Assembly: GCA_043803945.1 (NCBI GenBank)
Contig: JAZDJN010000104.1
Location: 70,647 to 134,646 of the forward strand
Direction of reading: 5' to 3'
DNA from: a bacterium
GTDB lineage: Bacteria > Bacteroidota > Ignavibacteria > UBA10030
Length of the DNA: 64,000 nt
The position numbers and the translations under genes are program-made. The notes under the pieces are model-generated. The model was not told the DNA's origin. It did not search any database and worked only from the letters and a program-made list of their open reading frames with translations. Below are positions 1 to 64,000 of the stretch, one piece after another; the stretch's first letter is position 1; each line of letters starts with the position of its first letter.

Positions 1-771
1 ATCCCATACCCATTTAGCCTCGTAGGAATAAATTGGATTTGCCCCTTCGGGCAGTTCGTTGAAGTGAATTTCTATAATAGGCAGAACATGGAGGTCGCCA
101 TCGTTGCCGAGCAGCGCTACAGTAAATTCCCGTCCGCTGAGAAATTTTTCGACAAGAGCCGGTTCATGGTAGTTATTGAGTACCCGAGTTACCTGTTCAT
201 GCAGTTCAGCCTCATTTTTCACAACCGAGGCGTTAACGACACCTTTGCTCGATCCCTCATGTAATGGTTTGACGATACATGGGAATGGGATTGTGAACTC
301 TTGAAGCTCATCGATTCTTGTGATAATCCTGAACTCCGGGGTTGGAATGCGATGATGGGAGAGAATTTCTTTTGCACGGGATTTATCGAGACAAATTCCA
401 AGCGTCAGCGGATCGGATCCGGTGTAGGGGATTCCAAGCATATCGAGCATGGCGGGAATTTGTGCTTCACGGGAAGGACCGCGGAGTCCTTCTGCAATAT
501 TGAAGACAATATCTGGTTGAATCTGAAGAAACTTTTGGAAGGCATCCGTGTCAGCCTCGATCATTGTTACATCATGTTGCTCTTCGAGTGCGGCCTTAAC
601 GGCAAGGATGGTGTCTTCGGTATCCCATTCTGCATATGTGTCGTGGTTCGTCTTTTCTTGTTTCGTCGGTGACGATGTCGTGTGCGTACTATCCTCGTCA
701 TCGTTCAATCCATCGTTCGAACCATCGCCGACGCTGTCCTTTTTCATATTATAGACAAGCGCGACATTCAA
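1..771 (-). CDS. D-alanine--D-alanine ligase family ATP-grasp protein (3' end runs off window)
   Basis: Manual translation (absent from ORF track): MNVALVYNMKK...PDIVFNIAEGLRGPSREAQIPAMLDMLGIPYTGSDPLTLGICLDK...VKPLHEGSSKG...EKFLSGREFTVALLGN; TTG start at 771. Confidence 0.9.
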   Translation of the reverse strand, partial: MNVALVYNMKKDSVGDGSNDGLNDDEDSTHTTSSPTKQEKTNHDTYAEWDTEDTILAVKAALEEQHDVTMIEADTDAFQKFLQIQPDIVFNIAEGLRGPSREAQIPAMLDMLGIPYTGSDPLTLGICLDKSRAKEILSHHRIPTPEFRIITRIDELQEFTIPFPCIVKPLHEGSSKGVVNASVVKNEAELHEQVTRVLNNYHEPALVEKFLSGREFTVALLGNDGDLHVLPIIEIHFNELPEGANPIYSYEAKWVWD

Positions 772-856
772 GCGCGGTACCAAGAAGTGTGTTCAACCTT
801 TCAACTTGTGAGAGAATGCATGCTCATCGCCTCGATAACCATCAGGTGTTGATACA

Positions 857-884
857 AATATAATCATTTCTAGCACGTTGTCAA
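857..884 (-). promoter_or_regulatory. putative sigma70 promoter for ddl-like gene
   Basis: TTGACA-N16-TATATT on minus strand. Confidence 0.5.
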
Positions 885-1334
885 GCATTTGAACCTGTTT
901 TACTCACGATTTCTTCTCATGGAGGTGAAGAGCATGAGGAGGAATATTTTCATGCATGACATGGACGACGACACTCTACTTATTATTATTTTTTCTTCCC
1001 TTCCCTCTTGAACGAACAACGAAACAAAAATAGAAATTCTCTTTCTTCATTTGCTCTAATATTTTTTTTTCTTCACTGTCGTTTTTCCTTAGAGACTCAT
1101 TCATCGACGCAGCATGCGGAAGTCTCTTTGATAAAATATTTGATAGAGGGTACACTGCGATATGAGGATAGCCTGGAAAGACACCAGCAAGACAGAAGGT
1201 TCTTGCTGACGAATGGATTGATGATGCGTAGTCTGTGCGGTGTTCGGATAAATATTTAAGAATGGAAGAACGATGAGATGAAGTGCTGCTTACGGCGATC
1301 AGAAACAATCGATTTATAGCGATCCAGATGGAAA

Positions 1335-3533
1335 TTATCCGACTTCGCTGAGTGCGATCAATTCTCTATAGTACTGTTCAAACCGTGCTCTAATCCCCTG
1401 ATGCTCAGTTAATCGCAGGTGTGGATCCCGACTAACAAGAGCAAACGCTGCCTCACGTGCAGCAGCGAGAAGCTCACCATCTTCCGCAAGATTTGCAATC
1501 TTAAAAGCCGGTATTCCGCTTTGTTGTGTCCCGAAGAATTCTCCCGGGCCGCGTAACTGCAAATCAACCTCTGCGATGACAAATCCATCCGTTGTTTGCA
1601 CCATGGTCTCCAGACGCTTTCGTGAATTATGCTGCTCTTTGGAAAGTTCGCCACTGCTTAATCCTTTTACATGACTGGCAAACCATCCGTAGTTAGCAAT
1701 AAGAATGCAGTACGATTGGTCGGCGCCACGGCCAACCCTTCCTCGGAGTTGATGAAGCTGTGAGAGTCCAAACCGTTCTGCATTATCAATGATCATGATC
1801 GCTGCATTCGGAACATCGATGCCGACTTCAATCACCGTGGTAGAGACAAGGATAGGATATTCTCCCGCTTTGAATTGCATCATCACTTTCTCTTTTTCCT
1901 CGGACTTCATTCTCCCGTGCAGCAGTGCCAGGGTCAGGTCGGGGAACACGTCGCGCTGCAACCGCTCGTATTCCGCTGTAGCAGCTTTAAGGTCCAGCTT
2001 CTCCGATTCCTCAATCAGAGGAAACACGATATACGCCTGTCTCCCCTTTTTGATTTCCTCTCTGACAAACTCGAATACTTTTTCCTTCTGATGCTCCTGT
2101 CGCACTGCAGTTCTTATCGGTTTCCGGTTCGCAGGCATTTCATCAATGACAGAAACATCGAGGTCACCATAGAGCGTTAACGCCAGTGTCCGGGGAATCG
2201 GAGTGGCAGTCATCACCAGGACATCGGGATTCACTCCCTTTTCGCGCAACGATGCACGCTGCAGTACACCGAATCGGTGCTGCTCATCGATAACAATAAA
2301 ACCCAGATTTTCAAATTGAACATTCTCTTCTATAAGAGCATGTGTGCCAACCGCAATATGCACCCTTCCGCTGCGGATATCTTCCAGCACATCTTCCCGG
2401 AGCTTTTTCTTCTGGCCGCCGATCAATAAGCGAACATTGATGGGCAAGTTCTTCAGGTAGCCCGAGAGCGTGCGATAATGCTGTTCGGCAAGTATTTCGG
2501 TCGGTGCCATCAGGGCAACCTGGTAACCATGATCGACGGCAACGAGCATTGCAAGGAGTGCAACAATCGTCTTCCCGCTGCCGACATCGCCCTGCAGAAG
2601 GCGATTCATCGGTTTTGAAGATTTCATGTCGCCTGCGATTTCAATCAGCACCTTTCGCTGCGCCCGGGTTAAGGTAAAAGGCAAAGATTCCGATAATGTG
2701 CGTGCAAGTCTGCTTTCATGAGAAAAGGAAATGCCTTGTGTTGCCTCTCCCGCTTTTCGTTTTCGCAGTGCGAGCATCAATTGCAGAAAGAAGAGTTCAT
2801 CGAACTTGAGTCGGTTCCGCGCACTACTCAGGCTCGCTGCATCGTGTGGGAAATGAATATTCTGAAGAGCTTGCTGAAGAGAAACAAGATGATTCAGCGC
2901 GAGGATCGCCGCGGGAAGCGATTCTTCAACAAGATGAAGCTGACTCCGGAGTGCATTGCGAATGACACGCCGGAATCCCCTGCTATCCAGCCCGACCTTT
3001 CCGAGCTCTGCGGTGCTGGAATATTTCGGAATGATCGATCCGGTGTTGAAGAGATTCCCCCAATCCGGTTCATCTTCCTCCAGTCCGCCGCGCAGGCGAT
3101 CGAATTCAGGATGCGTAAATTGGATCCGTCCCAGCTTGTCATATTCCGAATATGCTGAGAGCGCGAGCAATTCGCCAACCTCAAAGGCGTCTTTATACCA
3201 TTGCACACCCTCAAACCAGACGCACGTGAGAAATCCGGATTGATCCTTTACGGTAAGAAAGAAAATCAGCCTGCGCGACTTCCGTGACCGTCGCATTTCC
3301 TGCTGGTGGACTTCACCAATGACGGTTACCGGGTGATCGGATTCAACATGCTTCGAGAGTTCACGGATTGTAACGATCTTGCTTCGATCGAGGTAATCGA
3401 ACGGAAAGTAGAAGAGCAGGTCACGCACATCTCGGATGCCTGACGCATCAAGCGCAGCCGCTCGTTTCGGCCCGATGCCTTTGATGTACTGAAGCGGCGG
3501 AGCGGGTTTTTGTTGATGTGGTGTGGATTTCAC
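1335..3533 (-). CDS. recG: ATP-dependent DNA helicase RecG
   Basis: LLQGDVGSGKT, DEQHRFG, MTATPIPRTL, QLRGRVGRG, DGFVIAEVDLQLRGPGEFFGTQQSG. Confidence 0.98.
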   Translation of the reverse strand: MKSTPHQQKPAPPLQYIKGIGPKRAAALDASGIRDVRDLLFYFPFDYLDRSKIVTIRELSKHVESDHPVTVIGEVHQQEMRRSRKSRRLIFFLTVKDQSGFLTCVWFEGVQWYKDAFEVGELLALSAYSEYDKLGRIQFTHPEFDRLRGGLEEDEPDWGNLFNTGSIIPKYSSTAELGKVGLDSRGFRRVIRNALRSQLHLVEESLPAAILALNHLVSLQQALQNIHFPHDAASLSSARNRLKFDELFFLQLMLALRKRKAGEATQGISFSHESRLARTLSESLPFTLTRAQRKVLIEIAGDMKSSKPMNRLLQGDVGSGKTIVALLAMLVAVDHGYQVALMAPTEILAEQHYRTLSGYLKNLPINVRLLIGGQKKKLREDVLEDIRSGRVHIAVGTHALIEENVQFENLGFIVIDEQHRFGVLQRASLREKGVNPDVLVMTATPIPRTLALTLYGDLDVSVIDEMPANRKPIRTAVRQEHQKEKVFEFVREEIKKGRQAYIVFPLIEESEKLDLKAATAEYERLQRDVFPDLTLALLHGRMKSEEKEKVMMQFKAGEYPILVSTTVIEVGIDVPNAAIMIIDNAERFGLSQLHQLRGRVGRGADQSYCILIANYGWFASHVKGLSSGELSKEQHNSRKRLETMVQTTDGFVIAEVDLQLRGPGEFFGTQQSGIPAFKIANLAEDGELLAAAREAAFALVSRDPHLRLTEHQGIRARFEQYYRELIALSEVG

Positions 3534-3574
3534 GGAAGAGAAAGAGGTTTTGGGTTTAAGGTTATTAGTTTTCG

Positions 3575-4585
3575 TCAGTTCGGAATAATTAATCTATACA
3601 GCACTGCGTCGGATCTAGAAAGTCCAAAAAATGATTTCTTCATGGGGTCAAATGAAAAGCTTGTCAAAAAGAAAGTTTTATTATAGTTCTTTACCTCAAT
3701 TTTATAATGAGTCACGATCAAACCAGATAAAGGATCCAACTTATAGAAATAATCCTTAAATCCTATATACATTGATACGCCATCATCAGAAGCAAAGTCA
3801 TATGAATATACCCATTGTCTATACCGACCTTTTTCATCAACCGGCTTTTCCAACTTCTCTGTTTCATAAATTTCCGGACCATCAAGCTTACGTTCAAAGA
3901 GCAGATTTCCATCATTACTATATTTTCTAATAAGTGGCTTATATTTAAATCCCACCCAGAGATTATTATTTTGATCACATTTAAGAAACGCGACGTTCCA
4001 TGTAATTCGGACTCCTTTGTTTTCATGATAATTGGGTTTGCCAAATGAAAACAATTCATTTCCCTCCTCCGAATAAACGGTGATAAGGCTATCTGTCCTC
4101 GTTGTGGTAACAAAAACATACCCACGTTTATCTACAGCGATATGGATATCTTCAAACACTTGACCTAATGCTATCATCCTGGAATATTTTCCATTTTCAT
4201 CAAAAATAGTAACACGGCGTCCAGTTAGATCGGCGACATAGAGATTTCCCTTCAAGTTAACATCAATATCTACTGGATATGAAAATTCACCAGATCGACC
4301 ATATTCTTCGATAAATTTTAATTCTTGATCATATTTCATCACTCGGTTGTTTTCTATGTCTAAAACGTAATAATTACCTTTCGCATCTATTCTAATCTTT
4401 ATTGGTTTAGTAAAGATATAATGAGGATCTGCTTCTTTAATACCTGGTCCTAACAATATTTCATACTTGACAATTTTCTTCGGGTAATCCTGGGCAAATA
4501 ATACTCCGCTTGTTAGAAGCAGAATACATAAGAAATATCCAAATCTAATACTAGTAAAGGCCGTTAAATTATTCGGGTTTTTCAT
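3575..4585 (-). CDS. secreted NHL-repeat / 6-bladed beta-propeller protein
   Basis: Signal peptide; NHL-like repeats (GNYYVLDIENNRVMKYD, FSYPVDIDVNLKGNLYVAD); visibly AT-rich relative to flanks; GGAGG RBS. Confidence 0.8.
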   Translation of the reverse strand: MKNPNNLTAFTSIRFGYFLCILLLTSGVLFAQDYPKKIVKYEILLGPGIKEADPHYIFTKPIKIRIDAKGNYYVLDIENNRVMKYDQELKFIEEYGRSGEFSYPVDIDVNLKGNLYVADLTGRRVTIFDENGKYSRMIALGQVFEDIHIAVDKRGYVFVTTTRTDSLITVYSEEGNELFSFGKPNYHENKGVRITWNVAFLKCDQNNNLWVGFKYKPLIRKYSNDGNLLFERKLDGPEIYETEKLEKPVDEKGRYRQWVYSYDFASDDGVSMYIGFKDYFYKLDPLSGLIVTHYKIEVKNYNKTFFLTSFSFDPMKKSFFGLSRSDAVLYRLIIPN

Positions 4586-4844
4586 ATTCCCTCCTTTTTA
4601 CTCGAAATAGAATTTCAGAACCATACCTTCGGAGTTGAATCGATTGCAATGCTATTGATTCTATTTCTATTATATATTTTGTCTATCCTATACGAACAGG
4701 CGGAAAGTTGAAAAATTTAGAAGATATAACCTTATCATCGAAAAACGACTTCAAGAGTATTACTATTGTTGTTTATTTTCTTCTACTGTCTGCCGTCTGC
4801 GTACTGCTCTCTCCTCTCCCTTTTTCCTTTTTACTTGATACTTA

Positions 4845-6500
4845 CTACTTTTCAAACACCACCTTCCCTCCTACAACAGTCATTTCAATACGGGCGGTTT
4901 CAATCTTGATCGGATCTATCGTCAGGATATCGTCTGAGAGAACCACCAGGTCCGCAAGCTTACCGACGGTAATTGACCCTTTCTCATTCTCTTCAAACTG
5001 TGCATAGGCATTGTTAATAGTATAGCACTCGATCGCCTGCTCGACAGAAATTTTCTGTTCGGGATACCATCCATTTGGATTTGCTCCATCGGTAGTCCTT
5101 CTGGTAACAGCAGCATAGATGCCAAGCAAGGGATTAAGCGGAGCAACTGTCCAGTCACTGCCAAAACATATTTTGACACCTTGCTCGATGAAAGTCTTAA
5201 AGGGATAGGTTGTCTTACAGCGTTCGCTGCCAATGCGTTTGATCACCCATCGTCCGTCATCGATGGCATGGTATGGTTGAACCGACGCAATGACTCCAAG
5301 TTTAACGAAGCGAGCAAAGTCCTTCGGGTGAATATGCTGTGCATGCTCAATCCGGAACCGGCGATCCCATGCAGGGTTTGCCTTCACAATGTTTTCGAAG
5401 ATGTCGAGCAGATCACTGTTCGCTTTATCTCCAATGGCATGAATTGAAAGCTGTAGATTTGCTCTATCCGCGGCAAGAGCCCACTTTTCCAGATTACCGT
5501 TTGTAAATCCATCCATTGTTAAGCCGCTCGTGCTCGGATCGGAATCGTAGGGCGCAAAGAATAAAGCGGTGGTAGAACCGACGGATCCATCGACAAAGTC
5601 TTTCATAGAACCAAGACGGATCCATTCATCGCCGAACGGCACTTTTATTCCGGTTGCGGCTACATGCTGCCATTGCGAGAGCGGCAGTCGGCAATGAAAA
5701 CGTGCAGTCAATGCTCCCTCTGCTTTTAGTGCCTGATAGACGCGGACATCTGCTGCTGAGGAGACATCGTTGATGCTAGTGACGCCGAACTTCCTCGCTT
5801 CGGCAAGCCCAAGTTTTACCGCTTCAATCATTTCTTTTTCTGTGGGATCCGGGATAAGCTTGTAAACAAAGCTCATCGCTTCATCTTTCAGAATCCCTGT
5901 CGGCTCACCTGTGGCCGGATCTTTCACGATTGTCCCGCCCGGAGGATTGGGAGTATCTTTTGTAATGCCTGCTATCTTCAGCACGTAGCTGTTAACGAGC
6001 GCCATATGCCAATCGTACCTCTTGACGAACATCGGTGTCGATGGTGTCACCTTATCGATGGCCTCTTTTGTGGGAAGATTGGCTCCAGCCCAATTCTCAT
6101 GATCCCAATCTCCACCGAGAATCCATTGTGTCGGCGATTGTTTGGCGCGCTTCTCAATGATGGAAGAAAATTCAGCAAGGGTTTTCGTTTTTCTCAGGTC
6201 GACATAGCTGAGCTGGAAGCTGCCCTCGATAAAATGCGTATGGTCGTCGATGACGCCGGGAAGCATGAGTTTACCTTTAAGATCAACAACCTTGGTTCCC
6301 TTTCCGATGAAGGCCTTGATTTGCGCGGTCGTGCCAATTGCAACGATGCGATCACCAGAGACTGCAACCGCTTGAACGATCTGTTTGGATTTATCGACTG
6401 TCCAGATCTTTCCATTGACAAAGGCAAGATCGGCTGATTGTGAATACAGAGTGTCCATAGTGAGAAGGAATAGTCCGATGAATGGAAGAAGAATTCGCAT
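4845..6500 (-). CDS. amidohydrolase family protein (YtcJ-like, Amidohydro_3)
   Basis: LPGVIDDHTH, SIHAIGDKAN, RFRIEHAQ, FGSDWTV, GSITVGKLADLVVL; likely start MRILLPF with signal peptide. Confidence 0.92.
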   Translation of the reverse strand: MRILLPFIGLFLLTMDTLYSQSADLAFVNGKIWTVDKSKQIVQAVAVSGDRIVAIGTTAQIKAFIGKGTKVVDLKGKLMLPGVIDDHTHFIEGSFQLSYVDLRKTKTLAEFSSIIEKRAKQSPTQWILGGDWDHENWAGANLPTKEAIDKVTPSTPMFVKRYDWHMALVNSYVLKIAGITKDTPNPPGGTIVKDPATGEPTGILKDEAMSFVYKLIPDPTEKEMIEAVKLGLAEARKFGVTSINDVSSAADVRVYQALKAEGALTARFHCRLPLSQWQHVAATGIKVPFGDEWIRLGSMKDFVDGSVGSTTALFFAPYDSDPSTSGLTMDGFTNGNLEKWALAADRANLQLSIHAIGDKANSDLLDIFENIVKANPAWDRRFRIEHAQHIHPKDFARFVKLGVIASVQPYHAIDDGRWVIKRIGSERCKTTYPFKTFIEQGVKICFGSDWTVAPLNPLLGIYAAVTRRTTDGANPNGWYPEQKISVEQAIECYTINNAYAQFEENEKGSITVGKLADLVVLSDDILTIDPIKIETARIEMTVVGGKVVFEK

Positions 6501-6823
6501 GCAGACTCCACAAATAGTAAAAGTTATCGAGCGAGAGTTACTGCTTGAGAGCAGAGGCAAGATAGGGAAAGGGTGGGTGAATTTCAAATTGAAACGAACC
6601 ATCATGCTTGATTCTAATTAGCACAATGCTATATTGCTTTCATCTTTTTAATAAATGCCATTCAACAATTGATCAGACAATAATTAACTAGGCATAGTCT
6701 TGACCAGCACTCATCAGAGAACTTGAAAAAAGGAATCACAGAATCAGAGAACGCAGGCGACGCGGTCATTCGTGCTCCCGACTCTGTTGTTAACTCCATA
6801 CGATTTTAAGGCCATACCATTCT

Positions 6824-8725
6824 ATGAAAAACTGCATTGATTGCATTGTTAAGCCTTTAAGTGCCAAGATTTCCGATTTTCCGCTACTGATCGAGGCAAA
6901 ATCCGCTGGCGATGCAACGAACACAAACAAACGTAGGAAGGAAGAGGCGCAGAAGATTCACCAGTTACGGGAGCAATATGGTACTTCTGTGAAGTTTCTG
7001 CTCTACCTGTGTGGATACTTTGAGCCTGGTTATCTGGGATACGAGGCAGCAGAAGGTATTGATTGGGTATGGGAACACCGGACTGGCGATTTTGATTCGC
7101 TGCTAACTCCACAGGATAAAAAAAAAGGCCAAACAGTACGTGATGCACTCGGAGACTATGTAGCCACAGAAAGTCAGTCCAAGGAATATCATCGGGCTAA
7201 TGCCCAAAGCCAAGCGGACTCGCTCAAGAGTGCTGTGGAACGCAACAGGTTAGGCCAGTTCTCCACTCCATTTCCTGTGGCATATGAAATGGTCGCGCGA
7301 ACGCTAAAATCGTTTCCGGACAATGTCCCCATTGTTTTTCTTGAACCAGCCGTAGGTTCTGGTGTTTTTTTTAGTGCACTTCTATGCAACACAAGCCGGT
7401 CACGGATCGAATCTGCCATTGGATGCGAGATTGATCCAGCTTATGGAAATATTGCCAGGGCTATTTGGGAATCCTCCGGCCTTCAAGTTCTCGTTTGCGA
7501 CTTTATCAGGTTTGCCTCTGATCCGGCTAACTTCGGAAGGTTCTCACTATTATGTACCAATCCACCGTACGTCAGACATCACCACCTTCAGCCCGAACAG
7601 AAGGTACGTCTTCAGTCTCTAGTGATGCAACGACTCGGACTTCAAGCAAGTGGTCTCTCTGGTCTTTATGTTTACTTTGTTCTTCTTGCCGACGCGCTTT
7701 TAGCAGAAGACGCAGTGGCATCATGGCTTCTTCCCGCAGAGTTCCTTTATGTTAACTATGGACGTGTCCTTCGAGATTACTTGACCTCCCGCGTTACTCT
7801 TCTCTCGATCCACCATTTCGATCCTGACACCGTCCAATTTGACGATGCTCTCGTTTCATCATGCATCGTGACGTACCGGAAAACGCTCCCGTCGCGAGAA
7901 TCAACTTGTGAGATGTCGTATGGTGAAAAGTTCCACGATCCCCAACAAAAGAAGACTATTCCTTTTTCGGAGCTCCGTACTCTCAATAAGTGGACAATGT
8001 CGCACTTCGGAGGAGATACAGCACCTTCGGATACTCTGCGCCTCAAGGATTTGTTTTCCGTACGTCGTGGCATAGCAACCGGTGCAAATAAATTCTTCAT
8101 TATCGACCGTGAAACAGCTATGCAATACGACATCCCGGAAGCCTATTTGAAACCCATTCTCCCAAGCCCACGCTTAATACGGGGAACAGTGATTGAGTCC
8201 AATGGTGATGGATTACCGAAGGTCGCGGATATTCGCTATTTATTGGATTGCTCCATCCCGCCAGACCAAGTGAGGGAGCGACATCCCCGTCTGTGGGCTT
8301 ATCTTCAGGAAGGCATTGCTATAGGCATTCCACAAGGTTACCTCTGCTCTCAGCGGGAAGTGTGGTACTATCAAGAGAGACGAAATCCGTCTCCTTTCCT
8401 ATCATCGTACATGGGAAGGGCAAATGGTGGTCGAGAATGTCCAATCAGATTCTTTGTGAACTTCTCGTCTGCCATCGTAACAAATGTCTTCTTAAACCTT
8501 TACCCCAACCCTGAATTCGAAGAGTGCCTCCATGGTGACCGTGAGAGGATGCTTGAGTTCGGACATTTACTGAACAGCATACCGACAGAGTGTGTACTCC
8601 AAGCCGGACGTGCCTATGGAGGTGGATTGCATAAGATTGAGCCGAAGGAACTGCTCGAAGTACGACTGCCATACGCGCCCACTTGGCTGGAGGGAGCAGT
8701 CAAAAAACAGTTGATTCTGATATAA
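6824..8725 (+). CDS. C-terminal fragment of XamI-family restriction endonuclease fused in frame to an N6-adenine DNA methyltransferase
   Basis: First ~90 aa LLIEAKSAGDATNTNKRRKEEAQK...GYLGYEAAEGIDWVWEHR match the XamI-type REase C-terminus; then GQFSTP, EPAVGSGVF, TNPPY, YGGGLHKIEPKEL of a gamma-class MTase. Confidence 0.85.
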   Translation: MKNCIDCIVKPLSAKISDFPLLIEAKSAGDATNTNKRRKEEAQKIHQLREQYGTSVKFLLYLCGYFEPGYLGYEAAEGIDWVWEHRTGDFDSLLTPQDKKKGQTVRDALGDYVATESQSKEYHRANAQSQADSLKSAVERNRLGQFSTPFPVAYEMVARTLKSFPDNVPIVFLEPAVGSGVFFSALLCNTSRSRIESAIGCEIDPAYGNIARAIWESSGLQVLVCDFIRFASDPANFGRFSLLCTNPPYVRHHHLQPEQKVRLQSLVMQRLGLQASGLSGLYVYFVLLADALLAEDAVASWLLPAEFLYVNYGRVLRDYLTSRVTLLSIHHFDPDTVQFDDALVSSCIVTYRKTLPSRESTCEMSYGEKFHDPQQKKTIPFSELRTLNKWTMSHFGGDTAPSDTLRLKDLFSVRRGIATGANKFFIIDRETAMQYDIPEAYLKPILPSPRLIRGTVIESNGDGLPKVADIRYLLDCSIPPDQVRERHPRLWAYLQEGIAIGIPQGYLCSQREVWYYQERRNPSPFLSSYMGRANGGRECPIRFFVNFSSAIVTNVFLNLYPNPEFEECLHGDRERMLEFGHLLNSIPTECVLQAGRAYGGGLHKIEPKELLEVRLPYAPTWLEGAVKKQLILI

Positions 8726-8729
8726 GACT

Positions 8730-8779
8730 GTCCTAACAAGACAAGGGCTTACAGTTGCGCTTGGGTGATAATGTTATGC
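8730..8779 (+). repeat. shortened attC-like site
   Basis: GTCCTAAC 5 nt after the MTase stop and GTTATGC (GTTRRRY-like) at 8773; only ~50 bp, L boxes unclear. Confidence 0.45.
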
Positions 8780-8917
8780 GGTTGATCGAATGCTACTACT
8801 AAGAATATTGGGTGAGAAATCAGATCTCTTCTCCCAAACGATTGTGAATAATTCAGGGTGGATTGAAAATTTTGGAAAAAATGTATTTATGTTGCCATAC
8901 GTGTCGACGATATTTTT

Positions 8918-9211
8918 ATGTCGGAGACTTCCATTCAGCCGCAGGAAATCGATTCGCTGATCACTGTGCTGAACCGTCAGGGTGCAACATTACAATTAGC
9001 AGTAATACCGCGTCGGCTGATAGAACAGCAAAATGCAAACGGCAAGATGAAAAACGATCTGATCAACGATGATTGCACCCTGCGGGATGAACTGCGGCCA
9101 CATCAGGAGCCTGAACGAGATCTTCCAACAAGTACGTGCATGGATGCTTGCGCCGCTGAAGCGCGAGTCGTTCAGCATCTGCTTGAAAAGGTAAAGAAGA
9201 AAAAGACATGA
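8918..9211 (+). CDS. hypothetical protein (97 aa)
   Basis: ORF whose stop overlaps the next ATG (ATGA coupling). Confidence 0.5.
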   Translation: MSETSIQPQEIDSLITVLNRQGATLQLAVIPRRLIEQQNANGKMKNDLINDDCTLRDELRPHQEPERDLPTSTCMDACAAEARVVQHLLEKVKKKKT

Positions 9212-9742
9212 ATCGAAGGCAATTTTCCAAGACGCTTGGCATAGGGGGTTTGGCGTTAGGAATGAACAGGACAGTTCCACTGTTTGCTGATGAAATGCCG
9301 CAGATTGCAATTACAATCGATGACCTCAATTTGTTCGGCGCATCCCAATCAGTTGCAAAGCAACGCAATCGTGCGCTGCTTAACGCCTTGCATGAGCACT
9401 CCAACTTGAAAGCCGCTGCGTTCATATGCGGCAAGAACATTGACAACGAAATAGGTCGAAGCCTTGTGAAGGAGTGGGGCAACGCTGGGCACCTCATCGC
9501 TAATCATACCTATTCACATTGGTATTACCCCAATTATAGCTTTGAGGATTACACGCAAGATTTTCTTCGCCCAAGATGCTTTTACAGATTCTGTTTTTTC
9601 TGCTGCCCCCAATATAGTGCCTGCGGGGGAAAACATCATCTGGGCTCTGGCAAAAGAGTCTAGAAAGTTCGACGAACTATTGCGTTATCCAGGCGAAGAT
9701 GGGGAGTATGAAAAGCCTAAAATGGATAAGCTTGGTCTATAA
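9208..9742 (+). pseudogene. polysaccharide deacetylase (NodB-type) with internal deletion and frameshift
   Basis: Tat-like MNRRQF signal, IAITIDDL and LIANHTYSH motifs; frame breaks near 9570; the family C-terminus (PAGENIIWALAKE...LRYPGEDGEYEKPKMDKLGL) is in another frame and the central part is missing. Confidence 0.8.
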
Positions 9743-10003
9743 ATAGAGCAACCACAATCGGCAAGCCATCAAGATGAACAAACGACTCTGCTGGGATGCG
9801 AACAATATTATACTTCGAGTGTTTGGCAGTAGTGATGCCGTCCAGGTTGAATTTGCGAAGGGCTCGTTGGAAACAGCCGGACTTCATCCGTTCATCTTTT
9901 CACGTAAGGCAAGTCCAATTTCGATTGGCGGTCTCGACTACACATTGGAAAAGCCAAAGCAGGCAATCATACATGCGGTCACTATTAAATCAATTAGTAC
10001 GTC

Positions 10004-10031
10004 GTGCGCAGCTTAACCGCGTCCGTAAAGC
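10004..10031 (+). repeat. eroded attC right half
   Basis: GTGCGCAGCTTAACCGCGTCCGTAAAGC resembles the GCAGCTTA...CGTTAG ends of the other attC sites; R' mutated. Confidence 0.4.
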
Positions 10032-10058
10032 AGCCACCCTTTTAAAGGAGAAAATCCA

Positions 10059-10385
10059 ATGCGCGGAAATATTTGTCCTCAATGCGGGAAAGAGGTTATG
10101 CCCTATCGGCGGTTTTTTCGTGAGGCAGAACCATACAAAGTTTCTCAATGCGGCAGTTGTGATACTAAACTAAAACGCAGCCCACGAGTGTACCTCTTCC
10201 TTCTATTTATGTGCATTGTTCTTACGGTGATTAGCATTCCACTCGTTATTGCAATGGTTGCGGCACATACTTCGTTTTGGATCATGTGGCCTGCATTAGT
10301 ACTATGGGCTGCCTGTTGGGTATTACTGATCAACTACTCGTCATGGCGTTACATTGGGTGGGTGGTTGTAAAGGATTCGAATTAA
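10059..10385 (+). CDS. small zinc-ribbon membrane protein (CxxC-20-CxxC type)
   Basis: CPQC...CGSC followed by two hydrophobic helices; AAGGAG RBS. Confidence 0.75.
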   Translation: MRGNICPQCGKEVMPYRRFFREAEPYKVSQCGSCDTKLKRSPRVYLFLLFMCIVLTVISIPLVIAMVAAHTSFWIMWPALVLWAACWVLLINYSSWRYIGWVVVKDSN

Positions 10386-10461
10386 TAAGAATATTTTCCA
10401 ATCACTATTTATAGATGGCTGCCTTATCAGCAGTTCTTGCCAAAATAATGGTGATCCATCT

Positions 10462-10468
10462 GTTAGGC
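10462..10468 (+). repeat. isolated attC R' core site
   Basis: CTGTTAGGCGGC identical to 13453-13464, ~20 nt before the CDF gene start. Confidence 0.45.
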
Positions 10469-10486
10469 GGCATCCTTAGCGTGCTA

Positions 10487-11458
10487 ATGAATGTCATGAC
10501 ATCAAACACTACAAACCGCTTATCTCTTACACGCTTTGCCTGGCTTTCGGTTGCCGCGGCCATTCTCACGATTGCACTCAAGACCATTGCGTATTTGCTA
10601 ACAGGTTCGGTTGGCCTCCTTTCAGACGCGCTGGAATCGTTCGTCAATCTGATCGGCGCACTTATGGCGCTGGGAATGTTGACGATTGCCGCGCGCCCAG
10701 CCGATGAAGACCATGCCTACGGTCATAGTAAAGCCGAATACTTCTCAAGCGGTGTCGAGGGAACATTGATTCTGCTTGCCGCTGGAAGTATCGCCCTGGC
10801 GGCTATTCCCAGGCTGATTGCTCCAAAGCCACTTGAACAAGTTGGGCTGGGATTGGGGGTTTCGGTTGCGGCTTCACTTGTAAACTTGTTTGTCGCGCGG
10901 GTGTTGCTGCGGGCCGGTCAGCAGCATCATTCAATTACTCTTGAAGCTAATGCCCATCACTTGATGACGGATGTATGGACGTCGTTGGGTGTGTTAGTTG
11001 GGATCAGCGCAGTGGTACTCACCGGATGGGAACGACTCGACCCCATTGTGGCATGCCTCGTTGCGGCTAACATCGTTTGGACCGGCGTTGGAATAGTACG
11101 CAAGTCCATATTAGGATTGATGGATACGGCGCTGCCAATGGAGGATCAACGAAAGTTACAACAAGTATTAGAACCGTATGTCCAGAGCGGAGTCCAGTTT
11201 CACGCACTTCGTACGCGCCAATCAGGAGCGCGGCAGTTTGTATCGTTTCACGTACTAGTTCCCGGCCTATGGACAGTTCAGCGCGGCCATCAGCTATTAG
11301 AAAGCATAGAAACTGACATCTGCCATGCATTGCCGAATGTTACAGTCTTTACACATTTGGAATCTATCAGCGATCCTGCTTCATGGGATGATATAAGTTT
11401 AGACCGTAAAGAAATTCCGTCGAATGAATCACCGGCAAAGAAACGGAATCGTCCATGA
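10487..11458 (+). CDS. cation diffusion facilitator family transporter (FieF-like)
   Basis: [35 protein letters not shown]-terminal dimerisation domain. Confidence 0.93.
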
Positions 11459-12693
11459 CTTCTTTTTTAACATTATCCACCTGGAAGCTTCTCCAGACTT
11501 TCCTTGATCAGAAACGAAGCATGGTCGGACTGCTCGGAATGATCGTTTTGGTGGGTATGGGCGAGCATATGGCCGAGCGCTTCCTGCCGCTCTACCTGCA
11601 GCAACTGGCGCAAGCCTCAACCGCTGTATTAGCAATCGGTTTGCTGGCAGGCATGGATGATTTGCTGTCCGCTCTCTACTCTTTTCCGGGTGGATATTTG
11701 AGTGACCGACTGGGCACGAAGCGCGCACTGCTTTTTTTTAATGCCCTCTCCATGATCGGTTACCTGTGTGTTATCTTGATTCGTTCCTGGTGGGCAGTGC
11801 TGATCGGCGCCGCCTTTTTCATCTCCTGGTCGGCTATTTCACTGCCTGCCACGATGGATCTATTGTCAAAGATGGTACCAAAGAATCGGCGTGCTATGGG
11901 AGTGTCGATAGTGTCGTTAGTTCGGCGGGTACCTAAAATGCTGGGACCGGTTGTAGGCGGTGCTTGCATCGCCATCTGGGGTGTCGAGCAGGGTGTGCGT
12001 ATGGCGTTCATTCTGGCGCTGGTGCTCGCTCTGGTTGCCTCGGTATTACAGCAGTTGCTGATCACAGACGACTCGAAAGAAGCCAGAGTTCCCGAGCCCA
12101 ATCCGATGCGGCTGTGGCGTGAGATGCCCGCCAATCTGAGGAATCTGCTCTGGTCGGATATTCTCATTCGATTCTGTGAGCGCATTCCGGACGCGTTCGT
12201 GGTTATCTGGGCCACACGATATGTGCTCCACCCCGTTTCGGAACTCACGTTCGGATGGCTCTCCGCCATCGAAAACATTACCGCAGTGCTTGTGTATATC
12301 CCCGTGGCATACATGGCCGATCGCTTTGGCAAGAAACCTTTTGTGCTTATCACCTTCGTGTTCTTCACCTGCTTCCCGATGGCGCTTCTCTATTCGTCTT
12401 CGCTCGGTCCTTTGATCGCAGCGTTTGTGCTTCGTGGTCTCAAGGAATTTGGCGAGCCGACCCGCAAGGCGCTGATCATGGATCTGGCACCGGATGAGCG
12501 CAAAGCTGCGATGTTCGGATTGTACTATCTTGTTCGTGATGTGCTTGTTGCTTTTGCGGCTTTTGGCGGAGCGCTGCTCTGGCGTGTGTCGCCGGAACTG
12601 AACCTGAAGGTTGCGTTCGGCTTCGGAGTGTTAGGCACTTTCTGGTTCGCCTGCCGCGGCCGCGACTGCACGGTTCCACTCACAAATAATTAA
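11455..12693 (+). CDS. MFS transporter
   Basis: [12 protein letters not shown] and ADRFGKK motif A copies, ~12 TM helices. Confidence 0.92.
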
Positions 12694-12876
12694 GATCGAA
12701 CTCATCAAAATATTTGGAGATCGAAAGACTTAAAATGCTGGGAGGTCGCAAGACTCGCCTACTTGCCAGCCTTGGGCTGGTGGCGAGGAGCTCTGCACGC
12801 GATCAATGAGCGTTTGCTCCTGACCAAATTTCTCTTTTATCAATTTTAGAAAAGGCGGCTAAATCACCTCTCACAC

Positions 12877-12904
12877 TTGACTCTGAATGGCACAATGTTA
12901 TATT
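12877..12904 (+). promoter_or_regulatory. putative internal sigma70 promoter within the cassette array
   Basis: TTGACT-N16-TATATT with extended TGn. Confidence 0.45.
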
Positions 12905-12971
12905 GCTCTCACTTTTTAAGAAAATCCATTCAACCGTTGGCAAATAATTAGACAGCACACAGGAAAGAACT

Positions 12972-13364
12972 ATGGCATTTGAAGATAAACACCTTGATGT
13001 CTTACAGAACATTGAGTTCGCTATCGTGAGCGTGTATCACGAACACAACGATCTTAACGACTATGAAGTGATGAAGGCGTTGGATGCTTTAATCGATCAC
13101 TATCGCCTAGAATCGCATGGGCATACTTCCAAAGAAAATCATCTTCCGCCGAACGAAACTCTTGTCATTCAGAGAGTACAGGAGATGTGCGAACACAGGT
13201 TGGGTCGTAAAGATCTCGGCAGAATGAAAATGGATCCTTCAGGAGTTAAGACCGTAGAAGAAATTCTTTCATGCTTAAGAAAAATAAGGAAGTCAGTCGA
13301 TAGATGGAATAAACAAGGAGGTAAGCAAGGGTATTTACGATTTGTGAAAGAATTTGTCAAGTAA
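12972..13364 (+). CDS. hypothetical protein (130 aa)
   Basis: Clean ORF with AGGA RBS, followed by an attC remnant. Confidence 0.8.
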   Translation: MAFEDKHLDVLQNIEFAIVSVYHEHNDLNDYEVMKALDALIDHYRLESHGHTSKENHLPPNETLVIQRVQEMCEHRLGRKDLGRMKMDPSGVKTVEEILSCLRKIRKSVDRWNKQGGKQGYLRFVKEFVK

Positions 13365-13391
13365 TGGCAAATCGTGGGACAACAGCGCAGT

Positions 13392-13461
13392 GAATGAACT
13401 TGTTTCGTTTAGTACAAGTTGATTGTTTTCAACGGTGCAGCTTATGCGCCACCTGTTAGGC
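13392..13461 (+). repeat. attC right half (left half lost)
   Basis: AATGAACTTGTTTCGTT...GCAGCTTATGCGCCACCTGTTAGGC, similar to 15770-15837. Confidence 0.6.
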
Positions 13462-13572
13462 GGCGTACTATGCCAGCTCGTGAAGACCATGCGTTCAACA
13501 TTCGCACGTCGACAGTCGCTCGGCGAGGAGGTCACCATGGTATATAACATGTTCTAAAAGGAGGGTACCAAA

Positions 13573-13914
13573 ATGCCGGAATATCGGATTAAGGTTGCGC
13601 CCGTTACAGTAGCGTATGCTGACGGGGAGAAAAACAAGCTTGTAGTGGAGTTCGCCATCCCAGGAGCGCCAACAGATACCATCGATCTGAAGCTCCTGCC
13701 AGATAGCGTCCACCTGACAGCACCAGCAAGGGACATCGAGTATGTTTCAGCACTGGCTTTAGCTTGGCCGGTGAAACCTGACAAAGCCGAAGCGATCTAC
13801 GAAAACGGCCTGCTCCGAATTGAGGTGCCCTTCAAAGATCCGATGGAAGATGCTGTGAAGATCGCTATCAAAGCAGGTGGCGTGGAAATCAAGACCAAAG
13901 CAATCGAAGGCTGA
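13573..13914 (+). CDS. Hsp20/alpha-crystallin family small heat-shock protein
   Basis: VEFAIPG...AEAIYENGLLRIEVP; AAGGAGG RBS. Confidence 0.88.
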   Translation: MPEYRIKVAPVTVAYADGEKNKLVVEFAIPGAPTDTIDLKLLPDSVHLTAPARDIEYVSALALAWPVKPDKAEAIYENGLLRIEVPFKDPMEDAVKIAIKAGGVEIKTKAIEG

Positions 13915-14290
13915 TGACCCGTCAGTGGCTCCCCGCTATAAAGCAGCGGGGTAGGAAAGCTGATCCCGACAAGATCCGTCCCGATATGAGGCATCAGGAC
14001 AAGTCGGGGCAGGTCGAATGAGCACCCCGTAAAATGCACGGGGTAAATGCGTACGTTAAGCATGGCTGGCATAGGTGCAATGCAGGTTTGTAAGCCAGAG
14101 GTCGTTAGACTCCGATAGAGTCTAACGGACTCTATCGAGCTTATGAGCCATTGGCGAGACAAAGCTCGACTTCGTCGGCTTGGTTCGGATAGTACAATTT
14201 GTGAGCCAGAGGCGCAGGCGCAAAAGTTATCAGTGCGGCAGTCCCGAATAAAAACATTTCGGGATAAACTTTAGCCGCCATCCGTTATAC
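13915..14290 (+). repeat. attC site expanded by several inserted hairpins
   Basis: AAGCTGA..C L''-like box, GCAG..CTTTAGCC L'-like box and R' GTTATAC (14284-14290), interrupted by palindromes. Confidence 0.65.
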
Positions 14291-14373
14291 CGCTTGCGTT
14301 TTCAATGAAGCTATGTCCTAGCACGCAATGAACAGATGATTGATTTCTTACCACATTTTCAGGAATAACATAA

Positions 14374-14847
14374 ATGCAGTTCTCAAAGAAATGGTCAGTC
14401 TCTCGGCTCAAGCAGATAAGGCAGCGTCTTAAAGGGGCAAGAAAGCAAGGAGATAATCCTCGAAAGAATGCAATCGAGACTCTTTTCCAACAAGTTGCTC
14501 GAGTTCCTTCACTCACATATGTTGGAAATGATCGTACAAAGCGCAACGCTATTCCTTTCCCTCGGGGAAAAACCAAGTATCCAGACTTTCGCTTCACTGA
14601 TCAAAACAAGGTGATCGAAGTGATCGGTACTCACAGCCACGATGCACGCTACTCAACATGGCTTGCCAAGACTTATAACCGCATAGGCATTCGAGCATTG
14701 CTTATCTCTGAGACTGACATTGTTAACAACCCTCAATTTGTACATAATCGTGCAGTCAATTTCTATGGGCGATGCATAAAGTGCGGGAGTGCTCTCCAGT
14801 CGATGGGCACCGAGCCGCCTTATTGCCCTCAATGCGGTAACCTCTGA
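14374..14847 (+). CDS. Vsr/DUF559-like PD-(D/E)xK nuclease with C-terminal zinc ribbon
   Basis: YPDF-x7-IEVIGxHxH pattern; CIKC...CPQC. Confidence 0.6.
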   Translation: MQFSKKWSVSRLKQIRQRLKGARKQGDNPRKNAIETLFQQVARVPSLTYVGNDRTKRNAIPFPRGKTKYPDFRFTDQNKVIEVIGTHSHDARYSTWLAKTYNRIGIRALLISETDIVNNPQFVHNRAVNFYGRCIKCGSALQSMGTEPPYCPQCGNL

Positions 14848-14887
14848 AAAGAACTACAATGTGCGACAACTTAACTTGGAGTAAATA

Positions 14888-15625
14888 ATGACCAGTTCAC
14901 CTTCAGAAAAAATTCCTGTCCAATCGCCTTCTACTCAAGAATCATCGGCGCTGAAACAAACATTTATTGATAGACTCAAAGAGGACTATCTCAAGGCGCT
15001 ATCTTCACTTGACAACGACGTGAAAAAGTTGGTTCAGAATGGTCAAGAAGCAAAAGCCTTGATGCTTTTTTCAGATAACCTAACGAAGATAATTGAGATA
15101 AAAGACACCCTGACTACATTCTATACTCTATTTTTGAACAATGTCTCCGTTCTAGAACGATTCGGATCAGAACGACTCAAACAACTCGGATATGAGCTGC
15201 AACCCATCTATGACACTCTCAAGGATGGCGATGCAGAACAAGCGGAAATTGAGCAGCATATTCTCAAGAACTTCCGCTCGCTGGGCATAAAGAAAACCCA
15301 TTGGTATATCAAAGAAATCGTATTGACGGAAATTGAATATATGCTTGACACTCTTCAGATCCTCATTGAGCCTGACTTCCTTCCCCTGTTGGAATCGACA
15401 CAATCAACCGGCGAAACAGAAGATAGGCCCGATCGCTACATACCCCCCGACGTCAAACTAGCAGTTTGGCGCAGAGATCAAGGTAAGTGCGTCCAATGTG
15501 GCTCAAAGGGTAAGCTGGAGTACGACCACATTATCCCGGTCTCTAAGGGTGGCTCCAACACAGAAAGGAACATTCAACTTCTGTGTGAGAAATGTAACCG
15601 TGAGAAGGCAACCAACATTCTTTGA
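14888..15625 (+). CDS. HNH endonuclease with helical N-terminal domain
   Basis: VWRRDQGKCVQC...LEYDHIIPVSKGGSNTERNIQLLCEKCNREK. Confidence 0.92.
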   Translation: MTSSPSEKIPVQSPSTQESSALKQTFIDRLKEDYLKALSSLDNDVKKLVQNGQEAKALMLFSDNLTKIIEIKDTLTTFYTLFLNNVSVLERFGSERLKQLGYELQPIYDTLKDGDAEQAEIEQHILKNFRSLGIKKTHWYIKEIVLTEIEYMLDTLQILIEPDFLPLLESTQSTGETEDRPDRYIPPDVKLAVWRRDQGKCVQCGSKGKLEYDHIIPVSKGGSNTERNIQLLCEKCNREKATNIL

Positions 15626-15677
15626 TGCGGCAATTGCGTACTGTCGCAGAACATTTTTTTGCAATCGTGCGCAAGCG

Positions 15678-15837
15678 GTATAACCAGTCGCTGCTGCTGC
15701 TGACGGAATGAGCGTCGGTGCAATTTACATGGCGAGTAGAGGTTGAGTAGTTAAAGATAAAGTAGGTACAATGAACTTAGTTCGTTGGGTGCATGTTGCA
15801 AATATGCAGTGCCGCAGCTTAGCGCCCGTCGTTAGCC
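15678..15837 (+). repeat. attC site
   Basis: R'' GTATAAC, L'' GCTGCTGACGG, L' CCGCAGCTTAGC, R' GTTAGCC; the R'' region is a 15-bp perfect inverse of the upstream R' (14284-14298). Confidence 0.88.
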
Positions 15838-15851
15838 ATTGGAGGTGAGTA

Positions 15852-16895
15852 ATGCTTTTTGAGTGGAAAGACGCAGGGAAAGATACATCAGATGTCGAGA
15901 AGTTGAAAGAGGTGCGACTCGCTGATTCTGGTCTTCGAGAACGAGACCTCGAGAATCTCATCTCGAAGCGGATAGAGCAACTTGTTCGAACCGATCAACT
16001 CATGGTGATCATGCAGGAACGCTCTAGGCAAGAGGAGCCGGATATCCTTGCGTTAGACGAATCCGGTACCCTGTTCATCTTTGAGTTGAAACGGTGGGAA
16101 GGCAGGGGCGAAAATGTACTGCAGGTACTTCGCTATGGGCAAAAGTTTGGTCGATATGAATATGATCGGCTGAATTATTTCTATCAGTCGTATAGTAGAC
16201 ATCGCCAGCAGGAGGTGACTCTGAAGGAGGCTCATAGAGAGTACTTCGGGCTCTCAGCATCCCTCGAAGAGAACCTCTTTAATATATCTCAGCAGTTCGT
16301 GGTTGTTACAAATGGCCTTGACTATGATACCTGGGATGCGATTGCTTTTTGGAAAGCCAAGGGACTCAATATCTTTCCTCTGATCTACAGATTATTTCGT
16401 CTTTCGGATAAACTTCACATTGATTTCGATCCTTACGGGCCAGTGCCTGATGCACCAAAGGACTCAGAAAGTGGTCTTTATGTTGTAAATACGAACCTTA
16501 CATATGATCCAGATGCTTACCAAGAGATGGTTACCGAGAGGAAAGGTGCGGCCTACTACGACCGGAAATACGCAATTCAGAATATCAAGGCTGGCAACAG
16601 TGTTTGTCTATATCACGTCGGGGTTGGCGTTATTGGCATCGGCAAGGCAAAGACAGATTACCAAAAAAAGGATATCGGTTCAGATTTAGCAGCAGAGTAC
16701 TATGTCCCAATCGAATTCCAATACCTTGTCAATATCAACAGCGAGAATTGGACCAGCTTAGCAGTGCATGCTTGGGAGATAAACGCGAAATTTGGTACAA
16801 GTTATCGGTTTCGGCAGACTGTATTTCAACTACCTTACGAGTTTGCTGAATTCATTAAAGATAAATTCAAGGAGAAAGGTGTGAAGAATGGCTAA
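15852..16895 (+). CDS. NucS/EndoMS-like PD-(D/E)xK endonuclease with C-terminal EVE/PUA-like domain
   Basis: PDILALDESGTLFIFELKR...QVLRY; C-terminal IKAGNSVCLYHVGVGVIGIG; stop lies in the R'' box. Confidence 0.75.
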   Translation: MLFEWKDAGKDTSDVEKLKEVRLADSGLRERDLENLISKRIEQLVRTDQLMVIMQERSRQEEPDILALDESGTLFIFELKRWEGRGENVLQVLRYGQKFGRYEYDRLNYFYQSYSRHRQQEVTLKEAHREYFGLSASLEENLFNISQQFVVVTNGLDYDTWDAIAFWKAKGLNIFPLIYRLFRLSDKLHIDFDPYGPVPDAPKDSESGLYVVNTNLTYDPDAYQEMVTERKGAAYYDRKYAIQNIKAGNSVCLYHVGVGVIGIGKAKTDYQKKDIGSDLAAEYYVPIEFQYLVNINSENWTSLAVHAWEINAKFGTSYRFRQTVFQLPYEFAEFIKDKFKEKGVKNG

Positions 16896-16993
16896 CCCGC
16901 GCATGCACCACGACACACCTTCGCGAAAAAGATTGATCACGTTAAAGAGATATACAGCGCTCCGGTGTGCGGGTGATGCGCAGCCCGTTAGGC
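16890..16993 (+). repeat. attC site
   Basis: GGCTAAC-CCGCGCATGCACCACGAC...GCGGGTGATGCG-CAGCCC-GTTAGGC; AATGGCTAAC is the exact inverse of GTTAGCCATT at 15831. Confidence 0.92.
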
Positions 16994-17012
16994 GCGCCTA
17001 AATATAAAAAAT

Positions 17013-18242
17013 ATGAACAATATTGAAATTGAAAATAAACTTATTGAGGTGCTTGATCCAAACGGCAAGGCTTACAAGGATGCCTCGGTAAATTTATCAA
17101 AAATACCACCTCAATATCATGAAAATATTCTTAATGCTTTGCTGGCAGATTCTCTTTCAAAAGAATTAATATCTCAACCTGAATTTGCAAAAGGTCATGG
17201 TTATTCAATCTGGCTTGGAGATTCAGGAACTGGACTCACACCTGTTATGGCAGCTCAAGTGCTTATTCGTCGTACAAGCAGAACAAGTGACCCAAAAGAA
17301 GCCGTTGATTGGCTCAATCGTGTTCTTGCCACAAAGGAGGCTGATGGAAAAATCATTCTTGCTCTTTGGGGGATTCTCGTAGAACAACCAATTCATTTCA
17401 ATGAAGAATTATCCCTCATTGCTTTCTCGGATGTTACACCGTCACACAATAAAAAAGTAATTCTGGACTCGGCAAGCACTTATCCCATCGGTGTGTTTCA
17501 ACCCTTTCCCTTCAGATCTCCATCGGCGGCACTTACTGCTAAAATTCATGTAAATCCATTTATTCAACCATCTGAACTCGCTGGCTTGCCTCCTCAAGGA
17601 CCGTTGCCCCAACATGAAATGCTTGAGTTAGCCCGACTTTCTCTTAATTGTGTGGGTACAGCTACTGCAATCGCAGCAGCCTCTTGGTTTCAATTTGATG
17701 ATCCAGATATCCAAGATGCTGTTCTCTTTAGTGGTATCTCTACTCGTATTGGATTAAAACACGACATTCTATTTATTAAAGACTCAAATATTGAGATTGA
17801 AGAGGCACAAAAAGTTGTTCGTTCAGTTCTCCGTCTCTCTGGTGATGTTGCCAAGCGTACGAAAATATCTCTTCAAAGATTTGATAGAGCCTGCAGACAT
17901 TTTGATCTTAATGATAAGGCTCTTGATCTTGCAATTGCACTAGAATCTTTACTCACTGAGGACGCTGGAGAAAATAATTTTAAGGTGGGTTTGCGGGCTG
18001 CACTACTATCGGCTGATAATCCAAAGGAACAAATCCGTGCTCGTTATTTAGTTAATGGTCTTTATAAGATTCGTAACAAGGTTGTGCACCGCGGATATGC
18101 TCTAAAAGAAGTTACTATCAAGGAGAAGAAGATTCCGACTTCAGAAGTCATCAATGAATCTGTAAAAATTGTCGCTCAAGTAATTAAAACTATCGCTGAG
18201 AAGGGAATTATTCCTGATTGGCATGAATACGAATTGGAATAG
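17013..18242 (+). CDS. ApeA-like HEPN domain protein
   Basis: C-terminal DKALDLAIALESLL...LYKIRNKVVH (RxxxxH); starts 20 nt after attC R'. Confidence 0.8.
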   Translation: MNNIEIENKLIEVLDPNGKAYKDASVNLSKIPPQYHENILNALLADSLSKELISQPEFAKGHGYSIWLGDSGTGLTPVMAAQVLIRRTSRTSDPKEAVDWLNRVLATKEADGKIILALWGILVEQPIHFNEELSLIAFSDVTPSHNKKVILDSASTYPIGVFQPFPFRSPSAALTAKIHVNPFIQPSELAGLPPQGPLPQHEMLELARLSLNCVGTATAIAAASWFQFDDPDIQDAVLFSGISTRIGLKHDILFIKDSNIEIEEAQKVVRSVLRLSGDVAKRTKISLQRFDRACRHFDLNDKALDLAIALESLLTEDAGENNFKVGLRAALLSADNPKEQIRARYLVNGLYKIRNKVVHRGYALKEVTIKEKKIPTSEVINESVKIVAQVIKTIAEKGIIPDWHEYELE

Positions 18243-18255
18243 TTCTTAAGCCCGC

Positions 18256-18512
18256 CTTCCAAGTAACTCACTGACTTGATACGGGAACGAGTTGATAGCC
18301 AAGCGATTCAGCTCTGTGTTTAAGATTATGAATGATGCGGGATTTGAATTTTTCCTCATAGTAATCGGCGCCGAGATCGACGTACTCGACTTTGAATTTC
18401 AGCATTTTGTAGACAATCCGTGCCAACTTGTGGATTGTAGCGGTGATAGCCTCCGGTCCACCGTGTTTTTCTCTTACTCTTCAGAAAGCACCAAGGGCAC
18501 AATGAGCATTGG
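18256..18512 (-). mobile_element. IS110-family remnant (transposase C-terminus plus right end)
   Basis: Manual translation: ALGAF*RVREKHGGPEAITATIHKLARIVYKMLKFKVEYVDLGADYYEEKFKSRIIHNLKHRAESLGYQLVPVSSQ*; then GTTACTTGGAAG end. Confidence 0.88.
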
Positions 18513-18647
18513 CGAAGGCGGACAAGCCCGCCTACGTTACAAAGCAAACTCCGGCGGGTAGGCGTGCCTCGTTAAGCATGATTTGCAGAGGTGCAGCGGC
18601 ATTCGGTATGTTAACGAGTAATAACGATCCAAGAAAAGGTCAAACTC

Positions 18648-19997
18648 ATGACAAAACGGCAATGGTTCATTCGCGGATCTGTGTTTCTCTTCTTCCTGCT
18701 GCTGGCCATCAATTTGTATGTCTTCTTTACCCGCGAATGGGAATCTTCTTTCACCCCAACATCGTATGCAACGCTCTACTACCCGCTCGATATCCCGACT
18801 ATCCGTGAATGGAAGCTTGTGGAGCGCAATCGAATTCAACTGGACCTTGCCTGCACGAATGAAATAGCCGAATGGAAAATCCTCACAGACGGCGAGAACG
18901 AACAAACCGCCACCGGAATGAAACCGTCGTTTCGCATCGACACAACATTCAGTAAGCTCCACACCTACAAGCTTATTCCAGTCGCCAATCAGGCAATTCA
19001 GCCGATCGAAATCTCCATCCGCTTCTACGGCGAAGAGTTCTATGCATCCCTCGGGATGAAGCACGCCGATGTCTATGTGGTACGCGCAAATGTACCGTGC
19101 GGTGAGTTCGAACAGTATTCTGTCGACGACTGGGTGGATGATTACCGGTATGTCGGTGAAGCGGCTCTGGCTGAAGTGAGCCGCATCTTGTATGATGAAG
19201 TGGGAATACGCGACACAGATGCGACGTTCACGCGAATGGAGAAACTCTTTCCCTACCTGCGCAAAAAACTCAAAGGCTCGGGTGGCGTACCGAAGGACGA
19301 GGAACGATGGATGGATCCCTATCAACTGTACACCGAAATGGCTGCCGGCACCGGAAAAGGATGGTGTACGCAAAACGCCCAGGTGTGGGTATTCTGGGCA
19401 AACAGGGCAGGAATCCCTACGAGATTTGTTTTTGGCGCACGAACTCAAGACGACAGGATCGTGTATACGGGGCATGCCTGGGCAGAATCATACATACGTG
19501 AACAATATCGGTGGGCATTTGTCGACCTGTCGCAAGCCGAACTCTACATCACCAACAGAACAGGGCAGGTTCTCAACACGGCAGAGCTGTTTCATTTGAA
19601 CCAGCAGAACGCGTTTGACAGTACGTTTGCCAGAATCTACTCAGACTGGATCTGGGAAAACCATTCCGGCTTTCCGGGAAAAGACACACTGGTGACGGTC
19701 CCCTTTGCACTGTGTAACCAATTAGTACGGAGCGAATTCACACCTCAGGCGATTCTTAAGTATCGACGGCCGCCGAACATTGAAGACGTTCGGGAGATCT
19801 ATACGGGATTTATAAGCGACAGAACTTTTCTTCTGGGAAACATCGAGCGGTACCTTTTCAAACCTCAGTTAGCCTATTCCCTTTATCCGACGGAAGGTGG
19901 ACACACATACTTTATCCGTCGTTTCCTGTTCTTCGCTTTGCTCACAAGTTTTGTATTCTGGATGACGCTACTTGCGGTCGGTAGGGTCTGGAACTGA
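18648..19997 (+). CDS. transglutaminase-like domain membrane protein
   Basis: GWCTQNA (Cys), GHAWAE (His), WAFVD (Asp); N- and C-terminal TM segments. Confidence 0.82.
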   Translation: MTKRQWFIRGSVFLFFLLLAINLYVFFTREWESSFTPTSYATLYYPLDIPTIREWKLVERNRIQLDLACTNEIAEWKILTDGENEQTATGMKPSFRIDTTFSKLHTYKLIPVANQAIQPIEISIRFYGEEFYASLGMKHADVYVVRANVPCGEFEQYSVDDWVDDYRYVGEAALAEVSRILYDEVGIRDTDATFTRMEKLFPYLRKKLKGSGGVPKDEERWMDPYQLYTEMAAGTGKGWCTQNAQVWVFWANRAGIPTRFVFGARTQDDRIVYTGHAWAESYIREQYRWAFVDLSQAELYITNRTGQVLNTAELFHLNQQNAFDSTFARIYSDWIWENHSGFPGKDTLVTVPFALCNQLVRSEFTPQAILKYRRPPNIEDVREIYTGFISDRTFLLGNIERYLFKPQLAYSLYPTEGGHTYFIRRFLFFALLTSFVFWMTLLAVGRVWN

Positions 19998-20072
19998 AGG
20001 TTCAGGACAAATACTAATGCTTTTACAAATAAATACTGTTGTAGTTTGAAGTTGAGTTGAGATTCTGAAATC

Positions 20073-20288
20073 TGACCCCATCCTACCTTCCCCTAAGAGT
20101 GGAAGGATTTAGGTGGGGTTGTCCAAAAAGCAAAAAAAGAACGCTGTCATTCCCGCATGCTTCTAGCGGGAATCCAGAAATTTGAAAGATTAAGGCACGG
20201 GACACCCGACCTGCCTGCCGGCAGGCAGGTAAAATCATTCGGGTGTGACAGTTTTTTTCTTTTTGATCAGCCCCTGAAGAGGGGGTCA
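20073..20288. repeat. GACCCC...GGGGTC palindromic element hosting a MITE
   Basis: TGACCCCATCCTACCTTCCCC...GGGGTCA; same style as 50855-50932. Confidence 0.6.
20115..20274. mobile_element. MITE with ~16-bp TIRs carrying a REP doublet
   Basis: GGGGTTGTCCAAAAAG ... CTTTTTGATCAGCCCC enclosing GTCATTCCCGCATGCTTCTAGCGGGAATCC and GGACACCCGA..TCGGGTGTGAC; inverted relative at 55890-56214. Confidence 0.75.
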
Positions 20289-20509
20289 ATAAATACAACA
20301 TTAATTTCTTTGAACTGCACTTGGTCCCGGTTGAACATGTGGTTGAGACCGGAACGATGGAAGAGAAACCTTGAATACTTGATAGTCCCATCAGAGTCTC
20401 TCTATCGATGAACGGTGAACGAGTATGTTCAAGACAATCATCAAAAAAAATCGGATATATTTCAAACCTCAACTGTATGCATTACAGTAAATTTTCGCAA
20501 TCCCAATGT

Positions 20510-20548
20510 GGACGAGTTGACAACTCGTCCTACAATTTAGTCAGCCCC
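20510..20548. repeat. REP-like hairpin next to an orphan MITE-type end
   Basis: GGACGAGTTGACAACTCGTCCTAC (GTAG-type on minus strand) followed by TTTAGTCAGCCCC. Confidence 0.6.
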
Positions 20549-20600
20549 ATATGGGGTGGTTGGGGGTTGATAATGAGAATTCAGGTTAATTGATGACTTT

Positions 20601-22742
20601 CTATTTTACTCCCATCTCCTTGAGCAGGAACCCGGCCTTGCCGAATTTTTCTGTGACGAAGAGAACATAGCGAATATCGACAGAGATCGTTCTCTGAAGA
20701 TCATAATCGAATTGCCAATCGCCGATCATTGCTTCATAGTTGCCGTCGAATGCCACACCAACAATTTCACCTTTTGCATTCATCACCGGACTTCCGCTGT
20801 TCCCTCCGGTTATATCGCACTGATGCGTGAACGCAACGGGCACACTCTTTAATGCGGGATCGGCATATGTTCCATAATCCTTCTTCTCATATAACTCAAC
20901 CAATCCCTGCGGTGCGTCGAAAGGCTCGACACCGGTATTCTTCTCCACTACTCCCTTCAAGGTTGTAAAAGGGGAATACCATACTGCATCGGCGGGTTTA
21001 TACCCTTTCACCTTCCCCCAGGTAAATCGCATGGTGCCATTTGCATCGGGGTAGAGATTCGATCCCTTCCATTCGTAGAGGGCATCCATATAGATTTTTC
21101 TTACAGCAGTAACCTTGATGTTAAATTGCTGGGTCGCCTGCTGGATTTCCGTGAAGACCGGATCGAGCGAAGCTGTGAGTTCGATGAATGGATCGCGAAG
21201 ATCGCGCAATTCCTTTGTCGTCTTTTTCAGCAGCCCTTTCACGTATTCCATATTCGCCAGCCTGGATGATTTGAATGCCTCGTCGACAAATTGTTCGAGC
21301 GTTCTCGACTTTTCACTGAAGATCGTTTCCAGAGGAACGATCCGTTGATCACCTTTCAGATCGTTTGCCAGCTTGAGAGCACGGAGGAATAATGCTTTTT
21401 CAACAGGTTCGAAATAATCATTCACGGTAAATTGCAGCCCATCCATGGTCTGTTGAATTGTCTGTTCATAATTTTGATCTCTCTCCTGTTCAGGCTTGTC
21501 CATCTCCTTGGCCAGTGCATACATGTTCCCTGCGATATTCAGCGGCGCGCCGGCAAGTCCCTGGAATAGCCCAATGATGTTATCCCGCTCACGGGTCTTT
21601 GCGATGATGTCGTAGATTGCCTTTTCATCAGTTATTACGCTTCCATATCGTTGTTGGCGCTGAGGATTGGCATTGACCCATGCCATCAGCTCCTTTTCAA
21701 AGTCGAGCTTCTTCTGGACAAAGTTGAGCTTCTTCATTCCGTCGACTTTCCCCTGGTAATTTTTCATCGTGTTTGCCAGACCGCGCGCGAGGTTCGCAAC
21801 CTTCAATTCGCCGTCACGGTTGTTCTTTGTAAGCTTATCAAGAATGTCGAGGATCTCTTTAAAATTGTTAATCGAAAAAGGGTAGTTGTACTGATAATTC
21901 CAGTTGGCTGAGTTCGATGTCCGATACCGCGTTGTCTGCCCCGGGAAACCAATGATAAACGTGAAGTCCCCCTCCTTCAGGTTGCCCTTTGCCGGTTTCA
22001 GCCAGACTGCAGGTTTGTAGGGAACATTATTCGGGCTGTACTCTTTTCCCTTCCCTTCGGGTGAAACATAAACACGCATGAAAGAAAAATCGCCAGTGTG
22101 ACGCGGCCACATCCAGTTATCCACTTCCCCGCCATAATTTCCGATAGATTGGGGAGGCGCATAGACAATCCGGATGTCTTTGAATACACGGTAGACATAC
22201 AGCATGTATTGTTTGCCGTTAAACATTTCAGAAATGATTGCCCGGATATCCTCCTGATCTTTTTTGACAGCCTTTGTCATTTCGGTAATTTTTGCCGTCA
22301 CTTTGGTGTTCCGTTCAACGGGATCGGTGATATCTTTGACAGCATCAAGAATTTCCCTGGTAACATCTTTCAATTGTGTAACCATGAATGCCTGGTATCC
22401 GGGAGCCCGGATCTCTTCAGCGCTGCTCTTCGCCAGGAATCCATTTTTTAGATAATCGCTCTGGATGTTCGATGTGCGTTGAATGGCACCATACGCGACA
22501 TGATGATTCGTGATCAATAATCCCTCAGGCGAAACGAACGAAGCGGTTCCGCCTCCAAGCTGAACCACTGCACTGTACAATGCAGGTTTATCAGGTCGAT
22601 AAATCTCCTTCACACCGATTTGAAGTCCTTGCTTCTTCAAATCCAGCTTCTCAATTTGATTGAGCAGCCACATTCCCTCTTGTGCGGAGGCAGTGAGAAT
22701 GAACATGAACGAAATGAATAAATAGAACATAAATTTTTTCAT
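20601..22742 (-). CDS. S46 family dipeptidyl peptidase
   Basis: EGMWL, ASFVSPEGLLITNHH, DNWMWPRHTGDFS, YPDANGTMR, DITGGNSGSPV, FDGNYE; start MKKF with signal peptide. Confidence 0.96.
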   Translation of the reverse strand: MKKFMFYLFISFMFILTASAQEGMWLLNQIEKLDLKKQGLQIGVKEIYRPDKPALYSAVVQLGGGTASFVSPEGLLITNHHVAYGAIQRTSNIQSDYLKNGFLAKSSAEEIRAPGYQAFMVTQLKDVTREILDAVKDITDPVERNTKVTAKITEMTKAVKKDQEDIRAIISEMFNGKQYMLYVYRVFKDIRIVYAPPQSIGNYGGEVDNWMWPRHTGDFSFMRVYVSPEGKGKEYSPNNVPYKPAVWLKPAKGNLKEGDFTFIIGFPGQTTRYRTSNSANWNYQYNYPFSINNFKEILDILDKLTKNNRDGELKVANLARGLANTMKNYQGKVDGMKKLNFVQKKLDFEKELMAWVNANPQRQQRYGSVITDEKAIYDIIAKTRERDNIIGLFQGLAGAPLNIAGNMYALAKEMDKPEQERDQNYEQTIQQTMDGLQFTVNDYFEPVEKALFLRALKLANDLKGDQRIVPLETIFSEKSRTLEQFVDEAFKSSRLANMEYVKGLLKKTTKELRDLRDPFIELTASLDPVFTEIQQATQQFNIKVTAVRKIYMDALYEWKGSNLYPDANGTMRFTWGKVKGYKPADAVWYSPFTTLKGVVEKNTGVEPFDAPQGLVELYEKKDYGTYADPALKSVPVAFTHQCDITGGNSGSPVMNAKGEIVGVAFDGNYEAMIGDWQFDYDLQRTISVDIRYVLFVTEKFGKAGFLLKEMGVK

Positions 22743-22965
22743 AGGATCTCCTGAAAGTGAGTGTTGGTAGATCGACTTATTGTGAGGGTATGATGAGGAT
22801 CGAACGTGCATGATTACTTGTATGGGATACGATGATACCTTCTCCAATGTTGCGTTGAATGACCTGAGCGTAACATAGAAGAATCTGGATCGGCGTGCTA
22901 TGAAAATATGACGAAACGGATAGAGCAAGCCGCATCTTGCTGTCGAACGGAGAGGAGTATAAAGA

Positions 22966-23016
22966 ATGAAGTTTGAAGCTTAAGGTTTTATAGTTTAATG
23001 TTTAAGGGTTGATGTT
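22966..23016. repeat. degenerate heptamer tandem repeat downstream of four-helix-bundle gene
   Basis: GTTTGAA GCTTAAG GTTTTAT AGTTTAA TGTTTAA GGGTTGA; inverse of the upstream tract. Confidence 0.6.
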
Positions 23017-23404
23017 ATTTAAATTTGTGACCCCTAATCGACGATTGTTTAAGATAGGAAATGAAAGTATATATCTCTCCCGAGAGTCTTTCTGTGAGGG
23101 TCAAAAGAGTGTTAAAATATGTGCTCGTAATGTATTCTAAATCAAGTGCTACATATAGCTGCGACCGTACTTCCCCGCAAGAAGCTTTTGCTTGAAAAAG
23201 GTACTGCAAGAATTCTTTATATGAACCTCTCTCAAATCCCTCGGCAATATTTGACATCACCGATACAGAAGCGCGTTAAATTTGATTGCACAAACCAAAA
23301 TCGATTCTAAATGGTGTTCTCCCTGTTACTTGATAAATTTCTCGTACAAGATGTCTTGCCTCTTGCCAGACCCTCAATTCCTCAAACCTCTGAACCGTAC
23401 TCAT
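23015..23404 (-). pseudogene. four helix bundle protein (23S rRNA-IVP / Avd-like) with premature stop
   Basis: MSTVQRFEELRVWQEAR...DFGLCNQI*RASVSVMSNIAEGFERGS...AKASCGEVRSQLYVALD; TAA at codon 43 (23276-23278). Confidence 0.9.
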
Positions 23405-23426
23405 AACCTCCTCCTATTCTTTAAAT

Positions 23427-23510
23427 AACCTTTAACCTGTAACCTGAAACCTTAAATCTGAAACCTTAAACCTGAAACTTCAGCCTGTAACTTTCAACAT
23501 TCAACATTAA
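23427..23510. repeat. heptamer tandem repeat upstream of four-helix-bundle gene
   Basis: AACCTTT AACCTGT AACCTGA AACCTTA AATCTGA AACCTTA AACCTGA AACTTCA... Confidence 0.8.
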
Positions 23511-23530
23511 TCACTCACCTCCACCTTCGC

Positions 23531-25156
<1,626 letters not shown>

Positions 25157-25225
25157 CTACCCGATCATTTAAAAATTCTAATTCGTACCTAAACTTCTAT
25201 CTAAAAAGGAAAAATAATATTGGCA

Positions 25226-25409
25226 TCCCCGTCCCGACATGTCGAGACAATCGGCCTGCTTGCGTGACGAAGCAACTTCCGCCTGCACTTCGTTTCGGCG
25301 GACAGGTCGGCAGGCAGGGGATCTGGAAAACAGAAGATATATGATGCGAGACACTCGGCAAAAGCATTCCTGCCCGCCATTTTTTGATCCACTGGGGCAG
25401 GCGGGCGGG
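25226..25409. repeat. cluster of nested GC-rich hairpins
   Basis: GTCCCGACATGTCGAGAC; CCTGCTTGC...[TCCGCC...GGCGGA]...GCAGGCAGG; CCTGCCCGCC...GGCGGGCGGG. Confidence 0.65.
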
Positions 25410-25526
25410 TGAGACAATAAGGTACTTTTAGAACAACCTCTGTCCCGCATCGTTCAAAAGGAACATGCGGGACGATGAAGTCGAAGTGCAGCTCTATAGT
25501 TTTTTACTGATGAGTCACAAAAACAA

Positions 25527-26288
25527 TTATGACAGTTGTTGCTCTCGTTGTATGATCGCCCGTACTCGTTCGACATCTTCCGGTGTATCGATGGGAATGC
25601 TTTCATATCGTGTGATGCCGACTTTAATCCGGTACCCGTGCTCCAGAATTCTCAACTGTTCGAGCCTCTCGCTCTTCTCCAACGGCGATTCCTCCAATTG
25701 AGAGTATTTCAATAGAAACTCCCGTCGAAATGTGTAGAGTCCAATGTGCTTGTAGAACGCTTGGTGCTCGAGCCATTGCTGTTGATCGGCTTCATCCCGG
25801 ACCCACGGAATGACTGAACGGGAAAAATAGAGGGCATACTGCTGCTTATCGAGAATTACCTTGACAACATTCGGATTCGTCAGATCCGCTGGATTATCAA
25901 TCTTCCGGACCACTGTACCGACATGAGCAGCAGAATCCTCCAGGAGTACGGAGATTCCAAGATCAATCATCTCCGGTTCAATGAGAGGCTCATCGCCTTG
26001 AATGTTCACATAGATGTCTCCGTGGATCATCTGTGCCACTGCAGCAACCCGATCGCTGCCGCTTTTAATATCGGGCGATGTGAGTTTTGCCTCGCCGCCA
26101 AATTTTAGCACCGCTTCTTCGATGCGCTTATCGTCCGTGGCAATGACAACACAATCAATAAGCTTCGCCTTGTGTGCCTGTTCATAGACCCGTTGAATCA
26201 TCGGCTTGCCGAGTAAATCGACAAGCGGTTTTCCAGGAAAACGCTGGGAAGCGTAACGTGCTGGAATCACTCCGACAACGTACGACAT
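25527..26288 (-). CDS. kdsB: 3-deoxy-manno-octulosonate cytidylyltransferase
   Basis: VIPARYASQRFPGKPL, NIQGDEP, ALYFSRS, LEQLRILEHG. Confidence 0.98.
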   Translation of the reverse strand: MSYVVGVIPARYASQRFPGKPLVDLLGKPMIQRVYEQAHKAKLIDCVVIATDDKRIEEAVLKFGGEAKLTSPDIKSGSDRVAAVAQMIHGDIYVNIQGDEPLIEPEMIDLGISVLLEDSAAHVGTVVRKIDNPADLTNPNVVKVILDKQQYALYFSRSVIPWVRDEADQQQWLEHQAFYKHIGLYTFRREFLLKYSQLEESPLEKSERLEQLRILEHGYRIKVGITRYESIPIDTPEDVERVRAIIQREQQLS

Positions 26289-26289
26289 A

Positions 26290-26583
26290 TCAACGATCTC
26301 CTATGACTTTAGGAACTTTAAAGAAACGATCCGTTTTTGCCGGCGCATTGCTGAGCGCTTCCTCCGTGCTCAATCCCGGCCGCACCTCGTCGACACGAAA
26401 GACATTCCCCAGCTCAATCACGTGTGAAAGCGGTTGAACATTCGTCGTATCGAGTTTGTTGAGTTGCTCCATGTAGGCAAGAATCTCGTTCATCTGATGG
26501 GTAAATTTCTGCTGCTCTTCCTCGCTGAACTCCAGCCTGGCAAGCTTTGCAATGTGCGCAACATCCTGAATGGTTACCGGCAT
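26290..26583 (-). CDS. gatC: Asp/Glu-tRNA amidotransferase subunit C
   Basis: VAHIAKLARL...EEALSNAP...FFKVPKVI. Confidence 0.96.
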   Translation of the reverse strand: MPVTIQDVAHIAKLARLEFSEEEQQKFTHQMNEILAYMEQLNKLDTTNVQPLSHVIELGNVFRVDEVRPGLSTEEALSNAPAKTDRFFKVPKVIGDR

Positions 26584-26586
26584 CTT

Positions 26587-27303
26587 CTATCCTTGTGATT
26601 GATCCACATAATTCTTCTCGATGATGCGATGGACATAGTCCATCAACTCCTTTTCCTCTTCACGCGTCTTGATGTGAGCAGTCTCAACCGGTTTATCCAG
26701 CACCAGTGTAATATCCCGTGGATAAACTTTCAGCGATCCCCTTTTCATAATCGCAAAAGTGTTATTGATTGCAACGGGGATGATCGGTACTCCCGAGCGA
26801 ACTGCAAGTGTAAAGGCACCGCGCTTGAAGGGCTGCAGCTTGCCATCACGCGTCCGGGTACCTTCAGCAAAGAGAAGAACCGAAGCCCCTGTTCTCATAC
26901 GTTCTGCCGCGAGGTCGAGGCTTTTCACTGCTTCTTTCGCATTTGCGCGGTCGACGACAATATACGGGCCGTATTTCAAGGCCCATCCCCAGATTGGTAC
27001 GTAGGTCAATTCCTTCTTCAGCATGATCCGGATTTGATCCGGGATAGCCGATTGAACTGCAGGAATGTCGAACATGCTTGCATGGTTGGAAACATAAATA
27101 TAATTCTGCCCCGGCTGAATATATTCCGCTCCCACCAATTCCACCTTCACACCGAAGAGCCACAGGCCGAATCTTCCCCAGGTCGTTCCCATCAGGTGGA
27201 ATGTCCTTCCACTTTTATCGAGCGGTATCGATATTAGTGCAACAATGGAAAACGGGATTGCAGCAACACCAATGAGAAATATTTTGAGAAGAGAGAGAAT
27301 CAT
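26587..27303 (-). CDS. plsC: 1-acyl-sn-glycerol-3-phosphate acyltransferase
   Basis: NHASMFD, FAEGTR, PFKRGAF. Confidence 0.93.
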   Translation of the reverse strand: MILSLLKIFLIGVAAIPFSIVALISIPLDKSGRTFHLMGTTWGRFGLWLFGVKVELVGAEYIQPGQNYIYVSNHASMFDIPAVQSAIPDQIRIMLKKELTYVPIWGWALKYGPYIVVDRANAKEAVKSLDLAAERMRTGASVLLFAEGTRTRDGKLQPFKRGAFTLAVRSGVPIIPVAINNTFAIMKRGSLKVYPRDITLVLDKPVETAHIKTREEEKELMDYVHRIIEKNYVDQSQG

Positions 27304-28523
27304 CTTTTCATCATCCCCCCGGATTTGTTCTGCTCGACTGCAAGAATACGCTTTTCAATTGAGGGATGGCTGTGGAATAAGAATTCAATAACCTTGTTCG
27401 GTGCCGGATCGGTGAGATTGATCGATGCAAGTTTCTTCAAGGCATTGACAAATGGCTCACCGTTTCCCATTGCCCGAACAGCATACCGATCGGCAGCCCG
27501 TTCATGTGCCCTGGAGACCATATTCGAAAAAGGTCCGGTAATGAGGGAATAAAGTCCCAGCCAGAGTGTGAGCAGCGGCAACGCTGCAATTTGATCGATA
27601 GAAGTGAAGCCAAACCAGAGAAGGCTTTCTTCATAGGCACGTGCCGCAAGATAGAGTCCGACAAAACTATTGACTGTGCCAATCATGATCATAATCCAGA
27701 TATGCTTCATTGTATAGTGCCCAAGCTCATGGGCAAAGATGGATTCAATTTCATCGTCGGTAAAATTTGCCACAAGCGTGTCGCCAAGAATGATCCGTTT
27801 CGATTTTCCGATTCCGGAAAATGCAGCATTTGCTTTCTTGGTGTTCTTGCTCATATCAAAGACAAAGACCCCCTGCACGGCAATCCCAACACGTTTGCAG
27901 AGGGCAAGAATCCGGGTGTTCAGGGCACCTTCCTCCAGTGGTTTGAATTTATAGAAGAGAGGAAAGATGAGCACCGGGGCAATCCGGGCAATAATGACGG
28001 AGAAGAGAAAGACGATCGTGCCGACTGGCAGCCACCAGGAGGAACCGAATGTCTTCAGGCAATAGTAAAACGCCAGCAAGAGCGGAGTGCCAAGAGCAAC
28101 ACCCACCAGCATTCCTTTCACCCCTTCCCATACCCATGCCAGAAAGGATTGATTGGAAAGCTGATAGCGATGTTCCAGATAGTACCCCGAATAGAATTGC
28201 ATCGGGAACGTTAATGTAGACTCAATGACACCGAGAAGAACTGAGAATCCGAGGAGAACGAGATAATCATTCTGGAATAATCCCCGCACTGCTCCTTCTG
28301 CCCACCTGGTGACTCCTGCGAGGACAAAAACGAGGCTCAGGATAAAAAACAGTATCGTTCCCGCGATACCAAGAATTATTTTTATGCGGGAATATTCTTT
28401 TGCGCGGTGCAGCTTTTCAGGAGATTCTTGAGGCGTCGGTTGATTTGGAGACTCTGATTCGGTGGAGGATGTTACAACACTTTGTAGATCGCGTCTTTCT
28501 GAGACGTTGACAGCCTGCTCCAT
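27300..28523 (-). CDS. M48 family Ste24-type metallopeptidase
   Basis: KANAAFSG, AHELGH, ERAADRY, FHSHPSI; multiple TM helices. Confidence 0.95.
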   Translation of the reverse strand: MEQAVNVSERRDLQSVVTSSTESESPNQPTPQESPEKLHRAKEYSRIKIILGIAGTILFFILSLVFVLAGVTRWAEGAVRGLFQNDYLVLLGFSVLLGVIESTLTFPMQFYSGYYLEHRYQLSNQSFLAWVWEGVKGMLVGVALGTPLLLAFYYCLKTFGSSWWLPVGTIVFLFSVIIARIAPVLIFPLFYKFKPLEEGALNTRILALCKRVGIAVQGVFVFDMSKNTKKANAAFSGIGKSKRIILGDTLVANFTDDEIESIFAHELGHYTMKHIWIMIMIGTVNSFVGLYLAARAYEESLLWFGFTSIDQIAALPLLTLWLGLYSLITGPFSNMVSRAHERAADRYAVRAMGNGEPFVNALKKLASINLTDPAPNKVIEFLFHSHPSIEKRILAVEQNKSGGMMKR

Positions 28524-28611
28524 GAATCAGTGGTAGTTAAGGGTGAATTCATCTGTGGTTTGTCCAAAATACCAAAGCGATGAGTGAAATGCAAGGTGTA
28601 GAGAAAGAATA

Positions 28612-28703
28612 GCCGCCAAAGCGCCAAGAGAGAAATTGATAAAGTGCTTCTATAAGAAACATTTTCTAAAAAATACATTTATGTCCTTGGCGTCTTGGCG
28701 GCA
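28612..28703. repeat. gene-less inverted repeat pair
   Basis: GCCGCCAAAGCGCCAAG ... CTTGGCGTCTTGGCGGC with AT-rich spacer. Confidence 0.7.
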
Positions 28704-28726
28704 GTATTTCCTGAAATGGACTATAA

Positions 28727-30460
28727 CTATTTACAGACGGTTTTAAAAACACGGAGAAAATTTTCGCCAAGAATTTTCCGAACCTCGTCGCGGGAATACC
28801 CTTTCTTCAGTAATGCTTCTGTCAACGCAGGAAATTTCGAAACATCATCCAATCCAGCCGGGTGCGCTGATCCCATGCCATCGAAATCGGATCCGATGGC
28901 TACATAATCGATACCGACTAATTTCTTTATGTGGTCGATATGCTGAATAACATTATCGATTGTTGCTGTGCTTGTTCCCGTAAGAAAGCTAGGATAAAAA
29001 ACAACGCCGATGACTCCACCGCCCTGAGCAATTGCCTTGATCTGATTGTCAGTCAGGTTGCGTGTATTGCTCCGCAGTGAATAGACACCCGAATGAGAGG
29101 CAACGATTGGATTTTTCGTTATCGCCAGGATATCTTCGACAGTTTTAGTTCCGACGTGGGATATATCGATGATCATTCCAAGCGAATCCATTGTCTTAAT
29201 CACTTGTTTTCCAAATTCGCTGAGGCCGACTGTGCTTGCCCGTGAATCTGAATGAGAAACCGCCCAGGTGGTACTGTTATTCCAAGTGATCGTCATGAGG
29301 CGCACACCGCGCTGATAGAATGAATGCAATTTATTTAGATCATCTTCGATGCAGTGTCCCCCTTCAACAATCGGGATCGCTGCAATTTTTCCCGATCGAT
29401 TCAGTACCTGGATTGAATCCATTGTTCCGGCAATTCCAATTGTCGATTGGTTTCGCTTGATTTGGGCGTTGAGTGTATCGAGGTAACGGATAGCAGATGG
29501 ATAGTAACCAGCGTTTTGATACTCTTGAGATGTAGGATTTATCCAGACCGAGAAGAGTTGGGCATCAACTCCACCCTCAAGCAAGCGGGGAATATCGGTT
29601 TGATGTATCGTGTGTCGCTGGCCGAAGTCGAAGTACGTCCCATCTCCAAAGATGGCTTCGAGGGCATCATTGTGCAAATCAACGAAGAATGCACGATCAT
29701 GAATTGTCGATAATGAAAAATCAGCACGAGCACCCGGGATCAAAGAAACGGTCAGGGTATCGGGCTCATGGATCGTTGAAGAAGCGACCACGCGGACAAC
29801 ATCCCCTGCGGTTGATAACGCACGGTGGACACTTCCTGCAGAATTGACCAGAGAGATTCCACTCAAGCCACTCCCCGATCCGCCGTCAAGCTGAATCATT
29901 TTCTTCGTTACCCGGTACTCTTCCGTCTCAACGGTGTAGAACAATACTCCTGCTCCACCTATCGACCTCCAATCAATCGAATAGCTTCCCGCCTCCAACT
30001 GAGCGGACTTGCTATCGAGGATCTGTCCAAGGATATTATGAATAGAGACATGCACTCTGCTGTACACAGGAAGAGTAAATCGAATCCGTGTCGAAGGGTT
30101 AAAGGGATTAGGATAATTCTGTTCGACCGAATATGTAGAAATGGATGTTGCTGTCTGCCCGGTTTCTGTCGGGACAACGCTGATCGACCATTCCCCCTGC
30201 GGATTGGTGTCGGCTGCACCGACAGTTACTCCTTGTATGTCGTAGAGTGTAATCCGGGCGGCATTTATGGGGAGGCTGCTCTTCTTGTCGCGGACAGTAC
30301 CGTTGAGCGTCACTCCCTGTCCATAACCGGCAGGAGAACACAGGAAACTCAGAATAATGACACAGAGTGTGAATTGGTTTACCAGAAACAAAGAGACCCG
30401 GCGGAACCACACTCCGCCAGGTCTTGTAAAGATACAACACTGCAATGTTTTTCCTGCCAT
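28727..30460 (-). CDS. membrane dipeptidase (M19) with N-terminal carboxypeptidase-regulatory-like domain and internal T9SS-CTD-like domain
   Basis: VDLHND, VEGGH, IIDISH, ASHSG, IGSDFDG; QNYPNPFNPSTRIRF near aa 114. Confidence 0.88.
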   Translation of the reverse strand: MAGKTLQCCIFTRPGGVWFRRVSLFLVNQFTLCVIILSFLCSPAGYGQGVTLNGTVRDKKSSLPINAARITLYDIQGVTVGAADTNPQGEWSISVVPTETGQTATSISTYSVEQNYPNPFNPSTRIRFTLPVYSRVHVSIHNILGQILDSKSAQLEAGSYSIDWRSIGGAGVLFYTVETEEYRVTKKMIQLDGGSGSGLSGISLVNSAGSVHRALSTAGDVVRVVASSTIHEPDTLTVSLIPGARADFSLSTIHDRAFFVDLHNDALEAIFGDGTYFDFGQRHTIHQTDIPRLLEGGVDAQLFSVWINPTSQEYQNAGYYPSAIRYLDTLNAQIKRNQSTIGIAGTMDSIQVLNRSGKIAAIPIVEGGHCIEDDLNKLHSFYQRGVRLMTITWNNSTTWAVSHSDSRASTVGLSEFGKQVIKTMDSLGMIIDISHVGTKTVEDILAITKNPIVASHSGVYSLRSNTRNLTDNQIKAIAQGGGVIGVVFYPSFLTGTSTATIDNVIQHIDHIKKLVGIDYVAIGSDFDGMGSAHPAGLDDVSKFPALTEALLKKGYSRDEVRKILGENFLRVFKTVCK

Positions 30461-30469
30461 TCTGCCCCG

Positions 30470-31432
30470 TCAGAACGAAAAACCAACGGAGAATTTCTGA
30501 ATGGAGGGAAGGATAGTAAACTTCTCATAGGAATAATCGAACCTCAGATTCTGTCCGAGAAATTGACCGCCATTCACACCGATACCGAGGGCAAACGATT
30601 CATCGTCATAGTTCAACTTCACGCCGCCTCGCAGGGCAAGAAAATCGAGCAGGAGTGCCTCACATCCAATGTTATAGTGTTCGATATTGTCATTGGGATG
30701 GACGAGGTCTGCAATAAAGCGAACGCGATATGATTCTTCGATGATCGGTTCCATCGTGAACGATGCCCGGAACGTAACAGGCAGAGGAGCACCATTCAAT
30801 CCCTTTTCAAGATTGCTGTCGGAATAATCACGGAAAGTCCCCTGCAACGCATCGAGGTCCGGACCGAAGTTCTGGAGTGTCAGGGCAAGCCGTGAGCCCA
30901 TCATTCCCAGATCATAGTTGCTGCCGATATCAAAGGCAATACCTGATGTCGTGTGATCGTAGTACGATTCGCGGATATATTTCCCCTGAATACCAATGGC
31001 AAGTTTATCCATGATTCTACGGGTGAATGAAAGTCCGACAACTGTATTTTGAATATTATATCGTACCCCTGTTCCATTTTCCTGGTCCACCGTCGTAATC
31101 TCTTCATCAGTTGAGAAGCCGCAGACCTGGAAACCGACAACGCCGATATCCTGAATGCGGTAGGCAGCGACGAATGAACCCATGGTGATATCAGCGAACC
31201 AGGGTGTATACGAAAATGCAACATCCGCTTTGGCTATACTCTCCAATCCTGCTACGTTGGTATAGAGTGCAGCGGCGTTATTCACCACCGAAGCAGCAGC
31301 ATATCCGAGGGCAGATGCACGCGGATCAAAATTGATCTTGAACAGTTGTGCACCGCTGGTGCCAACCTGACCAAATTGCTGCGCGCAAAGCGGCATCGTA
31401 CAGAGAAGAGTAAGAAGAATGATCTTTTTCAT
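30470..31432 (-). CDS. PorV/PorQ family outer-membrane beta-barrel
   Basis: VGTSGAQLFKI...RASALG, ALYTNVAGL, alternating beta strands, C-terminal Phe. Confidence 0.88.
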   Translation of the reverse strand: MKKIILLTLLCTMPLCAQQFGQVGTSGAQLFKINFDPRASALGYAAASVVNNAAALYTNVAGLESIAKADVAFSYTPWFADITMGSFVAAYRIQDIGVVGFQVCGFSTDEEITTVDQENGTGVRYNIQNTVVGLSFTRRIMDKLAIGIQGKYIRESYYDHTTSGIAFDIGSNYDLGMMGSRLALTLQNFGPDLDALQGTFRDYSDSNLEKGLNGAPLPVTFRASFTMEPIIEESYRVRFIADLVHPNDNIEHYNIGCEALLLDFLALRGGVKLNYDDESFALGIGVNGGQFLGQNLRFDYSYEKFTILPSIQKFSVGFSF

Positions 31433-31441
31433 AGGACACCT

Positions 31442-33343
31442 CTAGCGCATAATGACAAATTTACCAGTTTGTGTACCAGCAGGCGACTCAACGACATAGA
31501 GATAGAGACCGCTGACCACTTCCTGATTATTCTTCGTAGTGAGATCCCATTCTGCCACGCCGCGGAAATCACCGGTTATTTGGACATCACGACTTCTGTA
31601 GACCACATCGCCGCTATTGATTATTTTCACGAGATCGCCGGCAAGAGTGAAGATAGAAATCTTCGCACCGGCCGGGAGGTTAATAAAGCGCAAACGATTG
31701 ACCCATGGATTTGTCTCGATAGGATTTGGATTATTGAAACGGCTCGATCCTATGAAGGGGTTTGGCACGACGCGAACTTTCTCAACTCCCGCAGCGGCCG
31801 GTGTATTGGCCATGTAGACACGTGTTGAGGTGCGTCCTTTTCCGATCTGGTTCTCCAGCCTTCCTAATCCAAGCAGTGAATCACCCTTATCAAACGCAGT
31901 CACAGCATAGGTATAGATCATGCCGTTCGTGACACCTTTGTCGATATACTGATAGAGCGTATCACTGCCCGAAACGACTGTAGCAGGAGGCCAGCTTTTT
32001 ACATACGGCCGTCCGATCCAATCAGAATCCAATTTTGGATCCAATTTGTTGCCTGACACATAGACCGCCAGTGTATCCCAGAGAGGATTTCCTCCCGCAT
32101 CGGAACGAATCGTTCGATACACTCCATACCCGGCAAAGTCTTTCATTCCCGTGATCGGATCTTTGCTGCTCTCAGCATTCTTTTCCCATTCAAGAGCAAT
32201 CGAACTCTGACCACTCACATCCAATGATCGAATGGCATAGTCAGGTTCTACGGGTGCAGTAGGGGTTTTTTGATAGTTGCCATCGTACATTGCCTGTGCG
32301 ATCTGCGAGTTCTGCTGAAGACCACCCAATCCGTATCCAATAGTCCACGCTACAACGATGTGGATGGAATCACCAGGTGGAATCTCAAAAGGACCAACAG
32401 CACAGATGGCCCGATAATCACGCACCGCAGTATCGGGAAGCGCTTTCCCCAGTCTCATAAATTGGTACATCTCCTGTGATGTCGTTGGTTCAAAATAACG
32501 ATACGAAGGAGTCGCCATTGTTGGTTTACCAGTATACGTTCCTTTGAAGTGGGCCCGATCATAATCGATGACCCGGATACCGATATATCCAGGAGAGCGA
32601 AGAATCCCTGTTACCGGATCAGGATTCCCCTTATCGTTCCCCGGGACATCCGGATTGTCGGCATCAAATAGATACACTAACTTATTGGTTTCATCGTAAT
32701 TGGCAAGATCATCCAGATCCCAGTAGTCGCTGTCTGTACTGGATCCAAGAAATCCCGAAACATCTGCGTCCATACGAAAACCAACATAGACTCCTTTTAA
32801 AGTCCGTGTGACATCGATAAGACCGTCTTTATTGGTATCATCGCCAATGTTCCTTATCCAATAATCACTGATGATGAAGTCGTCGTTGTACGATTGATCC
32901 CAGACGTAGGTCCGTTCGGTGACTAACACACCGAGGTTTTTATGTGTCCCGGTTGGGCTTGGAGGATTCACATCGGTGTACCGTGCATAGGTATCTTCTG
33001 CTGAGAGCGATCCCTGATCACGATGTTTCACCTGGATGGTGTCGAGCGGCACAAAATGATTCCCTTCACCAAATGAGGTGTACCCCACGCTGTCGATCAG
33101 GCTTCCGATCCAGATCGAAGCACGCCATCCATAGACATTGCCGCTGCCTCCCGGCCATTCGAAGTTTGGCTCGGAGTATGTATTCCCCCAATAGCCATTG
33201 TTCGTTATCATATTCCACAGCGCACCCATTTTGTGGCTGAAGGTTTTCTTGCTTTTCTGCTCCAGTTTTAATTGAGCGTTGAGTTCTATGGATAAAACCA
33301 GAAGCAGACATTGAAGAATGATGAGTATTCTTTTCATGGTCAC
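31442..33343 (-). CDS. secreted protein with variant T9SS/FlgD-like C-terminal domain
   Basis: Signal peptide; FEWPGGSG, DFAGYGVYR, YAVTAFD; C-terminus VRVVPNPF...FINLP...WDLTTKNNQEVVSGLYLY...GKFVIMR. Confidence 0.8.
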   Translation of the reverse strand: MTMKRILIILQCLLLVLSIELNAQLKLEQKSKKTFSHKMGALWNMITNNGYWGNTYSEPNFEWPGGSGNVYGWRASIWIGSLIDSVGYTSFGEGNHFVPLDTIQVKHRDQGSLSAEDTYARYTDVNPPSPTGTHKNLGVLVTERTYVWDQSYNDDFIISDYWIRNIGDDTNKDGLIDVTRTLKGVYVGFRMDADVSGFLGSSTDSDYWDLDDLANYDETNKLVYLFDADNPDVPGNDKGNPDPVTGILRSPGYIGIRVIDYDRAHFKGTYTGKPTMATPSYRYFEPTTSQEMYQFMRLGKALPDTAVRDYRAICAVGPFEIPPGDSIHIVVAWTIGYGLGGLQQNSQIAQAMYDGNYQKTPTAPVEPDYAIRSLDVSGQSSIALEWEKNAESSKDPITGMKDFAGYGVYRTIRSDAGGNPLWDTLAVYVSGNKLDPKLDSDWIGRPYVKSWPPATVVSGSDTLYQYIDKGVTNGMIYTYAVTAFDKGDSLLGLGRLENQIGKGRTSTRVYMANTPAAAGVEKVRVVPNPFIGSSRFNNPNPIETNPWVNRLRFINLPAGAKISIFTLAGDLVKIINSGDVVYRSRDVQITGDFRGVAEWDLTTKNNQEVVSGLYLYVVESPAGTQTGKFVIMR

Positions 33344-33345
33344 CT

Positions 33346-36093
33346 CTAATATTGAATTTCCAAACCAAGTCGATAGACCCGCGGCCTGCTGTAGGCATTG
33401 GGATCTTTAAATGGGCCCGTCGGATCGCCTGTTTGATCGAAGAGGATCAAACCCTCTCGCCCTCCAGAAATATAATTGACATTGATCCAGTTGAAGAGGT
33501 TGCGAGCCTCAGCGAGAACCGACCAATCGAGGCCGTACATCTGGAACGATTTTCGGAATCGCATGTCAACATTCTTCGTCCAGGGCAGCCGCCCATCATT
33601 TCTCAGCGAGAAGAGCGGGAACACATCGCGTGTATTTGTGGTATAGGGCGACCCGGAACTGAATGTTGCCACAAAATTCATCTCTGCGTCTCCAATCCAT
33701 TGATCGACGATTCCTGTGGAGCGCAGGATCAAATTCACATTGAACTTATGGCGGATATCCCAATCGAGCGGGTCGAGGCGCCGCGGGACAATCTGTCCAT
33801 TGGATCGGTAAACAGAAGAAGATCGACCATTGGCAAGAGCGTAGGTATAGTTGACCATTCCGCCAATGGGCTGATTTCCGAGTGTCTCAAGTGTAAATTC
33901 CAGGCCGCGGACATTCGCATAATCCATATTGCCGTACGCCTGAAATGGTTCAGCAGAACCGGGGATGTCGTAATCGATTGCGGCAAGAAGGTTGGTGATA
34001 TCCTTGAAGTATCCCGTGACACCCATCTTCACCCAGTCGGAGAATAGATGTTCCCAGCCGATTTCATAACTCACAGTTTTTTCAGGATTCAACCGGGGAT
34101 TTCCCAGATCCACGTTCGTTGTGAAGCGAAAATCAAGTTTGATATTTTCATAGAGAAACCGGAGGTCCGGTCGCTGGAAGAAGTGACCATAATAGAAGTG
34201 AATTTTATCCCGCTCAGTAATTGGATGAGAGATACCGATTCGTGGACTCACCTGCCAATGAGCGCTAACTTTATCAGCCGAGCTCAGAGTTGCTCTGCGA
34301 GCAGGATCAGTAAGTTCAATAGGGTCGGAAGGATACAGAACACCACCACCGAAGCCGTTCGGATTATAGTAATCAAAGCGAACTCCCGCGTTGAGAATAA
34401 ATCCATCGCGAACTTCAATTTTATCCTGGATATAGAACGCAGCATCGTAGAGACCTTCATTCCAGAGATCGAACCTCGGATTGAGAACCGACTCAAACGT
34501 CACTTTTTCAACATCTCCCTTACTGTAACTGAATTCAAATCCGCCCTTCAGGAGATTGTTTGTATTCAATTGATTCGAATAGTCGGCGCGGAGAGAGGTG
34601 GTGCGGGAAACCTGATTGAGATAATATCCCTGGTCGCCGGTATAGTTCCAGTAGGCCTGAATGTCGAGGATGCTCATATACCCGCCGGGCCCGCCATTCC
34701 TCAAATAGTGAAGCGCATCGTTCGTGCTCCCATCTCCGTTACGATCGTCAACATCACGACCGGCAAGGCGGTAGGTATTCGTAAACATCGAGAGTTTAAC
34801 ATCGAGAAACGATTGTTTGTTCAGGGTGTAATTCCATTGCAAACCGAGGTTATAACTATCATTAATCGGAATCGCTCGATGTTTCAACATTCCAGCTTGA
34901 TAGTAGTTCTTGACGGATTTATACCACTTTCCTTCGAACAACGCTGAATCCGGTTTACGGGCATTATGGTAATTTTGTGGATCCGGAACGAAAAAGTATT
35001 GTTCCAGCGTTGATACTCCGCTACTGGTGATCAGCCGCTGGAAGAGATCTTTTTGATATCCTTCGCTCAGCGGCCCAAACATCGAGTAATAGTGAGAATA
35101 GGAAGTGGATCGTGACCAGGATCGTACGCCGCTCAATTGAATCCGATGTTCGCCATAGTTCAAAGTGACTTTCGATTGGTATGCTTCACGGTATGAAGAT
35201 TCATTCTGAAGGAGACCTTTGTTCTGGAGGGCGACATCGGACGAAACGTTCAACCCCAGTTTCACGTCACCAAGAGAAACGTTCGGAGTAGTGAAGAAGA
35301 ATTCATAGTTCTTCCAATCGGGCTGTCCTTTGCCGAACTGATTCGGACGGAGCTCTACTTTGCTCCATGGAAAATCTGAGGTTCGTACCCGGAATTTCGC
35401 GCTGAATCGGGAAAACGGACTCCGTGTAATTGTATTGACAATTCCCGATTGGGCATTCCCGTATTCTGCTTCGAATCCACCGGTAGAGATCTGAATCTCC
35501 GACACGCTAAGCTGTGGAAGTGTAATCGCAAAACCACCGGTGTATTCGACGTATCCATTCACCGCCGTTTTCACGGGAAGACCATCGATAAGGAAAAGCG
35601 ACTCATTGAAGCGTCCGCCGCGAAAATGGCTTCCGTTCACACCAGCTTGCATGCGGACAATTTCCTGAAAGTTATCGACCGGCAATGCTGTTATCGTTCC
35701 TTCATCAATAGTATATTTTGTTGAAGTCAGGTCGATTTGAATGGGAGGGCGTTGCGCCGTCACAACAACTTCTTTTGCCATAACGGTAGAAGGTTCCAGA
35801 GCAATGTCAACGGTGGTTGTTATATCAAGCATGACTTTAATATTCGAAATTGTCTTAGCCGTATAACCTACCATCGATGCTCTGAGGGAGTATATTCCGA
35901 TCGGCACATTGATGATAAAATAATTTCCCTCGAAATCGGAGACCGCACCCATGGTAGTCCCGACAAGGGTAAGATTCACCATCGGCAAAGGTTCTTTCGT
36001 CTGAGAGTCGATCACCCTGCCTGCAATTTTTCCCGTTGTGCCAGCATAGAGCATCTGGCATAACAAGAGTAGTATGATTAAAAGTCGTTTCAT
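33346..36093 (-). CDS. TonB-dependent receptor
   Basis: GTTGKIAGRV carboxypeptidase-regulatory domain, plug (HFRGGR, GGFEAEYGNAQSG), LNPEKTVSYEIG, C-terminal aromatic residue. Confidence 0.94.
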   Translation of the reverse strand: MKRLLIILLLLCQMLYAGTTGKIAGRVIDSQTKEPLPMVNLTLVGTTMGAVSDFEGNYFIINVPIGIYSLRASMVGYTAKTISNIKVMLDITTTVDIALEPSTVMAKEVVVTAQRPPIQIDLTSTKYTIDEGTITALPVDNFQEIVRMQAGVNGSHFRGGRFNESLFLIDGLPVKTAVNGYVEYTGGFAITLPQLSVSEIQISTGGFEAEYGNAQSGIVNTITRSPFSRFSAKFRVRTSDFPWSKVELRPNQFGKGQPDWKNYEFFFTTPNVSLGDVKLGLNVSSDVALQNKGLLQNESSYREAYQSKVTLNYGEHRIQLSGVRSWSRSTSYSHYYSMFGPLSEGYQKDLFQRLITSSGVSTLEQYFFVPDPQNYHNARKPDSALFEGKWYKSVKNYYQAGMLKHRAIPINDSYNLGLQWNYTLNKQSFLDVKLSMFTNTYRLAGRDVDDRNGDGSTNDALHYLRNGGPGGYMSILDIQAYWNYTGDQGYYLNQVSRTTSLRADYSNQLNTNNLLKGGFEFSYSKGDVEKVTFESVLNPRFDLWNEGLYDAAFYIQDKIEVRDGFILNAGVRFDYYNPNGFGGGVLYPSDPIELTDPARRATLSSADKVSAHWQVSPRIGISHPITERDKIHFYYGHFFQRPDLRFLYENIKLDFRFTTNVDLGNPRLNPEKTVSYEIGWEHLFSDWVKMGVTGYFKDITNLLAAIDYDIPGSAEPFQAYGNMDYANVRGLEFTLETLGNQPIGGMVNYTYALANGRSSSVYRSNGQIVPRRLDPLDWDIRHKFNVNLILRSTGIVDQWIGDAEMNFVATFSSGSPYTTNTRDVFPLFSLRNDGRLPWTKNVDMRFRKSFQMYGLDWSVLAEARNLFNWINVNYISGGREGLILFDQTGDPTGPFKDPNAYSRPRVYRLGLEIQY

Positions 36094-36242
36094 AGCTTCC
36101 CCTAACTTGTGGAGAGTGAGTGTTAGAGCCAATCGAGCTTGAGCCGAGCAACTCAAACAGCGCGAAGCAACATTGCTGAATATTGCTTCAACAAGATTGC
36201 TTCACGATGAGAGTCGCAGGTCAGCCAGGCAGTTACTGAAGA

Positions 36243-37670
36243 TTACTTCAGTAAGAGCAGCGATCTTGTGGAAATGCCATTGCCTGCTCTCAGTGTATAG
36301 AAGTAGACGCCGGAAGAGAGTCCAGCCGCATTGAATTGGACGGTATGCGTTCCCGGTGTTGTCATGCCATTCACGAGGCTTGCGACATGTTTCCCGAGGA
36401 CGTTATAGACATCCAATTGGACATTCGATGTGGTTGGTATTGAAAATGAAATATTAGTTACTGGATTGAAAGGATTTGGATAATTCTGAAGTAATGTAAA
36501 ATCGGTCGGTGTATTTGGTGAACGATCATCGACCCCGACCGCCACAGCATACTTCACGATATTCTTATAACCAACTGCAAAGAACTGATTTGCTGAGAGA
36601 GCCCAAATGTTCTTTAAGTCTGATCCCAGAGCACCAACCGGAGCATTCATGTTTTTCCATGTTGTACCGTTGTCAGTTGAGATCCATAGACGGGAAGCAG
36701 TGGTCGATGAAGTAGCTCCAGCCCATCCAGCAGCGATAACAGTATTAGTGCCGCGAATAGCGCGTGCACTCGTCACTTTTTTATCAACTTGCGCTATTCC
36801 CGTTTCTATGGTAAGAGTGTCACTCCAGGTACGACCGCCATCGGTGGTCTTCACAAGGTAATTTGCAGTTGTGCTCGATGAGGTGACTTGCCGTATCACT
36901 CCGTAGCCGATATTTTCATCCTTCATGCTGATAGAACGGAGATAATAATCATTGCTGAGTGTTCCCGGAAGAGAAAATTTCCAGAGCGTCCAGGTATTTC
37001 CAGCATCCGTAGATTTGAGTATTGCCGGAGGATCTACACTTCCATAATACAGCGTCATCCAGATGTGTTTGTTGTAAACATCGATCGCATTACTATACGT
37101 TGTGTAGCTGGCATAGTAGCCGTCAAGTTTTGCAGAATCGGGAAGATTGGTGCTTCGTGTCCAAGTCTTGCCTCCATCGAAACTCCGACCAACATATACA
37201 CCTTGGGCATCTGCATCTCCTAGAGCGATGATAGAATCCTGGCCGATGTAGCGAATCGCATCAAAATAACCAACAGTCGGATCTGCGTAGGAAGTAACTG
37301 TATCCCACTTTGCACCGCCATTGGTCGTGCGCAGGATTTGGCCTGTGGTCAGAGCGGTGATGGCATTGTTCGCATCCTTCGCAATGATACCACACGTCAG
37401 TATGCTGGTTCCAGGACTAGGGAACATATCCTTTCGTGCCCATGTTTGACCATGATCAGTTGAAAGCAATGCAAATTGTTTACCTCCGGAAGCCACATCA
37501 GCTCCTGAGACCCAGACGACACCATTGCTGAGGTAGTGCAGTCCTCGCAATTGCAGCTTTTGAATCGAATCAGTACCAATCACTTTATAGTCAGTCCATG
37601 CCGTTGACTGGGCAAACGTCATGGTGAGCCCAAGTATTAGAATGACAGCAAGCAGAACCAATCGTTTCAT
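36243..37670 (-). CDS. BNR/Asp-box (Ycf48-like) repeat protein with T9SS type A CTD
   Basis: Repeated STDxGxTW; C-terminal QNYPNPFNP...SGVYFYTL; GGAGG RBS. Confidence 0.88.
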   Translation of the reverse strand: MKRLVLLAVILILGLTMTFAQSTAWTDYKVIGTDSIQKLQLRGLHYLSNGVVWVSGADVASGGKQFALLSTDHGQTWARKDMFPSPGTSILTCGIIAKDANNAITALTTGQILRTTNGGAKWDTVTSYADPTVGYFDAIRYIGQDSIIALGDADAQGVYVGRSFDGGKTWTRSTNLPDSAKLDGYYASYTTYSNAIDVYNKHIWMTLYYGSVDPPAILKSTDAGNTWTLWKFSLPGTLSNDYYLRSISMKDENIGYGVIRQVTSSSTTANYLVKTTDGGRTWSDTLTIETGIAQVDKKVTSARAIRGTNTVIAAGWAGATSSTTASRLWISTDNGTTWKNMNAPVGALGSDLKNIWALSANQFFAVGYKNIVKYAVAVGVDDRSPNTPTDFTLLQNYPNPFNPVTNISFSIPTTSNVQLDVYNVLGKHVASLVNGMTTPGTHTVQFNAAGLSSGVYFYTLRAGNGISTRSLLLLK

Positions 37671-37881
37671 TGAAGCCTCCATAAATATAAGGTTTGAGAA
37701 GGGAGGATCGAAAATACTGCTCGACCCATATGAGATAGAAAATGAAAAAAGTCTGTAAGGCAAGCTCTGAGCTTGGAAAACCGATGAAACACTTTACCTC
37801 CGTTATGAACGGATGTTCGACTGGAGAAATTTGAGCAATGAGACTAATGATAGTAACATGAGTTGAACCACAGCCCAAAGG

Positions 37882-37910
37882 AAGTTAGTCATCTACAAAA
37901 ATGAAGTCAA
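37882..37910 (-). promoter_or_regulatory. putative sigma70 promoter of the BNR-TBDR-PorV locus
   Basis: TTGACT-N17-TAACTT. Confidence 0.55.
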
Positions 37911-37977
37911 GGAAAATTTGTTGAAGTTGCATCGCTTTCGTGATAAATGGAGTGACGCGAGATGATTCACCCTTTTT

Positions 37978-39270
37978 TTACTCATAAATCAAATATTTTT
38001 CTCTCTTTATCATAAATGGTGCACGCTGCTGATCGATCTTCCGGAGAATCTCATTGACCGAGATTTTTTTTGTCATGGATAGCCGGATTTCGTCGGAACC
38101 CGTTGCCTTGTCGAACATGCTGATTCGTGACGATTGGGCTCGCTCGAAGATATCTTTATCGGGATAGAGTGTCACAAGTGCCTCCAGCACATGCAGCGCT
38201 ACAGAAATAAAATTTACCTTCTCCCGATCGACCACATGAATTTGCACTCCATAAAATTGCGATCGGGTTGTATCAAAATAGAATGGGCGATAATACATTG
38301 GGCGGAACTCAACGCCGCCGAGCTTTTTGGCATTCATGTAGTCAGCAAACTGATCCCCCTTCATCCATGGTGCACCGACAAGTTCGAATGGCATTGTGTA
38401 ACCGACGCCCTGATTGGCCGTACCGAGTTCTCCCAAAAGGCCGGTCATCACATAGAACATCGATGTCCAGTGATGCGGCACATGCGGTGAGGTTGGCACC
38501 CAGGGCAATCCCGTTTCATCCCACCACATGGAACGCTTCCATCCTTCCACCGGCACCACCGTCAAATTGCATTTTACGTTATTGGCCAGCCAGCCTTCTC
38601 CATTGATCATCTCAGCCAGTTCTCCCGCCGTCATGCCATAGACATAGGGAATTGGAAAAGCGCCGATGAATGACTTGAATTTGGGATCAAGCATCGGCCC
38701 TTCCACACGATCGCCCGTGAGAGGATTGGGCCGGTCGAGCACAACAAAGCGTACGTTATTCTCCGCCGCAGCTTCCATCGCAAGTCCCATCGACGAGATG
38801 TACGTGTACGACCGCACGCCTATATCCTGAATATCATAGACCAGCACGTCAATACCGTGCAGCATATCAACTGTCGGTTTGCGGGTTCTTCCATACAGGG
38901 AGTATACAGGCAATCCAGTTTCGGCGTCGTTGTACCCTTCCACAATTCTTCCTGCCTCAATATCACCCCGCACACCATGCTCCGGGCCAAAGAGTGCGAC
39001 CAGTTTAACATCCTCTGCGTTATTAAGAATATCGATAGTTGATTCAAAGTCCGAACTGATGCCAGTGGGATTGGTAATCAATCCAACCCGTTTTCCTTTG
39101 AGGAGATCGAATCCACGCGCCCTGAGTACATCGATGCCCGGCTTGACTGTGGACTTCAGCGTCGGAGTATGGGGAGCTTGTCCATAGGATGTTGCGAGGG
39201 TGAATATTGCGAGAAGCATCGCCACCGCCGCTGCGGCCAGTGCGTTACGCGAGTGTGTTGATGGTTTCAT
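37978..39270 (-). CDS. exo-beta-N-acetylmuramidase NamZ family (DUF1343)
   Basis: GLITNPTG, LFGPEHG, YDIQDIGVRSYTY, LDRPNP, WVPTSP. Confidence 0.92.
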   Translation of the reverse strand: MKPSTHSRNALAAAAVAMLLAIFTLATSYGQAPHTPTLKSTVKPGIDVLRARGFDLLKGKRVGLITNPTGISSDFESTIDILNNAEDVKLVALFGPEHGVRGDIEAGRIVEGYNDAETGLPVYSLYGRTRKPTVDMLHGIDVLVYDIQDIGVRSYTYISSMGLAMEAAAENNVRFVVLDRPNPLTGDRVEGPMLDPKFKSFIGAFPIPYVYGMTAGELAEMINGEGWLANNVKCNLTVVPVEGWKRSMWWDETGLPWVPTSPHVPHHWTSMFYVMTGLLGELGTANQGVGYTMPFELVGAPWMKGDQFADYMNAKKLGGVEFRPMYYRPFYFDTTRSQFYGVQIHVVDREKVNFISVALHVLEALVTLYPDKDIFERAQSSRISMFDKATGSDEIRLSMTKKISVNEILRKIDQQRAPFMIKREKYLIYE

Positions 39271-39485
39271 TCTTTTTCAATTCCTTCGTCATTCAGCGTG
39301 AGTTTCTGGTTCAATTTGTATGAGGCAACTGCCAGAGACAGCAGCAGGAAGATCACCGAGGCCATCAACAACCAGGCAAGAATGGTGATCGGTGGTTCAA
39401 TAAGCAGGAGGAGAATGATGAGAGCGAGTGCTACCTGGGCAGATGATCGAACGGATGAAATCTCCTTCTGAAGCTTCACGTCCAA
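39267..39485 (-). CDS. small membrane protein
   Basis: 72 aa, two TM helices, stop overlaps next ATG. Confidence 0.6.
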   Translation of the reverse strand: MDVKLQKEISSVRSSAQVALALIILLLLIEPPITILAWLLMASVIFLLLSLAVASYKLNQKLTLNDEGIEKE

Positions 39486-39497
39486 CTCCCGCTGTCG

Positions 39498-39953
39498 TTA
39501 TGGATTCCAGGGTACCGGTTTATTATCCAACAGCCAATTCTTTATCTCGGCAAGATCGGAGAGGAGATCCAGCAGGCGTGCCATACTGGACTGGTCGAGC
39601 GACGTGAATGTCTGCATGATCATCTCTTGTAATCCATGGGGATCGTCTCTGCCGAACTCTTCCAGCATCTTCGATACCCGTTGAACTCCGGCCTGAAACT
39701 CAACGGCAAGTTTCTCATACCCTTCCCCATCCTGGCCGATACGTTTCATAATACCAAACGTCTGCGTGATAAACTTTGCATCGAAGAGCAATTGCTCAAA
39801 TTCCTTGATTTTTTTTCCGGCGATGCTGAGTTCAATCAACTGAGCGACCTCAAAAGAATAGAGGAGCTTCTTATTGATAGAACGTTCAAGTTCCCTGATG
39901 AATGTTTGGGTCTCTGGTCGTAGGCTCATAGTCTCGTATCTGTCAACTGGCAA
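39498..39953 (-). CDS. hypothetical protein
   Basis: Helical ORF in operon context; start may be the second Met. Confidence 0.75.
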   Translation of the reverse strand: MPVDRYETMSLRPETQTFIRELERSINKKLLYSFEVAQLIELSIAGKKIKEFEQLLFDAKFITQTFGIMKRIGQDGEGYEKLAVEFQAGVQRVSKMLEEFGRDDPHGLQEMIMQTFTSLDQSSMARLLDLLSDLAEIKNWLLDNKPVPWNP

Positions 39954-39999
39954 AATATACGGTGTTCTTCAGCGAGAAACAATTCCCCTTCCCGATGAA

Positions 40000-40581
40000 T
40001 TACTTCATTGCCCATTCTTTGAGCAAGTGGTTGAGCTGTTCTTCGGGAAATTTTGGTGTGTCATAGATACCCTTGCAAGAGCGTTGACGCAACGCTTCAA
40101 ACAACGTCACTGCACATGCAACGGAAACATTCAGGCTCTGAATCATACCCATCATCGGAATTTGCACAATGCCATCGGCAGATCGTACCGCCTCCTCCGT
40201 TACTCCCCGGTGTTCATTGCCAAACACAAAAGCAATCTTGTCCGTCATATCGATGTCGTATAACGAGACGGCGCCCTCGGCAGGCTGCGTCGCATAGATT
40301 TTGAATCCCTCTTCCCTGAGTTTGGCATAGCATTGGTCGACGGCTCGGAATTCTCTTCGCCCTACCCATTTCCCCGCGCTCGCCGAACTTTTCTTTCCAA
40401 TCCGCGGAAACTTCTCTACTCTGTAGAGTAATTGCACTTCCACGATTCCCGCAGCATCACAGGATCGGATCACAGCGCTCACATTGTGCGGGTCGTGAAT
40501 ATCCTCCATCACCACCGTCAGGTCTGGCTGACGCCGGCGAATCACGGCTTCGAGCCGGGCCAAGCGCCGCTCACTTCGCAT
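40000..40581 (-). CDS. trmH: tRNA (guanosine-2'-O)-methyltransferase, TrmH/SpoU family
   Basis: HDPHNVSAVIRSCDAAG, FGNEHRGV, IPMMGMIQSLNVSVA. Confidence 0.9.
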   Translation of the reverse strand: MRSERRLARLEAVIRRRQPDLTVVMEDIHDPHNVSAVIRSCDAAGIVEVQLLYRVEKFPRIGKKSSASAGKWVGRREFRAVDQCYAKLREEGFKIYATQPAEGAVSLYDIDMTDKIAFVFGNEHRGVTEEAVRSADGIVQIPMMGMIQSLNVSVACAVTLFEALRQRSCKGIYDTPKFPEEQLNHLLKEWAMK

Positions 40582-40655
40582 TGGGCTGCCTCCTGAACAG
40601 AAGAATGAAAAGGTATCCATACCCGTGAAGGGAAGAGCGCTGAAGGGAGTTCATA

Positions 40656-41195
40656 CTAACTCTTCGGTTGGTCTAATGCACTGCCAAGGTCGCGGTAATA
40701 CGCACTCTGTTCATCGTCGTTGATCATATGGTACAGATTGGAGAGACGCAGAAGCAGAATCCGCTTATTGGAGACATGGGGTATTCCTGATTTGAGGAAC
40801 TCCAAAAGAATATCAACAGGCGGGATATTCAGGTCCGGGTCGAAGCAATCGCATGCATCAAGGTAGGGTTCCAGTTCTGACGGCCTGGCTTCGGCGGCTT
40901 TTTTGTAGTACTTGATGGCAAGTTCAAAATTATCATAGGAAGAATAGGTCACCTCAAAGACACTGGCCAGCCACATAAACGTATCGAAGGCAATGGTGGG
41001 AAATTCCTTTGCCAGTTTCTCGCCGAACAGGCAGAGCTCATCCGGGCCGAGCGAATGATTCCAGAAGAGAATACGATACAATTCTACATCCTGGATCCGC
41101 TGATGAATGGCATCCTCAAACGCATCGAAGATCTCGTTAAAATCTTTCCCGTTTGCAAACCGGGATCGGATTTCATCCGGTGTGAACCGCGGCAT
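40656..41195 (-). CDS. hypothetical TPR-like protein
   Basis: Helical ORF, ELAIKYYKKAAEARP TPR-like segment. Confidence 0.75.
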   Translation of the reverse strand: MPRFTPDEIRSRFANGKDFNEIFDAFEDAIHQRIQDVELYRILFWNHSLGPDELCLFGEKLAKEFPTIAFDTFMWLASVFEVTYSSYDNFELAIKYYKKAAEARPSELEPYLDACDCFDPDLNIPPVDILLEFLKSGIPHVSNKRILLLRLSNLYHMINDDEQSAYYRDLGSALDQPKS

Positions 41196-41306
41196 TGAAG
41201 GGTAATCCAGTGAATGGACGTAATAGTTCGCTTACTTGCTTAGAAACTGACAACCACATCTGCATCATGCATAATCGGGGGAGACAAGACCATTGACAAC
41301 TCCACC

Positions 41307-41666
41307 TCACTTCTTCAGAATGGTATTGATCACTTCGAGCAGCTTTGCAATGGTGAATGGTTTTTCGAGATACTCCACCGCAATATCGGAATTCCACGCG
41401 CCGGCAGCCTGTGCTGCACTCGTCATCATGATAACCGGAATGGAAGCGGTCTCTGCATCCGCTTTCAGTTCTTCGATCATCATGAATCCATTCATCACAT
41501 CCATGTGCACATCGCTGAGGATCACATCCGGATGGTGCTTGGCAACCATTTCAAGCCCCATCATACCGTCCTCAGCTTCGATGATTCCCCAACCCTTCAG
41601 TTTGAGCTGAGAGGCAAGAGTCTTCCGGAATGACTCCTCATCGTCGACAATTAGAATTTTTTTCAT
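41307..41666 (-). CDS. single-domain response regulator
   Basis: ILIVDDE, PDVILSDVHM, YLEKPF. Confidence 0.93.
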   Translation of the reverse strand: MKKILIVDDEESFRKTLASQLKLKGWGIIEAEDGMMGLEMVAKHHPDVILSDVHMDVMNGFMMIEELKADAETASIPVIMMTSAAQAAGAWNSDIAVEYLEKPFTIAKLLEVINTILKK

Positions 41667-41695
41667 TGAATAGTTCCTTCCCCTTCCCCCCGAAG

Positions 41696-41724
41696 AAAGT
41701 AGTGAATGGAGTTACGAAAAGCAA
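41696..41724 (-). promoter_or_regulatory. putative sigma70 promoter
   Basis: TTGCTT-N17-TACTTT, conserved upstream of the paralog. Confidence 0.6.
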
Positions 41725-41883
41725 TATTTACCACGATGCACAGCACAAACTACATAGAATTGAATCATGCTATCAAACAGAAAAGCCTGACTTGTATAGC
41801 ACGTGTCAGGCTTCGTCATTTTGCACTGAGGAACATGAGGAGGGTGCTTCTGGCGGATCCTAGAAACTTGGACGAAAAGTCCA

Positions 41884-42110
41884 GCCACAATGGACACTAA
41901 GGATGCGAAGAATAAAAAGAAAAAAGAGTAATGGAAATTTAAATTAATTCAACAGTTTTTCCTTTGCCTGCCCGACCTGCCTGCTGCAGGCAGGCGCAGG
42001 CGGGTGTCCTTCCCGCCAGACCGCATGGCGGGCTGGGGTGAACTTTTCAGCCAGAGGCTGATCCGCCAAAAAGAAGGCGGACAGGTGCGCCTTTGGTGCA
42101 GTGGTTTGAT
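41884..42110. repeat. inverted repeat pair with several nested hairpin insertions
   Basis: CCACAATGGACACTAAGG ... CCTTTG[..]TGTCCTT[..]...[..]AGTGG; inserts at 41967-42004, 42012-42032, ~42047-42099. Confidence 0.7.
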
Positions 42111-42137
42111 TATGTTCTTAACTGTTCGGCCAGATCT

Positions 42138-42497
42138 CTAGAGCTTCAGCATTTTCTCCACCAACGCTTTGAATGCCTCAATGCTGAATGGCTTCTCAAG
42201 GTAACCGATATCCGTGGCGGTTTTCCAGGCACCGGCAGTGAACATCGCCCCGGTCATAAAGATAATCGGTATCAGGGATGTCGCTTCATTCTGCCGCAAC
42301 TCTTCGACCATGACAAAACCATTCATATTGTCCATTTGCACATCGGTGATGATAAGATCGGGAAGATGGCGATTGGCCTGTTCAAGGCCCTCCATGCCAT
42401 CATTTGCCTCTAAAATCTCATATCCGGATTCATTCAATTCGAGGCTGATAGCCTTTCGGAATGCTTCCTCATCATCGACGACAAGAATCTTTTTCAT
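42138..42497 (-). CDS. single-domain response regulator (paralog)
   Basis: ILVVDDE, PDLIITDVQM, YLEKPF; same length as 41307-41666. Confidence 0.93.
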   Translation of the reverse strand: MKKILVVDDEEAFRKAISLELNESGYEILEANDGMEGLEQANRHLPDLIITDVQMDNMNGFVMVEELRQNEATSLIPIIFMTGAMFTAGAWKTATDIGYLEKPFSIEAFKALVEKMLKL

Positions 42498-42521
42498 AGT
42501 AATCCTTTTCCAGACATTCTG

Positions 42522-42550
42522 AAAGTAGTAAAGGGGTGCCCGAAAAGCAA
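42522..42550 (-). promoter_or_regulatory. putative sigma70 promoter
   Basis: TTGCTT-N17-TACTTT. Confidence 0.6.
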
Positions 42551-42570
42551 GCCGATGGTACGGAGCATCG

Positions 42571-45500
42571 TCAGCGCACTAACACCATTTTTCTTACACC
42601 GACGAACGATCCCGCCTTCACGTGAGCATAGTAGACACCGCTTGCTAACTGTGAAGCATTGAAGCTGATCACATAGCTGCCGGCAGACATTTCCTCATGG
42701 ACAAGCTGGGCGACCTCACGGCCAAGAAGATCGAAGACCTTCAGTTCAACCATGGATCGATCGGGGAGATCAAGGATAATCTGTGTCTGAGGATTAAAAG
42801 GATTGGGAAAGTTCTGGAAGAGGGAATACTGTTTCGGCGGGACCTCTTGCATTTGCTCAATCCCGAGAACAATGTTATCTTTCCCTCCGGCCTCAAGGTA
42901 CCGGGCTTTGAACTCCTGTAAGAACAAATTTGTAATCCGTTTGCTCTGAATGATGAGCGTGTTTTCATTATTCGAATTCTCGGCAGAACTTGACCAGTTA
43001 TGCGACCCTGTGATAACCGCAGCAGCGAGTCCTGAATTCTCTGCATCAACAACTGCATATTTGTGATGCAATAAACCATAGGGCTGACCTTTTAACCGTA
43101 CATCAATCCCGGCATTGGTCAGTGTGGAAAAAACACTCCCCTGATCGCTCGAATTGTCCATCAGAATGCGCACCCGTTTCCCGGCATTCTTCTTTGCGAT
43201 GAGTGCCTGGGCAATGTCATCGCGGGTGAATGTGAGCAGCGCACAATTGACGCTCGCCTGTGCGGAGTTGACTGTCTCAATAATTTTTGAAGTCGTCCTG
43301 TCCGACGGACTGAAATGCAATTCAACAGGAACATTATTAATAGAGAAGCGGTGCGGCGTGTTGTCCAGCTTCCGAAGCCCAAAACGGGAAGTACTCCGAT
43401 TCGGAAGATCTCCGTCGCTTCCCCACATCTCATTGAACTCGACCGTATAGGCACCGGCTAATGCCTGATCCTGAATTTCAAGAGCATTCTGTGAGTCCTG
43501 ATCGGTACCGGAATCCGTTGCATTCCATGACCCTGTCCAGACCCAGTCATCGGAGGCAGAGAAACGGTCGCGGTAATCGAAGATGGCAAATTTATTGTGC
43601 ATCAATCCCTGGCTCGATAGTGTTCCATCAAAAGCATCATCGATTACCTGGATACCATTCTGCATGAGTGTACCCCAGGGCTCTTGAATGGCAATATTAT
43701 CCTGTTCTCCAATTACTCGTACTCGAACACCACGCAATTTTGCTGCAACGAGAGCCGTGGCAACTGATGTTCCAACCGATTTACTTAAGCTATACAGGCA
43801 GACATCGATGGAATATTTTGCGGCATTGATGCGGTCGATAAACTTCAAAGCAAGGTTGCTTACCGTTGCCTGCTCACCCGATGCCACGCTGCCATCAACC
43901 GATCTATTGAAATAGACATTGATGGTACCCGAGGATGCCGCAGGAGAAGCTGTGCTGAATAGAGCATCACCCGTGCTGTTGATTCCACTCGCATCTCCGG
44001 ATCCGACCTGATAATGATAGATTGTTCCGGCTGTTAATCCACGAATGGCAAGGGAGTGTTGTGAGACGCTCTCCGATTTCCCGATGGAATCAGAATAAGG
44101 GGTAGTCGCTCCGAAGCGGATAAAACTCGAAGATGGTGTCGATGTTGTCCAGACGAGTGTCACTTCATCCGGTTTGATGTTTGTTTCCTTTGGGAGTGAA
44201 GTTATTGCCGGACCCGGATGGAGAATGATGTCTGCTTGTGTGCGCGGAACAATTTCGTAATCCGATTTGTAAGGAGGCGGTGGAGCTGGAGTACCGGGAG
44301 CATATTGTTTGATAATCCCGATCAGGTCGAACATTCCATTTGGTGCAATGAAAGATGTTGAAATGAAGGCACCTGTTGTTCCCGTTGCGTCCGTGATAGT
44401 CGAGTTTGCCGCATTATAGGTTACACCGTTGATGCGGACAAGCCTTCCCTCATTCGGCTCGGTGTATGTATCCGTATTGAATGTTGCATTGACATCGCGG
44501 GCCGTGAGAAGCAATGGTTGCGGCACTAGCCGGCTGCGGGCATGAAGAATGTACTTAGCTGAGTCGAGAAGAATTTCAGTGAGGCCCCGAAACTGCGTAA
44601 TGGTTCCGGTCACTGTAACACTATCGCCCATCTGATAGTTGAAAAAACGAACCGGCTGGTAGATGCTGATTCCCGCCGTGGCATCCTGCACAAAGACATC
44701 TGTCCTCGTAGAAGTAAGATCGGCCGTGATGATTCCGCTTACGGTGACAGTAGCACCATTTTGGTATGGCGGAGCCGGGACTCCCTGTGCATCGTTGATG
44801 TGAACATTGATAATCGGAATTACTTTTGTAACTGTAATCCTTGTCGGCAATGCAATGGCGAGCGGAGGATTCCGCTGCGAGCCGGTCTTCACAATAAATA
44901 CTCCCGTACCTGCTGCATCAGGTGATTGCAGGTTAATTATCGACACAATACCCGAATCGTTTTTTGTGACAGCCGTAGGTCCGATGAAGAGTGTATCACC
45001 GCTGACTGTCCTGCTGCTGCTCGCAAGCCCTGTGCCGCTGAGTGTAACGGCGGTTGTGGTGCGAGGCCAGTTCCACCCTGCCGGTACAATAATGATCAGG
45101 CTATCGAGTGTGTTTGTTCCATCACCGATTATTTTCAGAGAGAAGGTTGTCGTGGTATTGGCCTGAACGACAGAGGGTACAATTATGGCGGTACCGCTGC
45201 CGCTTCCTCCCGTTACAATCGGAGGTTCTGCAGGGCTGAGTGAATTTTGAGGCTGGGGGGTTGATCTGGTAACGAAATCTATACTATTGTTATTGGAGTC
45301 GTAACCGTTTCCTTCTTGCTCGTCGGATCCACCCATGGCCATTGAAGTGGGTGTTGAACTACTTATTGCCTTTCGTTCCAGGGAGACACCTTCACTGGTT
45401 ACGTTCGGCGCTGTCCCTTCTGCAAAAGTAGCATTTGATCCTCCCCATCCCAATGCATCAATGGTAACACCTGAAGAAGTACGCAATAGAATTGCTGCGG

Positions 45501-45849
45501 CTGTATTCGAAAGACCAAGTGTTGACGATGGGGTTGGATTATCCTTATTTGCCACCCCACCACCTCCAAACAAATAATATTTATGCGGTTGAATTATTGC
45601 TCCAGTTGGAAAAGTATACTTATTCGAAATCGTGCCGCCCGTGGAGCGATAATCAATAGTCCAACCAGAAACATCTATCGCGTTCTCGGTGGGATTATAA
45701 ATCTCTATAAATTCATCATTCGAAGTTGCATCAGTTTCGTATATCCCATTAATTAGCACTTCGCTTATAACAACATGATTCGTTGTTTGAGAAAAAAGTG
45801 TGCTCGCGCAGAAGAGAAATAGAAAAAGAATTAAGAAAAGAGAACGCAT
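42571..45849 (-). CDS. secreted phospholipase D-family (Nuc-like) protein: lamin-tail, OB-fold, FN3-like, 2x HKD, T9SS CTD
   Basis: VVISEV/EFIEIYNPT, GDSVTVTG, MHNKFAIFD and LHHKYAVVD, GSHNWS, QNFPNPFNP. Confidence 0.88.
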   Translation of the reverse strand: MRSLFLILFLFLFCASTLFSQTTNHVVISEVLINGIYETDATSNDEFIEIYNPTENAIDVSGWTIDYRSTGGTISNKYTFPTGAIIQPHKYYLFGGGGVANKDNPTPSSTLGLSNTAAAILLRTSSGVTIDALGWGGSNATFAEGTAPNVTSEGVSLERKAISSSTPTSMAMGGSDEQEGNGYDSNNNSIDFVTRSTPQPQNSLSPAEPPIVTGGSGSGTAIIVPSVVQANTTTTFSLKIIGDGTNTLDSLIIIVPAGWNWPRTTTAVTLSGTGLASSSRTVSGDTLFIGPTAVTKNDSGIVSIINLQSPDAAGTGVFIVKTGSQRNPPLAIALPTRITVTKVIPIINVHINDAQGVPAPPYQNGATVTVSGIITADLTSTRTDVFVQDATAGISIYQPVRFFNYQMGDSVTVTGTITQFRGLTEILLDSAKYILHARSRLVPQPLLLTARDVNATFNTDTYTEPNEGRLVRINGVTYNAANSTITDATGTTGAFISTSFIAPNGMFDLIGIIKQYAPGTPAPPPPYKSDYEIVPRTQADIILHPGPAITSLPKETNIKPDEVTLVWTTSTPSSSFIRFGATTPYSDSIGKSESVSQHSLAIRGLTAGTIYHYQVGSGDASGINSTGDALFSTASPAASSGTINVYFNRSVDGSVASGEQATVSNLALKFIDRINAAKYSIDVCLYSLSKSVGTSVATALVAAKLRGVRVRVIGEQDNIAIQEPWGTLMQNGIQVIDDAFDGTLSSQGLMHNKFAIFDYRDRFSASDDWVWTGSWNATDSGTDQDSQNALEIQDQALAGAYTVEFNEMWGSDGDLPNRSTSRFGLRKLDNTPHRFSINNVPVELHFSPSDRTTSKIIETVNSAQASVNCALLTFTRDDIAQALIAKKNAGKRVRILMDNSSDQGSVFSTLTNAGIDVRLKGQPYGLLHHKYAVVDAENSGLAAAVITGSHNWSSSAENSNNENTLIIQSKRITNLFLQEFKARYLEAGGKDNIVLGIEQMQEVPPKQYSLFQNFPNPFNPQTQIILDLPDRSMVELKVFDLLGREVAQLVHEEMSAGSYVISFNASQLASGVYYAHVKAGSFVGVRKMVLVR

Positions 45850-45956
45850 CTGGATTTCCTGTTGTTAATTTAGATATAAGATAGCGTTTTTTACATGCTA
45901 TCCAAAGATGCCAATTTTTGGAAATAGCTTCATCTCTCTCTATATTCTTAACAGAT

Positions 45957-46352
45957 ATGACAAAGGTCGCGGTTGCATTACTATGGAAGGATGGAGCCAT
46001 CCTTCTCTGCCAGCGGAAGCGCGGCGGCAGGTATGAGCTCAGATGGGAATTCCCCGGCGGGAAGTTCGAACCTCATGAAAATACCCTGAGCTGCCTGAAG
46101 CGTGAGTTGAAAGAGGAACTTTCAATCGACATTCCCGGCATTGAACGCATCGAAGTCGAGCGAGCGTTCTATGAAGACGGCGGAATGTTTGAGGTCTCCT
46201 ACTGCACGGTGAACTATTTCTCAGGCGAAGTCCGCAACAACGTCTTCGAACAAATCCAGTGGATAGCACCGTCAATGCTTCTTCAGTACGACATTCTCCA
46301 GGGCAATCTCGGCATCGCCCGGCGACTCGCAGGCGAGGTCGACCGTTCATGA
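45957..46352 (+). CDS. mutT: NUDIX hydrolase, MutT-like
   Basis: WEFPGGKFEPHENTLSCLKRELKEEL; stop overlaps mutY start. Confidence 0.85.
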   Translation: MTKVAVALLWKDGAILLCQRKRGGRYELRWEFPGGKFEPHENTLSCLKRELKEELSIDIPGIERIEVERAFYEDGGMFEVSYCTVNYFSGEVRNNVFEQIQWIAPSMLLQYDILQGNLGIARRLAGEVDRS

Positions 46353-47278
46353 AACACCTGCACCCCCATAAACTTGACGGTAAGAAAAAGCAAAGGATTA
46401 TATCGGCAGTTCTCAGATGGTACAAAAACAATGGCCGTACTCTTCCCTGGAGAGACCATCCCAATCCCTATCACATTCTGGTCTCAGAAATAATGCTGCA
46501 ACAGACCCAGATACGCCGGGTATTGGAAAAGTATCCTCTCTTCCTTCGGCAGTTTCCGTCATTCAAAAAACTTGCCTCCGCCGGAACCGCAGAGGTCATC
46601 CGTGCCTGGCAGGGTATGGGCTACAACAACCGCAGTGTCAGACTACAAGAAACCGCCCTCATTGTTGTGCGAAATTACGGAGGAATGCTTCCCTCCGATA
46701 TCGAGACACTCATGCACTTTCCCGGAATCGGCCGCTATACAGCTCATGCCATCGCCTGTTTTGCCTTCGGTCAGCGGGTGCCGGTCGTCGACACCAACAT
46801 TGCCCGGATTCTCCAACGCCTGTTTCCGCACCAAAACGGGAGGGCTAACGCAGAGAGGATATGGGAGATCGCCGAAACGCTTCTCCCCGCGAAGCAGGTG
46901 CACGATTGGAATCAGGCTCTAATGGACCTTGGTTCGAGTGTCTGCCTCGCCCGTAATCCGCATTGCACAATCTGTCCGCTAAAGGGAAATTGCCCAAGCG
47001 CTTTCGCTCCGCAACAATCTCGGGATGGAAAGAAAAAAAACGAGCCTGGCAGGTATGGCGTCCCAAACCGATTGCATCGGGGAAAGATTGTCGCTGTACT
47101 ACGGACTCTGGCTGGCAAGAGATCAATTTCTATTGATAATCTTGGAAAGAAGATCCTCATCCACTACACCAAACGAGACCGTCCCTGGCTTGCCGCACTT
47201 CTTAAACAGATGAGCAATGACGGAGTGGCCTCACTCAAAGTAAGAAACGGTATAATCTTTACGGCTCTTCCCGAATGA
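46349..47278 (+). CDS. mutY: A/G-specific adenine glycosylase
   Basis: LPWR, VSEIMLQQT, WQGMGYNNR, PGIGRYTA, VVDTN, NQALMDLG, Fe-S Cys cluster. Confidence 0.95.
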   Translation: MKHLHPHKLDGKKKQRIISAVLRWYKNNGRTLPWRDHPNPYHILVSEIMLQQTQIRRVLEKYPLFLRQFPSFKKLASAGTAEVIRAWQGMGYNNRSVRLQETALIVVRNYGGMLPSDIETLMHFPGIGRYTAHAIACFAFGQRVPVVDTNIARILQRLFPHQNGRANAERIWEIAETLLPAKQVHDWNQALMDLGSSVCLARNPHCTICPLKGNCPSAFAPQQSRDGKKKNEPGRYGVPNRLHRGKIVAVLRTLAGKRSISIDNLGKKILIHYTKRDRPWLAALLKQMSNDGVASLKVRNGIIFTALPE

Positions 47279-47650
47279 GCAAATAAGAGAAACACGAACA
47301 GTCCCTAGCGGAGCTGCTTCAGGCATATGCTGCAGGAAGAGAACAGATTCAATCCCGGCTGAATGACTTCTCAAAGATTCCCCCTGAGCAGTACTTCTAT
47401 GAGTTAGTCTATTGCCTTCTGACACCTCAAACCAATGCGATCCATGCCGACATCGTGGTGCAGCAGCTTCAAGCAAACAAGTTTCAACTTTCGGCTCGGT
47501 GTTATCCGCTCGCTTCCCAAGACGATCACAAAGAAAGAGTATTACTCAATCGAAAAGAAATTTCGGAAATTTGCGGTCGAGATTCAGATTCCGCTGGATG
47601 AACTTGATCTATTATTCTGGAGCCTGGAAACCGGCGAGATTCGAAAATAG
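47275..47650 (+). pseudogene. ogg: 8-oxoguanine N-glycosylase/DNA lyase (Ogg-type) pseudogene
   Basis: ATG AGC AAA TAA stop at codon 4; then FYELVYCLLTPQ; frame change ~47490 to EYYSIEKKF...IPLDELDLLFWSLETGEIRK; HhH catalytic core absent. Confidence 0.8.
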
Positions 47651-47704
47651 GTAACTACTCCGTGGGGTAAAATGTGGTTTACCTATTATTTGATACTCTC
47701 TTCA

Positions 47705-47785
47705 GGACCTAACCAAAAAGTACCAAACTGTAACTGTAACCTTCCGAAGGTCTCTGAGTTGACTCCTTAGAACCTTCGGAAGGTT
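47705..47785. repeat. orphan MITE-type end plus AACCTTCCGAAGG REP doublet
   Basis: GGACCTAACCAAAAAG, then AACCTTCCGAAGGT and AACCTTCGGAAGGTT; related copy at 53437-53493. Confidence 0.65.
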
Positions 47786-48015
47786 TATATGTTCTCACAC
47801 CTTAATGTCCATTTCGATAATTGATTCGTTGATTCTTTGAATCGGAATAGCAATATTATAGAGAGTGTTTTCAGATATTCCAGGAAGCACGAGTACAGGG
47901 CATCACTTGGTGCGTCAGGCACAACAACGTTTTCTTGATAATGCACTCTCATCAACCCGGAAAATTGACACAAGGATTCTTTTTTCGCACAATACCTCAA
48001 CGCAGCAATCATGGG

Positions 48016-49596
48016 ATGACGTCGTATCGATTGAGGTTGTGTGCATTATTGTTCCTCCTCCCTCTTTACGTTTCCATTTGCCAGCAACTGAACCTGACTC
48101 TTCAGATCGAACAGCAGCAGCCCGCCCGCGTTCGTACGTTGGCACGGTTTCAAGTACTCTATCTCGCCGTCAATGATGTTGCAGCGGCCCTCGCACCATT
48201 ATCGACCATTAACCAGGAGAGGAAGAAATTCGAGCTTCGCCTGCTTCAGCACCGTATGAAGTTGAGTGCCAATAATCCATTTATCGTGGTGACCGAAAGT
48301 GAATCGAACACCTCTTCTGTCTTTCAACTTTCCCGCAGCGTGATTCTGATCGATTCTCTCTACTACATGCCGTTCCAACCCTTCCTTTATCTCCTTCAAC
48401 GCTACAGTCAGAAACCCGTGGCTTATGATGAAGCAAAATCATTGATCACCATCGGTTCAATACCTCGTTTTGAGATCAAAGATTTTACCGTGGAGAAAAA
48501 GGATAACGGCTACCTCCTGACAATCCAATCGGACAAACGGCTGGGCGACCATAACGCCTTTCTGAGGCAGGATGGATCGCTCATTGTAACAATCGTCGAT
48601 GCCAGGGCAGATACTCAGGACTTTAATCACCGTCCGCCTATGGAACCGATTACAAGGATTGTCACCCAGCAATTCCGTACAGCACTGCAGCTTACGTTCA
48701 AGCTGTCATCATCGATTGCGCAAGCGGAGGTCATCAATGATCCGCAAAGTACGAACCTGATCATTGATCTCCGCAAAAAGAGCGAGACAACAAAAGTGCA
48801 GCCTGCGCCAAAGAAAGAACCGGCGGCTAACGGTAAGCCGGGGGAGGAACCGCAGCGGCAGTTGCTCGATGTTGTTGTCATCGATCCCGGCCATGGAGGA
48901 AAGGATCCCGGAACAGTCGGCCTCAGCGGAACGTACGAGAAGGTGGTGGCGCTCGCTATTGCCAGGATTGTAAAAGAGCAGATGACAAAACAGATGAAGG
49001 ATGTGAAGGTGCATCTGACCCGCGAACGGGATGACCAGTTTGTGGCATTACACGAGCGAACAAAAATGGCCAACGATTGGCAGGGAAAATTGTTCATCAG
49101 TATCCATTGCAACTCGACAGAACGAAAACCTTCTACGGCAAACGGATTTGAAATCTATTTGCTGCGAGAGGGAAAAGATGAAGATGCAAGACGGATTGCC
49201 GAGGTGGAAAACTCGGTCATCACCCTGGAGGAAGGATACGAAAACCGTTACAAGGAGTTGACGATAGAAAAATTTATGATCATTAAAGCACAACAAAGCA
49301 AATTCTGGAGATACAGCGAGCGATTTGCCGAGATCGCATCGACGACGATGGATGAACATTTGAGCACGAAAAATCGCGAAGTGAAGCAGGCCGGGTTCTA
49401 CGTCCTTGTCGGTGCGGCCATGCCTAATGTTCTGGTGGAGACCGGTTATCTTTCCAACCGAGTGGAAGAAAAATTTCTCTACTCAGCAGCAGGGCAGCGG
49501 CGCATTGCTGAAGCGTTGGTTCAAAGCATCAAAAAGTATAAGCAGGAATTCGAGTTAGAAACTATCGAGAACACCACAGATCAAAGCCGGGATTAA
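48016..49596 (+). CDS. N-acetylmuramoyl-L-alanine amidase (AmiC-like)
   Basis: VVIDPGHGGKDPG, FISIHCN, VLVETGYLSN; start uncertain (47935 or 48016). Confidence 0.93.
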   Translation: MTSYRLRLCALLFLLPLYVSICQQLNLTLQIEQQQPARVRTLARFQVLYLAVNDVAAALAPLSTINQERKKFELRLLQHRMKLSANNPFIVVTESESNTSSVFQLSRSVILIDSLYYMPFQPFLYLLQRYSQKPVAYDEAKSLITIGSIPRFEIKDFTVEKKDNGYLLTIQSDKRLGDHNAFLRQDGSLIVTIVDARADTQDFNHRPPMEPITRIVTQQFRTALQLTFKLSSSIAQAEVINDPQSTNLIIDLRKKSETTKVQPAPKKEPAANGKPGEEPQRQLLDVVVIDPGHGGKDPGTVGLSGTYEKVVALAIARIVKEQMTKQMKDVKVHLTRERDDQFVALHERTKMANDWQGKLFISIHCNSTERKPSTANGFEIYLLREGKDEDARRIAEVENSVITLEEGYENRYKELTIEKFMIIKAQQSKFWRYSERFAEIASTTMDEHLSTKNREVKQAGFYVLVGAAMPNVLVETGYLSNRVEEKFLYSAAGQRRIAEALVQSIKKYKQEFELETIENTTDQSRD

Positions 49597-49635
49597 CACT
49601 TTACCTCCAGCGCGGGCAGGCTATTAAAAACCTCC

Positions 49636-49664
49636 TTGCACCCTGCCGAACTTTCACTTAATTT
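49636..49664 (+). promoter_or_regulatory. putative sigma70 promoter
   Basis: TTGCAC-N17-TAATTT. Confidence 0.4.
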
Positions 49665-49666
49665 GA

Positions 49667-49806
49667 CCACTGATGCACACGGATATACACTGAACAAGCA
49701 TCGGTTTTTTCTATGTTCTTCGTGTTTCTTCTCAGCCAAAGGCTGATCCGCCAAACAGACGCCTGCCTGCCGCAGGCAGGGCGGACAGGTGCGCCTGGCG
49801 CAGTGG
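49667..49806. repeat. inverted repeat pair with nested hairpin insertions
   Basis: CCACTGATGCACACGGA ... TTCGTGTTTCTT[CAGCCAAAGGCTGATCCGCC..[CCTGCCTGCCGCAGGCAGG]GCGG..]AGTGG. Confidence 0.7.
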
Positions 49807-49864
49807 AATAGTTACTGAACTGTTATACGAAATCGTACTATTTCTCCATAAACAGGAACCTCCA

Positions 49865-50788
49865 ATGAACCATATCAGACCTCTTCTACTTTCGGTAATG
49901 CTGCTCGTTGCAGTGCTTTGCTCCGCCCAGATGAAAATCACCGACCGGCAGCGGCTGAGCCCTGCGCTGACAGGTGAATATTCACATCCTCAATTTTCAC
50001 CCGACGGCAAGGCCATTTTCTTCACAACACCCGAAGCCAATGGCATCTGGCAATACACACTTCCCTCCGGCCAGACACAGCAAATCACTTCGGATTCCAA
50101 GACGGGTGTTTCGTTTACAATCTCCCGTGACGGCAGGAAAATCGCTTACCGGCGCACAACCACCGACAAAGTCACACACCGGCAGAAGCAGGAGTTGATT
50201 GTGAAGGACCTAACAACCGGATCAACGGCCACTGTGGCTACGGGAAGTGACATTTCCCTTCCTGCCTTCTCTGAAAGCGAACTACTCTATAGTATTGGCA
50301 GTTCAACAAAGAATCTCAACAGGATGAAGAGCGCTGATGGAATCAAGATCCTCGGTATCGAAAATACGAAAATCATACTTTTACGAAACGGTCAAAAGCG
50401 GATACTTGACCCCCTAAAGAACGGGAGCTACATCTGGCCGGTGCTCTCTCCTGATAAGAAGACGATCGCCGCCTATGAAATGGATCGCGGGACATTCGTC
50501 TGCGACCTCAATGGAAAGATTCTTGCACGGCTTGGTCGTCGGAATGCACCAAGTTGGACCCGGGACTCGAAGTGGTTAGTCTATATGAATGACAAAGACG
50601 ATGGCCACCAGATACTCTCGTCCGATCTCCAATGTATATCACCGGATGGCAAGACAGCCGTCCAGTTGACCAGCACTCCGGATATATTCGAAATGTATCC
50701 TCACTGCTCGCCGACAGAAAATAAAATCATATGCAGCACGCTAAAAGGCGAACTTTATTTACTCACTTACACTGTTGAATCCAAATGA
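49865..50788 (+). CDS. TolB-like PD40 beta-propeller protein
   Basis: PQFSPDG, ISRDGRKIAY, LSPDKK, PSWTRD; signal peptide. Confidence 0.85.
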   Translation: MNHIRPLLLSVMLLVAVLCSAQMKITDRQRLSPALTGEYSHPQFSPDGKAIFFTTPEANGIWQYTLPSGQTQQITSDSKTGVSFTISRDGRKIAYRRTTTDKVTHRQKQELIVKDLTTGSTATVATGSDISLPAFSESELLYSIGSSTKNLNRMKSADGIKILGIENTKIILLRNGQKRILDPLKNGSYIWPVLSPDKKTIAAYEMDRGTFVCDLNGKILARLGRRNAPSWTRDSKWLVYMNDKDDGHQILSSDLQCISPDGKTAVQLTSTPDIFEMYPHCSPTENKIICSTLKGELYLLTYTVESK

Positions 50789-53436
50789 AGCGACTATCTT
50801 GTTTTCACTCATTTAATTTACTTCGACGCATACGAAATACACCAGTATTCTCTAGACCCCCTCTTCCTCTCCCCCTTAGAGGGAGAGATAATATTACACC
50901 TTCCCCTCTGAGGGGAAGGGAGGGATGGGGTCAGAATCGTGCTTACACAATTTCTTTCAAACTCCTCTTGTTATTCTGTGGTCTCCTACTAATTTCAGCG
51001 ACTGCGACTGCTCAGGTCTCAAACCTTTCTGGTATCAAGATCTGTATTGATCCGGGGCATGGTGGGTATTTTGCAGCCACCGACCGGCATGTCATTCCAG
51101 ATCCAGGTATCGATTTCTGGGAATCGGAGAGTAACTTTCAGAAAGCTCTCCTGCTCAAAAGCCTGCTTGAGGCTAAGGGTGCCCAGGTACTCCTCACGAG
51201 AAATACCAATTACTATCCAAATGATGAAGAGCCCGGTCTTTCCGCACGTGTAGCCCTAGCGAATGCAAATAACGTCAGCTGGTTTCATTCCATCCATAGC
51301 AACGCCGGAGGCGGGGGAACAGCAAACTACACGCTTATGCTCGTCAGAGAAAAAGTTGTCGCCGGAGGCGATGCCGTCTATGGACCAGGTACAGGCCAGC
51401 CACAGACACAAGAGGCATGGGATATTTCAAAGATAATTGGACCAAACATTGTCTTACGCCTGCGAACACAACGATACACTCAATATCTCGACTGGACATT
51501 TTACGGCGGCAGCAATGGGGGATACACGCTCGGGGTTTTGCGAGGGCTGAATATGCCGGGTCAATTATCGGAAGGCTCATTTCACGATAATTTGGCAGAG
51601 ACTCGCCGATTGATGAACAATAGTTATCGAAAGATGGAGGCGTACGCGATTCGGGACGCTTTTATGCAATATTTCAATGTACCGGCAGATACGCTCTGCA
51701 TTGTTGCAGGCATCCTCACTGAACGAGGTACCAATAAAGTTGTCAATCTTTCTCAGGTACGCATTCTCCCCGAAAACAGAACTTATACTGGCGATGTGTA
51801 TAATAATGGATTCTACATGTTTGACAGTCTCGTTGCCGGTCCGCATACGATCATCTGTGAAACGCCCGGCTTCTGGCGTGATACACTTCAGGTTACTTTG
51901 ACAAAAGGCTCTCTTTCATTTAACGATCGCCAAGTCGAATCCACTTCTTCACCTGTTGTCCTGGGTTATACACCCGCCAATAGGGATACTCTCTTTGCGG
52001 CATCGGGGCAAATAAAGTTTATCTTTTCAAAAATCATGGATACAGCTTTGGTGAGAAAGGCATTCAGCATCACCCCTTTTGTCAAGGGAACGCTGAACTG
52101 GTCGGTGAACAACACAACGCTGATCTTCAAGCCCGACTCCGTCGTTCTTCCCTTCAATACGACATTTATCATTACGATCGATACCCTGGCTAAATCGGAA
52201 AGCGGGCTGACGATTGACGGCAATGCCGATGGCATCTCTGGTGATCCATTTACTGTAACATTCAAAACGAAACCTGTCGATGCATGGGCACCGAAAGTAA
52301 TTTCCACCTCTTTCTCTGCCAGCAAACCGATGTCACCCAATGGCGTCATCAACATCACGTTCGATGAACCGCTCAATCCGGCAACAGTAAACAGCACCAA
52401 CGTTGTCATGCTCGAGTCTCGCACTATCGAATATTATGAGGTGAACGGAAAAGGCGGGATCAACGTCTACCTCACAAACGGTTTTACTCCGGGTAAGACA
52501 TACAAACTACGACTTGGCGCTATTGCAGATAAAAATGGAAATGCAATTCCCCTTACGCCATCGATCATCTATGAAATTTCGATTGCACCGCTTAGCAACC
52601 AGATAACAACACTCGAAGATTTCAATACCGACCTGACCTCCTGGTGGCAGCCAAGCGCGAGCGGTTCCACCGCCGGTATGGATAGTGCATCCTTCACGCG
52701 TGACGTTACCACCTATTTGCGCATGCTGCCAAACAACACGGCATCGGCAAGACTAAGCTACACCTGGAAGACTTCATCGTCAAGCTGGCTGCTGCGTGAA
52801 TATCTTGGCGGCGGTGCTCCACGGAACATTACCTGGACTGCAAAAGGAATGTGCCTCCAGACATATCTTTTTGGCGACGGCAGCGGAACACCTTTCCGTT
52901 TCGCCATTGACGACGGTGCATCGGAGCATGAGGTCAGTCAATGGGTTACCATCGACTGGGTTGGATGGCGATTGGTGGAATGGGATTTGGAAAACGATTC
53001 AGTTGGTTCCTGGATCGGGAATGGAAAATTGGATGGCACATTACGATTCGACAGCTACCAGCTAAAATACGAACCGGGATCGAGCACCGCAGCCGGAGCA
53101 ATTTATCTCGATCAGCTTCAACTGGTGAAGAGTACCTTGGTCGATGTGGAACAAGTAACCAGCAGCATACCGACACAATTTGCTCTTTTACAGAACTACC
53201 CGAATCCCTTCAATCCCAGCACGACCATCACCTTTGCGGTACCGTCGAAATCGAAAGTGACATTGAAGATTTTCGATCTTCTGGGCAGAGAGGCGGCTAC
53301 ACTGGTTGACGAAGAGAAAGAGGCCGGAACGTATCGGGTGGTTTGGAATGCAGGCAATCTCTCCAGCGGTGTGTATTACTATCGTTGTTCTTCCGGTGAC
53401 CGCATCGAAACAAAAAAGATGATGCTCCTGCGCTAA
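50785..53436 (+). CDS. secreted N-acetylmuramoyl-L-alanine amidase with Ig-like domains and T9SS CTD
   Basis: ICIDPGHGG, FHSIHSNA, LSEGSFHD, Big_5-like repeats, QNYPNPFNPST...KKMMLLR. Confidence 0.9.
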   Translation: MKRLSCFHSFNLLRRIRNTPVFSRPPLPLPLRGRDNITPSPLRGREGWGQNRAYTISFKLLLLFCGLLLISATATAQVSNLSGIKICIDPGHGGYFAATDRHVIPDPGIDFWESESNFQKALLLKSLLEAKGAQVLLTRNTNYYPNDEEPGLSARVALANANNVSWFHSIHSNAGGGGTANYTLMLVREKVVAGGDAVYGPGTGQPQTQEAWDISKIIGPNIVLRLRTQRYTQYLDWTFYGGSNGGYTLGVLRGLNMPGQLSEGSFHDNLAETRRLMNNSYRKMEAYAIRDAFMQYFNVPADTLCIVAGILTERGTNKVVNLSQVRILPENRTYTGDVYNNGFYMFDSLVAGPHTIICETPGFWRDTLQVTLTKGSLSFNDRQVESTSSPVVLGYTPANRDTLFAASGQIKFIFSKIMDTALVRKAFSITPFVKGTLNWSVNNTTLIFKPDSVVLPFNTTFIITIDTLAKSESGLTIDGNADGISGDPFTVTFKTKPVDAWAPKVISTSFSASKPMSPNGVINITFDEPLNPATVNSTNVVMLESRTIEYYEVNGKGGINVYLTNGFTPGKTYKLRLGAIADKNGNAIPLTPSIIYEISIAPLSNQITTLEDFNTDLTSWWQPSASGSTAGMDSASFTRDVTTYLRMLPNNTASARLSYTWKTSSSSWLLREYLGGGAPRNITWTAKGMCLQTYLFGDGSGTPFRFAIDDGASEHEVSQWVTIDWVGWRLVEWDLENDSVGSWIGNGKLDGTLRFDSYQLKYEPGSSTAAGAIYLDQLQLVKSTLVDVEQVTSSIPTQFALLQNYPNPFNPSTTITFAVPSKSKVTLKIFDLLGREAATLVDEEKEAGTYRVVWNAGNLSSGVYYYRCSSGDRIETKKMMLLR
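50855..50932. repeat. 78-bp palindromic element in frame inside CDS
   Basis: GACCCC..CTCCCCCTTAGAGGGAG..CCTTCCCCTCTGAGGGGAAGG..GGGGTC. Confidence 0.75.
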
Positions 53437-53558
53437 ACCTCAGCGCCTTCGGAAGGTTACTCAGATTGCTACATCGACCTTCCGAAGGTTCTAAAAGAAA
53501 GATTGAAATCGAACGGTTCCCTACATTCCGATTCCAATATGAAGGGAACGGTTCGGTC
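53437..53558. repeat. two REP-like doublets between convergent genes
   Basis: CCTTCGGAAGGTT/ACCTTCCGAAGGTT and GAACGGTTCCCTAC/GGGAACGGTTC. Confidence 0.65.
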
Positions 53559-53562
53559 AATT

Positions 53563-55860
53563 CTAGAATTCAAATGATTTCCCAACAATCGATGCATCGG
53601 TAATCAAGGCAGACCGGGGAATCATCCATACCGGCCTGGCAGGAAAAATCTTCTTTACTTCATCCTGCAATTCCTGTGACACAGTAAAGAGTCTCATACC
53701 AAACCGCGGCTCCTTCTTTACTGTAACTTCCAACTCAACACTCTCTCCTGCCATACCGAAACAAATCTTCGGCCAGCGGATCGGCGTACGCTGCGACAGC
53801 GAATCGAGTGATCGCTTGTTCACTGCCACCTGATACACAATGTCAGGAGTTTCCGCCTCAATCGCCAGCATCGAGGCAATCCTCGGTAACCGAATCTGAA
53901 TCCGGAGGACTCGCATCGAATCGAGTACTCGTTCATCGAGAAGCGTTGCTTCCGGTCCGGCAAGCTGAGTGTACGGAGCAGCACTGGAGAGAAATGCCGT
54001 TTTAGAGAATAGAAAATATCGCGGCAGAGGAACATTTTCGATTTTTCCCTTGATAGAACGGCTCGTCCACTCATCTAACCGTGAATCCCATGTCGCCCAG
54101 ACGGCGGTCTGATCATTGAGATCGACGGCATAGAACAGCGAATTGGGTTTTGGATGCTGCTCACTCGGTGCGCGTGAGAACAGCGCGAGAAGTATACAAA
54201 CTATTGTAATGCCGGTACCTGTAAGTGGAAACAACCACGAATACCGTTCAATGAACATTGAAACCTGCATCTGCAAAAGTCCTATGAAGAGAACAAGCAG
54301 CCCGGCTAATGCCGCAGCGACGAACAGCGTCATCATATGATAGAGGAGATACAGGAGCTGTGTTGCAATGAACACCCCCGGTATCATACAGATAACCAGC
54401 ACCGCCACAATCCAGGTCGATGTGAGATCCTCATACTTACCTAGCAAAAGAATTAAATATCCGATCAGGGTGAAGGAGAGAGGCCAAACAACGATGTAAC
54501 TTGCCGCAGGAGCTAAAAGTGTCAGCACCCAGCTCAGGATGAGCCAGAGCAGCGCCGCGCCTATCGCCAGGTTCATCCTTCCCAGCTTTTTCTCGAATCG
54601 GTCATGAAGAAGGAACGCAACAGTAGCAGCGAATGCCAGAAAAGCGATAAGGTAAGTGTCAGCCTGGTACATTGAATCGAGATAGAACATTTGAAACTCA
54701 GGATGCAATGGGCCCAGCAGCCGCCAGAGGCCAAAGATTATTCCTGCGGCAAGAACAACCCGGGCAAGAAACAGGAGAAACCCCAGTCCGATATTCAGGA
54801 GAGAAAGATCTTTCCGTTTCAACCCCAGGAAAAGAATCAATCCGAAAAGCGCCGTCGTAACGCACACCAGAGGAATGCTCCACGAAGCAGGATACATGAT
54901 GAAGCTGCCCAGAAGAAAGGAGAAATAGACGAGATTTGGTCCGCGCGTATTGCCGAGGTCGACGTTCCCAAAATGAAGAAGGCAAGAAAGCATATTCTCT
55001 CCATGGTGTTGAATGGTACGTTCATCAACATGGCTGAGATTGTCATTCACCGTGTGATAATCGATGGCACTGTTCGCGTGGGCAAAATTCAATCCGCTCG
55101 CCCCTTTTCGTTTCAGGATGGTAAAATCGGTGTTGTTCGGAAGGAGCCGGTAAAGTTCATATAGCAGAGAGCTGGAAAATTTACTTGGAATAACCCGGTC
55201 AAACTCCCTCACCACCCATCCGTTCTCCTCACTCGTCTCAAACATGATAGAAGGGCCGGACGAGCCGCGTGCTTCGAAATTCATGACAAATCCAATACTG
55301 TCGGAGATCGGAGATTCCTCCATAAATGCTTTGGCCCCAAAGAGCCCCATCTCCTCGGAATCAGTGAAGAGAATTATGAGATCGTTCCTCAACGGAGGAT
55401 GGTGTTGTAATGCTCGTATGGATTCCAGCATCGAAACGACGCCGGAGCCGGCATCATTGGCGCCGGGTGCGAGTGGAACCGTATCATAATGAGCGGCCAG
55501 CAGGACAGCTTTAGTATTATCTCTCCCCCGGATTGTGACCAAAACATTTTCGATACATGACACTCGTGAAGCCGAACGTACCATTGTCTTTTGAATAACC
55601 GGATTAAAACCAAGCAGACGCAATTGCTGGAGCAGATACTCCTTCGTTCTCTGATGCGAAGGCGAACCAACGAACCGTGGTTCGACAGCAATGACCCGCA
55701 AATGCTTCATTGCTCGCGCTGATGAGAAGTATGCCGGGTCGGCAGATTCCGGCTTGCTCTGCGGTGAGCGAATATCGGAGAGGGCAAGAATGACAACAAC
55801 GATAATGGCAATGATCGTGCCAAGTGGATGGAGAGAAGTTTTCATGGGAAGTGTATCCAT
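53563..55860 (-). CDS. M28 family membrane metallopeptidase
   Basis: AHYDTV, GANDAGSGV, TDSEEMGLFGA, NFEARG, YHT; central TM bundle. Confidence 0.93.
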   Translation of the reverse strand: MDTLPMKTSLHPLGTIIAIIVVVILALSDIRSPQSKPESADPAYFSSARAMKHLRVIAVEPRFVGSPSHQRTKEYLLQQLRLLGFNPVIQKTMVRSASRVSCIENVLVTIRGRDNTKAVLLAAHYDTVPLAPGANDAGSGVVSMLESIRALQHHPPLRNDLIILFTDSEEMGLFGAKAFMEESPISDSIGFVMNFEARGSSGPSIMFETSEENGWVVREFDRVIPSKFSSSLLYELYRLLPNNTDFTILKRKGASGLNFAHANSAIDYHTVNDNLSHVDERTIQHHGENMLSCLLHFGNVDLGNTRGPNLVYFSFLLGSFIMYPASWSIPLVCVTTALFGLILFLGLKRKDLSLLNIGLGFLLFLARVVLAAGIIFGLWRLLGPLHPEFQMFYLDSMYQADTYLIAFLAFAATVAFLLHDRFEKKLGRMNLAIGAALLWLILSWVLTLLAPAASYIVVWPLSFTLIGYLILLLGKYEDLTSTWIVAVLVICMIPGVFIATQLLYLLYHMMTLFVAAALAGLLVLFIGLLQMQVSMFIERYSWLFPLTGTGITIVCILLALFSRAPSEQHPKPNSLFYAVDLNDQTAVWATWDSRLDEWTSRSIKGKIENVPLPRYFLFSKTAFLSSAAPYTQLAGPEATLLDERVLDSMRVLRIQIRLPRIASMLAIEAETPDIVYQVAVNKRSLDSLSQRTPIRWPKICFGMAGESVELEVTVKKEPRFGMRLFTVSQELQDEVKKIFPARPVWMIPRSALITDASIVGKSFEF

Positions 55861-55889
55861 TAGGATTTCAGTATGATTGGTGGCCTGAT

Positions 55890-56214
55890 GGGGCTTCCAA
55901 AAAGAAACGATCTGTCACACCGAAATGTCTGGACCTGACTAAAAAGAAAAAAACTAGGGCATCACGAACCACTTCGTGACGCAATATGCCGAAAACATTC
56001 AGATTTCATGTGTCACGGTGTGGACCGTGACACCCTTGGCGTACTTTTTAGTCAGCCCCGATACCTCGACGAAGTCGGGCTTCAATCCGGTGTCCAGTAC
56101 ATTGATTTAGCATTTTTCTGGATTCTCTGCCTGCCAAAGTTTCTTTAGCACGCAGGCAGGCGGCTAGAAGCTTGCCGGAATGACAGTCCGTGAGTTCTCT
56201 TTTTGGTCAGTCCC
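55890..56214. mobile_element. MITE containing a second nested MITE (55931-56059) and hairpin insertions
   Basis: Outer GGGGCTTCCAAAAAG...CTTTTTGGTCAGTCCC; inner GGACCTGACTAAAAAG...CTTTTTAGTCAGCCCC. Confidence 0.78.
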
Positions 56215-56403
56215 TGCCTGCCAAAGTGCCTTTGGCACGTAGGCAGGGGTGGGATCAGATCACACGATACAGAGAATCTGTTCGTTCCCGGAACTCCCTC
56301 TAAGAGGAGGTGTGGTCGGGTTCGCGTCTATACTTGAGAAAATTTCTTGATCAACTGTCGTCACCTTCGAAGGAAACTCGATTAATCAGTGTAATCTGCG
56401 GTC

Positions 56404-58287
56404 CTACACAACCAGTACCGGTATCGACAATCCATGACGAACCTTCGGTATGGTTGTACCAAAGAAGAAGTCTTTCAAACCGCTATGGCGGTGTCCACCC
56501 ATCACGAGCAGCTCAACGTGATTCTCTTTGGCAAAACCGATAATCTGATCGGACACCTTACCATACTTGAGGAACGGGTGAACTTCAAGACCCGTATTGC
56601 GAAGCTGTTCGGCAATTTGTTCGATATACTCCATATCCTTGCGGGCTTCCTCATCATAGGCATCTGTGCCAAACACCTGTCCGCTGACACCATCAACAAC
56701 ATGGAGCACGTAGAGTGCGGCGTGATGGAACTGCGCCAGGGATTGAGCATGAGAGAGCATCGTACTATCTATCGATCCGCTGTCGATTGCGACACCGATC
56801 TTCGTATAGTGTTGCGGAGACAATTGAATTTGCGGCATAGGCGGTCGCTCAGGCTTTCTCCAGAACTTCCAGGATTTTGGTGTTGAAATATACATGAGCA
56901 GGAATGCAACTCCAACCGTAAACGGAACAACGAGGATCCAGTAATACACGGCGTACTCACCGGCACCCTGAATCCATTCAGAAATTTTGCTGATGAGCAA
57001 ATTGACATTAAACACGACAATAATGGCAGCGGTAGTCCATGCAAGCACTTTCACCCAGAAGGGACTCACAAAACCTTTCATGATCGACTTATCGCTTGTA
57101 AACCTGATCAACGGGATGATGGCAAAAGGCAACTGGAGACTTAGGATCACCTGACTGAGGATCAACAAGTCATACGATCCCCGATCACCTTTAATGGTAA
57201 TAACGATGACGGCGGGAATGATCGCTATCAGCCGGGTAATCAGGCGGCGAACAAAGGGTCGCACGCGCAAAAGCAGGAATCCTTCCATCACAATCTGGCC
57301 TGCAAGTGTCCCCGTCATGGTTGAGCTTTGACCGGCGGCAATCAAGGCAATGGCAAAGAGGGTGCCGGCCAGAGTTGTTCCGAGCAGCGGCGTGAGCAGT
57401 TCATGGGCTTGCTGGATTTCATGGACCACAATGTTATTCCTGAAAAATACCGATGCCGCAACGATGAGAATAGCGGCATTCACGAACAGAGCCGCATTAA
57501 GCGCAACGGTGGTATCGATCAGATTGAATTTACATGCTTCTCGTTTACTCTCCACTGTGGATCCGACATCGCGCGTTTGCACGAGCGCCGAGTGCAGGTA
57601 GAGATTATGCGGCATGACCGTCGCACCCAGAATTCCAATTGCCACGTAGAGACTTTCTTTCGATATGTGTGGAATGAGTCCTGTTGCTACCTCTCCCCAT
57701 ACGGGCTGGGAGTAAATAAGCTCCATAATAAAACAGAGGCCCACCGTGGACACCAGCATAACAATAAACGCCTCCATCTTGCGAATGCCAAGATGCTGGA
57801 TGGCAAGAAAGAGAATCGTATCGAATCCGGTGATGATGACTCCGTAGATGAGCGGAATGCCGAAGAGAAGATTCAAACCGATTGCGGTGCCCAGTACTTC
57901 AGCAAGATCGCATGCGGCAATGGCAATCTCACAGAATATCCAGAGGGTGTGTGTGATGAGCTTTGGATATTGATCGCGGCATGCCTGTGCAAGATCGCGT
58001 CCGGTGACAATGCCAAGGCGAGCGGAGAGTGTTTGGAGGAGTATTGCCATTGCGTTGGACATGACAAGAACCCAGAGGAGTTGGTACCCAAAGCGTGCCC
58101 CTCCTTCCAGGTCTGTCGCCCAATTGCCGGGATCCATATACCCTACGCTGACGAGATAGGCCGGACCGGCAAAAGCAAAAAGTCGTTTTAAAAATCCGAC
58201 ATTTCGAGGAATTCTGACGGTGCTATGGACATCTGATAACGAAACAGGAGGCTGCTCATTACTACCCATCGATACCATTTCCTTCAA
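56404..58287 (-). CDS. mntH: Nramp-family Mn2+ transporter with C-terminal universal stress protein domain
   Basis: GYMDPGNWATD, GATVMPHNLYLHS, QSSTMTGTLAGQ; C-terminal LLVMGGHRH...SIPVLVV. Confidence 0.95.
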   Translation of the reverse strand: MKEMVSMGSNEQPPVSLSDVHSTVRIPRNVGFLKRLFAFAGPAYLVSVGYMDPGNWATDLEGGARFGYQLLWVLVMSNAMAILLQTLSARLGIVTGRDLAQACRDQYPKLITHTLWIFCEIAIAACDLAEVLGTAIGLNLLFGIPLIYGVIITGFDTILFLAIQHLGIRKMEAFIVMLVSTVGLCFIMELIYSQPVWGEVATGLIPHISKESLYVAIGILGATVMPHNLYLHSALVQTRDVGSTVESKREACKFNLIDTTVALNAALFVNAAILIVAASVFFRNNIVVHEIQQAHELLTPLLGTTLAGTLFAIALIAAGQSSTMTGTLAGQIVMEGFLLLRVRPFVRRLITRLIAIIPAVIVITIKGDRGSYDLLILSQVILSLQLPFAIIPLIRFTSDKSIMKGFVSPFWVKVLAWTTAAIIVVFNVNLLISKISEWIQGAGEYAVYYWILVVPFTVGVAFLLMYISTPKSWKFWRKPERPPMPQIQLSPQHYTKIGVAIDSGSIDSTMLSHAQSLAQFHHAALYVLHVVDGVSGQVFGTDAYDEEARKDMEYIEQIAEQLRNTGLEVHPFLKYGKVSDQIIGFAKENHVELLVMGGHRHSGLKDFFFGTTIPKVRHGLSIPVLVV

Positions 58288-58538
58288 TATTCATAATTCG
58301 AGAATTGTGCATCGTCCGCTTAATCAAAATAGGAATTGTCCGGCAAAGGTTCAAGAAAATCGATCCTGTGAGCCTGGAACGAACCACTCTTTTCTATCAC
58401 CCGGGTGTGAACACCGTCATTGGAGAATAGTAAAGAATTAGTATCTTTAGGTGAAAATTATAATCCCGGATTCATTCTCGTATTCAGATGGTTTTCACAA
58501 CTATTGTTCCCAACTGCACAAGGACGAGACCATTCTTC

Positions 58539-59654
58539 ATGATCACACTACTCATTATCGATGATGACGATGCTTTTCGCACAACGATCGCCAACGAGCT
58601 GGAGGATGAAGGGTATAGTGTTTACCAGGCCGCAGATGGGCGCGAAGGAATTAAACACGCTCAGACTCATCTCCCCGATGTGATCCTCTGCGACATTAAA
58701 ATGCCGGAGATGGACGGATTTGAAGTGCTCGGTGAACTTCAGAAAGATCCAACCACTGCACCGATTTCTTTTATTTTCCTCACAGCACACTCCGATCAAC
58801 CGACCACGCGTCACGGCATGGCATTGGGAGCCGACGATTACCTGGCGAAACCTGTATCCATCGAAGAGGTGCTCGCCGCCATTCAAAGCCGTATCGAGAA
58901 GAGAAGAGTCCTCACACAGCAAGCCGAACGGAAACTGGATGAACTTCGAACCAGCATGAGCCTCTCGCTCCCGCATGAAATCCGGACTCCCTTAAGCGGG
59001 ATTATGGGCTTCGCCGAACTTCTGCGCGACCTGCCCGATAAGCTCACTCCAAAAGAGATTAATGAAATGGCCGTGATGATTTTAAAATCCGCCAAACGCC
59101 TTGGCAATCTCATGGAAAACTTTCTTGCCTACTCACAGCTTGAAATTCTCCTTGCCGATCCAAAACGTGTTTCAGGAATTCCTAAAGACTCGACAGCCAT
59201 GTTAGACATCAACATCGAGGAGCTTGGCAGGAAAAGAGCCGCGGAATATAATCGTACCGCTGATCTGAAGTTCTGCCTCACAAAAGGCGAGGCGGTAATT
59301 CCAACCGTCAACATGAGAAAAATTACTGAAGAGCTCATCGATAACGCATTCAAGTTTTCTCAATCCGGCACGCAGGTTACTATCTCATCCACCATCAAGG
59401 GGAAATGGTACATCCTGAACGTTGAGGATGCCGGCTGCGGGATGAGCCAGGAACAGATTTCCCATATCGGTGCCTATTTTCAATTTGCCAGAAAGAAACG
59501 TGAGCATCAGGGTGCCGGACTTGGCCTAGTGATTGCAAAGAAGATGGCTGAATTGTATGGAGGATCATTCGAACTACGCAGTGAACCAAACCGGGGGACG
59601 ACAGTTACCGTCAAACTGCCCGCAATCGTTATTCCATCAAGCGCCGGTCATTGA
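58539..59654 (+). CDS. hybrid response regulator / histidine kinase
   Basis: REC (IIDDD, DIKMPEMDG, KP), HEIRTPL, NAFKFS, DAGCGM, GAGLGL. Confidence 0.94.
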   Translation: MITLLIIDDDDAFRTTIANELEDEGYSVYQAADGREGIKHAQTHLPDVILCDIKMPEMDGFEVLGELQKDPTTAPISFIFLTAHSDQPTTRHGMALGADDYLAKPVSIEEVLAAIQSRIEKRRVLTQQAERKLDELRTSMSLSLPHEIRTPLSGIMGFAELLRDLPDKLTPKEINEMAVMILKSAKRLGNLMENFLAYSQLEILLADPKRVSGIPKDSTAMLDINIEELGRKRAAEYNRTADLKFCLTKGEAVIPTVNMRKITEELIDNAFKFSQSGTQVTISSTIKGKWYILNVEDAGCGMSQEQISHIGAYFQFARKKREHQGAGLGLVIAKKMAELYGGSFELRSEPNRGTTVTVKLPAIVIPSSAGH

Positions 59655-59658
59655 TGGT

Positions 59659-60423
59659 TCAACGGCGGCGGCGTTCCGGTTGATTTTCATTCTTCTTAAA
59701 GAGCTCATCGGACAAACCACCATTCACCTTATAATTGGAGTAGCGAACCGTAATACTTCCTTTGCGGGGAAGTTGCCGTGTCTGTTCCCACTTTTCCTGC
59801 TGCGGGAGGGCTTCATCGGCTTTGCGTTGAACAGTATCTTCGGCGCTGGTTTCAAAATCTGCCCTCAGCATGCTCGGAAGCCAGTATTGCCCTTCAAGCA
59901 ATTGGTACGTGAATCGCAAGGATGTCACCCGCTTGCCATAGGGAATGGTTTGCATTTGCATGATCGTCCAGTTTTTCGGATCGACCCAGAGATGCATCTG
60001 CCTGATCATTGTTTTCAAATCCTTGGCCGCCAATTGCAATTTGAATGTCTGTGTACTCTCCACCATCTCTGTGCCGACCACGGTGATGTCATATAATGAC
60101 CGGAGCATCTTCGGATTAAGGGCAAGTCCTTCACGTGGGAGCAGGGCAAATCCGGGTGATTCGATATGGATCTTGTCGGGAGTTTTAAAATAGAGTTTCG
60201 CTTTCATCTTCGGAACCCGCAGGCGTTCCATATCGACCGCTGCTTCAACATCTGCGACGTAATCCTGTATCGCATTCCAATTCTTCTCAACATTTCCTAG
60301 AATTTCTGCGCCGCTGTATTTCTGCTGGCTGAAGAGTGAACCGCAGAAAGCAAGTACGGCAGCACACCAGAGCAGAACACAAACACTGCGGGGTACTCCA
60401 CGTTGCCTGTGGTACGTTTTCAT
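59659..60423 (-). CDS. LolA-like outer-membrane lipoprotein-sorting family protein
   Basis: Signal peptide; LYFKTPDK, LWVDPK, YSNYKVNGGLSDELF. Confidence 0.75.
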   Translation of the reverse strand: MKTYHRQRGVPRSVCVLLWCAAVLAFCGSLFSQQKYSGAEILGNVEKNWNAIQDYVADVEAAVDMERLRVPKMKAKLYFKTPDKIHIESPGFALLPREGLALNPKMLRSLYDITVVGTEMVESTQTFKLQLAAKDLKTMIRQMHLWVDPKNWTIMQMQTIPYGKRVTSLRFTYQLLEGQYWLPSMLRADFETSAEDTVQRKADEALPQQEKWEQTRQLPRKGSITVRYSNYKVNGGLSDELFKKNENQPERRRR

Positions 60424-60433
60424 AAGCATCCAC

Positions 60434-61726
60434 TCAATCAGATTTCGTTGATGATTCAGATTTTCGCAGCCAGATGATGTAGATCCACATGAGCAGTGTG
60501 GCAAGCACTCCGATACTGATCAGCGCAATCCAGATAAGGCCCGGTTGGTTCGTGGCTCGTGTATATTGATACAGCCAGCCGCCAAGAGGATCGCCCACAA
60601 ATCGGGCAATGGCAATCGGTAGAAATGCATACCCTTGAAATAATCCCTGCTGCCCTCGGGGAGCGATCTCCGAGATATATTCATAGTAACGGGGAGCCTG
60701 AGTCATTTCTCCAATTGCAAAAACAACGATTCCGGCGACAATTGTCGGAATGCTGGGATAAAGGCCAATAATAATCCAGCAAAGAGCCGAGATGCCAAAT
60801 CCGAGGACCAATGCCGTGTGAGTGTTAACTCGTTTTGTCAGCAGGTTCACGGGAATCTGAAGAAGGATGATTGCTCCAGCACCTGCCCATGATTGAATGA
60901 TTTCAAACGGAGCATTTGCGTCGATATAGTCGGTGATGTAGTACGGGATGATGATGAATTCTTGCCAAAAAATAATCCAATACAACGAGAAGATGAGCAG
61001 AAAGATCATAAACTTGATATTGCCGAGTACGACGAAGAGGTTGGCGATTTTCTTCCCCAACGATTCGGTATCTTCTGTCGTATCATTTTTCACTTCCTTG
61101 TAGAGGAGCAGGTTCACCACCAGCATCGCGAAGCAGCTCACAGCAGAGACGACGTAGACGAATTCAATACCAACGGAATCGCGGACGAGATACGCAACTG
61201 TTGGCCCGATTGCCGCACCGACATTGACCAGCCAGTAATAAATGGCATAGCCCAGCGATTTTGTCTCCGATGTCGATGTAACAGCAACAGTACCAAGCAC
61301 AGAAGGTTTGATAAAGCTTCCCCCGATTGCCGTGAAGATGAGGAAGATGACCAGCAGCCAGTAGAGGGACATACCGCCGTAGATTCCGGCAAATGCTGTC
61401 ATGCCAACCGATCCGATCAGGAAGTATCCGAGGCCGAGGATGGAGAAGGCGATGGTGAATGCCTTCCGGAAACCCCACTTGTCGGCAAGTGTGCCGCCGA
61501 GAATCGGCAGCAAATAGATCATGCCGCCAAAAATACCAGAGAGCTGGCCTGCTTCGGCTTCGGTAAATCCCAATTTATTGCGCAAATAGATCACCATCAC
61601 AATCTGCTGACCATAATATGCCAGACGTTCAAACAACTCCATCCCGTTCGCCACCCAGAATGTCGGGTGGAATCCTGTTTTCAACTTCTGTACTATCTTT
61701 GTGAAATCCACAAGAATTCCTTTCAA
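60434..61726 (-). CDS. MFS transporter, POT/PTR-like peptide transporter
   Basis: ELFERLAYY, GTLADKWG, FIKPSV, YWLVNVG. Confidence 0.9.
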   Translation of the reverse strand: MKGILVDFTKIVQKLKTGFHPTFWVANGMELFERLAYYGQQIVMVIYLRNKLGFTEAEAGQLSGIFGGMIYLLPILGGTLADKWGFRKAFTIAFSILGLGYFLIGSVGMTAFAGIYGGMSLYWLLVIFLIFTAIGGSFIKPSVLGTVAVTSTSETKSLGYAIYYWLVNVGAAIGPTVAYLVRDSVGIEFVYVVSAVSCFAMLVVNLLLYKEVKNDTTEDTESLGKKIANLFVVLGNIKFMIFLLIFSLYWIIFWQEFIIIPYYITDYIDANAPFEIIQSWAGAGAIILLQIPVNLLTKRVNTHTALVLGFGISALCWIIIGLYPSIPTIVAGIVVFAIGEMTQAPRYYEYISEIAPRGQQGLFQGYAFLPIAIARFVGDPLGGWLYQYTRATNQPGLIWIALISIGVLATLLMWIYIIWLRKSESSTKSD

Positions 61727-61742
61727 AGACCTGTTGGCCGAC

Positions 61743-62579
61743 TTAAGAGAGAATATCTTTCTTGAGAAATATGATCCATGCCGTAACGACGCAACTCATC
61801 GAATACAATCCGAGCACACCCAGCGATGTGAGAACCTCACTCCAGGGAATCGGATCGAGAAATGCTTTTTGCCAGACATTGATATAATGGGTGAAGAGAT
61901 ACGGTCGTATGCTTTCGAACAATTCAACAGGAATCACCATGATAATCGTAAAAACAATCAACACACCCATCGTTCCGACCATCGGCCCGATGGCATTCTC
62001 CACAAAAGAGGAGAAGAAAAATGCGATGGAGGCAATGGTCAGCATGGACCATGCTGCAAGCGCATACGCAACAATAAATCGCCACGCAACATCGTCCTCC
62101 GGCAAAACAAGAACGCCTTTATCCATAATCAACAAGTCGCCCCGGCCAAGGAGCGGAATTGCCAATCCGATACTCAACGCGGCAAGAAAGAGTACAAAAA
62201 TGATGGTATAGAAGGCTGTAGAACAATACTTGGAGAAAAGGATTTGTGTCCTTGAGATCGGCCGGACCAGAATGAGTCGATAGGTCCCCGCCGTCGCTTC
62301 ACCGGCAAGGATATCGCCGGCAACGAATGCAATAAGCAGCGGCATATGAATCCAGAGTGAGTTCATCAGACCGTACGAGACAAACCATCCGTTAAAGAGA
62401 TTGCCGACAAAGAAAAAATCCTGCTGAAGCTGCCGGGTTGTCATTTGGATAAACCTGCCGCCCTCCAATTTCATGGCAACCTCGATGAGCGGGATGATCA
62501 GCGCCACAATCGCGAAGCCGATGTAGGTTCGCTTTTTCAGAAACGTCTTGATCAATTCATAATAGATCAACCGGCGCAT
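61743..62579 (-). CDS. ABC transporter permease
   Basis: AGEATAGTYRLILVRPISR...SKY; 6 TM helices. Confidence 0.9.
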   Translation of the reverse strand: MRRLIYYELIKTFLKKRTYIGFAIVALIIPLIEVAMKLEGGRFIQMTTRQLQQDFFFVGNLFNGWFVSYGLMNSLWIHMPLLIAFVAGDILAGEATAGTYRLILVRPISRTQILFSKYCSTAFYTIIFVLFLAALSIGLAIPLLGRGDLLIMDKGVLVLPEDDVAWRFIVAYALAAWSMLTIASIAFFFSSFVENAIGPMVGTMGVLIVFTIIMVIPVELFESIRPYLFTHYINVWQKAFLDPIPWSEVLTSLGVLGLYSMSCVVTAWIIFLKKDILS

Positions 62580-62594
62580 GGTGTCTCGTTTTCC

Positions 62595-63515
62595 TCAGAG
62601 CTTTGATTCATTATCGGTAATGGAAAGGAAGTAATCCTCCAGTGACCTTCGTGGAATAAGCGCTTGAATCTCGATACCCGCCTCCACAATCGCTCGTGCA
62701 AGTTTCGGAACATGGTCGAAACTCATGGCAACTTCGAACGATTCCAACAAATCCCGAATATTGGAAATATACTCCTGCTGTGTTAAGAGAGTTTGCAGTC
62801 GGTCTCTGGGCTCTCCTTTGACGATTAGATACTTCCCCCCTTCATCAAGCAATGTTTTAACATTTCCCTGAGTGACAAGCTCTCCCCGATTAATAACTGC
62901 CATGCTGGTCGCCACAATCTCAACTTCATTCAGGAGGTGCGAGGAGAGCATAATTGTCTTGTTCTCATCCCGCGCAAGGTGGATAATGAGATCCCGGATT
63001 TCCTTCATCCCTTGTGGATCTAATCCGCTTGTCGGTTCATCAAGTATGACCAGATCAGGATTGGAGAGAAGAGCTTGTGCAATTCCGAGGCGCTGTTTCA
63101 TACCATGCGAATAAGTTTTCACCTTATCGTTCGCCCGCTGGCTCAGTCCGACCAGATCAAGAACTTCTCCGATTCGTTGTTTTGTTGTCCCTCCATTCAG
63201 CGCACCAACAATTTCAAGATTTCTGGCAGCGGAGAGGTAGAGATAGAAATCAGGTTTTTCAACAATACCGCCAACGGAAGCAAGGGCTTTCGTGCGTTCT
63301 TTTTTTAGAGAATGGCCAAAGAGGTGAACATCGCCGGTGGTCGGTGTAATAAGAGAGAGCAGCATTCTGATGGTGGTGCTCTTCCCGGCACCGTTCGGTC
63401 CGAGGAACCCGAAGACATCGCCGCGACGGATCTCTAGGTTAAGGTTCTTGACTGCCCACCGTTGTTTGTATCGCTTGCTTAGATTGTGCGTTTGAACAAT
63501 AAATTCAGCGCTCAA
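62595..63515 (-). CDS. ABC transporter ATP-binding protein
   Basis: GPNGAGKST, YSHGMKQ, ILDEPT, SSHLL. Confidence 0.95.
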   Translation of the reverse strand: MSAEFIVQTHNLSKRYKQRWAVKNLNLEIRRGDVFGFLGPNGAGKSTTIRMLLSLITPTTGDVHLFGHSLKKERTKALASVGGIVEKPDFYLYLSAARNLEIVGALNGGTTKQRIGEVLDLVGLSQRANDKVKTYSHGMKQRLGIAQALLSNPDLVILDEPTSGLDPQGMKEIRDLIIHLARDENKTIMLSSHLLNEVEIVATSMAVINRGELVTQGNVKTLLDEGGKYLIVKGEPRDRLQTLLTQQEYISNIRDLLESFEVAMSFDHVPKLARAIVEAGIEIQALIPRRSLEDYFLSITDNESKL

Positions 63516-63806
63516 GGGCTCTCACGTAGAACTTAGGGAATGATGAGTCGGAGAGAATGTAGAATTTATTCCGAGGAGTTGCAATAAGCCCGGTGTGGAT
63601 TTCCGACCGATTGGCAGATACGGGTTCAATAGAAATGCTCATCGTTTATAAAAAGCTTACCACTGAGACATTGAGAACACGGAAGTTTTTCAAAAATTTA
63701 TGTAACTGCTTCGCTCGATAGTCTTGGGCTTCCTACATATGTTATTTCTCCAAGAGGAGAATGCAGTTTCATTTAGTTAATGGAATGCAATATGGATGAG
63801 GAGTGA

Positions 63807-63840
63807 ATTCCCCCTTTTGCAAAGGGGGTACGGGGGATTT
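63807..63840. repeat. short palindromic repeat element
   Basis: AATTCCCCCTTTTGCAAAGGGGGTACGGGGGATTT. Confidence 0.6.
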
Positions 63841-64000
63841 GGTTATGCCCCGGAGGAAAACTAGCCCAAGTTCGACAGTCGTATGGTCTAAAAAAATATT
63901 TTTTGGTCATTGAGCTCTGCTTTCACTTATTATGACAGAAAAGCTCATGTAGTGAAAACCTACCCCCTTGCGGAGCCCCATGATGATGTTGTATATTGCA

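Follow-up and report, generated by a model that had tools for sequence, protein, structure and literature searches.

A gene cassette whose attC site is expanded by small palindromic, REP-like insertions

How does an attC site come to measure more than twice the length of its family consensus, and what becomes of the cassette that it closes? The question is raised by a bacterial locus within a stretch of 64,000 nucleotides (GCA_043803945.1 JAZDJN010000104.1:70647-134646), which is the window to which all coordinates refer. An initial annotation, made from the sequence alone, described positions 13915-14290 as an attC site colonised by at least five hairpins, and proposed that tiny elements insert preferentially into structured single-stranded DNA, here into both integrase-binding boxes, which would lock the cassette in place. 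We have followed up these proposals by comparing the site with its paralogues and with related sites in other genomes. The explanation that accounts best for the results, to which we assign a probability of roughly 0.7, is that this is one attC site of a chromosomal integron array with no integrase in its vicinity, expanded by at least seven small palindromic, REP-like insertions from three families, and that the cassette is most likely fixed.

The site lies in a cassette array with R' boxes on the + strand at 13455-13461, 14284-14290, 15831-15837 and 16987-16993. The cassette that follows the colonised site begins with 15 nt (14284-14298) that are the reverse complement of 15670-15684, and in the second downstream cassette the first 10 nt (15831-15840) are likewise the reverse complement of 16887-16896. 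Complementarity of this kind, between the start of a cassette and its R'' box, is a signature of integron cassettes and, since it is present in the next two cassettes, 13909-14290 can be assigned as the attC site of the cassette that precedes them. Consistent with this, it is located 3' of the cassette ORF, which ends at 13914, and extends to the R' box at 14284-14290. No integrase gene was found near the array in the 64-kb window, and an Rfam scan of the window gave no match reaching the gathering score. The features of the locus are summarised in Table 1, where inserts are numbered h1 to h5.

Table 1. Window coordinates of the cassette, its attC site, the inserts within that site and a neighbouring attC site. 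A hyphen in CAG-CTT marks the insertion point.
Feature	Position	Strand	Basis or remark
Gene cassette ending in the colonised attC site	13456-14284	+	Crossover in the previous R' box (GTTAGGC, 13455-13461) to the G of its own R' box
Cassette ORF, 113 aa	13573-13914	+	Without Pfam family
Colonised attC site, 382 nt (family consensus 162 nt)	13909-14290	+	Alignment of paralogues; nhmmer profile from other genomes
R''-like remnant, decayed	13909-13915	+	Alignment to paralogues
Stem helix 1, 5' arm AGTGGCT	13924-13930	+	Pairs with 14273-14279; family stem covariation, mapped onto the window
h1, micro-hairpin with TAGG tail	13931-13955	+	At the first bulged base (13956); same site filled in other genomes
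Stem helix 2, 5' arm AAGCTG (13957-13962), and second bulged base A (13963)	13957-13963	+	Family stem
h2, two nested micro-hairpins	13964-14013	+	Outer arms 13964-13970 and 14003-14009, tail CAGG 14010-14013; inner unit 13979-14003, tail CAAG
Conserved GAATGAGC motif of the attC family	14017-14024	+	Invariant in 20/20 seed attCs
h3, micro-hairpin with TAAA	14025-14047	+	Site empty in the C37 paralogue, filled in C52
Conserved GTACGTTAAGCATGGC motif; its GTTAAGC is not an R' box	14051-14066	+	Invariant block, seed alignment
Additional module, GAGCC/GGCTC-type host hairpin and flank, contains h4	about 14098-14166	+	Absent from the consensus; left over after model position 85
h4, 38-nt palindromic element of another family, three alternating GACTC/GAGTC arms	14101-14138	+	Nested in the host hairpin
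Second GAGCC..GGC..GCGCA module copy, partly deleted	14202-14222	+	Extra to the consensus; left over after model position 122-124
Stem, 3' arm: helix 3 (CGG), then CAG, the first half of CAGCTT	14236-14241	+	Family stem
h5, micro-hairpin with TAAA	14242-14268	+	Splits CAG-CTT in the L' arm
Remaining 3' arm: CTT, additional T (14272), AGCCGCC	14269-14279	+	Family stem; alignment of the edited form
R' box GTTATAC	14284-14290	+	One position off GTTRRRY
Uncolonised neighbour attC site, same family	15675-15837	+	Internal positive control; covariance model 95.7 bits, full length; nhmmer 86.2 bits

The colonised site belongs to an attC family that a motif search, using one genome per species, located at 55 loci. 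These are carried by MAGs labelled Ignavibacteriota, Ignavibacteriae or Bacteroidota, together with one Zixiibacteriota. An early regular expression for the L'/R' end had yielded just 3-4 sites and it was replaced by BLAST and profiles. The family occurs in two forms that differ by about 40 nt, and 20 sites of the short form gave the 162-nt consensus with a mean column identity of 86%. Their stem is organised as six pairs, a bulged C, six pairs (AAGCTG/CAGCTT), a bulged A and three pairs, with R box pairs outside. Over the 20 sequences 95.7% of the cells are paired and six pairs have changed on both sides, a result that was matched by none of 500 shuffles, while slid controls gave 16-46%. The bulged C and A of the top strand correspond to G and T on the recombining bottom strand, where they fall at positions 16 and 23 counted from the outer R'' end; they match the extrahelical G16 and T23 given for attCaadA7 in PMC5027507. 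Moreover, in a relative, G078, the family flanks two intact intI genes (453 and 426 bits, with a cut-off of 265) from which arrays of at least 19 and at least 15 sites lead away, and we conclude from this proximity that the family constitutes real integron sites.

Aligned to this family, 13909-14290 is a single attC site and the palindromes are insertions into it. All three helices of the stem are able to pair in its sequence. Its R'' box has lost the AAC triplet and carries seven additional bases relative both to the family and to the homologous site on contig C117. The five palindromes are present where the initial annotation had put them, as judged both from reading the sequence and from folding it as single-stranded DNA. 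Thus, 13931-13951 forms a 7-bp stem with a 7-nt loop (-7.3 kcal/mol, z -3.7), 14025-14047 a 6-bp stem with a 7-nt loop (z -2.9), 14242-14268 a 7-bp stem (z -2.2) and 14101-14138, the element surrounding the palindrome at 14103-14127, a 10-bp stem (z -3.7). The region 13964-14009 is nested, as had been described, with an outer stem of 6 bp that encloses a degenerate hairpin at 13979-13999, and is weak overall (z -0.9). Two inserts, h3 and h5, were correctly read as ending in hairpin plus TAAA. The repairs that had been predicted on deletion were also obtained: removing h5 restores GCAG-CTT(T)AGCC, as it occurs at 15814-15823 and in the family consensus, and removing 13964-14009 together with its tail restores AAGCTGA-(T)CGAATGAGC.

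In-silico deletion with rescoring against an attC model had been suggested as a check on whether the palindromes are additions. Insert boundaries, including the 4-nt tail, were taken from comparisons of filled and empty sites in paralogous attCs, and the nhmmer profile was built from other genomes only, using 26 insert-free attCs of 154-201 nt drawn from the 55 loci. The raw site scored 24.4 bits (model 39-160). After removal of the four micro-hairpins with their tails the score rose to 63.7 bits, and after removal of all five elements to 65.4 bits, in both cases over model 11-160, while four control deletions of the same lengths, shifted by -9, -5, +5 and +9 nt, gave partial matches of 13.4-29.0 bits. 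The clean neighbour attC aligned over model 3-160 with the score listed in Table 1. The edited form was scored by the sequence profile, and the raw form by both the profile and the family covariance model, R1; with the latter there was no match to the raw site, and with the filters off the best local piece reached 8.4 bits.

The same alignment bears on whether the stretch could be a series of cassettes, two at least, that have fused or lack an ORF, their R'/R'' boxes being GTTAGAC/GTCTAAC within h4 and the GTTAAGC at 14055. Words resembling GTTRRRY and RYYYAAC do occur at 14055-14061, 14104-14110 and 14120-14126, but the GTTAAGC lies within a block shared without change by all 20 clean attCs, and the words in h4 belong to a 38-nt element that occurs five times in the genome, with three of the other copies (C31, C51 and C64) at the same point of a similar flank. 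Furthermore, the edited sequence aligns once, end to end, over model 11-160, and contains a single 5' half and a single 3' half. We therefore give this explanation next to no credence.

Aligning the edited form also left over two additional modules, at about 14098-14166 and 14202-14222. They are insertions which the initial annotation had overlooked. The host hairpin of the first, of the GAGCC/GGCTC type, is present elsewhere in the genome in copies that lack h4, and full copies of the second are found in attCs on contig C37.

When the two nested units of h2 and these two modules are counted, the colonised site carries at least seven insertions, amounting to about 214 nt on a 162-nt core. Four of the five palindromes, h1, h2, h3 and h5, are members of one family of 21-27 nt, with a stem beginning YCCCG, an A-rich loop and a 3' tail YARR, which we call micro-hairpins. 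The five units in the site (h1, the outer and inner units of h2, h3 and h5) have a stem of about 7 bp and a loop of about 7 nt, and tails of the family read CAAG, CAGG, TAAA, TAGG or TAAG.

The micro-hairpins are repeated about 150 times in this genome. A relaxed detector registered 173 matches as against 22 in the reversed genome, and a strict motif 25 as against 0 for the reversed motif; with a strict geometry (CCCG, two pairs, 7-nt loop, CGGG) there was a sharp excess at the 7-nt loop. When sorted, the copies resolved into several REP families in the genome, one of them with a classical GTAG head. The hairpins of the colonised site are themselves multi-copy, as the initial annotation required: h5 has an identical copy on C35, lying in a 61-nt stretch of 98% identity, and h1 and h4 have three and two further copies, respectively, at no more than two mismatches. 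Relatives of the h2 and h3 regions are present at 80-84% identity on C117, C101 and C52, including an h2-homologous insert at the same site in C117 (82% identity), and the nesting geometry of h2 is repeated up to three deep on C101. Throughout the order, a motif carrying no pairing requirement produced 224 matches in 56 of 121 genomes, compared with 16 for the reversed motif, and nearly all of the matches listed are true hairpins. Each hairpin-rich genome has its own dominant variants and tandem arrays, those of G014 being built of a 24-nt unit.

The suggestion that these elements prefer structured DNA was supported. They are found in attCs, in REPs, in other palindromes and in one another; in this genome they occur three deep within one another inside a GTAG-type REP, and also in another REP family, another long palindromic repeat and a tRNA fragment, and one at window position 42062-42085 occupies the type of host hairpin that also carries h4. 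At 39% of 172 sites the flanks, rejoined after deletion of the element, fold at or below -8 kcal/mol; among controls this applied to 8% of 600 positions drawn at random and to 10% of 329 lying 400 nt away. The number of base pairs spanning the junction after deletion does not discriminate (5.8 versus 5.9 in controls), and it is the folding energy of the flanks alone that does.

Across many related bacteria of soils and wetlands, attC sites receive insertions at a small set of shared positions. Of 174 full-length sites from other genomes, inserts of at least 10 nt, one or several per site, occur in 31 and are lacking in 143; the long central variant was kept out of this count, and the alignment divided some large inserts into two. 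Clusters are seen at model positions 18/19 with nine inserts, 24-28, 36-40 with twelve, 129-132 with three and 139-145 with eleven, the counts for 36-40 and 139-145 each including one insert of this genome. Seven of those at 139-145 lie at CAG-CTT, model position 141, where several different hairpins are represented. The heavily colonised attCs of this genome, W2, C42, C31 and C117, could not be threaded by hmmalign and their inserts were mapped by eye. The hot spots thus comprise both extrahelical bases, the position directly after GAATGAGC and CAG-CTT in the 3' arm, and h1, h2, h3 and h5 of the window occupy these four, which are common to other genomes. The statement that both integrase-binding boxes are hit is upheld for L'', where h1 and h2 are placed precisely at the two bulges, and for L', where h5 sits at the centre of the arm; however, the placement is not random and h3 lies just beyond the stem. 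The R boxes of the colonised site are free of hairpin insertions.

Individual sites reveal how variable their occupants are. The h3 site is empty in 55 of 61 pattern matches in other genomes and filled in six, with two unrelated hairpin types. In G078 the first bulge is filled in 16 of 75 attC 5' halves by at least six different hairpin sequences, each of 24-25 nt between GCT and CAAGCT, and in G121 it is filled in 3 of 53. Comparisons of filled and empty sites showed clean insertions of 23-27 nt with no target duplication, and no constant target sequence was found at the insertion points, where the left flanks vary (GCT, TGA, GAGC, GCAG and AGCA). Elements at model positions 144/145 are in reverse orientation and start with TTTA or CCTG, which indicates that the 4-nt tail is part of the element and travels with the hairpin. 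Since the most-used site, CAG-CTT, is base-paired in the fold, a rule of insertion at unpaired bases fails to cover it.

Such positional precision, recurring across families of the order, could be taken to mean that the hairpins are selected functional parts of the attC sites, contributing to integrase binding, strand choice or tuning of the excision rate, or serving as RNA terminators or stabilisers of the cassette transcript. Their presence in the G078 arrays beside intact intI genes would fit this explanation, as would the maintenance of stem pairing by compensatory changes (h3 compared with the C52 copy, and h5 with the C42 copy) and the single orientation, relative to the cassette ORF, that most copies in attC 5' arms share. 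We consider it unlikely, nevertheless. The majority of attCs do without hairpins (143 of the 174, and 55 of 61 and 59 of 75 at single sites), and they are thus dispensable. Unrelated hairpin sequences occur at one site, the same elements occupy unrelated hosts such as REPs, the tRNA fragment, other palindromes and tandem arrays, and their density peaks in this genome, where no intact intI was found (9 of 13 attCs).

The preferred explanation is that the elements would insert into single-stranded, hairpin-forming DNA by a transposition-like process at the DNA level. It is suggested by the clean insertion of hairpin plus tail, the occurrence of both orientations, nesting, tandem arrays and foldable hosts, and by hot spots at bulges and helix junctions. 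An origin without transposition has also to be weighed, in which palindromes arise within attC hairpins by slippage or template switching and spread by homologous exchange, gene conversion or cassette genesis from a template attC. Every insert of the colonised site does have a homologue at the same site in another attC of this genome or a relative, with h1 in C117, C31 and C42, h2 in C117, h3 in C52 and G032, h4 in C31 and C64, and h5 in C35, C37 and C42. Moreover, a single hairpin sequence, with the tail alone differing, occupies eight of the 16 filled first-bulge sites of G078, and attCs that are about 86% identical per alignment column favour exchange. Local slippage, on the other hand, is unable to yield a common loop and tail sequence, and the hairpin together with its tail also occurs in several unrelated hosts other than attCs, and in genomes that yielded no integrase (G041 carries 15 copies and gave no intI match). 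Both orientations, the presence in one genome of six or more different hairpins at a single site, and tandem head-to-tail units of exactly 24 nt argue further against it, and overall this origin appears quite improbable, more so than a functional role.

Exchange could still account for part of the distribution. Judging from the sequences, the same-site homologues of h1, h2, h3 and h5 may reflect shared ancestry or gene conversion, such that many copies are not independent events. In G041, a hairpin in the loop of a RAYT-adjacent REP has been carried as a passenger in a composite amplified at least nine times. Together with the same-site homologues and the repeated hairpin of G078, this leads us to view the colonised site as a mosaic of pooled colonised modules. 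Pooling by exchange among very similar attCs probably occurred on top of primary insertions, and colonised attC modules would have been spread in the same way.

As regards the enzyme, an HUH/Y1 (RAYT-like) protein is the leading but unsupported candidate mobiliser. It is favoured because the elements are hairpin-based and produce no target duplication, and because elements of the IS200/IS605 type act on single-stranded DNA. Each of the 12 Y1 genes of the genome is bordered by a REP family of its own, and micro-hairpins flank none of them. Nor do Y1 gene counts separate five hairpin-rich relatives (4-9 genes) from five hairpin-free ones (1-13). Other candidates were considered and discarded. 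For the integron integrase there was no association: intI exceeded the cut-off in five of nine hairpin-rich genomes (those with at least five motif matches) and in 50 of the 121 genomes of the order, and the hairpin-rich G041 has no match. The GIY-YIG genes, of which there are about 13 small copies, have flanking repeats of their own that are not micro-hairpins. The idea that the top strand of the cassette is exposed as lagging-strand template was unsupported, the GC skew of the + strand of the contig being negative in 12 of 13 bins of 10 kb.

Among known mobile DNA, the closest resemblance is to REPs and REPINs (RAYT, TnpA-REP), which are also palindromes of 20-40 nt, GC-rich at the foot, with tens to hundreds of copies, genome-specific variants and a mostly extragenic location. 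The micro-hairpins are short imperfect palindromes in many copies and in this respect they resemble REPs. REPs located inside other "target" palindromes have already been described in PMC3733652. However, the micro-hairpins carry a 3' YARR tail rather than a GTAG or CGTC tag, they do not flank cognate RAYT/Y1 genes, at 21-27 nt they are shorter than most REPs, and they occur nested up to three deep, in 24-nt tandem arrays and at fixed positions of a recombination site. We rate them as REP-like elements whose attC target pattern should be of interest to integron specialists.

The PATEs, derived from IS200/IS605, are also hairpin-based, generate no target duplication and move by a single-strand "peel and paste" process. 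Their insertion requires a different hairpin at each of the two ends and takes place 3' of a fixed target of four or five nucleotides. The micro-hairpins share with them a hairpin basis and the lack of target duplication, but each unit has one hairpin, in place of two subterminal ones, and its left flanks vary. An assignment to classical MITEs was rejected, since these have terminal inverted repeats and target-site duplications and the clean 23-27 nt insertions are without duplication.

Mobile elements that colonise attC sites include the IS1111-attC insertion sequences. Group IIC-attC introns are likewise described, in PMC3001079, as mobile DNA that specifically colonises attC sites. Both resemble the elements studied here in targeting attC sites specifically and in being able to interfere with cassette mobility, but they are kilobase-sized and autonomous, encoding a reverse transcriptase or a DEDD transposase, whereas the inserts described above are non-coding, 21-50 nt long, and use several defined sites within one attC. 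Sites of the attC type vary naturally in length through their terminal structure, according to PMC5027507, while the inserts here go beyond that structure and also occupy the L-box stem, both extrahelical bases and the inner stem end, extending the site to a length of 382 nt. A search of the full-text literature turned up no description of small palindromes or REPs within attC sites.

The consequences for the cassette depend on the state of the integrase. In this genome, a fragmented assembly of 118 contigs, none of 20 intI candidates exceeded the cut-off and none was found at E<=1e-40; there were only fragments, one of which is interrupted by a GIY-YIG gene with 11-bp inverted repeats on either side. 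Of the 13 attCs that represent the family here, 9 are colonised, compared with 31 of 174 in other genomes, and we infer that this high level reflects accumulation under relaxed selection. A working integrase would have been lost, selection on the attCs would have relaxed and inserts would have piled up until the site could neither fold into an attC nor score as one, leaving the cassette most likely fixed.

Folding predictions are consistent with this outcome. For the three canonical helices a pairing probability of 0.00 is predicted on either strand of the raw site. With h1, h2 and h5 removed, the bottom strand gives 0.12-0.41, and the top strand 0.81-0.84 for helices 1 and 2. Removal of any single insert does not regain canonical pairing in these predictions. 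Despite this, the proposal that the inserts would lock the cassette in place has to be regarded as unproven, because a decayed R'' box and the lack of a visible intact intI mean that the cassette may have been immobile anyway. The G078 arrays next to intact intI genes are relevant here, since 3 of 19 and 2 of 15 attCs are colonised, and an insert thus need not imply decay or locking. With 16 of its 75 attC 5' halves carrying a first-bulge hairpin in the presence of two intact intI genes, a single insert is evidently tolerated in an active-looking array.

These observations leave some room for a more far-reaching interpretation, which we put forward tentatively and hold to be doubtful, although less so than the functional and slippage explanations. 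Micro-hairpins would constitute a distinct class of structure-guided single-stranded DNA elements, in which a unit of about 24 nt, made up of the hairpin and its 4-nt tail, integrates without duplication at the bulges and junctions of other folded hairpins and acts as a natural dial on cassette mobility. Were this true, one extrahelical hairpin would be tolerated, or even used, by the integrase and several together would freeze the cassette. The targets in integrons would be the very bases that the integrase flips out, such that the sites would provide an in-vivo footprint of attC folding, and a new mode of interplay between selfish DNA and integrons would be implied.

On the preferred explanation of REP-like insertions, the locus is informative in several respects. 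Insertions at the extrahelical bases and the L-box centre, on which integrase recognition and strand choice depend, provide natural mutants for studying integrase tolerance. A 24-nt element that colonises hairpins, whether attCs, REPs or itself, represents a poorly described layer of selfish DNA whose mechanism could be of interest for research on, and engineering of, single-stranded DNA transposition. The pile-up in a genome without a working integrase suggests a route from mobile cassette to fixed chromosomal gene. There is also a practical consequence. The colonised site is invisible to a structure-aware model (covariance model R1), and its 382 nt exceed the usual size window for attC sites; for these two reasons cassette arrays in Ignavibacteriota-type genomes are probably under-counted.

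Finally, in public sequencing runs, none contained more than 0.08 of the sampled words of the stretch, and contigs from four runs span the ORF and barely the attC site; in these four wetland or peat runs, contigs related to the cassette ORF at 85-95% likeness are common.

Two intact integron integrases were found in G078, another genome of the same order, one at locus L118 (contig C2) and the other on contig C11, and the attC arrays adjoining them comprise at least 19 and at least 15 sites of the same family as the colonised attC. Over the whole of this genome, 16 of 75 attC 5' halves carry a hairpin of 24–25 nt precisely at the first bulged base. In a further genome of the order, G014, tandem head-to-tail arrays of a single 24-nt hairpin-plus-tail unit occur on contigs C36, C43, C58 and C82, the repeat period being 24, 32 or about 40 nt.

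The 113-aa ORF of the cassette has many relatives, showing 85–95% likeness, in contigs from four wetland/peat metagenome runs, and the adjoining colonised attC is barely covered by contigs of those runs.

Other hairpins and repeats in the window are listed in the table. The host hairpin of h4, a 38-nt palindromic element within the colonised attC, has another copy of the same type in which a micro-hairpin stands in place of h4. The hairpin preceding the GTTAAGC word may constitute a degenerate final attC of the array, and a similar module is present within attCs of contigs C31 and C42. The two AT-rich stretches are alike and may represent a repeated promoter or array boundary.

Hairpins, repeats and the cassette ORF in the window
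Feature	Position (nt)	Remark
AT-rich stretch (~65 nt)	6628-6700	upstream of restriction-modification gene
AT-rich stretch (~65 nt)	12893-12960	upstream of ORF at 12972
113-aa cassette ORF	13573-13914	
Hairpin, then TAGG	18527-18577	directly ahead of GTTAAGC
GC-rich palindrome cluster	25230-25480	between genes
Relaxed-detector matches (two)	25278; 25439	within cluster; second on minus strand
Different REP hairpin	~42010-42035	immediately upstream of host hairpin copy
GAGCC/GGCTC host hairpin copy	42040-42100	
Micro-hairpin + CAGG	42062-42085	within host hairpin copy

The source genome encodes 12 Y1_Tnp (RAYT-like) genes (contigs C66, C62, C18, C16, C65, C85, C72 and C73; loci L010–L016), most of them with their own REP family on both sides, and it is therefore unusually rich in REPtron-like units. 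In the related genome G041, a RAYT-like gene with an apparent frameshift close to its 3' end (locus L121, contig C69) is directly followed by a REP whose loop holds two small hairpins, one belonging to the micro-hairpin family of the colonised attC, and G041 contains at least nine copies of this composite.

The source genome also carries, on contig C41 (locus L027, 1569–2315), an integron-integrase fragment in which a small GIY-YIG gene, bordered by 11-bp inverted repeats, splits the conserved catalytic region. About 13 small genes of this type are present in the genome, with flanking repeats particular to each.

Follow-up and report, generated by a model that had tools for sequence, protein, structure and literature searches.

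Remnant of an IS110-family insertion sequence inside the R'' arm of an integron attC site, with relatives whose predicted upstream RNA may read the same box

The closest described systems each resemble the elements analysed here in part. IS1111-attC elements such as ISKpn4, ISPst6 and ISPa25 have transposases of the same DEDD superfamily, insert at one end of attC in a fixed position and orientation, and encode an RNA matching both target strands, as set out in the sections of PMC11187229 that deal with them. In IS1111 elements, the RNA region lies downstream of the gene, the transposase has 330–350 aa and the subterminal inverted repeats are long (7–17 bp). A second likeness is to IS621 and the IS110 group, which combine a long left end, encoding an RNA with target-like and donor-like segments that each include the core, with a dinucleotide core at both junctions, no other duplication, a short right end and a 3-nt inverted repeat (PMC11208160, main description). 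ISEc21, also of the IS110 family, needs an upstream RNA region for circle formation and targeting, and its relatives are naturally retargeted (PMC11187229, same sections).

The window, that is, the whole stretch of 64,000 nucleotides analysed, corresponds to positions 70647–134646 of contig C104 of the source genome, G000. Between about 12.7 and 18.6 kb it holds a run of plus-strand ORFs, with structured spacers that end in GTTRRRY-type boxes. The integron integrase profile TIGR02249 had no match on contig C104, indicating an array without integrase, and Rfam gave no match in the window. Because simple pattern-plus-fold scans for attC returned nothing or mainly false matches, cassette-boundary logic was used instead, and the sites were identified by hand and by folding, without a standard attC caller. 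Loose motif counts for the attC family were mostly noise at 3–6 mismatches; only six exact or one-mismatch 16-mers of the family were used (C35, C52, C104 and three on C37). The features are as follows:

15678–15837, plus strand: intact attC of the same family, two cassettes upstream, used as the family reference; R''-like GTATAAC at 15678–15684, R' GTTAGCC at 15831–15837
16890–16993, plus strand: attC of the preceding cassette; R'' GGCTAAC at 16890–16896, R' GTTAGGC at 16987–16993
16988–17001, plus strand: start of the 17013–18242 cassette, inverted-repeat partner of the R'' arm at 18246–18257
17013–18242, plus strand: cassette ORF of 409 aa (the HEPN gene of the first-pass annotation), stop TAG at 18240–18242
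18246–18257, plus strand: left half of the R'' arm in the attC of the 17013–18242 cassette, ending in the core CT at 18256–18257
18258–18267, minus strand: IS right end (donor-left arm), GTTACTTGGA on the IS strand, identical in the four G000 copies
18268–18513, minus strand: transposase remnant, stop at 18268–18270, about 80 last codons, in-frame TGA at 18481–18483
18514–18521, no strand: breakpoint zone, IS-internal or attC interior; the ALRMAAF of close relatives is unreadable here without gaps
18522–18568, plus strand: hairpin module H, an attC-interior module of 47 nt with arms GCCTAC/GTAGGC, its 5' arm repeating AAGCCCGCCT
18570–18595, plus strand: attC-interior stretch, matching 14054–14079 at 22 of 26 positions

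The arms of the reference attC at 15678–15837 (5': …AAC CAG … CTGACGGAATGAGCG; 3': GCCGCAGCTTAGCGCC…GTTAG) match those of the attC sites targeted by relatives of the IS, which belong to the same family. The arms of the site at 16890–16993 pair in a reverse-strand fold. For the 409-aa ORF, no Pfam family was found at E<=0.01; it contains RNKVVH, which fits the Rx4H motif, and its HEPN label is putative.

Downstream of the TAG at 18240–18242, the sequence reads TTCTTAAGCCCGCCT up to 18257 and then TCCAAGTAAC at 18258–18267. The fragment that begins here is the right end and C-terminal tail of an IS110-family transposase, located at a CT inside an attC R'' arm. Over 80 aa, its tail shares 87% identity with an intact C-terminus encoded on contig C52 of G000; with a 456-aa transposase from genome G052 that carries PF01548 and PF02371, the identity is 72%. 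The remnant by itself, which comprises only the tail beyond PF02371, had no Pfam match, and it also carries a 3-nt deletion. The first-pass annotation had described a CT followed by the IS end, with the stop codon some 12 nt from that end. The sequence does read so and the distance is short, but the CT is the core common to both junctions rather than merely the last target bases, and the spacing is, precisely, 10 nt plus CT between the stop and the flank.

Homology to intact relatives, as detected by blastn, stops at 18513–18515, and the IS-derived part thus ends at about 18513–18521 instead of extending to 18570, as had been assumed. What lies beyond belongs to attC interiors. [quoted passage not shown] The reported resemblance of 18570–18595 to the interior of the attC near 13.9 kb was reproduced (22/26) and is unique in the window: 14054–14079 is the sole match of at least 18/26 on either strand, self excluded. 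Related stretches come after the 5' arm in the attC sites at L039, L040 and L052. A 196-nt contig from another public run covers 18446–18641 with 11 differences, so the join between the remnant and H is not an assembly artefact of this genome. Only one public run contained part of the stretch (share 0.11), its contigs being relatives at 82–94% identity.

To the earlier description we add a 10-bp direct repeat, AAGCCCGCCT, at 18248–18257 and 18524–18533. It is best explained as a feature of the attC, given that in L039, too, the 5' arm of H closely repeats the surroundings of the R'' box. We rejected duplication of the target by some other transposon, since no intact copy shows such a repeat. 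An origin of the right repeat within the transposase was likewise discarded: five close proteins read ALRMAAF, which the window fits only with gaps, such a reading being possible for 18514–18529.

The right-end region of the IS was found on four other contigs of G000:

C52: 261 bp, truncated by the end of the contig
C41: 139 bp, at the contig start
C37: a remnant of 102 bp
C89: an internal piece of 74 bp

The four right-end junctions of this genome (window, C52, C41 and C37) all read …C-CT/TCCAAGTAAC, with TCCAAG directly after the CT, and all lie within cassette arrays. Contig C37 retains both halves of the box, one on either side of the remnant (…GCAC-CT, about 100 bp of IS, CT-AACC…), and attC interior follows. 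Contig C41 carries integron-integrase-like pieces scoring 131.9 and 75.5 bits with TIGR02249, below the whole-protein cut-off of 265, and also an intact attC with a 5' arm identical to the consensus left flank. The G000 assembly contains neither the left end nor the RNA region nor the N-terminal part of the IS: blastn with eight intact relatives recovered the last ~260 bp only, and two conserved RNA-region patterns gave nothing above control. The one gene of G000 with PF01548/PF02371, on C83, belongs to a different element. The insertion had been regarded as a single event; the same join recurs in three more copies of this genome and at 17 junctions elsewhere.

Searching 61 related genomes with the 80-aa tail gave matches in 10 of them, with seven in G052, which belongs to the same order as G000. 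A metagenome scan yielded 15 loci, nine of them at 75–87% tail identity. Among genomes, an alignment-based scan retrieved 491 relatives, of which the best 80 were kept, and the 80-aa tail alone, run against genome contigs, gave 255 stretches with no relative among them. The ends of the element, 1.65 kb long, are set by six near-identical copies in G052. Intact relatives measure 1.65–1.70 kb and encode transposases of 456–464 aa (eight elements); in all eight, 258–297 nt separate the left end from the ATG, and 12–15 nt the stop from the right end. Such a long left end and short right end define an IS110-group layout. Both PF01548 (N-terminal DEDD) and PF02371 (C-terminal) scored above their cut-offs in the proteins of L039 and G052 (L017). 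The transposase gene is antisense to the cassettes in every case. The first-pass annotation had suggested a search for intact relatives; these exist, their flanks and upstream RNA regions could be read, and their layout is that of the IS110 group.

All 14 left and all 21 right junctions, the latter comprising four in G000 and 17 in relatives, carry the core dinucleotide, which reads AG on the IS strand and CT on the cassette strand. Left junctions read …(G/T)GTT-AG-GC… in 13 of the 14 (AGGT in L044), whereas …CTTGGA-AG-… is found at every right junction. Right-end variants are GAGTTACTTGGAAG, in nine metagenome copies, and GAGTTTCTTGGAAG, in G052 and L057. There is no target duplication beyond the core, and the 10-bp repeat of the window has no counterpart at any intact copy. 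We also considered boundaries at GGTTAGG…GGAAG, with a 2-nt core outside, and discarded them because they leave different dinucleotides beside the two junctions of nearly every copy; AG was taken as the shared core because the junction dinucleotides then agree everywhere. The only inverted repeat near the ends, seen by eye in the alignments, is the 3-nt CCA…TGG. Right-end-proximal fragments recur, both on C37 and as a 415-bp fragment directly after an intact G052 copy, and in two cases a second right end lies close to a copy: 12 nt ahead of the left end in L038, and 19 nt past the element in L036. Distant multi-copy relatives in Endozoicomonas (five copies read), Poribacteria (nine) and Desulfosarcina (three) keep the core and a similar right end, while their left flanks differ. 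Among the groups examined, attC targeting belongs to the clade of at least 75% identity.

When the flanks are joined and read in cassette orientation, they give …(A/T)GC(C/T)GC CT AAC CAG…, and in 10 of 14 full insertions the rebuilt 7-mer that spans the join conforms to RYYYAAC. Seven of nine elements have a left end that begins with GC, so that a complete GCCTAAC box is restored at their left junction. The sites of L040, L052 and L056 open with GCCTAAC, ACCTAAC and AGCTAAC, respectively, and GTTAGGC follows 196–279 nt on; the attC sites of L052 (196 nt) and L056 (279 nt) each end in GTTAGGC, with an ORF beginning right after. The L040 box, GCCTAACC, has its pairing partner GTTAGGC 196 nt further downstream, and the arms are complementary apart from single-base bulges, C and A, in the 5' arm (DNA fold of this one site, with a z-score of only -2.0). 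Extrahelical bases of canonical identity and spacing are a property of the '' arm of attC sites. In the rebuilt targets of intact relatives, an R'' box of the GCCTAAC type comes first and an L''-like arm next, in agreement with the earlier proposal of an IS110 lineage that targets attC R''.

By the circular-cassette rule, a cassette begins with bases complementary to its own R'' arm. In the cassette-start test, the 12 nt adjoining the IS were extended by an assumed AAC, and their reverse complement was sought upstream. A partner was found for 8 of 21 junctions, with 0, 0, 0, 0, 1, 2, 2 and 3 mismatches per 15 positions:

C52: 15/15, 641 nt upstream, the only such site in the genome
C41: 14/15, 374 nt upstream
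Window: 13/15, 1271 nt upstream, against 16987–17001; six sites this good in the 5.54-Mb genome, both strands
L052: 15/15, 936 nt upstream
L056: 15/15, 649 nt upstream
L039: 15/15, 471 nt upstream
L037: 13/15, 254 nt upstream
L057: 12/15, 596 nt upstream

The R'' prediction that had been made from the upstream R' is borne out in the window: GTTAGGCGCGC lies at 16987–16997, and the last 12 nt before the IS, extended by AAC, are complementary to the cassette start at 13 of 15 positions. No cassette-start partner was detected for the remaining 13 junctions; L036, L038, L040, L041 and L043 have less than 300 nt of flank, and C37, L042, L044 and four G052 copies lack a partner although their flanks are long enough. 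Three of the four partnerless G052 sites (L051, L053 and L054) are not attC-like, and none of the six copies lies on the contig with the only above-cut-off integron integrase of that genome. The absence of a partner in four of six G052 copies, three of them outside attC-like sequence, means that the real specificity is for a short motif supplied by attC sites. That the sites hit in arrays are real attC sites is supported by the boxes of L040, L052 and L056, the shared attC family, the eight partners, the two box halves on C37, and the integrase-like pieces and attC on C41.

The upstream regions of nine elements align with a mean column identity of 71% and contain two nearly invariant segments. 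Segment 1, (N)GGTTAGG(C/T), runs in the sense of the left flank, the core and two further bases, and segment 2, CTTGGAAG, in that of the right end plus the core. In eight of the nine elements, L044 being the exception, the longest exact match between target and RNA spans 7–10 nt and falls at segment 1 (left-end position 125–141). Shuffled sequences reached that match 39, 3, 35, 2, 0, 19, 10 and 3 times per 300 in the eight elements. The match between RNA and target that the first-pass annotation had proposed to test for takes the form of GGUUAGG(C/U), which is complementary to the R'' box and occupies the same aligned place in these eight elements. Segment 2 is the longest donor match, again in eight of nine. 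Segment 1 also tracks the target: L036 and L042, with left flanks ending in ATGTT, carry ATGTTAGG and TGTTAGG, compared with TGGTT elsewhere, and the Desulfosarcina element (53% identical) has TAAAAAGCTT at the same place, equal to its own, differing left junction.

A complete bridge RNA would hold guides to both arms, left and right, of target as well as donor. Antisense guides for the right arm did not exceed shuffles in exact-match tests. One candidate, GCCGC on the 5' side of the first loop, would pair with the commonest right arm and changes along with that arm in L057; it was rejected as not above shuffles. In a consensus fold, the sense guides are on the 3' side of predicted loops, and Rfam had no match in an intact relative. 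The left guides of IS621 are described as having top-strand sense and including the core (PMC11208160, main description). Under that scheme, segment 1 would be the left target guide, pairing with the cassette-strand R'' box GCCTAACC. From these sequence matches we infer that targeting by this IS is RNA-guided; for the lineage present in the window, the putative guide is extrapolated from relatives 75–87% identical in the tail.

We therefore favour, with a probability of roughly 0.8, a history in which an IS of the IS110-group, bridge-RNA type was inserted at the CT of an attC R'' box and later deleted to a right-end remnant, within a lineage that aims at R''. An element of ~1.65–1.70 kb would have entered antisense to the cassettes, at GC/CT/AAC, in the attC closing the 17013–18242 cassette. 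A later deletion would have removed ~1.4 kb of it (left end, RNA region and ~370 codons), probably together with the next ~20 nt of the attC, and the residue would be the right end plus ~80 codons, since decayed. The estimate of ~20 nt comes from a comparison with L039, where the order is R'' box, L'' arm, H and interior stretch. The AAC half of the R'' box in the window is gone, and the event is reconstructed from its left side only. In the predicted upstream RNA, (N)GGUUAGG(C/U), in the sense of the left target arm plus core, would pair with GCCTAACC, while CUUGGAAG, a copy of the right end plus core, would serve as donor guide, and the element would transpose via a circle, like IS621. Deletions made by the recombinase through half-matching sites have been described (10.64898/2026.08.31.748434). 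We considered this route for the window, C37 and the G052 tandem fragment, but their internal sites are only weakly similar to the arms.

The 10-bp repeat invites a different placement of the insertion, in the 5' arm of H (…GC CT ACG…), a degenerate R''-like site, with the remnant arising by an internal deletion that kept both ends. The repeat, which flanks the remnant exactly, would be explained if the first 8 nt of the retained left end equalled the right target arm; the first 2–5 nt of left-end start and right target arm are indeed common in seven of eight relatives compared (L043, L042, L039, L036, L040, L044 and, at one of six sites only, L017 of G052), with 1 nt shared in L057. Moreover, the uninterrupted H on C31 and C42 follows GAATTGGAA, which is also the word at the end of the window ORF. 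However, CCA and GGC, invariant in the left end, are absent from the stretch, and a left arm ACGT would mismatch the guide. The left repeat copy is already explained by its 13/15 complementarity to the cassette start, and the H of L039 lies within the attC, beyond the L'' arm, where its 5' arm nearly repeats the R'' flank, so such a repeat can be an attC feature. On balance, we regard insertion into H as quite unlikely. Membership of the known IS1111-attC group (ISKpn4, ISPst6 and ISPa25 type) would account for a target kind shared with that group, one attC end, and for the same transposase superfamily, as portrayed in the corresponding sections of PMC11187229. It is nevertheless hardly credible, as the 12–15 nt after the stop and 258–297 nt before the ATG contradict the IS1111 layout, the guide-like segments are upstream of the gene, the inverted repeat near the ends, judged by eye, is only the 3-nt CCA…TGG, and the transposase has 456–464 aa, compared with the 330–350 aa given for IS1111.

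It is also conceivable, though unlikely, that the lineage has nothing to do with integrons as such and reads a ~9-nt word (…GC CT AACC…) that attC happens to carry, the window being incidental. The G052 copies favour this reading: four of six are without a cassette-start partner, L051, L053 and L054 lie in sequence without attC features (one of them being an IS copy within the IS itself), and there is no copy near the integron integrase of that genome. Against it, all four right-end junctions of G000 are in cassette arrays, three with an inverted-repeat partner (13–15 of 15) and C37 with both halves of the box, and the similarity of the flanks continues for ~16 nt past the guide match (…CGTCAGCTTGAGCGC…) in L036, L039, L040 and three G052 sites. 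The ~9-nt word is, in addition, the consensus of the R'' box itself, and recognition of a short word differs from an insertion aimed at R'' more in emphasis than in mechanism.

A broader interpretation, which we consider possible but doubtful, is that the clade is a dedicated parasite of cassette arrays in Ignavibacteriota-like bacteria, independent of the IS1111-attC elements, with a guide that is the complement of R'' and a rebuilt R'' that makes the IS a cargo of the integron integrase. If so, the preceding cassette would come to include the IS, and an RNA-guided element would travel by means of a second recombination system. Integron cassette arrays are gene-shuffling platforms, and cassettes can be frozen, split or re-packaged by an IS that sits in an attC. 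Another lineage, with the reverse layout and a predicted guide complementary to the R'' box, would show convergence of RNA-guided IS on the same structured site. It would also provide a case of natural bridge-RNA retargeting that can be traced across relatives, from GGTTAG here to TAAAAAG in the 53%-identical element, and the guide with its conserved natural target would be a ready pair for testing how longer IS110-type recombinases read RNA.

A search of mainly open-access full texts found no report of an IS110-group element aimed at attC, and a 2026 preprint on IS110 structures contains no occurrence of integron or attC. So far, in the texts searched, attC-seeking IS have been described only in the IS1111 family; the supplementary target tables of PMC11208160 and PMC11187229 may include members of this clade. 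Compared with IS1111 elements, the clade has its RNA region upstream of the gene, only 12–15 nt past the stop and a transposase of 456–464 aa. The latter is ~130 aa longer than in the IS621 branch (given as 315–330 aa), from which the clade also differs in its core, AG on the IS strand, and in its target, an integron attC box. The sense guide is on the 3' side of a predicted loop here, compared with the 5' side in IS621 (PMC11208160, main description), and antisense guides were not found above shuffles. ISEc21, unlike these elements, has a linear target inside IS3-family transposase genes and a 358-aa transposase, according to the sections of PMC11187229 that cover it. The elements related to the remnant thus represent known chemistry and a known type of target in a new combination.

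Small nested hairpins (e.g. GGCTCCCCGC…GCGGGG) sit in the L'' arm in many attC sites of the window's family, making these sites unusually long, at roughly 200-370 nt. The features concerned, together with the gene that follows the array, are:

Window 13914-14290; contig C37 of the same genome (G000), 5146-5310; left flanks of metagenome loci L044 and L043: attC sites with nested hairpins
Window 18522-18568; G000 contig C42, ~14240-14286; G000 contig C31, ~22608-22649; left flank of metagenome locus L039: hairpin module
Window 18648-19997: gene for a transglutaminase-like protein (PF01841, E 7.7e-11)

The long attC sites of L039, of a second metagenome locus (L040) and of L052, a copy in the related genome G052, have in their interior, about 60-130 nt past the R'' box, a conserved block, …CAGCATGAACTTGTTTCG…, and an AT-rich stretch that includes a palindrome (…GTACC…GGTAC…). 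In two organisms the conserved hairpin module was found repeatedly, within or next to attC sites. Its arms, GCCCGCC(TAC)/(GTA)GGCGGGC, enclose a loop containing …GTTAAAAAGCAAACTCC… and look like R''/R' boxes minus one base pair. The transglutaminase-like protein has a hydrophobic segment at its N-terminus; its gene comes after the array end and is apparently not part of the cassette array.

Additional right ends of the IS110-group element, located 12 nt before the intact copy in L038 (1-130) and 19 nt after the intact copy in L036 (2064-2094), are repeated insertions in one attC, at a second GC-CT word of its L'' arm. In G052, the last 415 bp of an intact copy (L054; C1:292423-296567) are repeated directly after it. 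This tandem looks as if one IS copy had inserted into a target-like word within another and homologous deletion had then taken place.

Four G000 contigs (C3, C39, C47 and C110) share identical first 139 nt (positions 1-139, ending …GTTGATCA) and diverge beyond; the assembly was probably interrupted here by another mobile element present in several copies, whose end forms this common start. Contig C83 (2400-3800) of the same genome carries an unrelated, intact IS110-family transposase gene (453-aa open frame).

In the alignment of the upstream RNA regions of the IS relatives, the two guide-bearing modules (columns 107-157 vs 158-265) are alike, each reading …ATTGGTG(C/G)… hairpin …(G/C)CCCG-C-guide. 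This resemblance suggests that the target and donor loops of the upstream RNA arose by duplication.

Follow-up and report, generated by a model that had tools for sequence, protein, structure and literature searches.

A 19–20 nt hairpin that behaves as a mobile DNA element, among the smallest known

A near-perfect palindrome of 19–20 nt behaves as one of the smallest mobile DNA elements known. The module has been pasted base-exactly, without target duplication, into at least 18 places of this genome, most of them inside other hairpin-forming intergenic repeats, and its copy number was raised further by multiplication of the resulting composites themselves. The family occurs without change of sequence in many bacterial phyla and in viral contigs, and it has burst in particular lineages. 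The best explanation of the whole, to which we assign a probability of roughly 0.45, is an inserted module that moves by a single-strand process, with a clade of small GIY-YIG proteins as the candidate recogniser.

Mobile DNA is generally taken to need, as a minimum, ends that a transposase recognises, and accepted units go down in size to about 100 nt or to REP doublets. A mobile unit of 19–20 nt would lower this size limit, and base-exact insertion, identity across phyla and hundreds of copies together point to a form of DNA movement that has not been described.

Results

The window, that is, the whole 64-kb stretch of DNA analysed, contains a module whose 9-bp arms, CCTGCCTGC and GCAGGCAGG, enclose 1–2 free bases. 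The tight pattern CCTGCCTGC-N1-2-GCAGGCAGG matches at the three places named in an earlier note on this DNA (20210, 41976 and 49762) and in none of 100 dinucleotide-preserving shuffles, and the 9-mer arm is found 10 times where shuffles average 0.47. The three expanded forms given in that note are also real, each with one mismatch in a single arm; the start of the first was refined from 25254 to 25255 (Table 1). The architecture of this first form matches that of expanded copies with exact arms such as C12:32649 and C58:41245, and the 56126 composite recurs with exact arms at C42:17228.

Table 1. Hairpin copies in the window and their filled or empty hosts (a slash marks the junction)
Feature	Position	Strand	Context
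Tight 20-nt copy, CCTGCCTGC-CG-GCAGGCAGG	20210-20229		3' of host-hairpin left arm, ggacacccga/taaaatcattcgggtgtgac
Tight 19-nt copy, loop T	41976-41994		Nested in loop of related hairpin
Outer related hairpin, gcctgcccga...cgcaggcggg	41966-42004		Host of 41976 copy, split gcctgcccga/cgcaggcggg
Tight 19-nt copy, loop C	49762-49780		Host repeat B, loop 3' edge, tccgccaaacagacg/gcgga
Empty host repeat B	42049-42092	+	Junction 42076/42077
Expanded copy, CCTGCTTGC, 46-nt loop, GCAGGCAGG	25255-25318		Loop built of more hairpin modules
Expanded copy, TCTGCCTGC, 17-nt loop caaagtttctttagcac, GCAGGCAGG	56126-56160		In right arm of NTS-like hairpin
Expanded copy, CCTGCCTGC, 17-nt loop, GTAGGCAGG	56213-56247
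Empty NTS-like hairpin, gtcattcccgc...gcgggaatcc	20147-20176		Unfilled form of 56126 host

Filled and empty forms of the same host both occur in the window. Host repeat B (cagcca.aggctgatccgcc...gcggacaggtgcgcc), which the earlier note had read as empty at about 42048 and filled at 49762, is present in both states; the empty copy and the hairpin-deleted 49762 site align without gaps across the junction (46 nt, 93%), and 21 empty paralogues of this junction exist genome-wide (20-mer junction, at most two mismatches). Three further filled copies of the 49762 composite, on contigs C59, C95 and C98, have identical orientation. Both states were likewise seen for the second host pair of the note, the NTS-like hairpin ggattc/cggctagaag...ccggaatgac, which is filled at 56126 and whose ggattc/gctagaagc form is empty at 20160-20175 on the reverse strand. 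The 20210 copy, with the junction ggacacccga/taaaatcattcgggtg, has seven empty paralogues of its 20-mer junction, with gapless empty alignments of up to 70 nt. The copy that the note had placed inside a related one near 41967 does lie within an outer hairpin and has four empty paralogues, one of them, on contig C64, 98% identical over 58 nt; the uninterrupted outer hairpin, cctgcccgacgcaggcggg, is found on contigs C64, C98, C21 and C16. Self-nesting at CCTGCCTGCCG/hairpin/GCAGGCAGG was observed in three unrelated genomes.

Genome-wide, 32 tight copies, thus not few, and 26 exact-arm expanded copies were counted. The tight copies fall into 18 flank contexts. For 12 of these, empty paralogues exist that differ by exactly 19 or 20 bases, in line with the discrete ultra-short element that had been proposed from the window. 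In a junction test, the left and the right boundary were moved separately over −5 to +5, and the genome was searched for exact 9+9 junctions at every combination. The unshifted boundaries (0,0) matched for nine hairpins at 38 sites, (−1,−1) for eight at 28, (+1,+1) for five at 16 and (−2,−2) for two at eight, and 7 of 110 off-diagonal cells were matched. Matches lie on the diagonal near zero, so the difference is the exact length of the element with a 1-nt ambiguity of its boundary. Junctions match only when the exact element is removed, and the claim that there is no target duplication therefore stands. This genome is the only one of its genus in the comparison, and what it shares with relatives is confined to coding DNA, at a nucleotide identity of about 70%; for the neighbouring 1092-aa protein, the best relative in metagenomes is 55% identical.

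DNA outside long open frames makes up 14% of the genome (such frames, 86%), and it holds 23 of the 32 tight copies; the others lie upstream of start codons or in the last 12–13 codons of frames. Such placement, together with the extreme conservation of the sequence, would suit an immobile motif selected for a function, such as a terminator or a protein-binding site, whose empty sites arose by deletion. We find this hardly credible. Deletion had been raised in the earlier note as the other source of empty sites, and one identical 19–20-mer in 18 unrelated contexts cannot come from it. A 9-bp stem with a 1–2-nt loop and no T-run after it is moreover a poor RNA terminator, and Rfam returned no family at threshold within the window.

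The earlier note had most copies lying within or against another palindrome. With the hairpin removed, the flanks are dispersed repeats in 28 of 32 cases; of random sites outside long open frames, 102 in 400 are. A preference for hairpin loops over control positions 4–25 nt away was not significant (predicted DNA structure, hairpins removed). The predicted structure at the 32 junctions was a stem in 14, external in 7, a loop edge in 4, interior in 4, a loop in 2 and a foot in 1. Within each multi-copy context the filled copies always have the same loop orientation, which fits a single insertion followed by spread of the composite.

The repeats and the constant orientation both favour a hairpin that is a passenger with no enzyme of its own, spread mainly by other mobile elements that carry it along (REP-like repeats, insertion sequences, GIY-YIG/tRNA cassettes and phages) and by short-patch conversion among paralogous repeats. 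New contexts would then be rare accidents of replication or repair, for example the incorporation of a hairpin-forming oligonucleotide at a lagging-strand nick. We hold such an origin to be possible, if rather doubtful, and a gammaproteobacterial genome bears on it from both sides.

On the complete chromosome of this genome (G477) the hairpin has 497 copies. In silico removal of eight hairpins from a 2.2-kb stretch yields two transposase frames, of 344 and 276 aa, that are intact; as the genes are thereby restored, the difference between filled and empty sites arose by insertion, which also speaks against the immobile motif. In 400 kb of this chromosome, 20 of 66 copies lie within frames that exist only after deletion of the hairpin. 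The insertion-sequence copies have hairpin positions in common, as passengers would. The same 400 kb hold 52–53 distinct flank contexts, however, which with the 18 contexts here imply many independent base-exact events, and these are hard to get from accidents. Nor are the flanks random: among 52 contexts, T precedes the element in one and A comes after it in three. There is also a weak rule of purine before and pyrimidine after the element, and in 34 of 52 contexts the two bases are complementary. The 400 kb show no orientation bias of the kind that a strand-specific process would leave (33 A versus 26 T loops). The dominant loop variants are G/C in this genome and T/A in G477, which fits amplification within each genome.

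Among genomes of the same family the hairpin is present in 48 of 86 (23 of 33 genera), and in a phylum sample in 55 of 401 (43 of 180 genera), with zero matches to a reversed control pattern throughout both sets. A scan of genomes of all species returned at least 119 stretches with the hairpin; at least 12 phyla are represented in the names of the 80 listed, and five genomes reached from these multi-phylum loci hold 3, 497, 3, 4 and 4 copies. A further 51 stretches are viral, some with 3–6 copies. Occurrence in viral contigs is compatible with a passenger, but the 18 arm bases do not vary between phyla, a constancy that speaks for recognition by a protein. Five exact hairpin sequences and the peptides they would encode were found in no relevant text-searchable paper.

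The earlier note had looked to an HUH enzyme (RAYT/TnpA-like) acting in trans and had seen no such enzyme in the window; contig C104 indeed has no match to PF01797 or PF01541. A mover of the RAYT/IS200-like Y1 type, for which the hairpin would be a minimal REP, is now close to refuted. The genome has 12 Y1_Tnp matches, mostly RAYT-like frames of 190–220 aa flanked by palindromes, and 80 of 86 genomes of the family have Y1_Tnp. IS200/IS605-type single-strand transposition typically inserts without target duplication, as seen for the hairpin. This property of IS200/IS605-type transposition is discussed in PMC3116915. One IS200-like gene, on contig C31, is even flanked by tgcctgccgtaggca, one mismatch from the hairpin core. 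Nine of the 12 genes, however, go with other palindrome families and three with none; the hairpin is beside one of them, where the sole neighbouring CCTGCCTGC copy lies about 200 nt upstream on a single side, and none of the 12 is flanked on both sides. Flanks were inspected at eight Y1 loci here and 30 elsewhere, the latter in five other hairpin-rich genomes, where a full copy lay within 2 of 30. The complete chromosome with 497 copies has no Y1_Tnp match, copies are mostly singlets rather than inverted doublets, and the sequence contains no GTAG or CGTC tag.

A different enzyme family adjoins the hairpin at tRNA genes. Genome G055 carries two tandem units, each composed of a tRNA-Leu 5' fragment ending in GGCAGA, the hairpin, CGCGCTAGC... 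and an 83-aa GIY-YIG gene. After the two units comes an intact tRNA-Leu that keeps GGCAGA/CGCGCTAGC unbroken. Within the tRNA remnant of a cassette, the hairpin is found at the 3' edge of the D-loop; it lies upstream of the nuclease gene only, about 22 nt before the start codon. The 83-aa protein matches PF01541 with E=1.2e-17 over residues 2-68. Among the best 30 family matches to the G055 nuclease, all nine orthologues that are at least 55% identical to it are directly preceded by a tRNA-Leu fragment with the hairpin (four tight, three expanded, one with one mismatch and one with the right arm only), compared with none of the 21 nucleases less than 50% identical. In this genome the fragment and hairpin recur at C13:98-117 as in G055, with the first 24 codons of a GIY-YIG gene (71% identical) cut by the contig end. 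The layout of hairpin and nuclease is also found at a tRNA-Lys in a WWE3 genome (L101) and on a viral contig (L369), with nucleases only 38–40% identical, and other GIY-YIG/tRNA cassettes in this genome have different hairpins in their leftover fragments. A literature search on GIY-YIG nucleases and palindromes at tRNA genes returned organelle and unrelated papers only.

Away from these cassettes the association is sparse. In 3 of the 80 listed multi-phylum loci and 1 of 51 viral loci, a GIY-YIG gene (in-house HMM, E≤1e-3) is found no more than 600 nt from the hairpin; in this genome such a gene follows only 1 of the 32 tight copies. Five hairpin-carrying genomes, G062 (35 copies), G017 (28), G073 (18), G048 (10) and G049 (7), contain no orthologue of at least 55% identity, and the GGYAGA+CCTGCCTGC junction is present in none of the five. 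The GIY-YIG genes of G477 comprise one Ssn-like, one YhbQ-like and larger proteins, none adjoining a tRNA and none flanked by the hairpin. As several hairpin-rich genomes are without that nuclease, it is only a candidate mover. The link could also be functionless, if the hairpin prefers tRNA D-loop DNA and survives only in the dispensable fragments that the cassette supplies.

High-copy genomes that have neither candidate enzyme family are expected for a passenger, and the bursts there would equally fit a dedicated enzyme in trans that is neither a Y1 HUH transposase nor a tRNA-linked GIY-YIG protein and is possibly encoded by phages or plasmids. The viral stretches with several copies and the flank rule described above point the same way. 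We nevertheless rate such an enzyme as improbable, given that the 80 listed loci show no enrichment of any gene family around the hairpin: when 1736 open frames were clustered, the largest family covered five loci, and the clusters touching the hairpin were Rrf2, SSB and ParB housekeeping genes. The DNA between hairpin pairs holds ordinary genes in both this genome and G477; neighbouring arm sites 250–2500 nt apart number 11 here, all around ordinary genes or intergenic DNA. Hairpin doublets less than 110 nt apart occur in G477 only. An HNH gene beside one such doublet was considered as the mover and rejected, its homologues in this genome lying 4.8 and 35 kb from any arm.

Discussion

Under the preferred reading, an inserted module with a small nuclease as recogniser, the folded single-strand hairpin would be recognised by the nuclease and cut at the hairpin foot, and the freed or copied hairpin would then be sealed into a nick at another place. 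As recogniser, the best candidate is the clade of about 80-residue single-domain GIY-YIG nucleases that adjoin tRNA genes, which, by analogy with the Ssn nucleases, may bind or cut the hairpin. The single-stranded substrate and the joining step are our inference as well. GIY-YIG enzymes cut without joining, so a joining activity has to be assumed.

A stronger version, that the hairpin is an active transposable unit and the smallest known, spread over more than ten phyla and phages, moved as a folded single strand by tiny nucleases or another enzyme, and bursting to about 500 copies per genome while preferentially riddling selfish DNA, seems to us unlikely as a whole. The selfish targets concerned are REP-like hairpins, insertion-sequence transposase genes and leftover tRNA fragments. 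If this version were true, the hairpin would live as a parasite on other parasites, or might even serve the host as a brake on them.

The module also matters for annotation. It breaks or extends reading frames and splits contigs, as with the cassette here that ends contig C13, and it flags the small nuclease cassettes at tRNA genes, a family that is widespread.

Comparison with known systems

MITEs have terminal inverted repeats, a non-coding body of at least 50 nt and a target-site duplication, whereas the hairpin measures 19–20 nt and makes no such duplication. The palindromic elements of yeast mitochondria (GC clusters) and of Rickettsia are longer, roughly 30–150 nt. The former are mobile GC-rich palindromes according to PMC4478555, and Rickettsia elements inside open reading frames are mentioned in PMC3733652. 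Like the hairpin, both are short, GC-rich and palindromic, and are inserted whole into DNA of higher AT content, genes included. Each is confined to one organelle type or genus, in contrast, and is not known to go with a small GIY-YIG nuclease at tRNA genes.

Closer in form are the repeats SDR1-8 of Nostoc punctiforme and its relatives, which Elhai et al. are said to have described in 2008 as hairpin-forming repeats of 21–27 nt that occur as discrete insertions and are reportedly often nested in their own copies or in other repeats. We know of no enzyme for them. The hairpin shares the discrete insertion, the self-nesting and the nesting in other repeats. It is just below the SDR size range, is a near-perfect palindrome, is identical in at least 12 phyla and viral contigs where SDRs belong to one cyanobacterial group, and is tied to a GIY-YIG/tRNA cassette; this distinction is drawn from descriptions of SDRs.

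REP, BIME and REPIN sequences, which go with RAYT (TnpA-REP), are dispersed extragenic palindromes of about 20–40 nt that form repeat mosaics and make no target duplication, and in Thermomicrobium roseum REPs lie inside small host palindromes that also occur empty (PMC3116915 and PMC3733652 for the former, PMC3733652 for the latter). The hairpin is likewise a short extragenic palindrome with many copies (32 tight, 26 expanded). It differs in that no cognate RAYT (Y1_Tnp) gene is flanked by it, singlets rather than inverted doublets (REPINs) are the prevailing unit, the GTAG/CGTC end tag given in PMC3733652 is absent from hairpin and flanks, and its sequence is common to many phyla whereas REP families are lineage-specific.

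The Ssn nucleases are 94-aa single-domain GIY-YIG proteins that bind their own hairpin only as single-stranded DNA and cut a few nucleotides upstream of it, loop extensions being tolerated (PMC11893778). The likeness lies in a single-domain GIY-YIG protein of about 80–95 residues paired with a dispersed hairpin near its gene, and NTS-like hairpins and Ssn-like genes do occur in this genome. Our hairpin departs from the SRM consensus as given there (which starts HGTCWY), the GTC-containing 5' part being absent, and it lies on the upstream side only, in a duplicated tRNA fragment, whereas the SRM flanks both sides. The word tRNA does not appear in the main text of Chenal et al. 2025 (PMC11893778). 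The clade found here, a candidate nuclease judged by its sequence, has the UPF0213 proteins 1ywl and 1zg2 as its closest solved chains. If these small GIY-YIG proteins do recognise the hairpin, the single-strand-specific nucleases that are being developed as tools would gain new specificities from them.

Hairpin copies in the window and the source genome

The pattern CCTGCCTGC-N1-2-GCAGGCAGG, a 19-20-nt palindrome, was matched three times in the window and not at all in 100 dinucleotide-preserving shuffles of it, and its 9-mer arm was observed 10 times against 0.47 expected, which confirms the tight (1-2-nt loop) copies described in the earlier note. The expanded, longer-looped forms that it listed are also present, each with a slight imperfection (see table). 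All tight and expanded copies in the window are intergenic to long open frames, and an Rfam search of the window returned no matches. A lone arm is probably due to chance. One tight copy adjoins a repeat, cccgccagaccgcatggcgggc, of the family that borders a Y1 transposase gene on contig C72.

The window belongs to contig C104 of the source genome, whose assembly (G000; 5.54 Mb, 118 contigs, 46.5% G+C) contains 217 arms, 32 tight hairpins and 26 exact-arm copies with loops of 11-73 nt, so that copies are many rather than few. The loops of the tight copies are G (n = 11), CG (n = 10), C (n = 7), T (n = 3) and A (n = 1). Long open frames make up 86% of the genome, yet 23 of the 32 tight copies fall outside them; the remainder lie before the first start codon or in the final 12-13 codons of a frame. 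A separate 30-mer, GTTTCAATTCCACTCTGGTTCGACTGAATC, occurs about 125 times in this genome and is probably a CRISPR repeat.

Coordinates of hairpin copies and associated features
Feature	Coordinates	Location	Remark
Tight hairpin	20210-20229	window	7 empty paralogues
Tight hairpin	41976-41994	window	4 empty paralogues
Tight hairpin	49762-49780	window	21 empty paralogues
Expanded copy	25255-25318	window	one arm with one mismatch; other small hairpins in loop
Expanded copy	56126-56160	window	one arm with one mismatch; other small hairpins in loop
Expanded copy	56213-56247	window	one arm with one mismatch; other small hairpins in loop
16-17-nt second-order module	56135-56151	window	in loop of CCTGCCTGC hairpin
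16-17-nt second-order module	56222-56238	window	in loop of CCTGCCTGC hairpin
Lone CCTGCCTGC arm	36016-36024	window	no partner arm close by
Copy of repeat cccgccagaccgcatggcgggc	41995-42035	window	adjoins hairpin at 41976
RAYT-like Y1 gene with own palindromes	C65:26953-27516	G000
RAYT-like Y1 gene with own palindromes	C62:20005-20595	G000
RAYT-like Y1 gene with own palindromes	C16:24951-25352	G000
RAYT-like Y1 gene with own palindromes	C85:25011-25574	G000
RAYT-like Y1 gene with own palindromes	C72:16424-17035	G000
RAYT-like Y1 gene with own palindromes	C66:7339-7950	G000
Other GIY-YIG/tRNA cassette	C99:20740-21151	G000
Other GIY-YIG/tRNA cassette	C109:3132-3560	G000
Other GIY-YIG/tRNA cassette	C98:16617-17150	G000
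Riddled transposase genes, L340	C1:360400-362600	G477	3-5 19-mers per gene
Riddled transposase gene, L360		G477	3-5 19-mers per gene
Riddled transposase gene, L361		G477	3-5 19-mers per gene
Riddled transposase gene, L362		G477	3-5 19-mers per gene
Tandem GIY-YIG array	C18:93003-97650	G043
Tandem GIY-YIG array	C2:365027-368829	G016

Filled and empty sites

Each tight copy was deleted in silico, and the joined flanks were searched for throughout the source genome; as a boundary control, exact 9+9 junctions were searched at every left and right shift from -5 to +5. Nine hairpins gave matches at 38 sites at shift (0,0), followed by eight at 28 sites at (-1,-1), five at 16 sites at (+1,+1) and two at 8 sites at (-2,-2), while 7 of the 110 off-diagonal cells had a match. 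Matches were almost confined to removals equalling the element length exactly, and an exact empty paralogue (9+9 junction) was found for 13 of the 32 tight copies. The tight copies represent 18 flank contexts, 12 of which have empty paralogues in a looser search (20-mer junction, at most 2 mismatches), for which we estimate a chance expectation of about 0.02 matches per query. Gap-free alignments across the junctions of the window copies reach 70 nt.

The filled and empty sites proposed in the earlier note are thus borne out, with empties for all three tight copies of the window, and the boundary-shift test agrees with its statement that target duplication is lacking, as none was found between filled and empty junctions in the source genome. 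Since the same 19-20-mer lies in 18 unrelated contexts, an origin of the empty sites by deletion is impossible. Exact-length junctions and the number of contexts support the reading as an ultra-short mobile element, and we put the probability of a discrete module, inserted many times, at about 0.9; that the hairpin is instead a non-mobile motif is scarcely credible.

Insertion context and nesting

With the hairpin removed, the flanks are dispersed repeats for 28 of the 32 tight copies, compared with 102 of 400 random positions located outside long frames, and they have at least three paralogues for 24 (random sites: 54 of 400). The suggestion that most copies lie within or against another palindrome therefore stands in so far as copies favor dispersed repeats, but a preference for predicted hairpin loops, tested in the source genome, was not significant. 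Wherever a context has more than one filled copy, the loop base is oriented the same way in all of them, so some of the copy number stems from multiplication of the composite, and the 32 copies of this genome represent about 18 independent insertion events.

The tight hairpin also serves as a host. In 7 of the 26 expanded copies, which have a 17-nt loop, the loop of the CCTGCCTGC hairpin is filled by a 16-17-nt module (gtgccgaaggcac with ttcg). One flank context includes the tight form (C38:10067) alongside copies bearing the 17-nt loop module, which thus likewise behaves as an insertion. Self-nesting at one and the same position in the element's own loop, between CCTGCCTGCCG and GCAGGCAGG, was seen in three unrelated genomes.

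A genome with 497 copies and distribution across taxa

In the family, 48 of the 86 genomes carry the exact pattern, representing 23 of 33 genera (0-35 copies per genome); in a sample of the phylum, 55 of the 401 genomes do, from 43 of 180 genera. The reversed control pattern was absent from every genome of both surveys. Across all bacteria and archaea, at one genome per species, at least 119 stretches carry the hairpin. The 80 listed bear names of Patescibacteria (ten candidate groups), Bacteroidota including cultured isolates, Ignavibacteriota, Omnitrophota, Planctomycetota, Acidobacteriota, Gamma- and ‘Delta’-proteobacteria, Bdellovibrionales, Armatimonadota, Chloroflexi, Thermodesulfovibrionales and others. 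Viral contigs have it in 51 stretches, some with 3-6 copies. Five genomes reached from these loci hold 3, 497, 3, 4 and 4 copies.

The 497 copies belong to a gammaproteobacterial chromosome of 3.66 Mb (G477, which holds locus L073). In 400 kb sampled as 20 stretches, 65-66 copies occupy 52-53 contexts. Among 52 contexts, the preceding base is A in 25, G in 16, C in 10 and T in 1, and the following base is T in 23, C in 18, G in 8 and A in 3; the two flanking bases are complementary in 34, with no complementarity beyond them. Twenty of 66 copies lie inside frames of at least 200 residues that exist only after all hairpins are deleted in silico, and all these frames are insertion-sequence transposase genes. 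When eight 19-mers were removed in silico from one 2.2-kb stretch, two intact frames (344 and 276 residues) reappeared, and the four riddled loci in the table regained frames of 344 and 276-317 aa. Several copies of a given insertion sequence have their hairpins at shared positions. As frames are regained on removal, the direction of change is insertion, and the module is able to land in coding DNA of dispensable genes.

Candidate enzymes

The earlier note had proposed an HUH (RAYT/TnpA-like) enzyme as the mover. The source genome has 12 Y1_Tnp matches, mostly RAYT-like frames of 190-220 residues, but in the flanks inspected nine of these genes have palindromes of other families beside them and three have none, and the CCTGCCTGC hairpin is near only one, 200 nt upstream on a single side. 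In five other hairpin-rich genomes, a full copy was present at 2 of 30 Y1 loci. Y1_Tnp occurs in 80 of the 86 family genomes and is thus non-discriminating, and G477 has no match despite its 497 copies. The proposal is not supported, and movement by a Y1 transposase is very improbable. At least six RAYT-like Y1 genes of the source genome have their own bordering palindrome family; palindromes at Y1 genes include ccttcggaagg, gaagtctgtcttct and ggcaaggc...gccttgcc, and this set of REP/RAYT pairs is unusually rich for one genome.

A second lead is the GIY-YIG nuclease (PF01541). About 13 small GIY-YIG genes are present in the source genome, four of which adjoin tRNA genes. G055, another genome of the family, has two tandem units, each made up of a tRNA-Leu 5' fragment ending in GGCAGA, the 20-mer, a segment beginning with CGCGCTAGC and an 83-aa GIY-YIG gene; an intact tRNA-Leu follows, in which GGCAGA and CGCGCTAGC are unbroken. 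Of the protein's 30 best matches in the family, all nine with at least 55% identity have a hairpin-bearing tRNA-Leu fragment directly upstream (four tight, three expanded, one with one mismatch and one right arm only), compared with 0 of 21 below 50% identity. The source genome has such a fragment and hairpin at C13:98-117, with the opening 24 codons (71% identical) of such a GIY-YIG gene after it, cut off by the contig end, and a second fragment with hairpin at C95:123076 without the gene. The layout recurs with distant nucleases at tRNA-Lys in a WWE3 genome and on one viral contig. Other small GIY-YIG genes of the source genome adjoin intact tRNA-Pro, tRNA-Asp and tRNA-Ser genes and have on their far side a duplicated tRNA fragment, its D- or T-arm split by a hairpin from another family (cassettes in the table), and the layout of a GIY-YIG gene with a hairpin-interrupted tRNA fragment seems general.

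The G055-type protein is a bare PF01541 domain, with the UPF0213 structures 1ywl and 1zg2 as closest. Ssn nucleases, of similar size, are described as binding their cognate hairpin in single-stranded form and cutting just upstream (PMC11893778). By analogy, a small GIY-YIG nuclease may recognize the present hairpin as single-stranded DNA, a fuller mechanism that we hold tentatively, at slightly under even odds.

In the converse direction the association is weak: starting from the hairpin, a GIY-YIG gene was present within 600 nt at 3 of the 80 listed loci of all phyla and at 1 of the 51 viral ones, and a tRNA within 300 nt at 7 of the 80. Five hairpin-rich family genomes have neither close nuclease orthologues nor fragment-hairpin junctions, and G477 has no small GIY-YIG gene linked to a tRNA. 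The association could reflect only a preference of the hairpin for tRNA D-loop DNA and survival in dispensable fragments. That the hairpin is a passenger without an enzyme of its own is unlikely but to be taken seriously, and movement by some other enzyme is less likely still.

Near-identical small GIY-YIG genes also form tandem arrays of 13 in two other genomes (periods 368 nt and about 299 nt), which look as if a cassette had been inserted repeatedly at the same tRNA-side target. In one Patescibacteria genome, the hairpin interrupts a tRNA 5' fragment between GGTTAGA and GCGCG (L071:4018-4090), with an intact tRNA-Met 50 nt further on and no nuclease gene, and a gammaproteobacterium has a tRNA-Val fragment with a different hairpin and a GIY-YIG gene remnant (L103:860-1200).

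Relation to known systems

This analysis adds a within-genome hairpin census with boundary control, a family- and phylum-level survey with a control pattern, a nuclease link tested both ways with failures included, the exclusion of Y1, and a genome with 497 copies in which transposase frames are regained on hairpin removal. The exact hairpin sequence and the peptides it could encode appear in no relevant paper among the main texts searched. Small dispersed repeats of Nostoc reportedly show one of the closest behaviors. The other closest described behavior is that of REPs inserted in small palindromes (PMC3733652).
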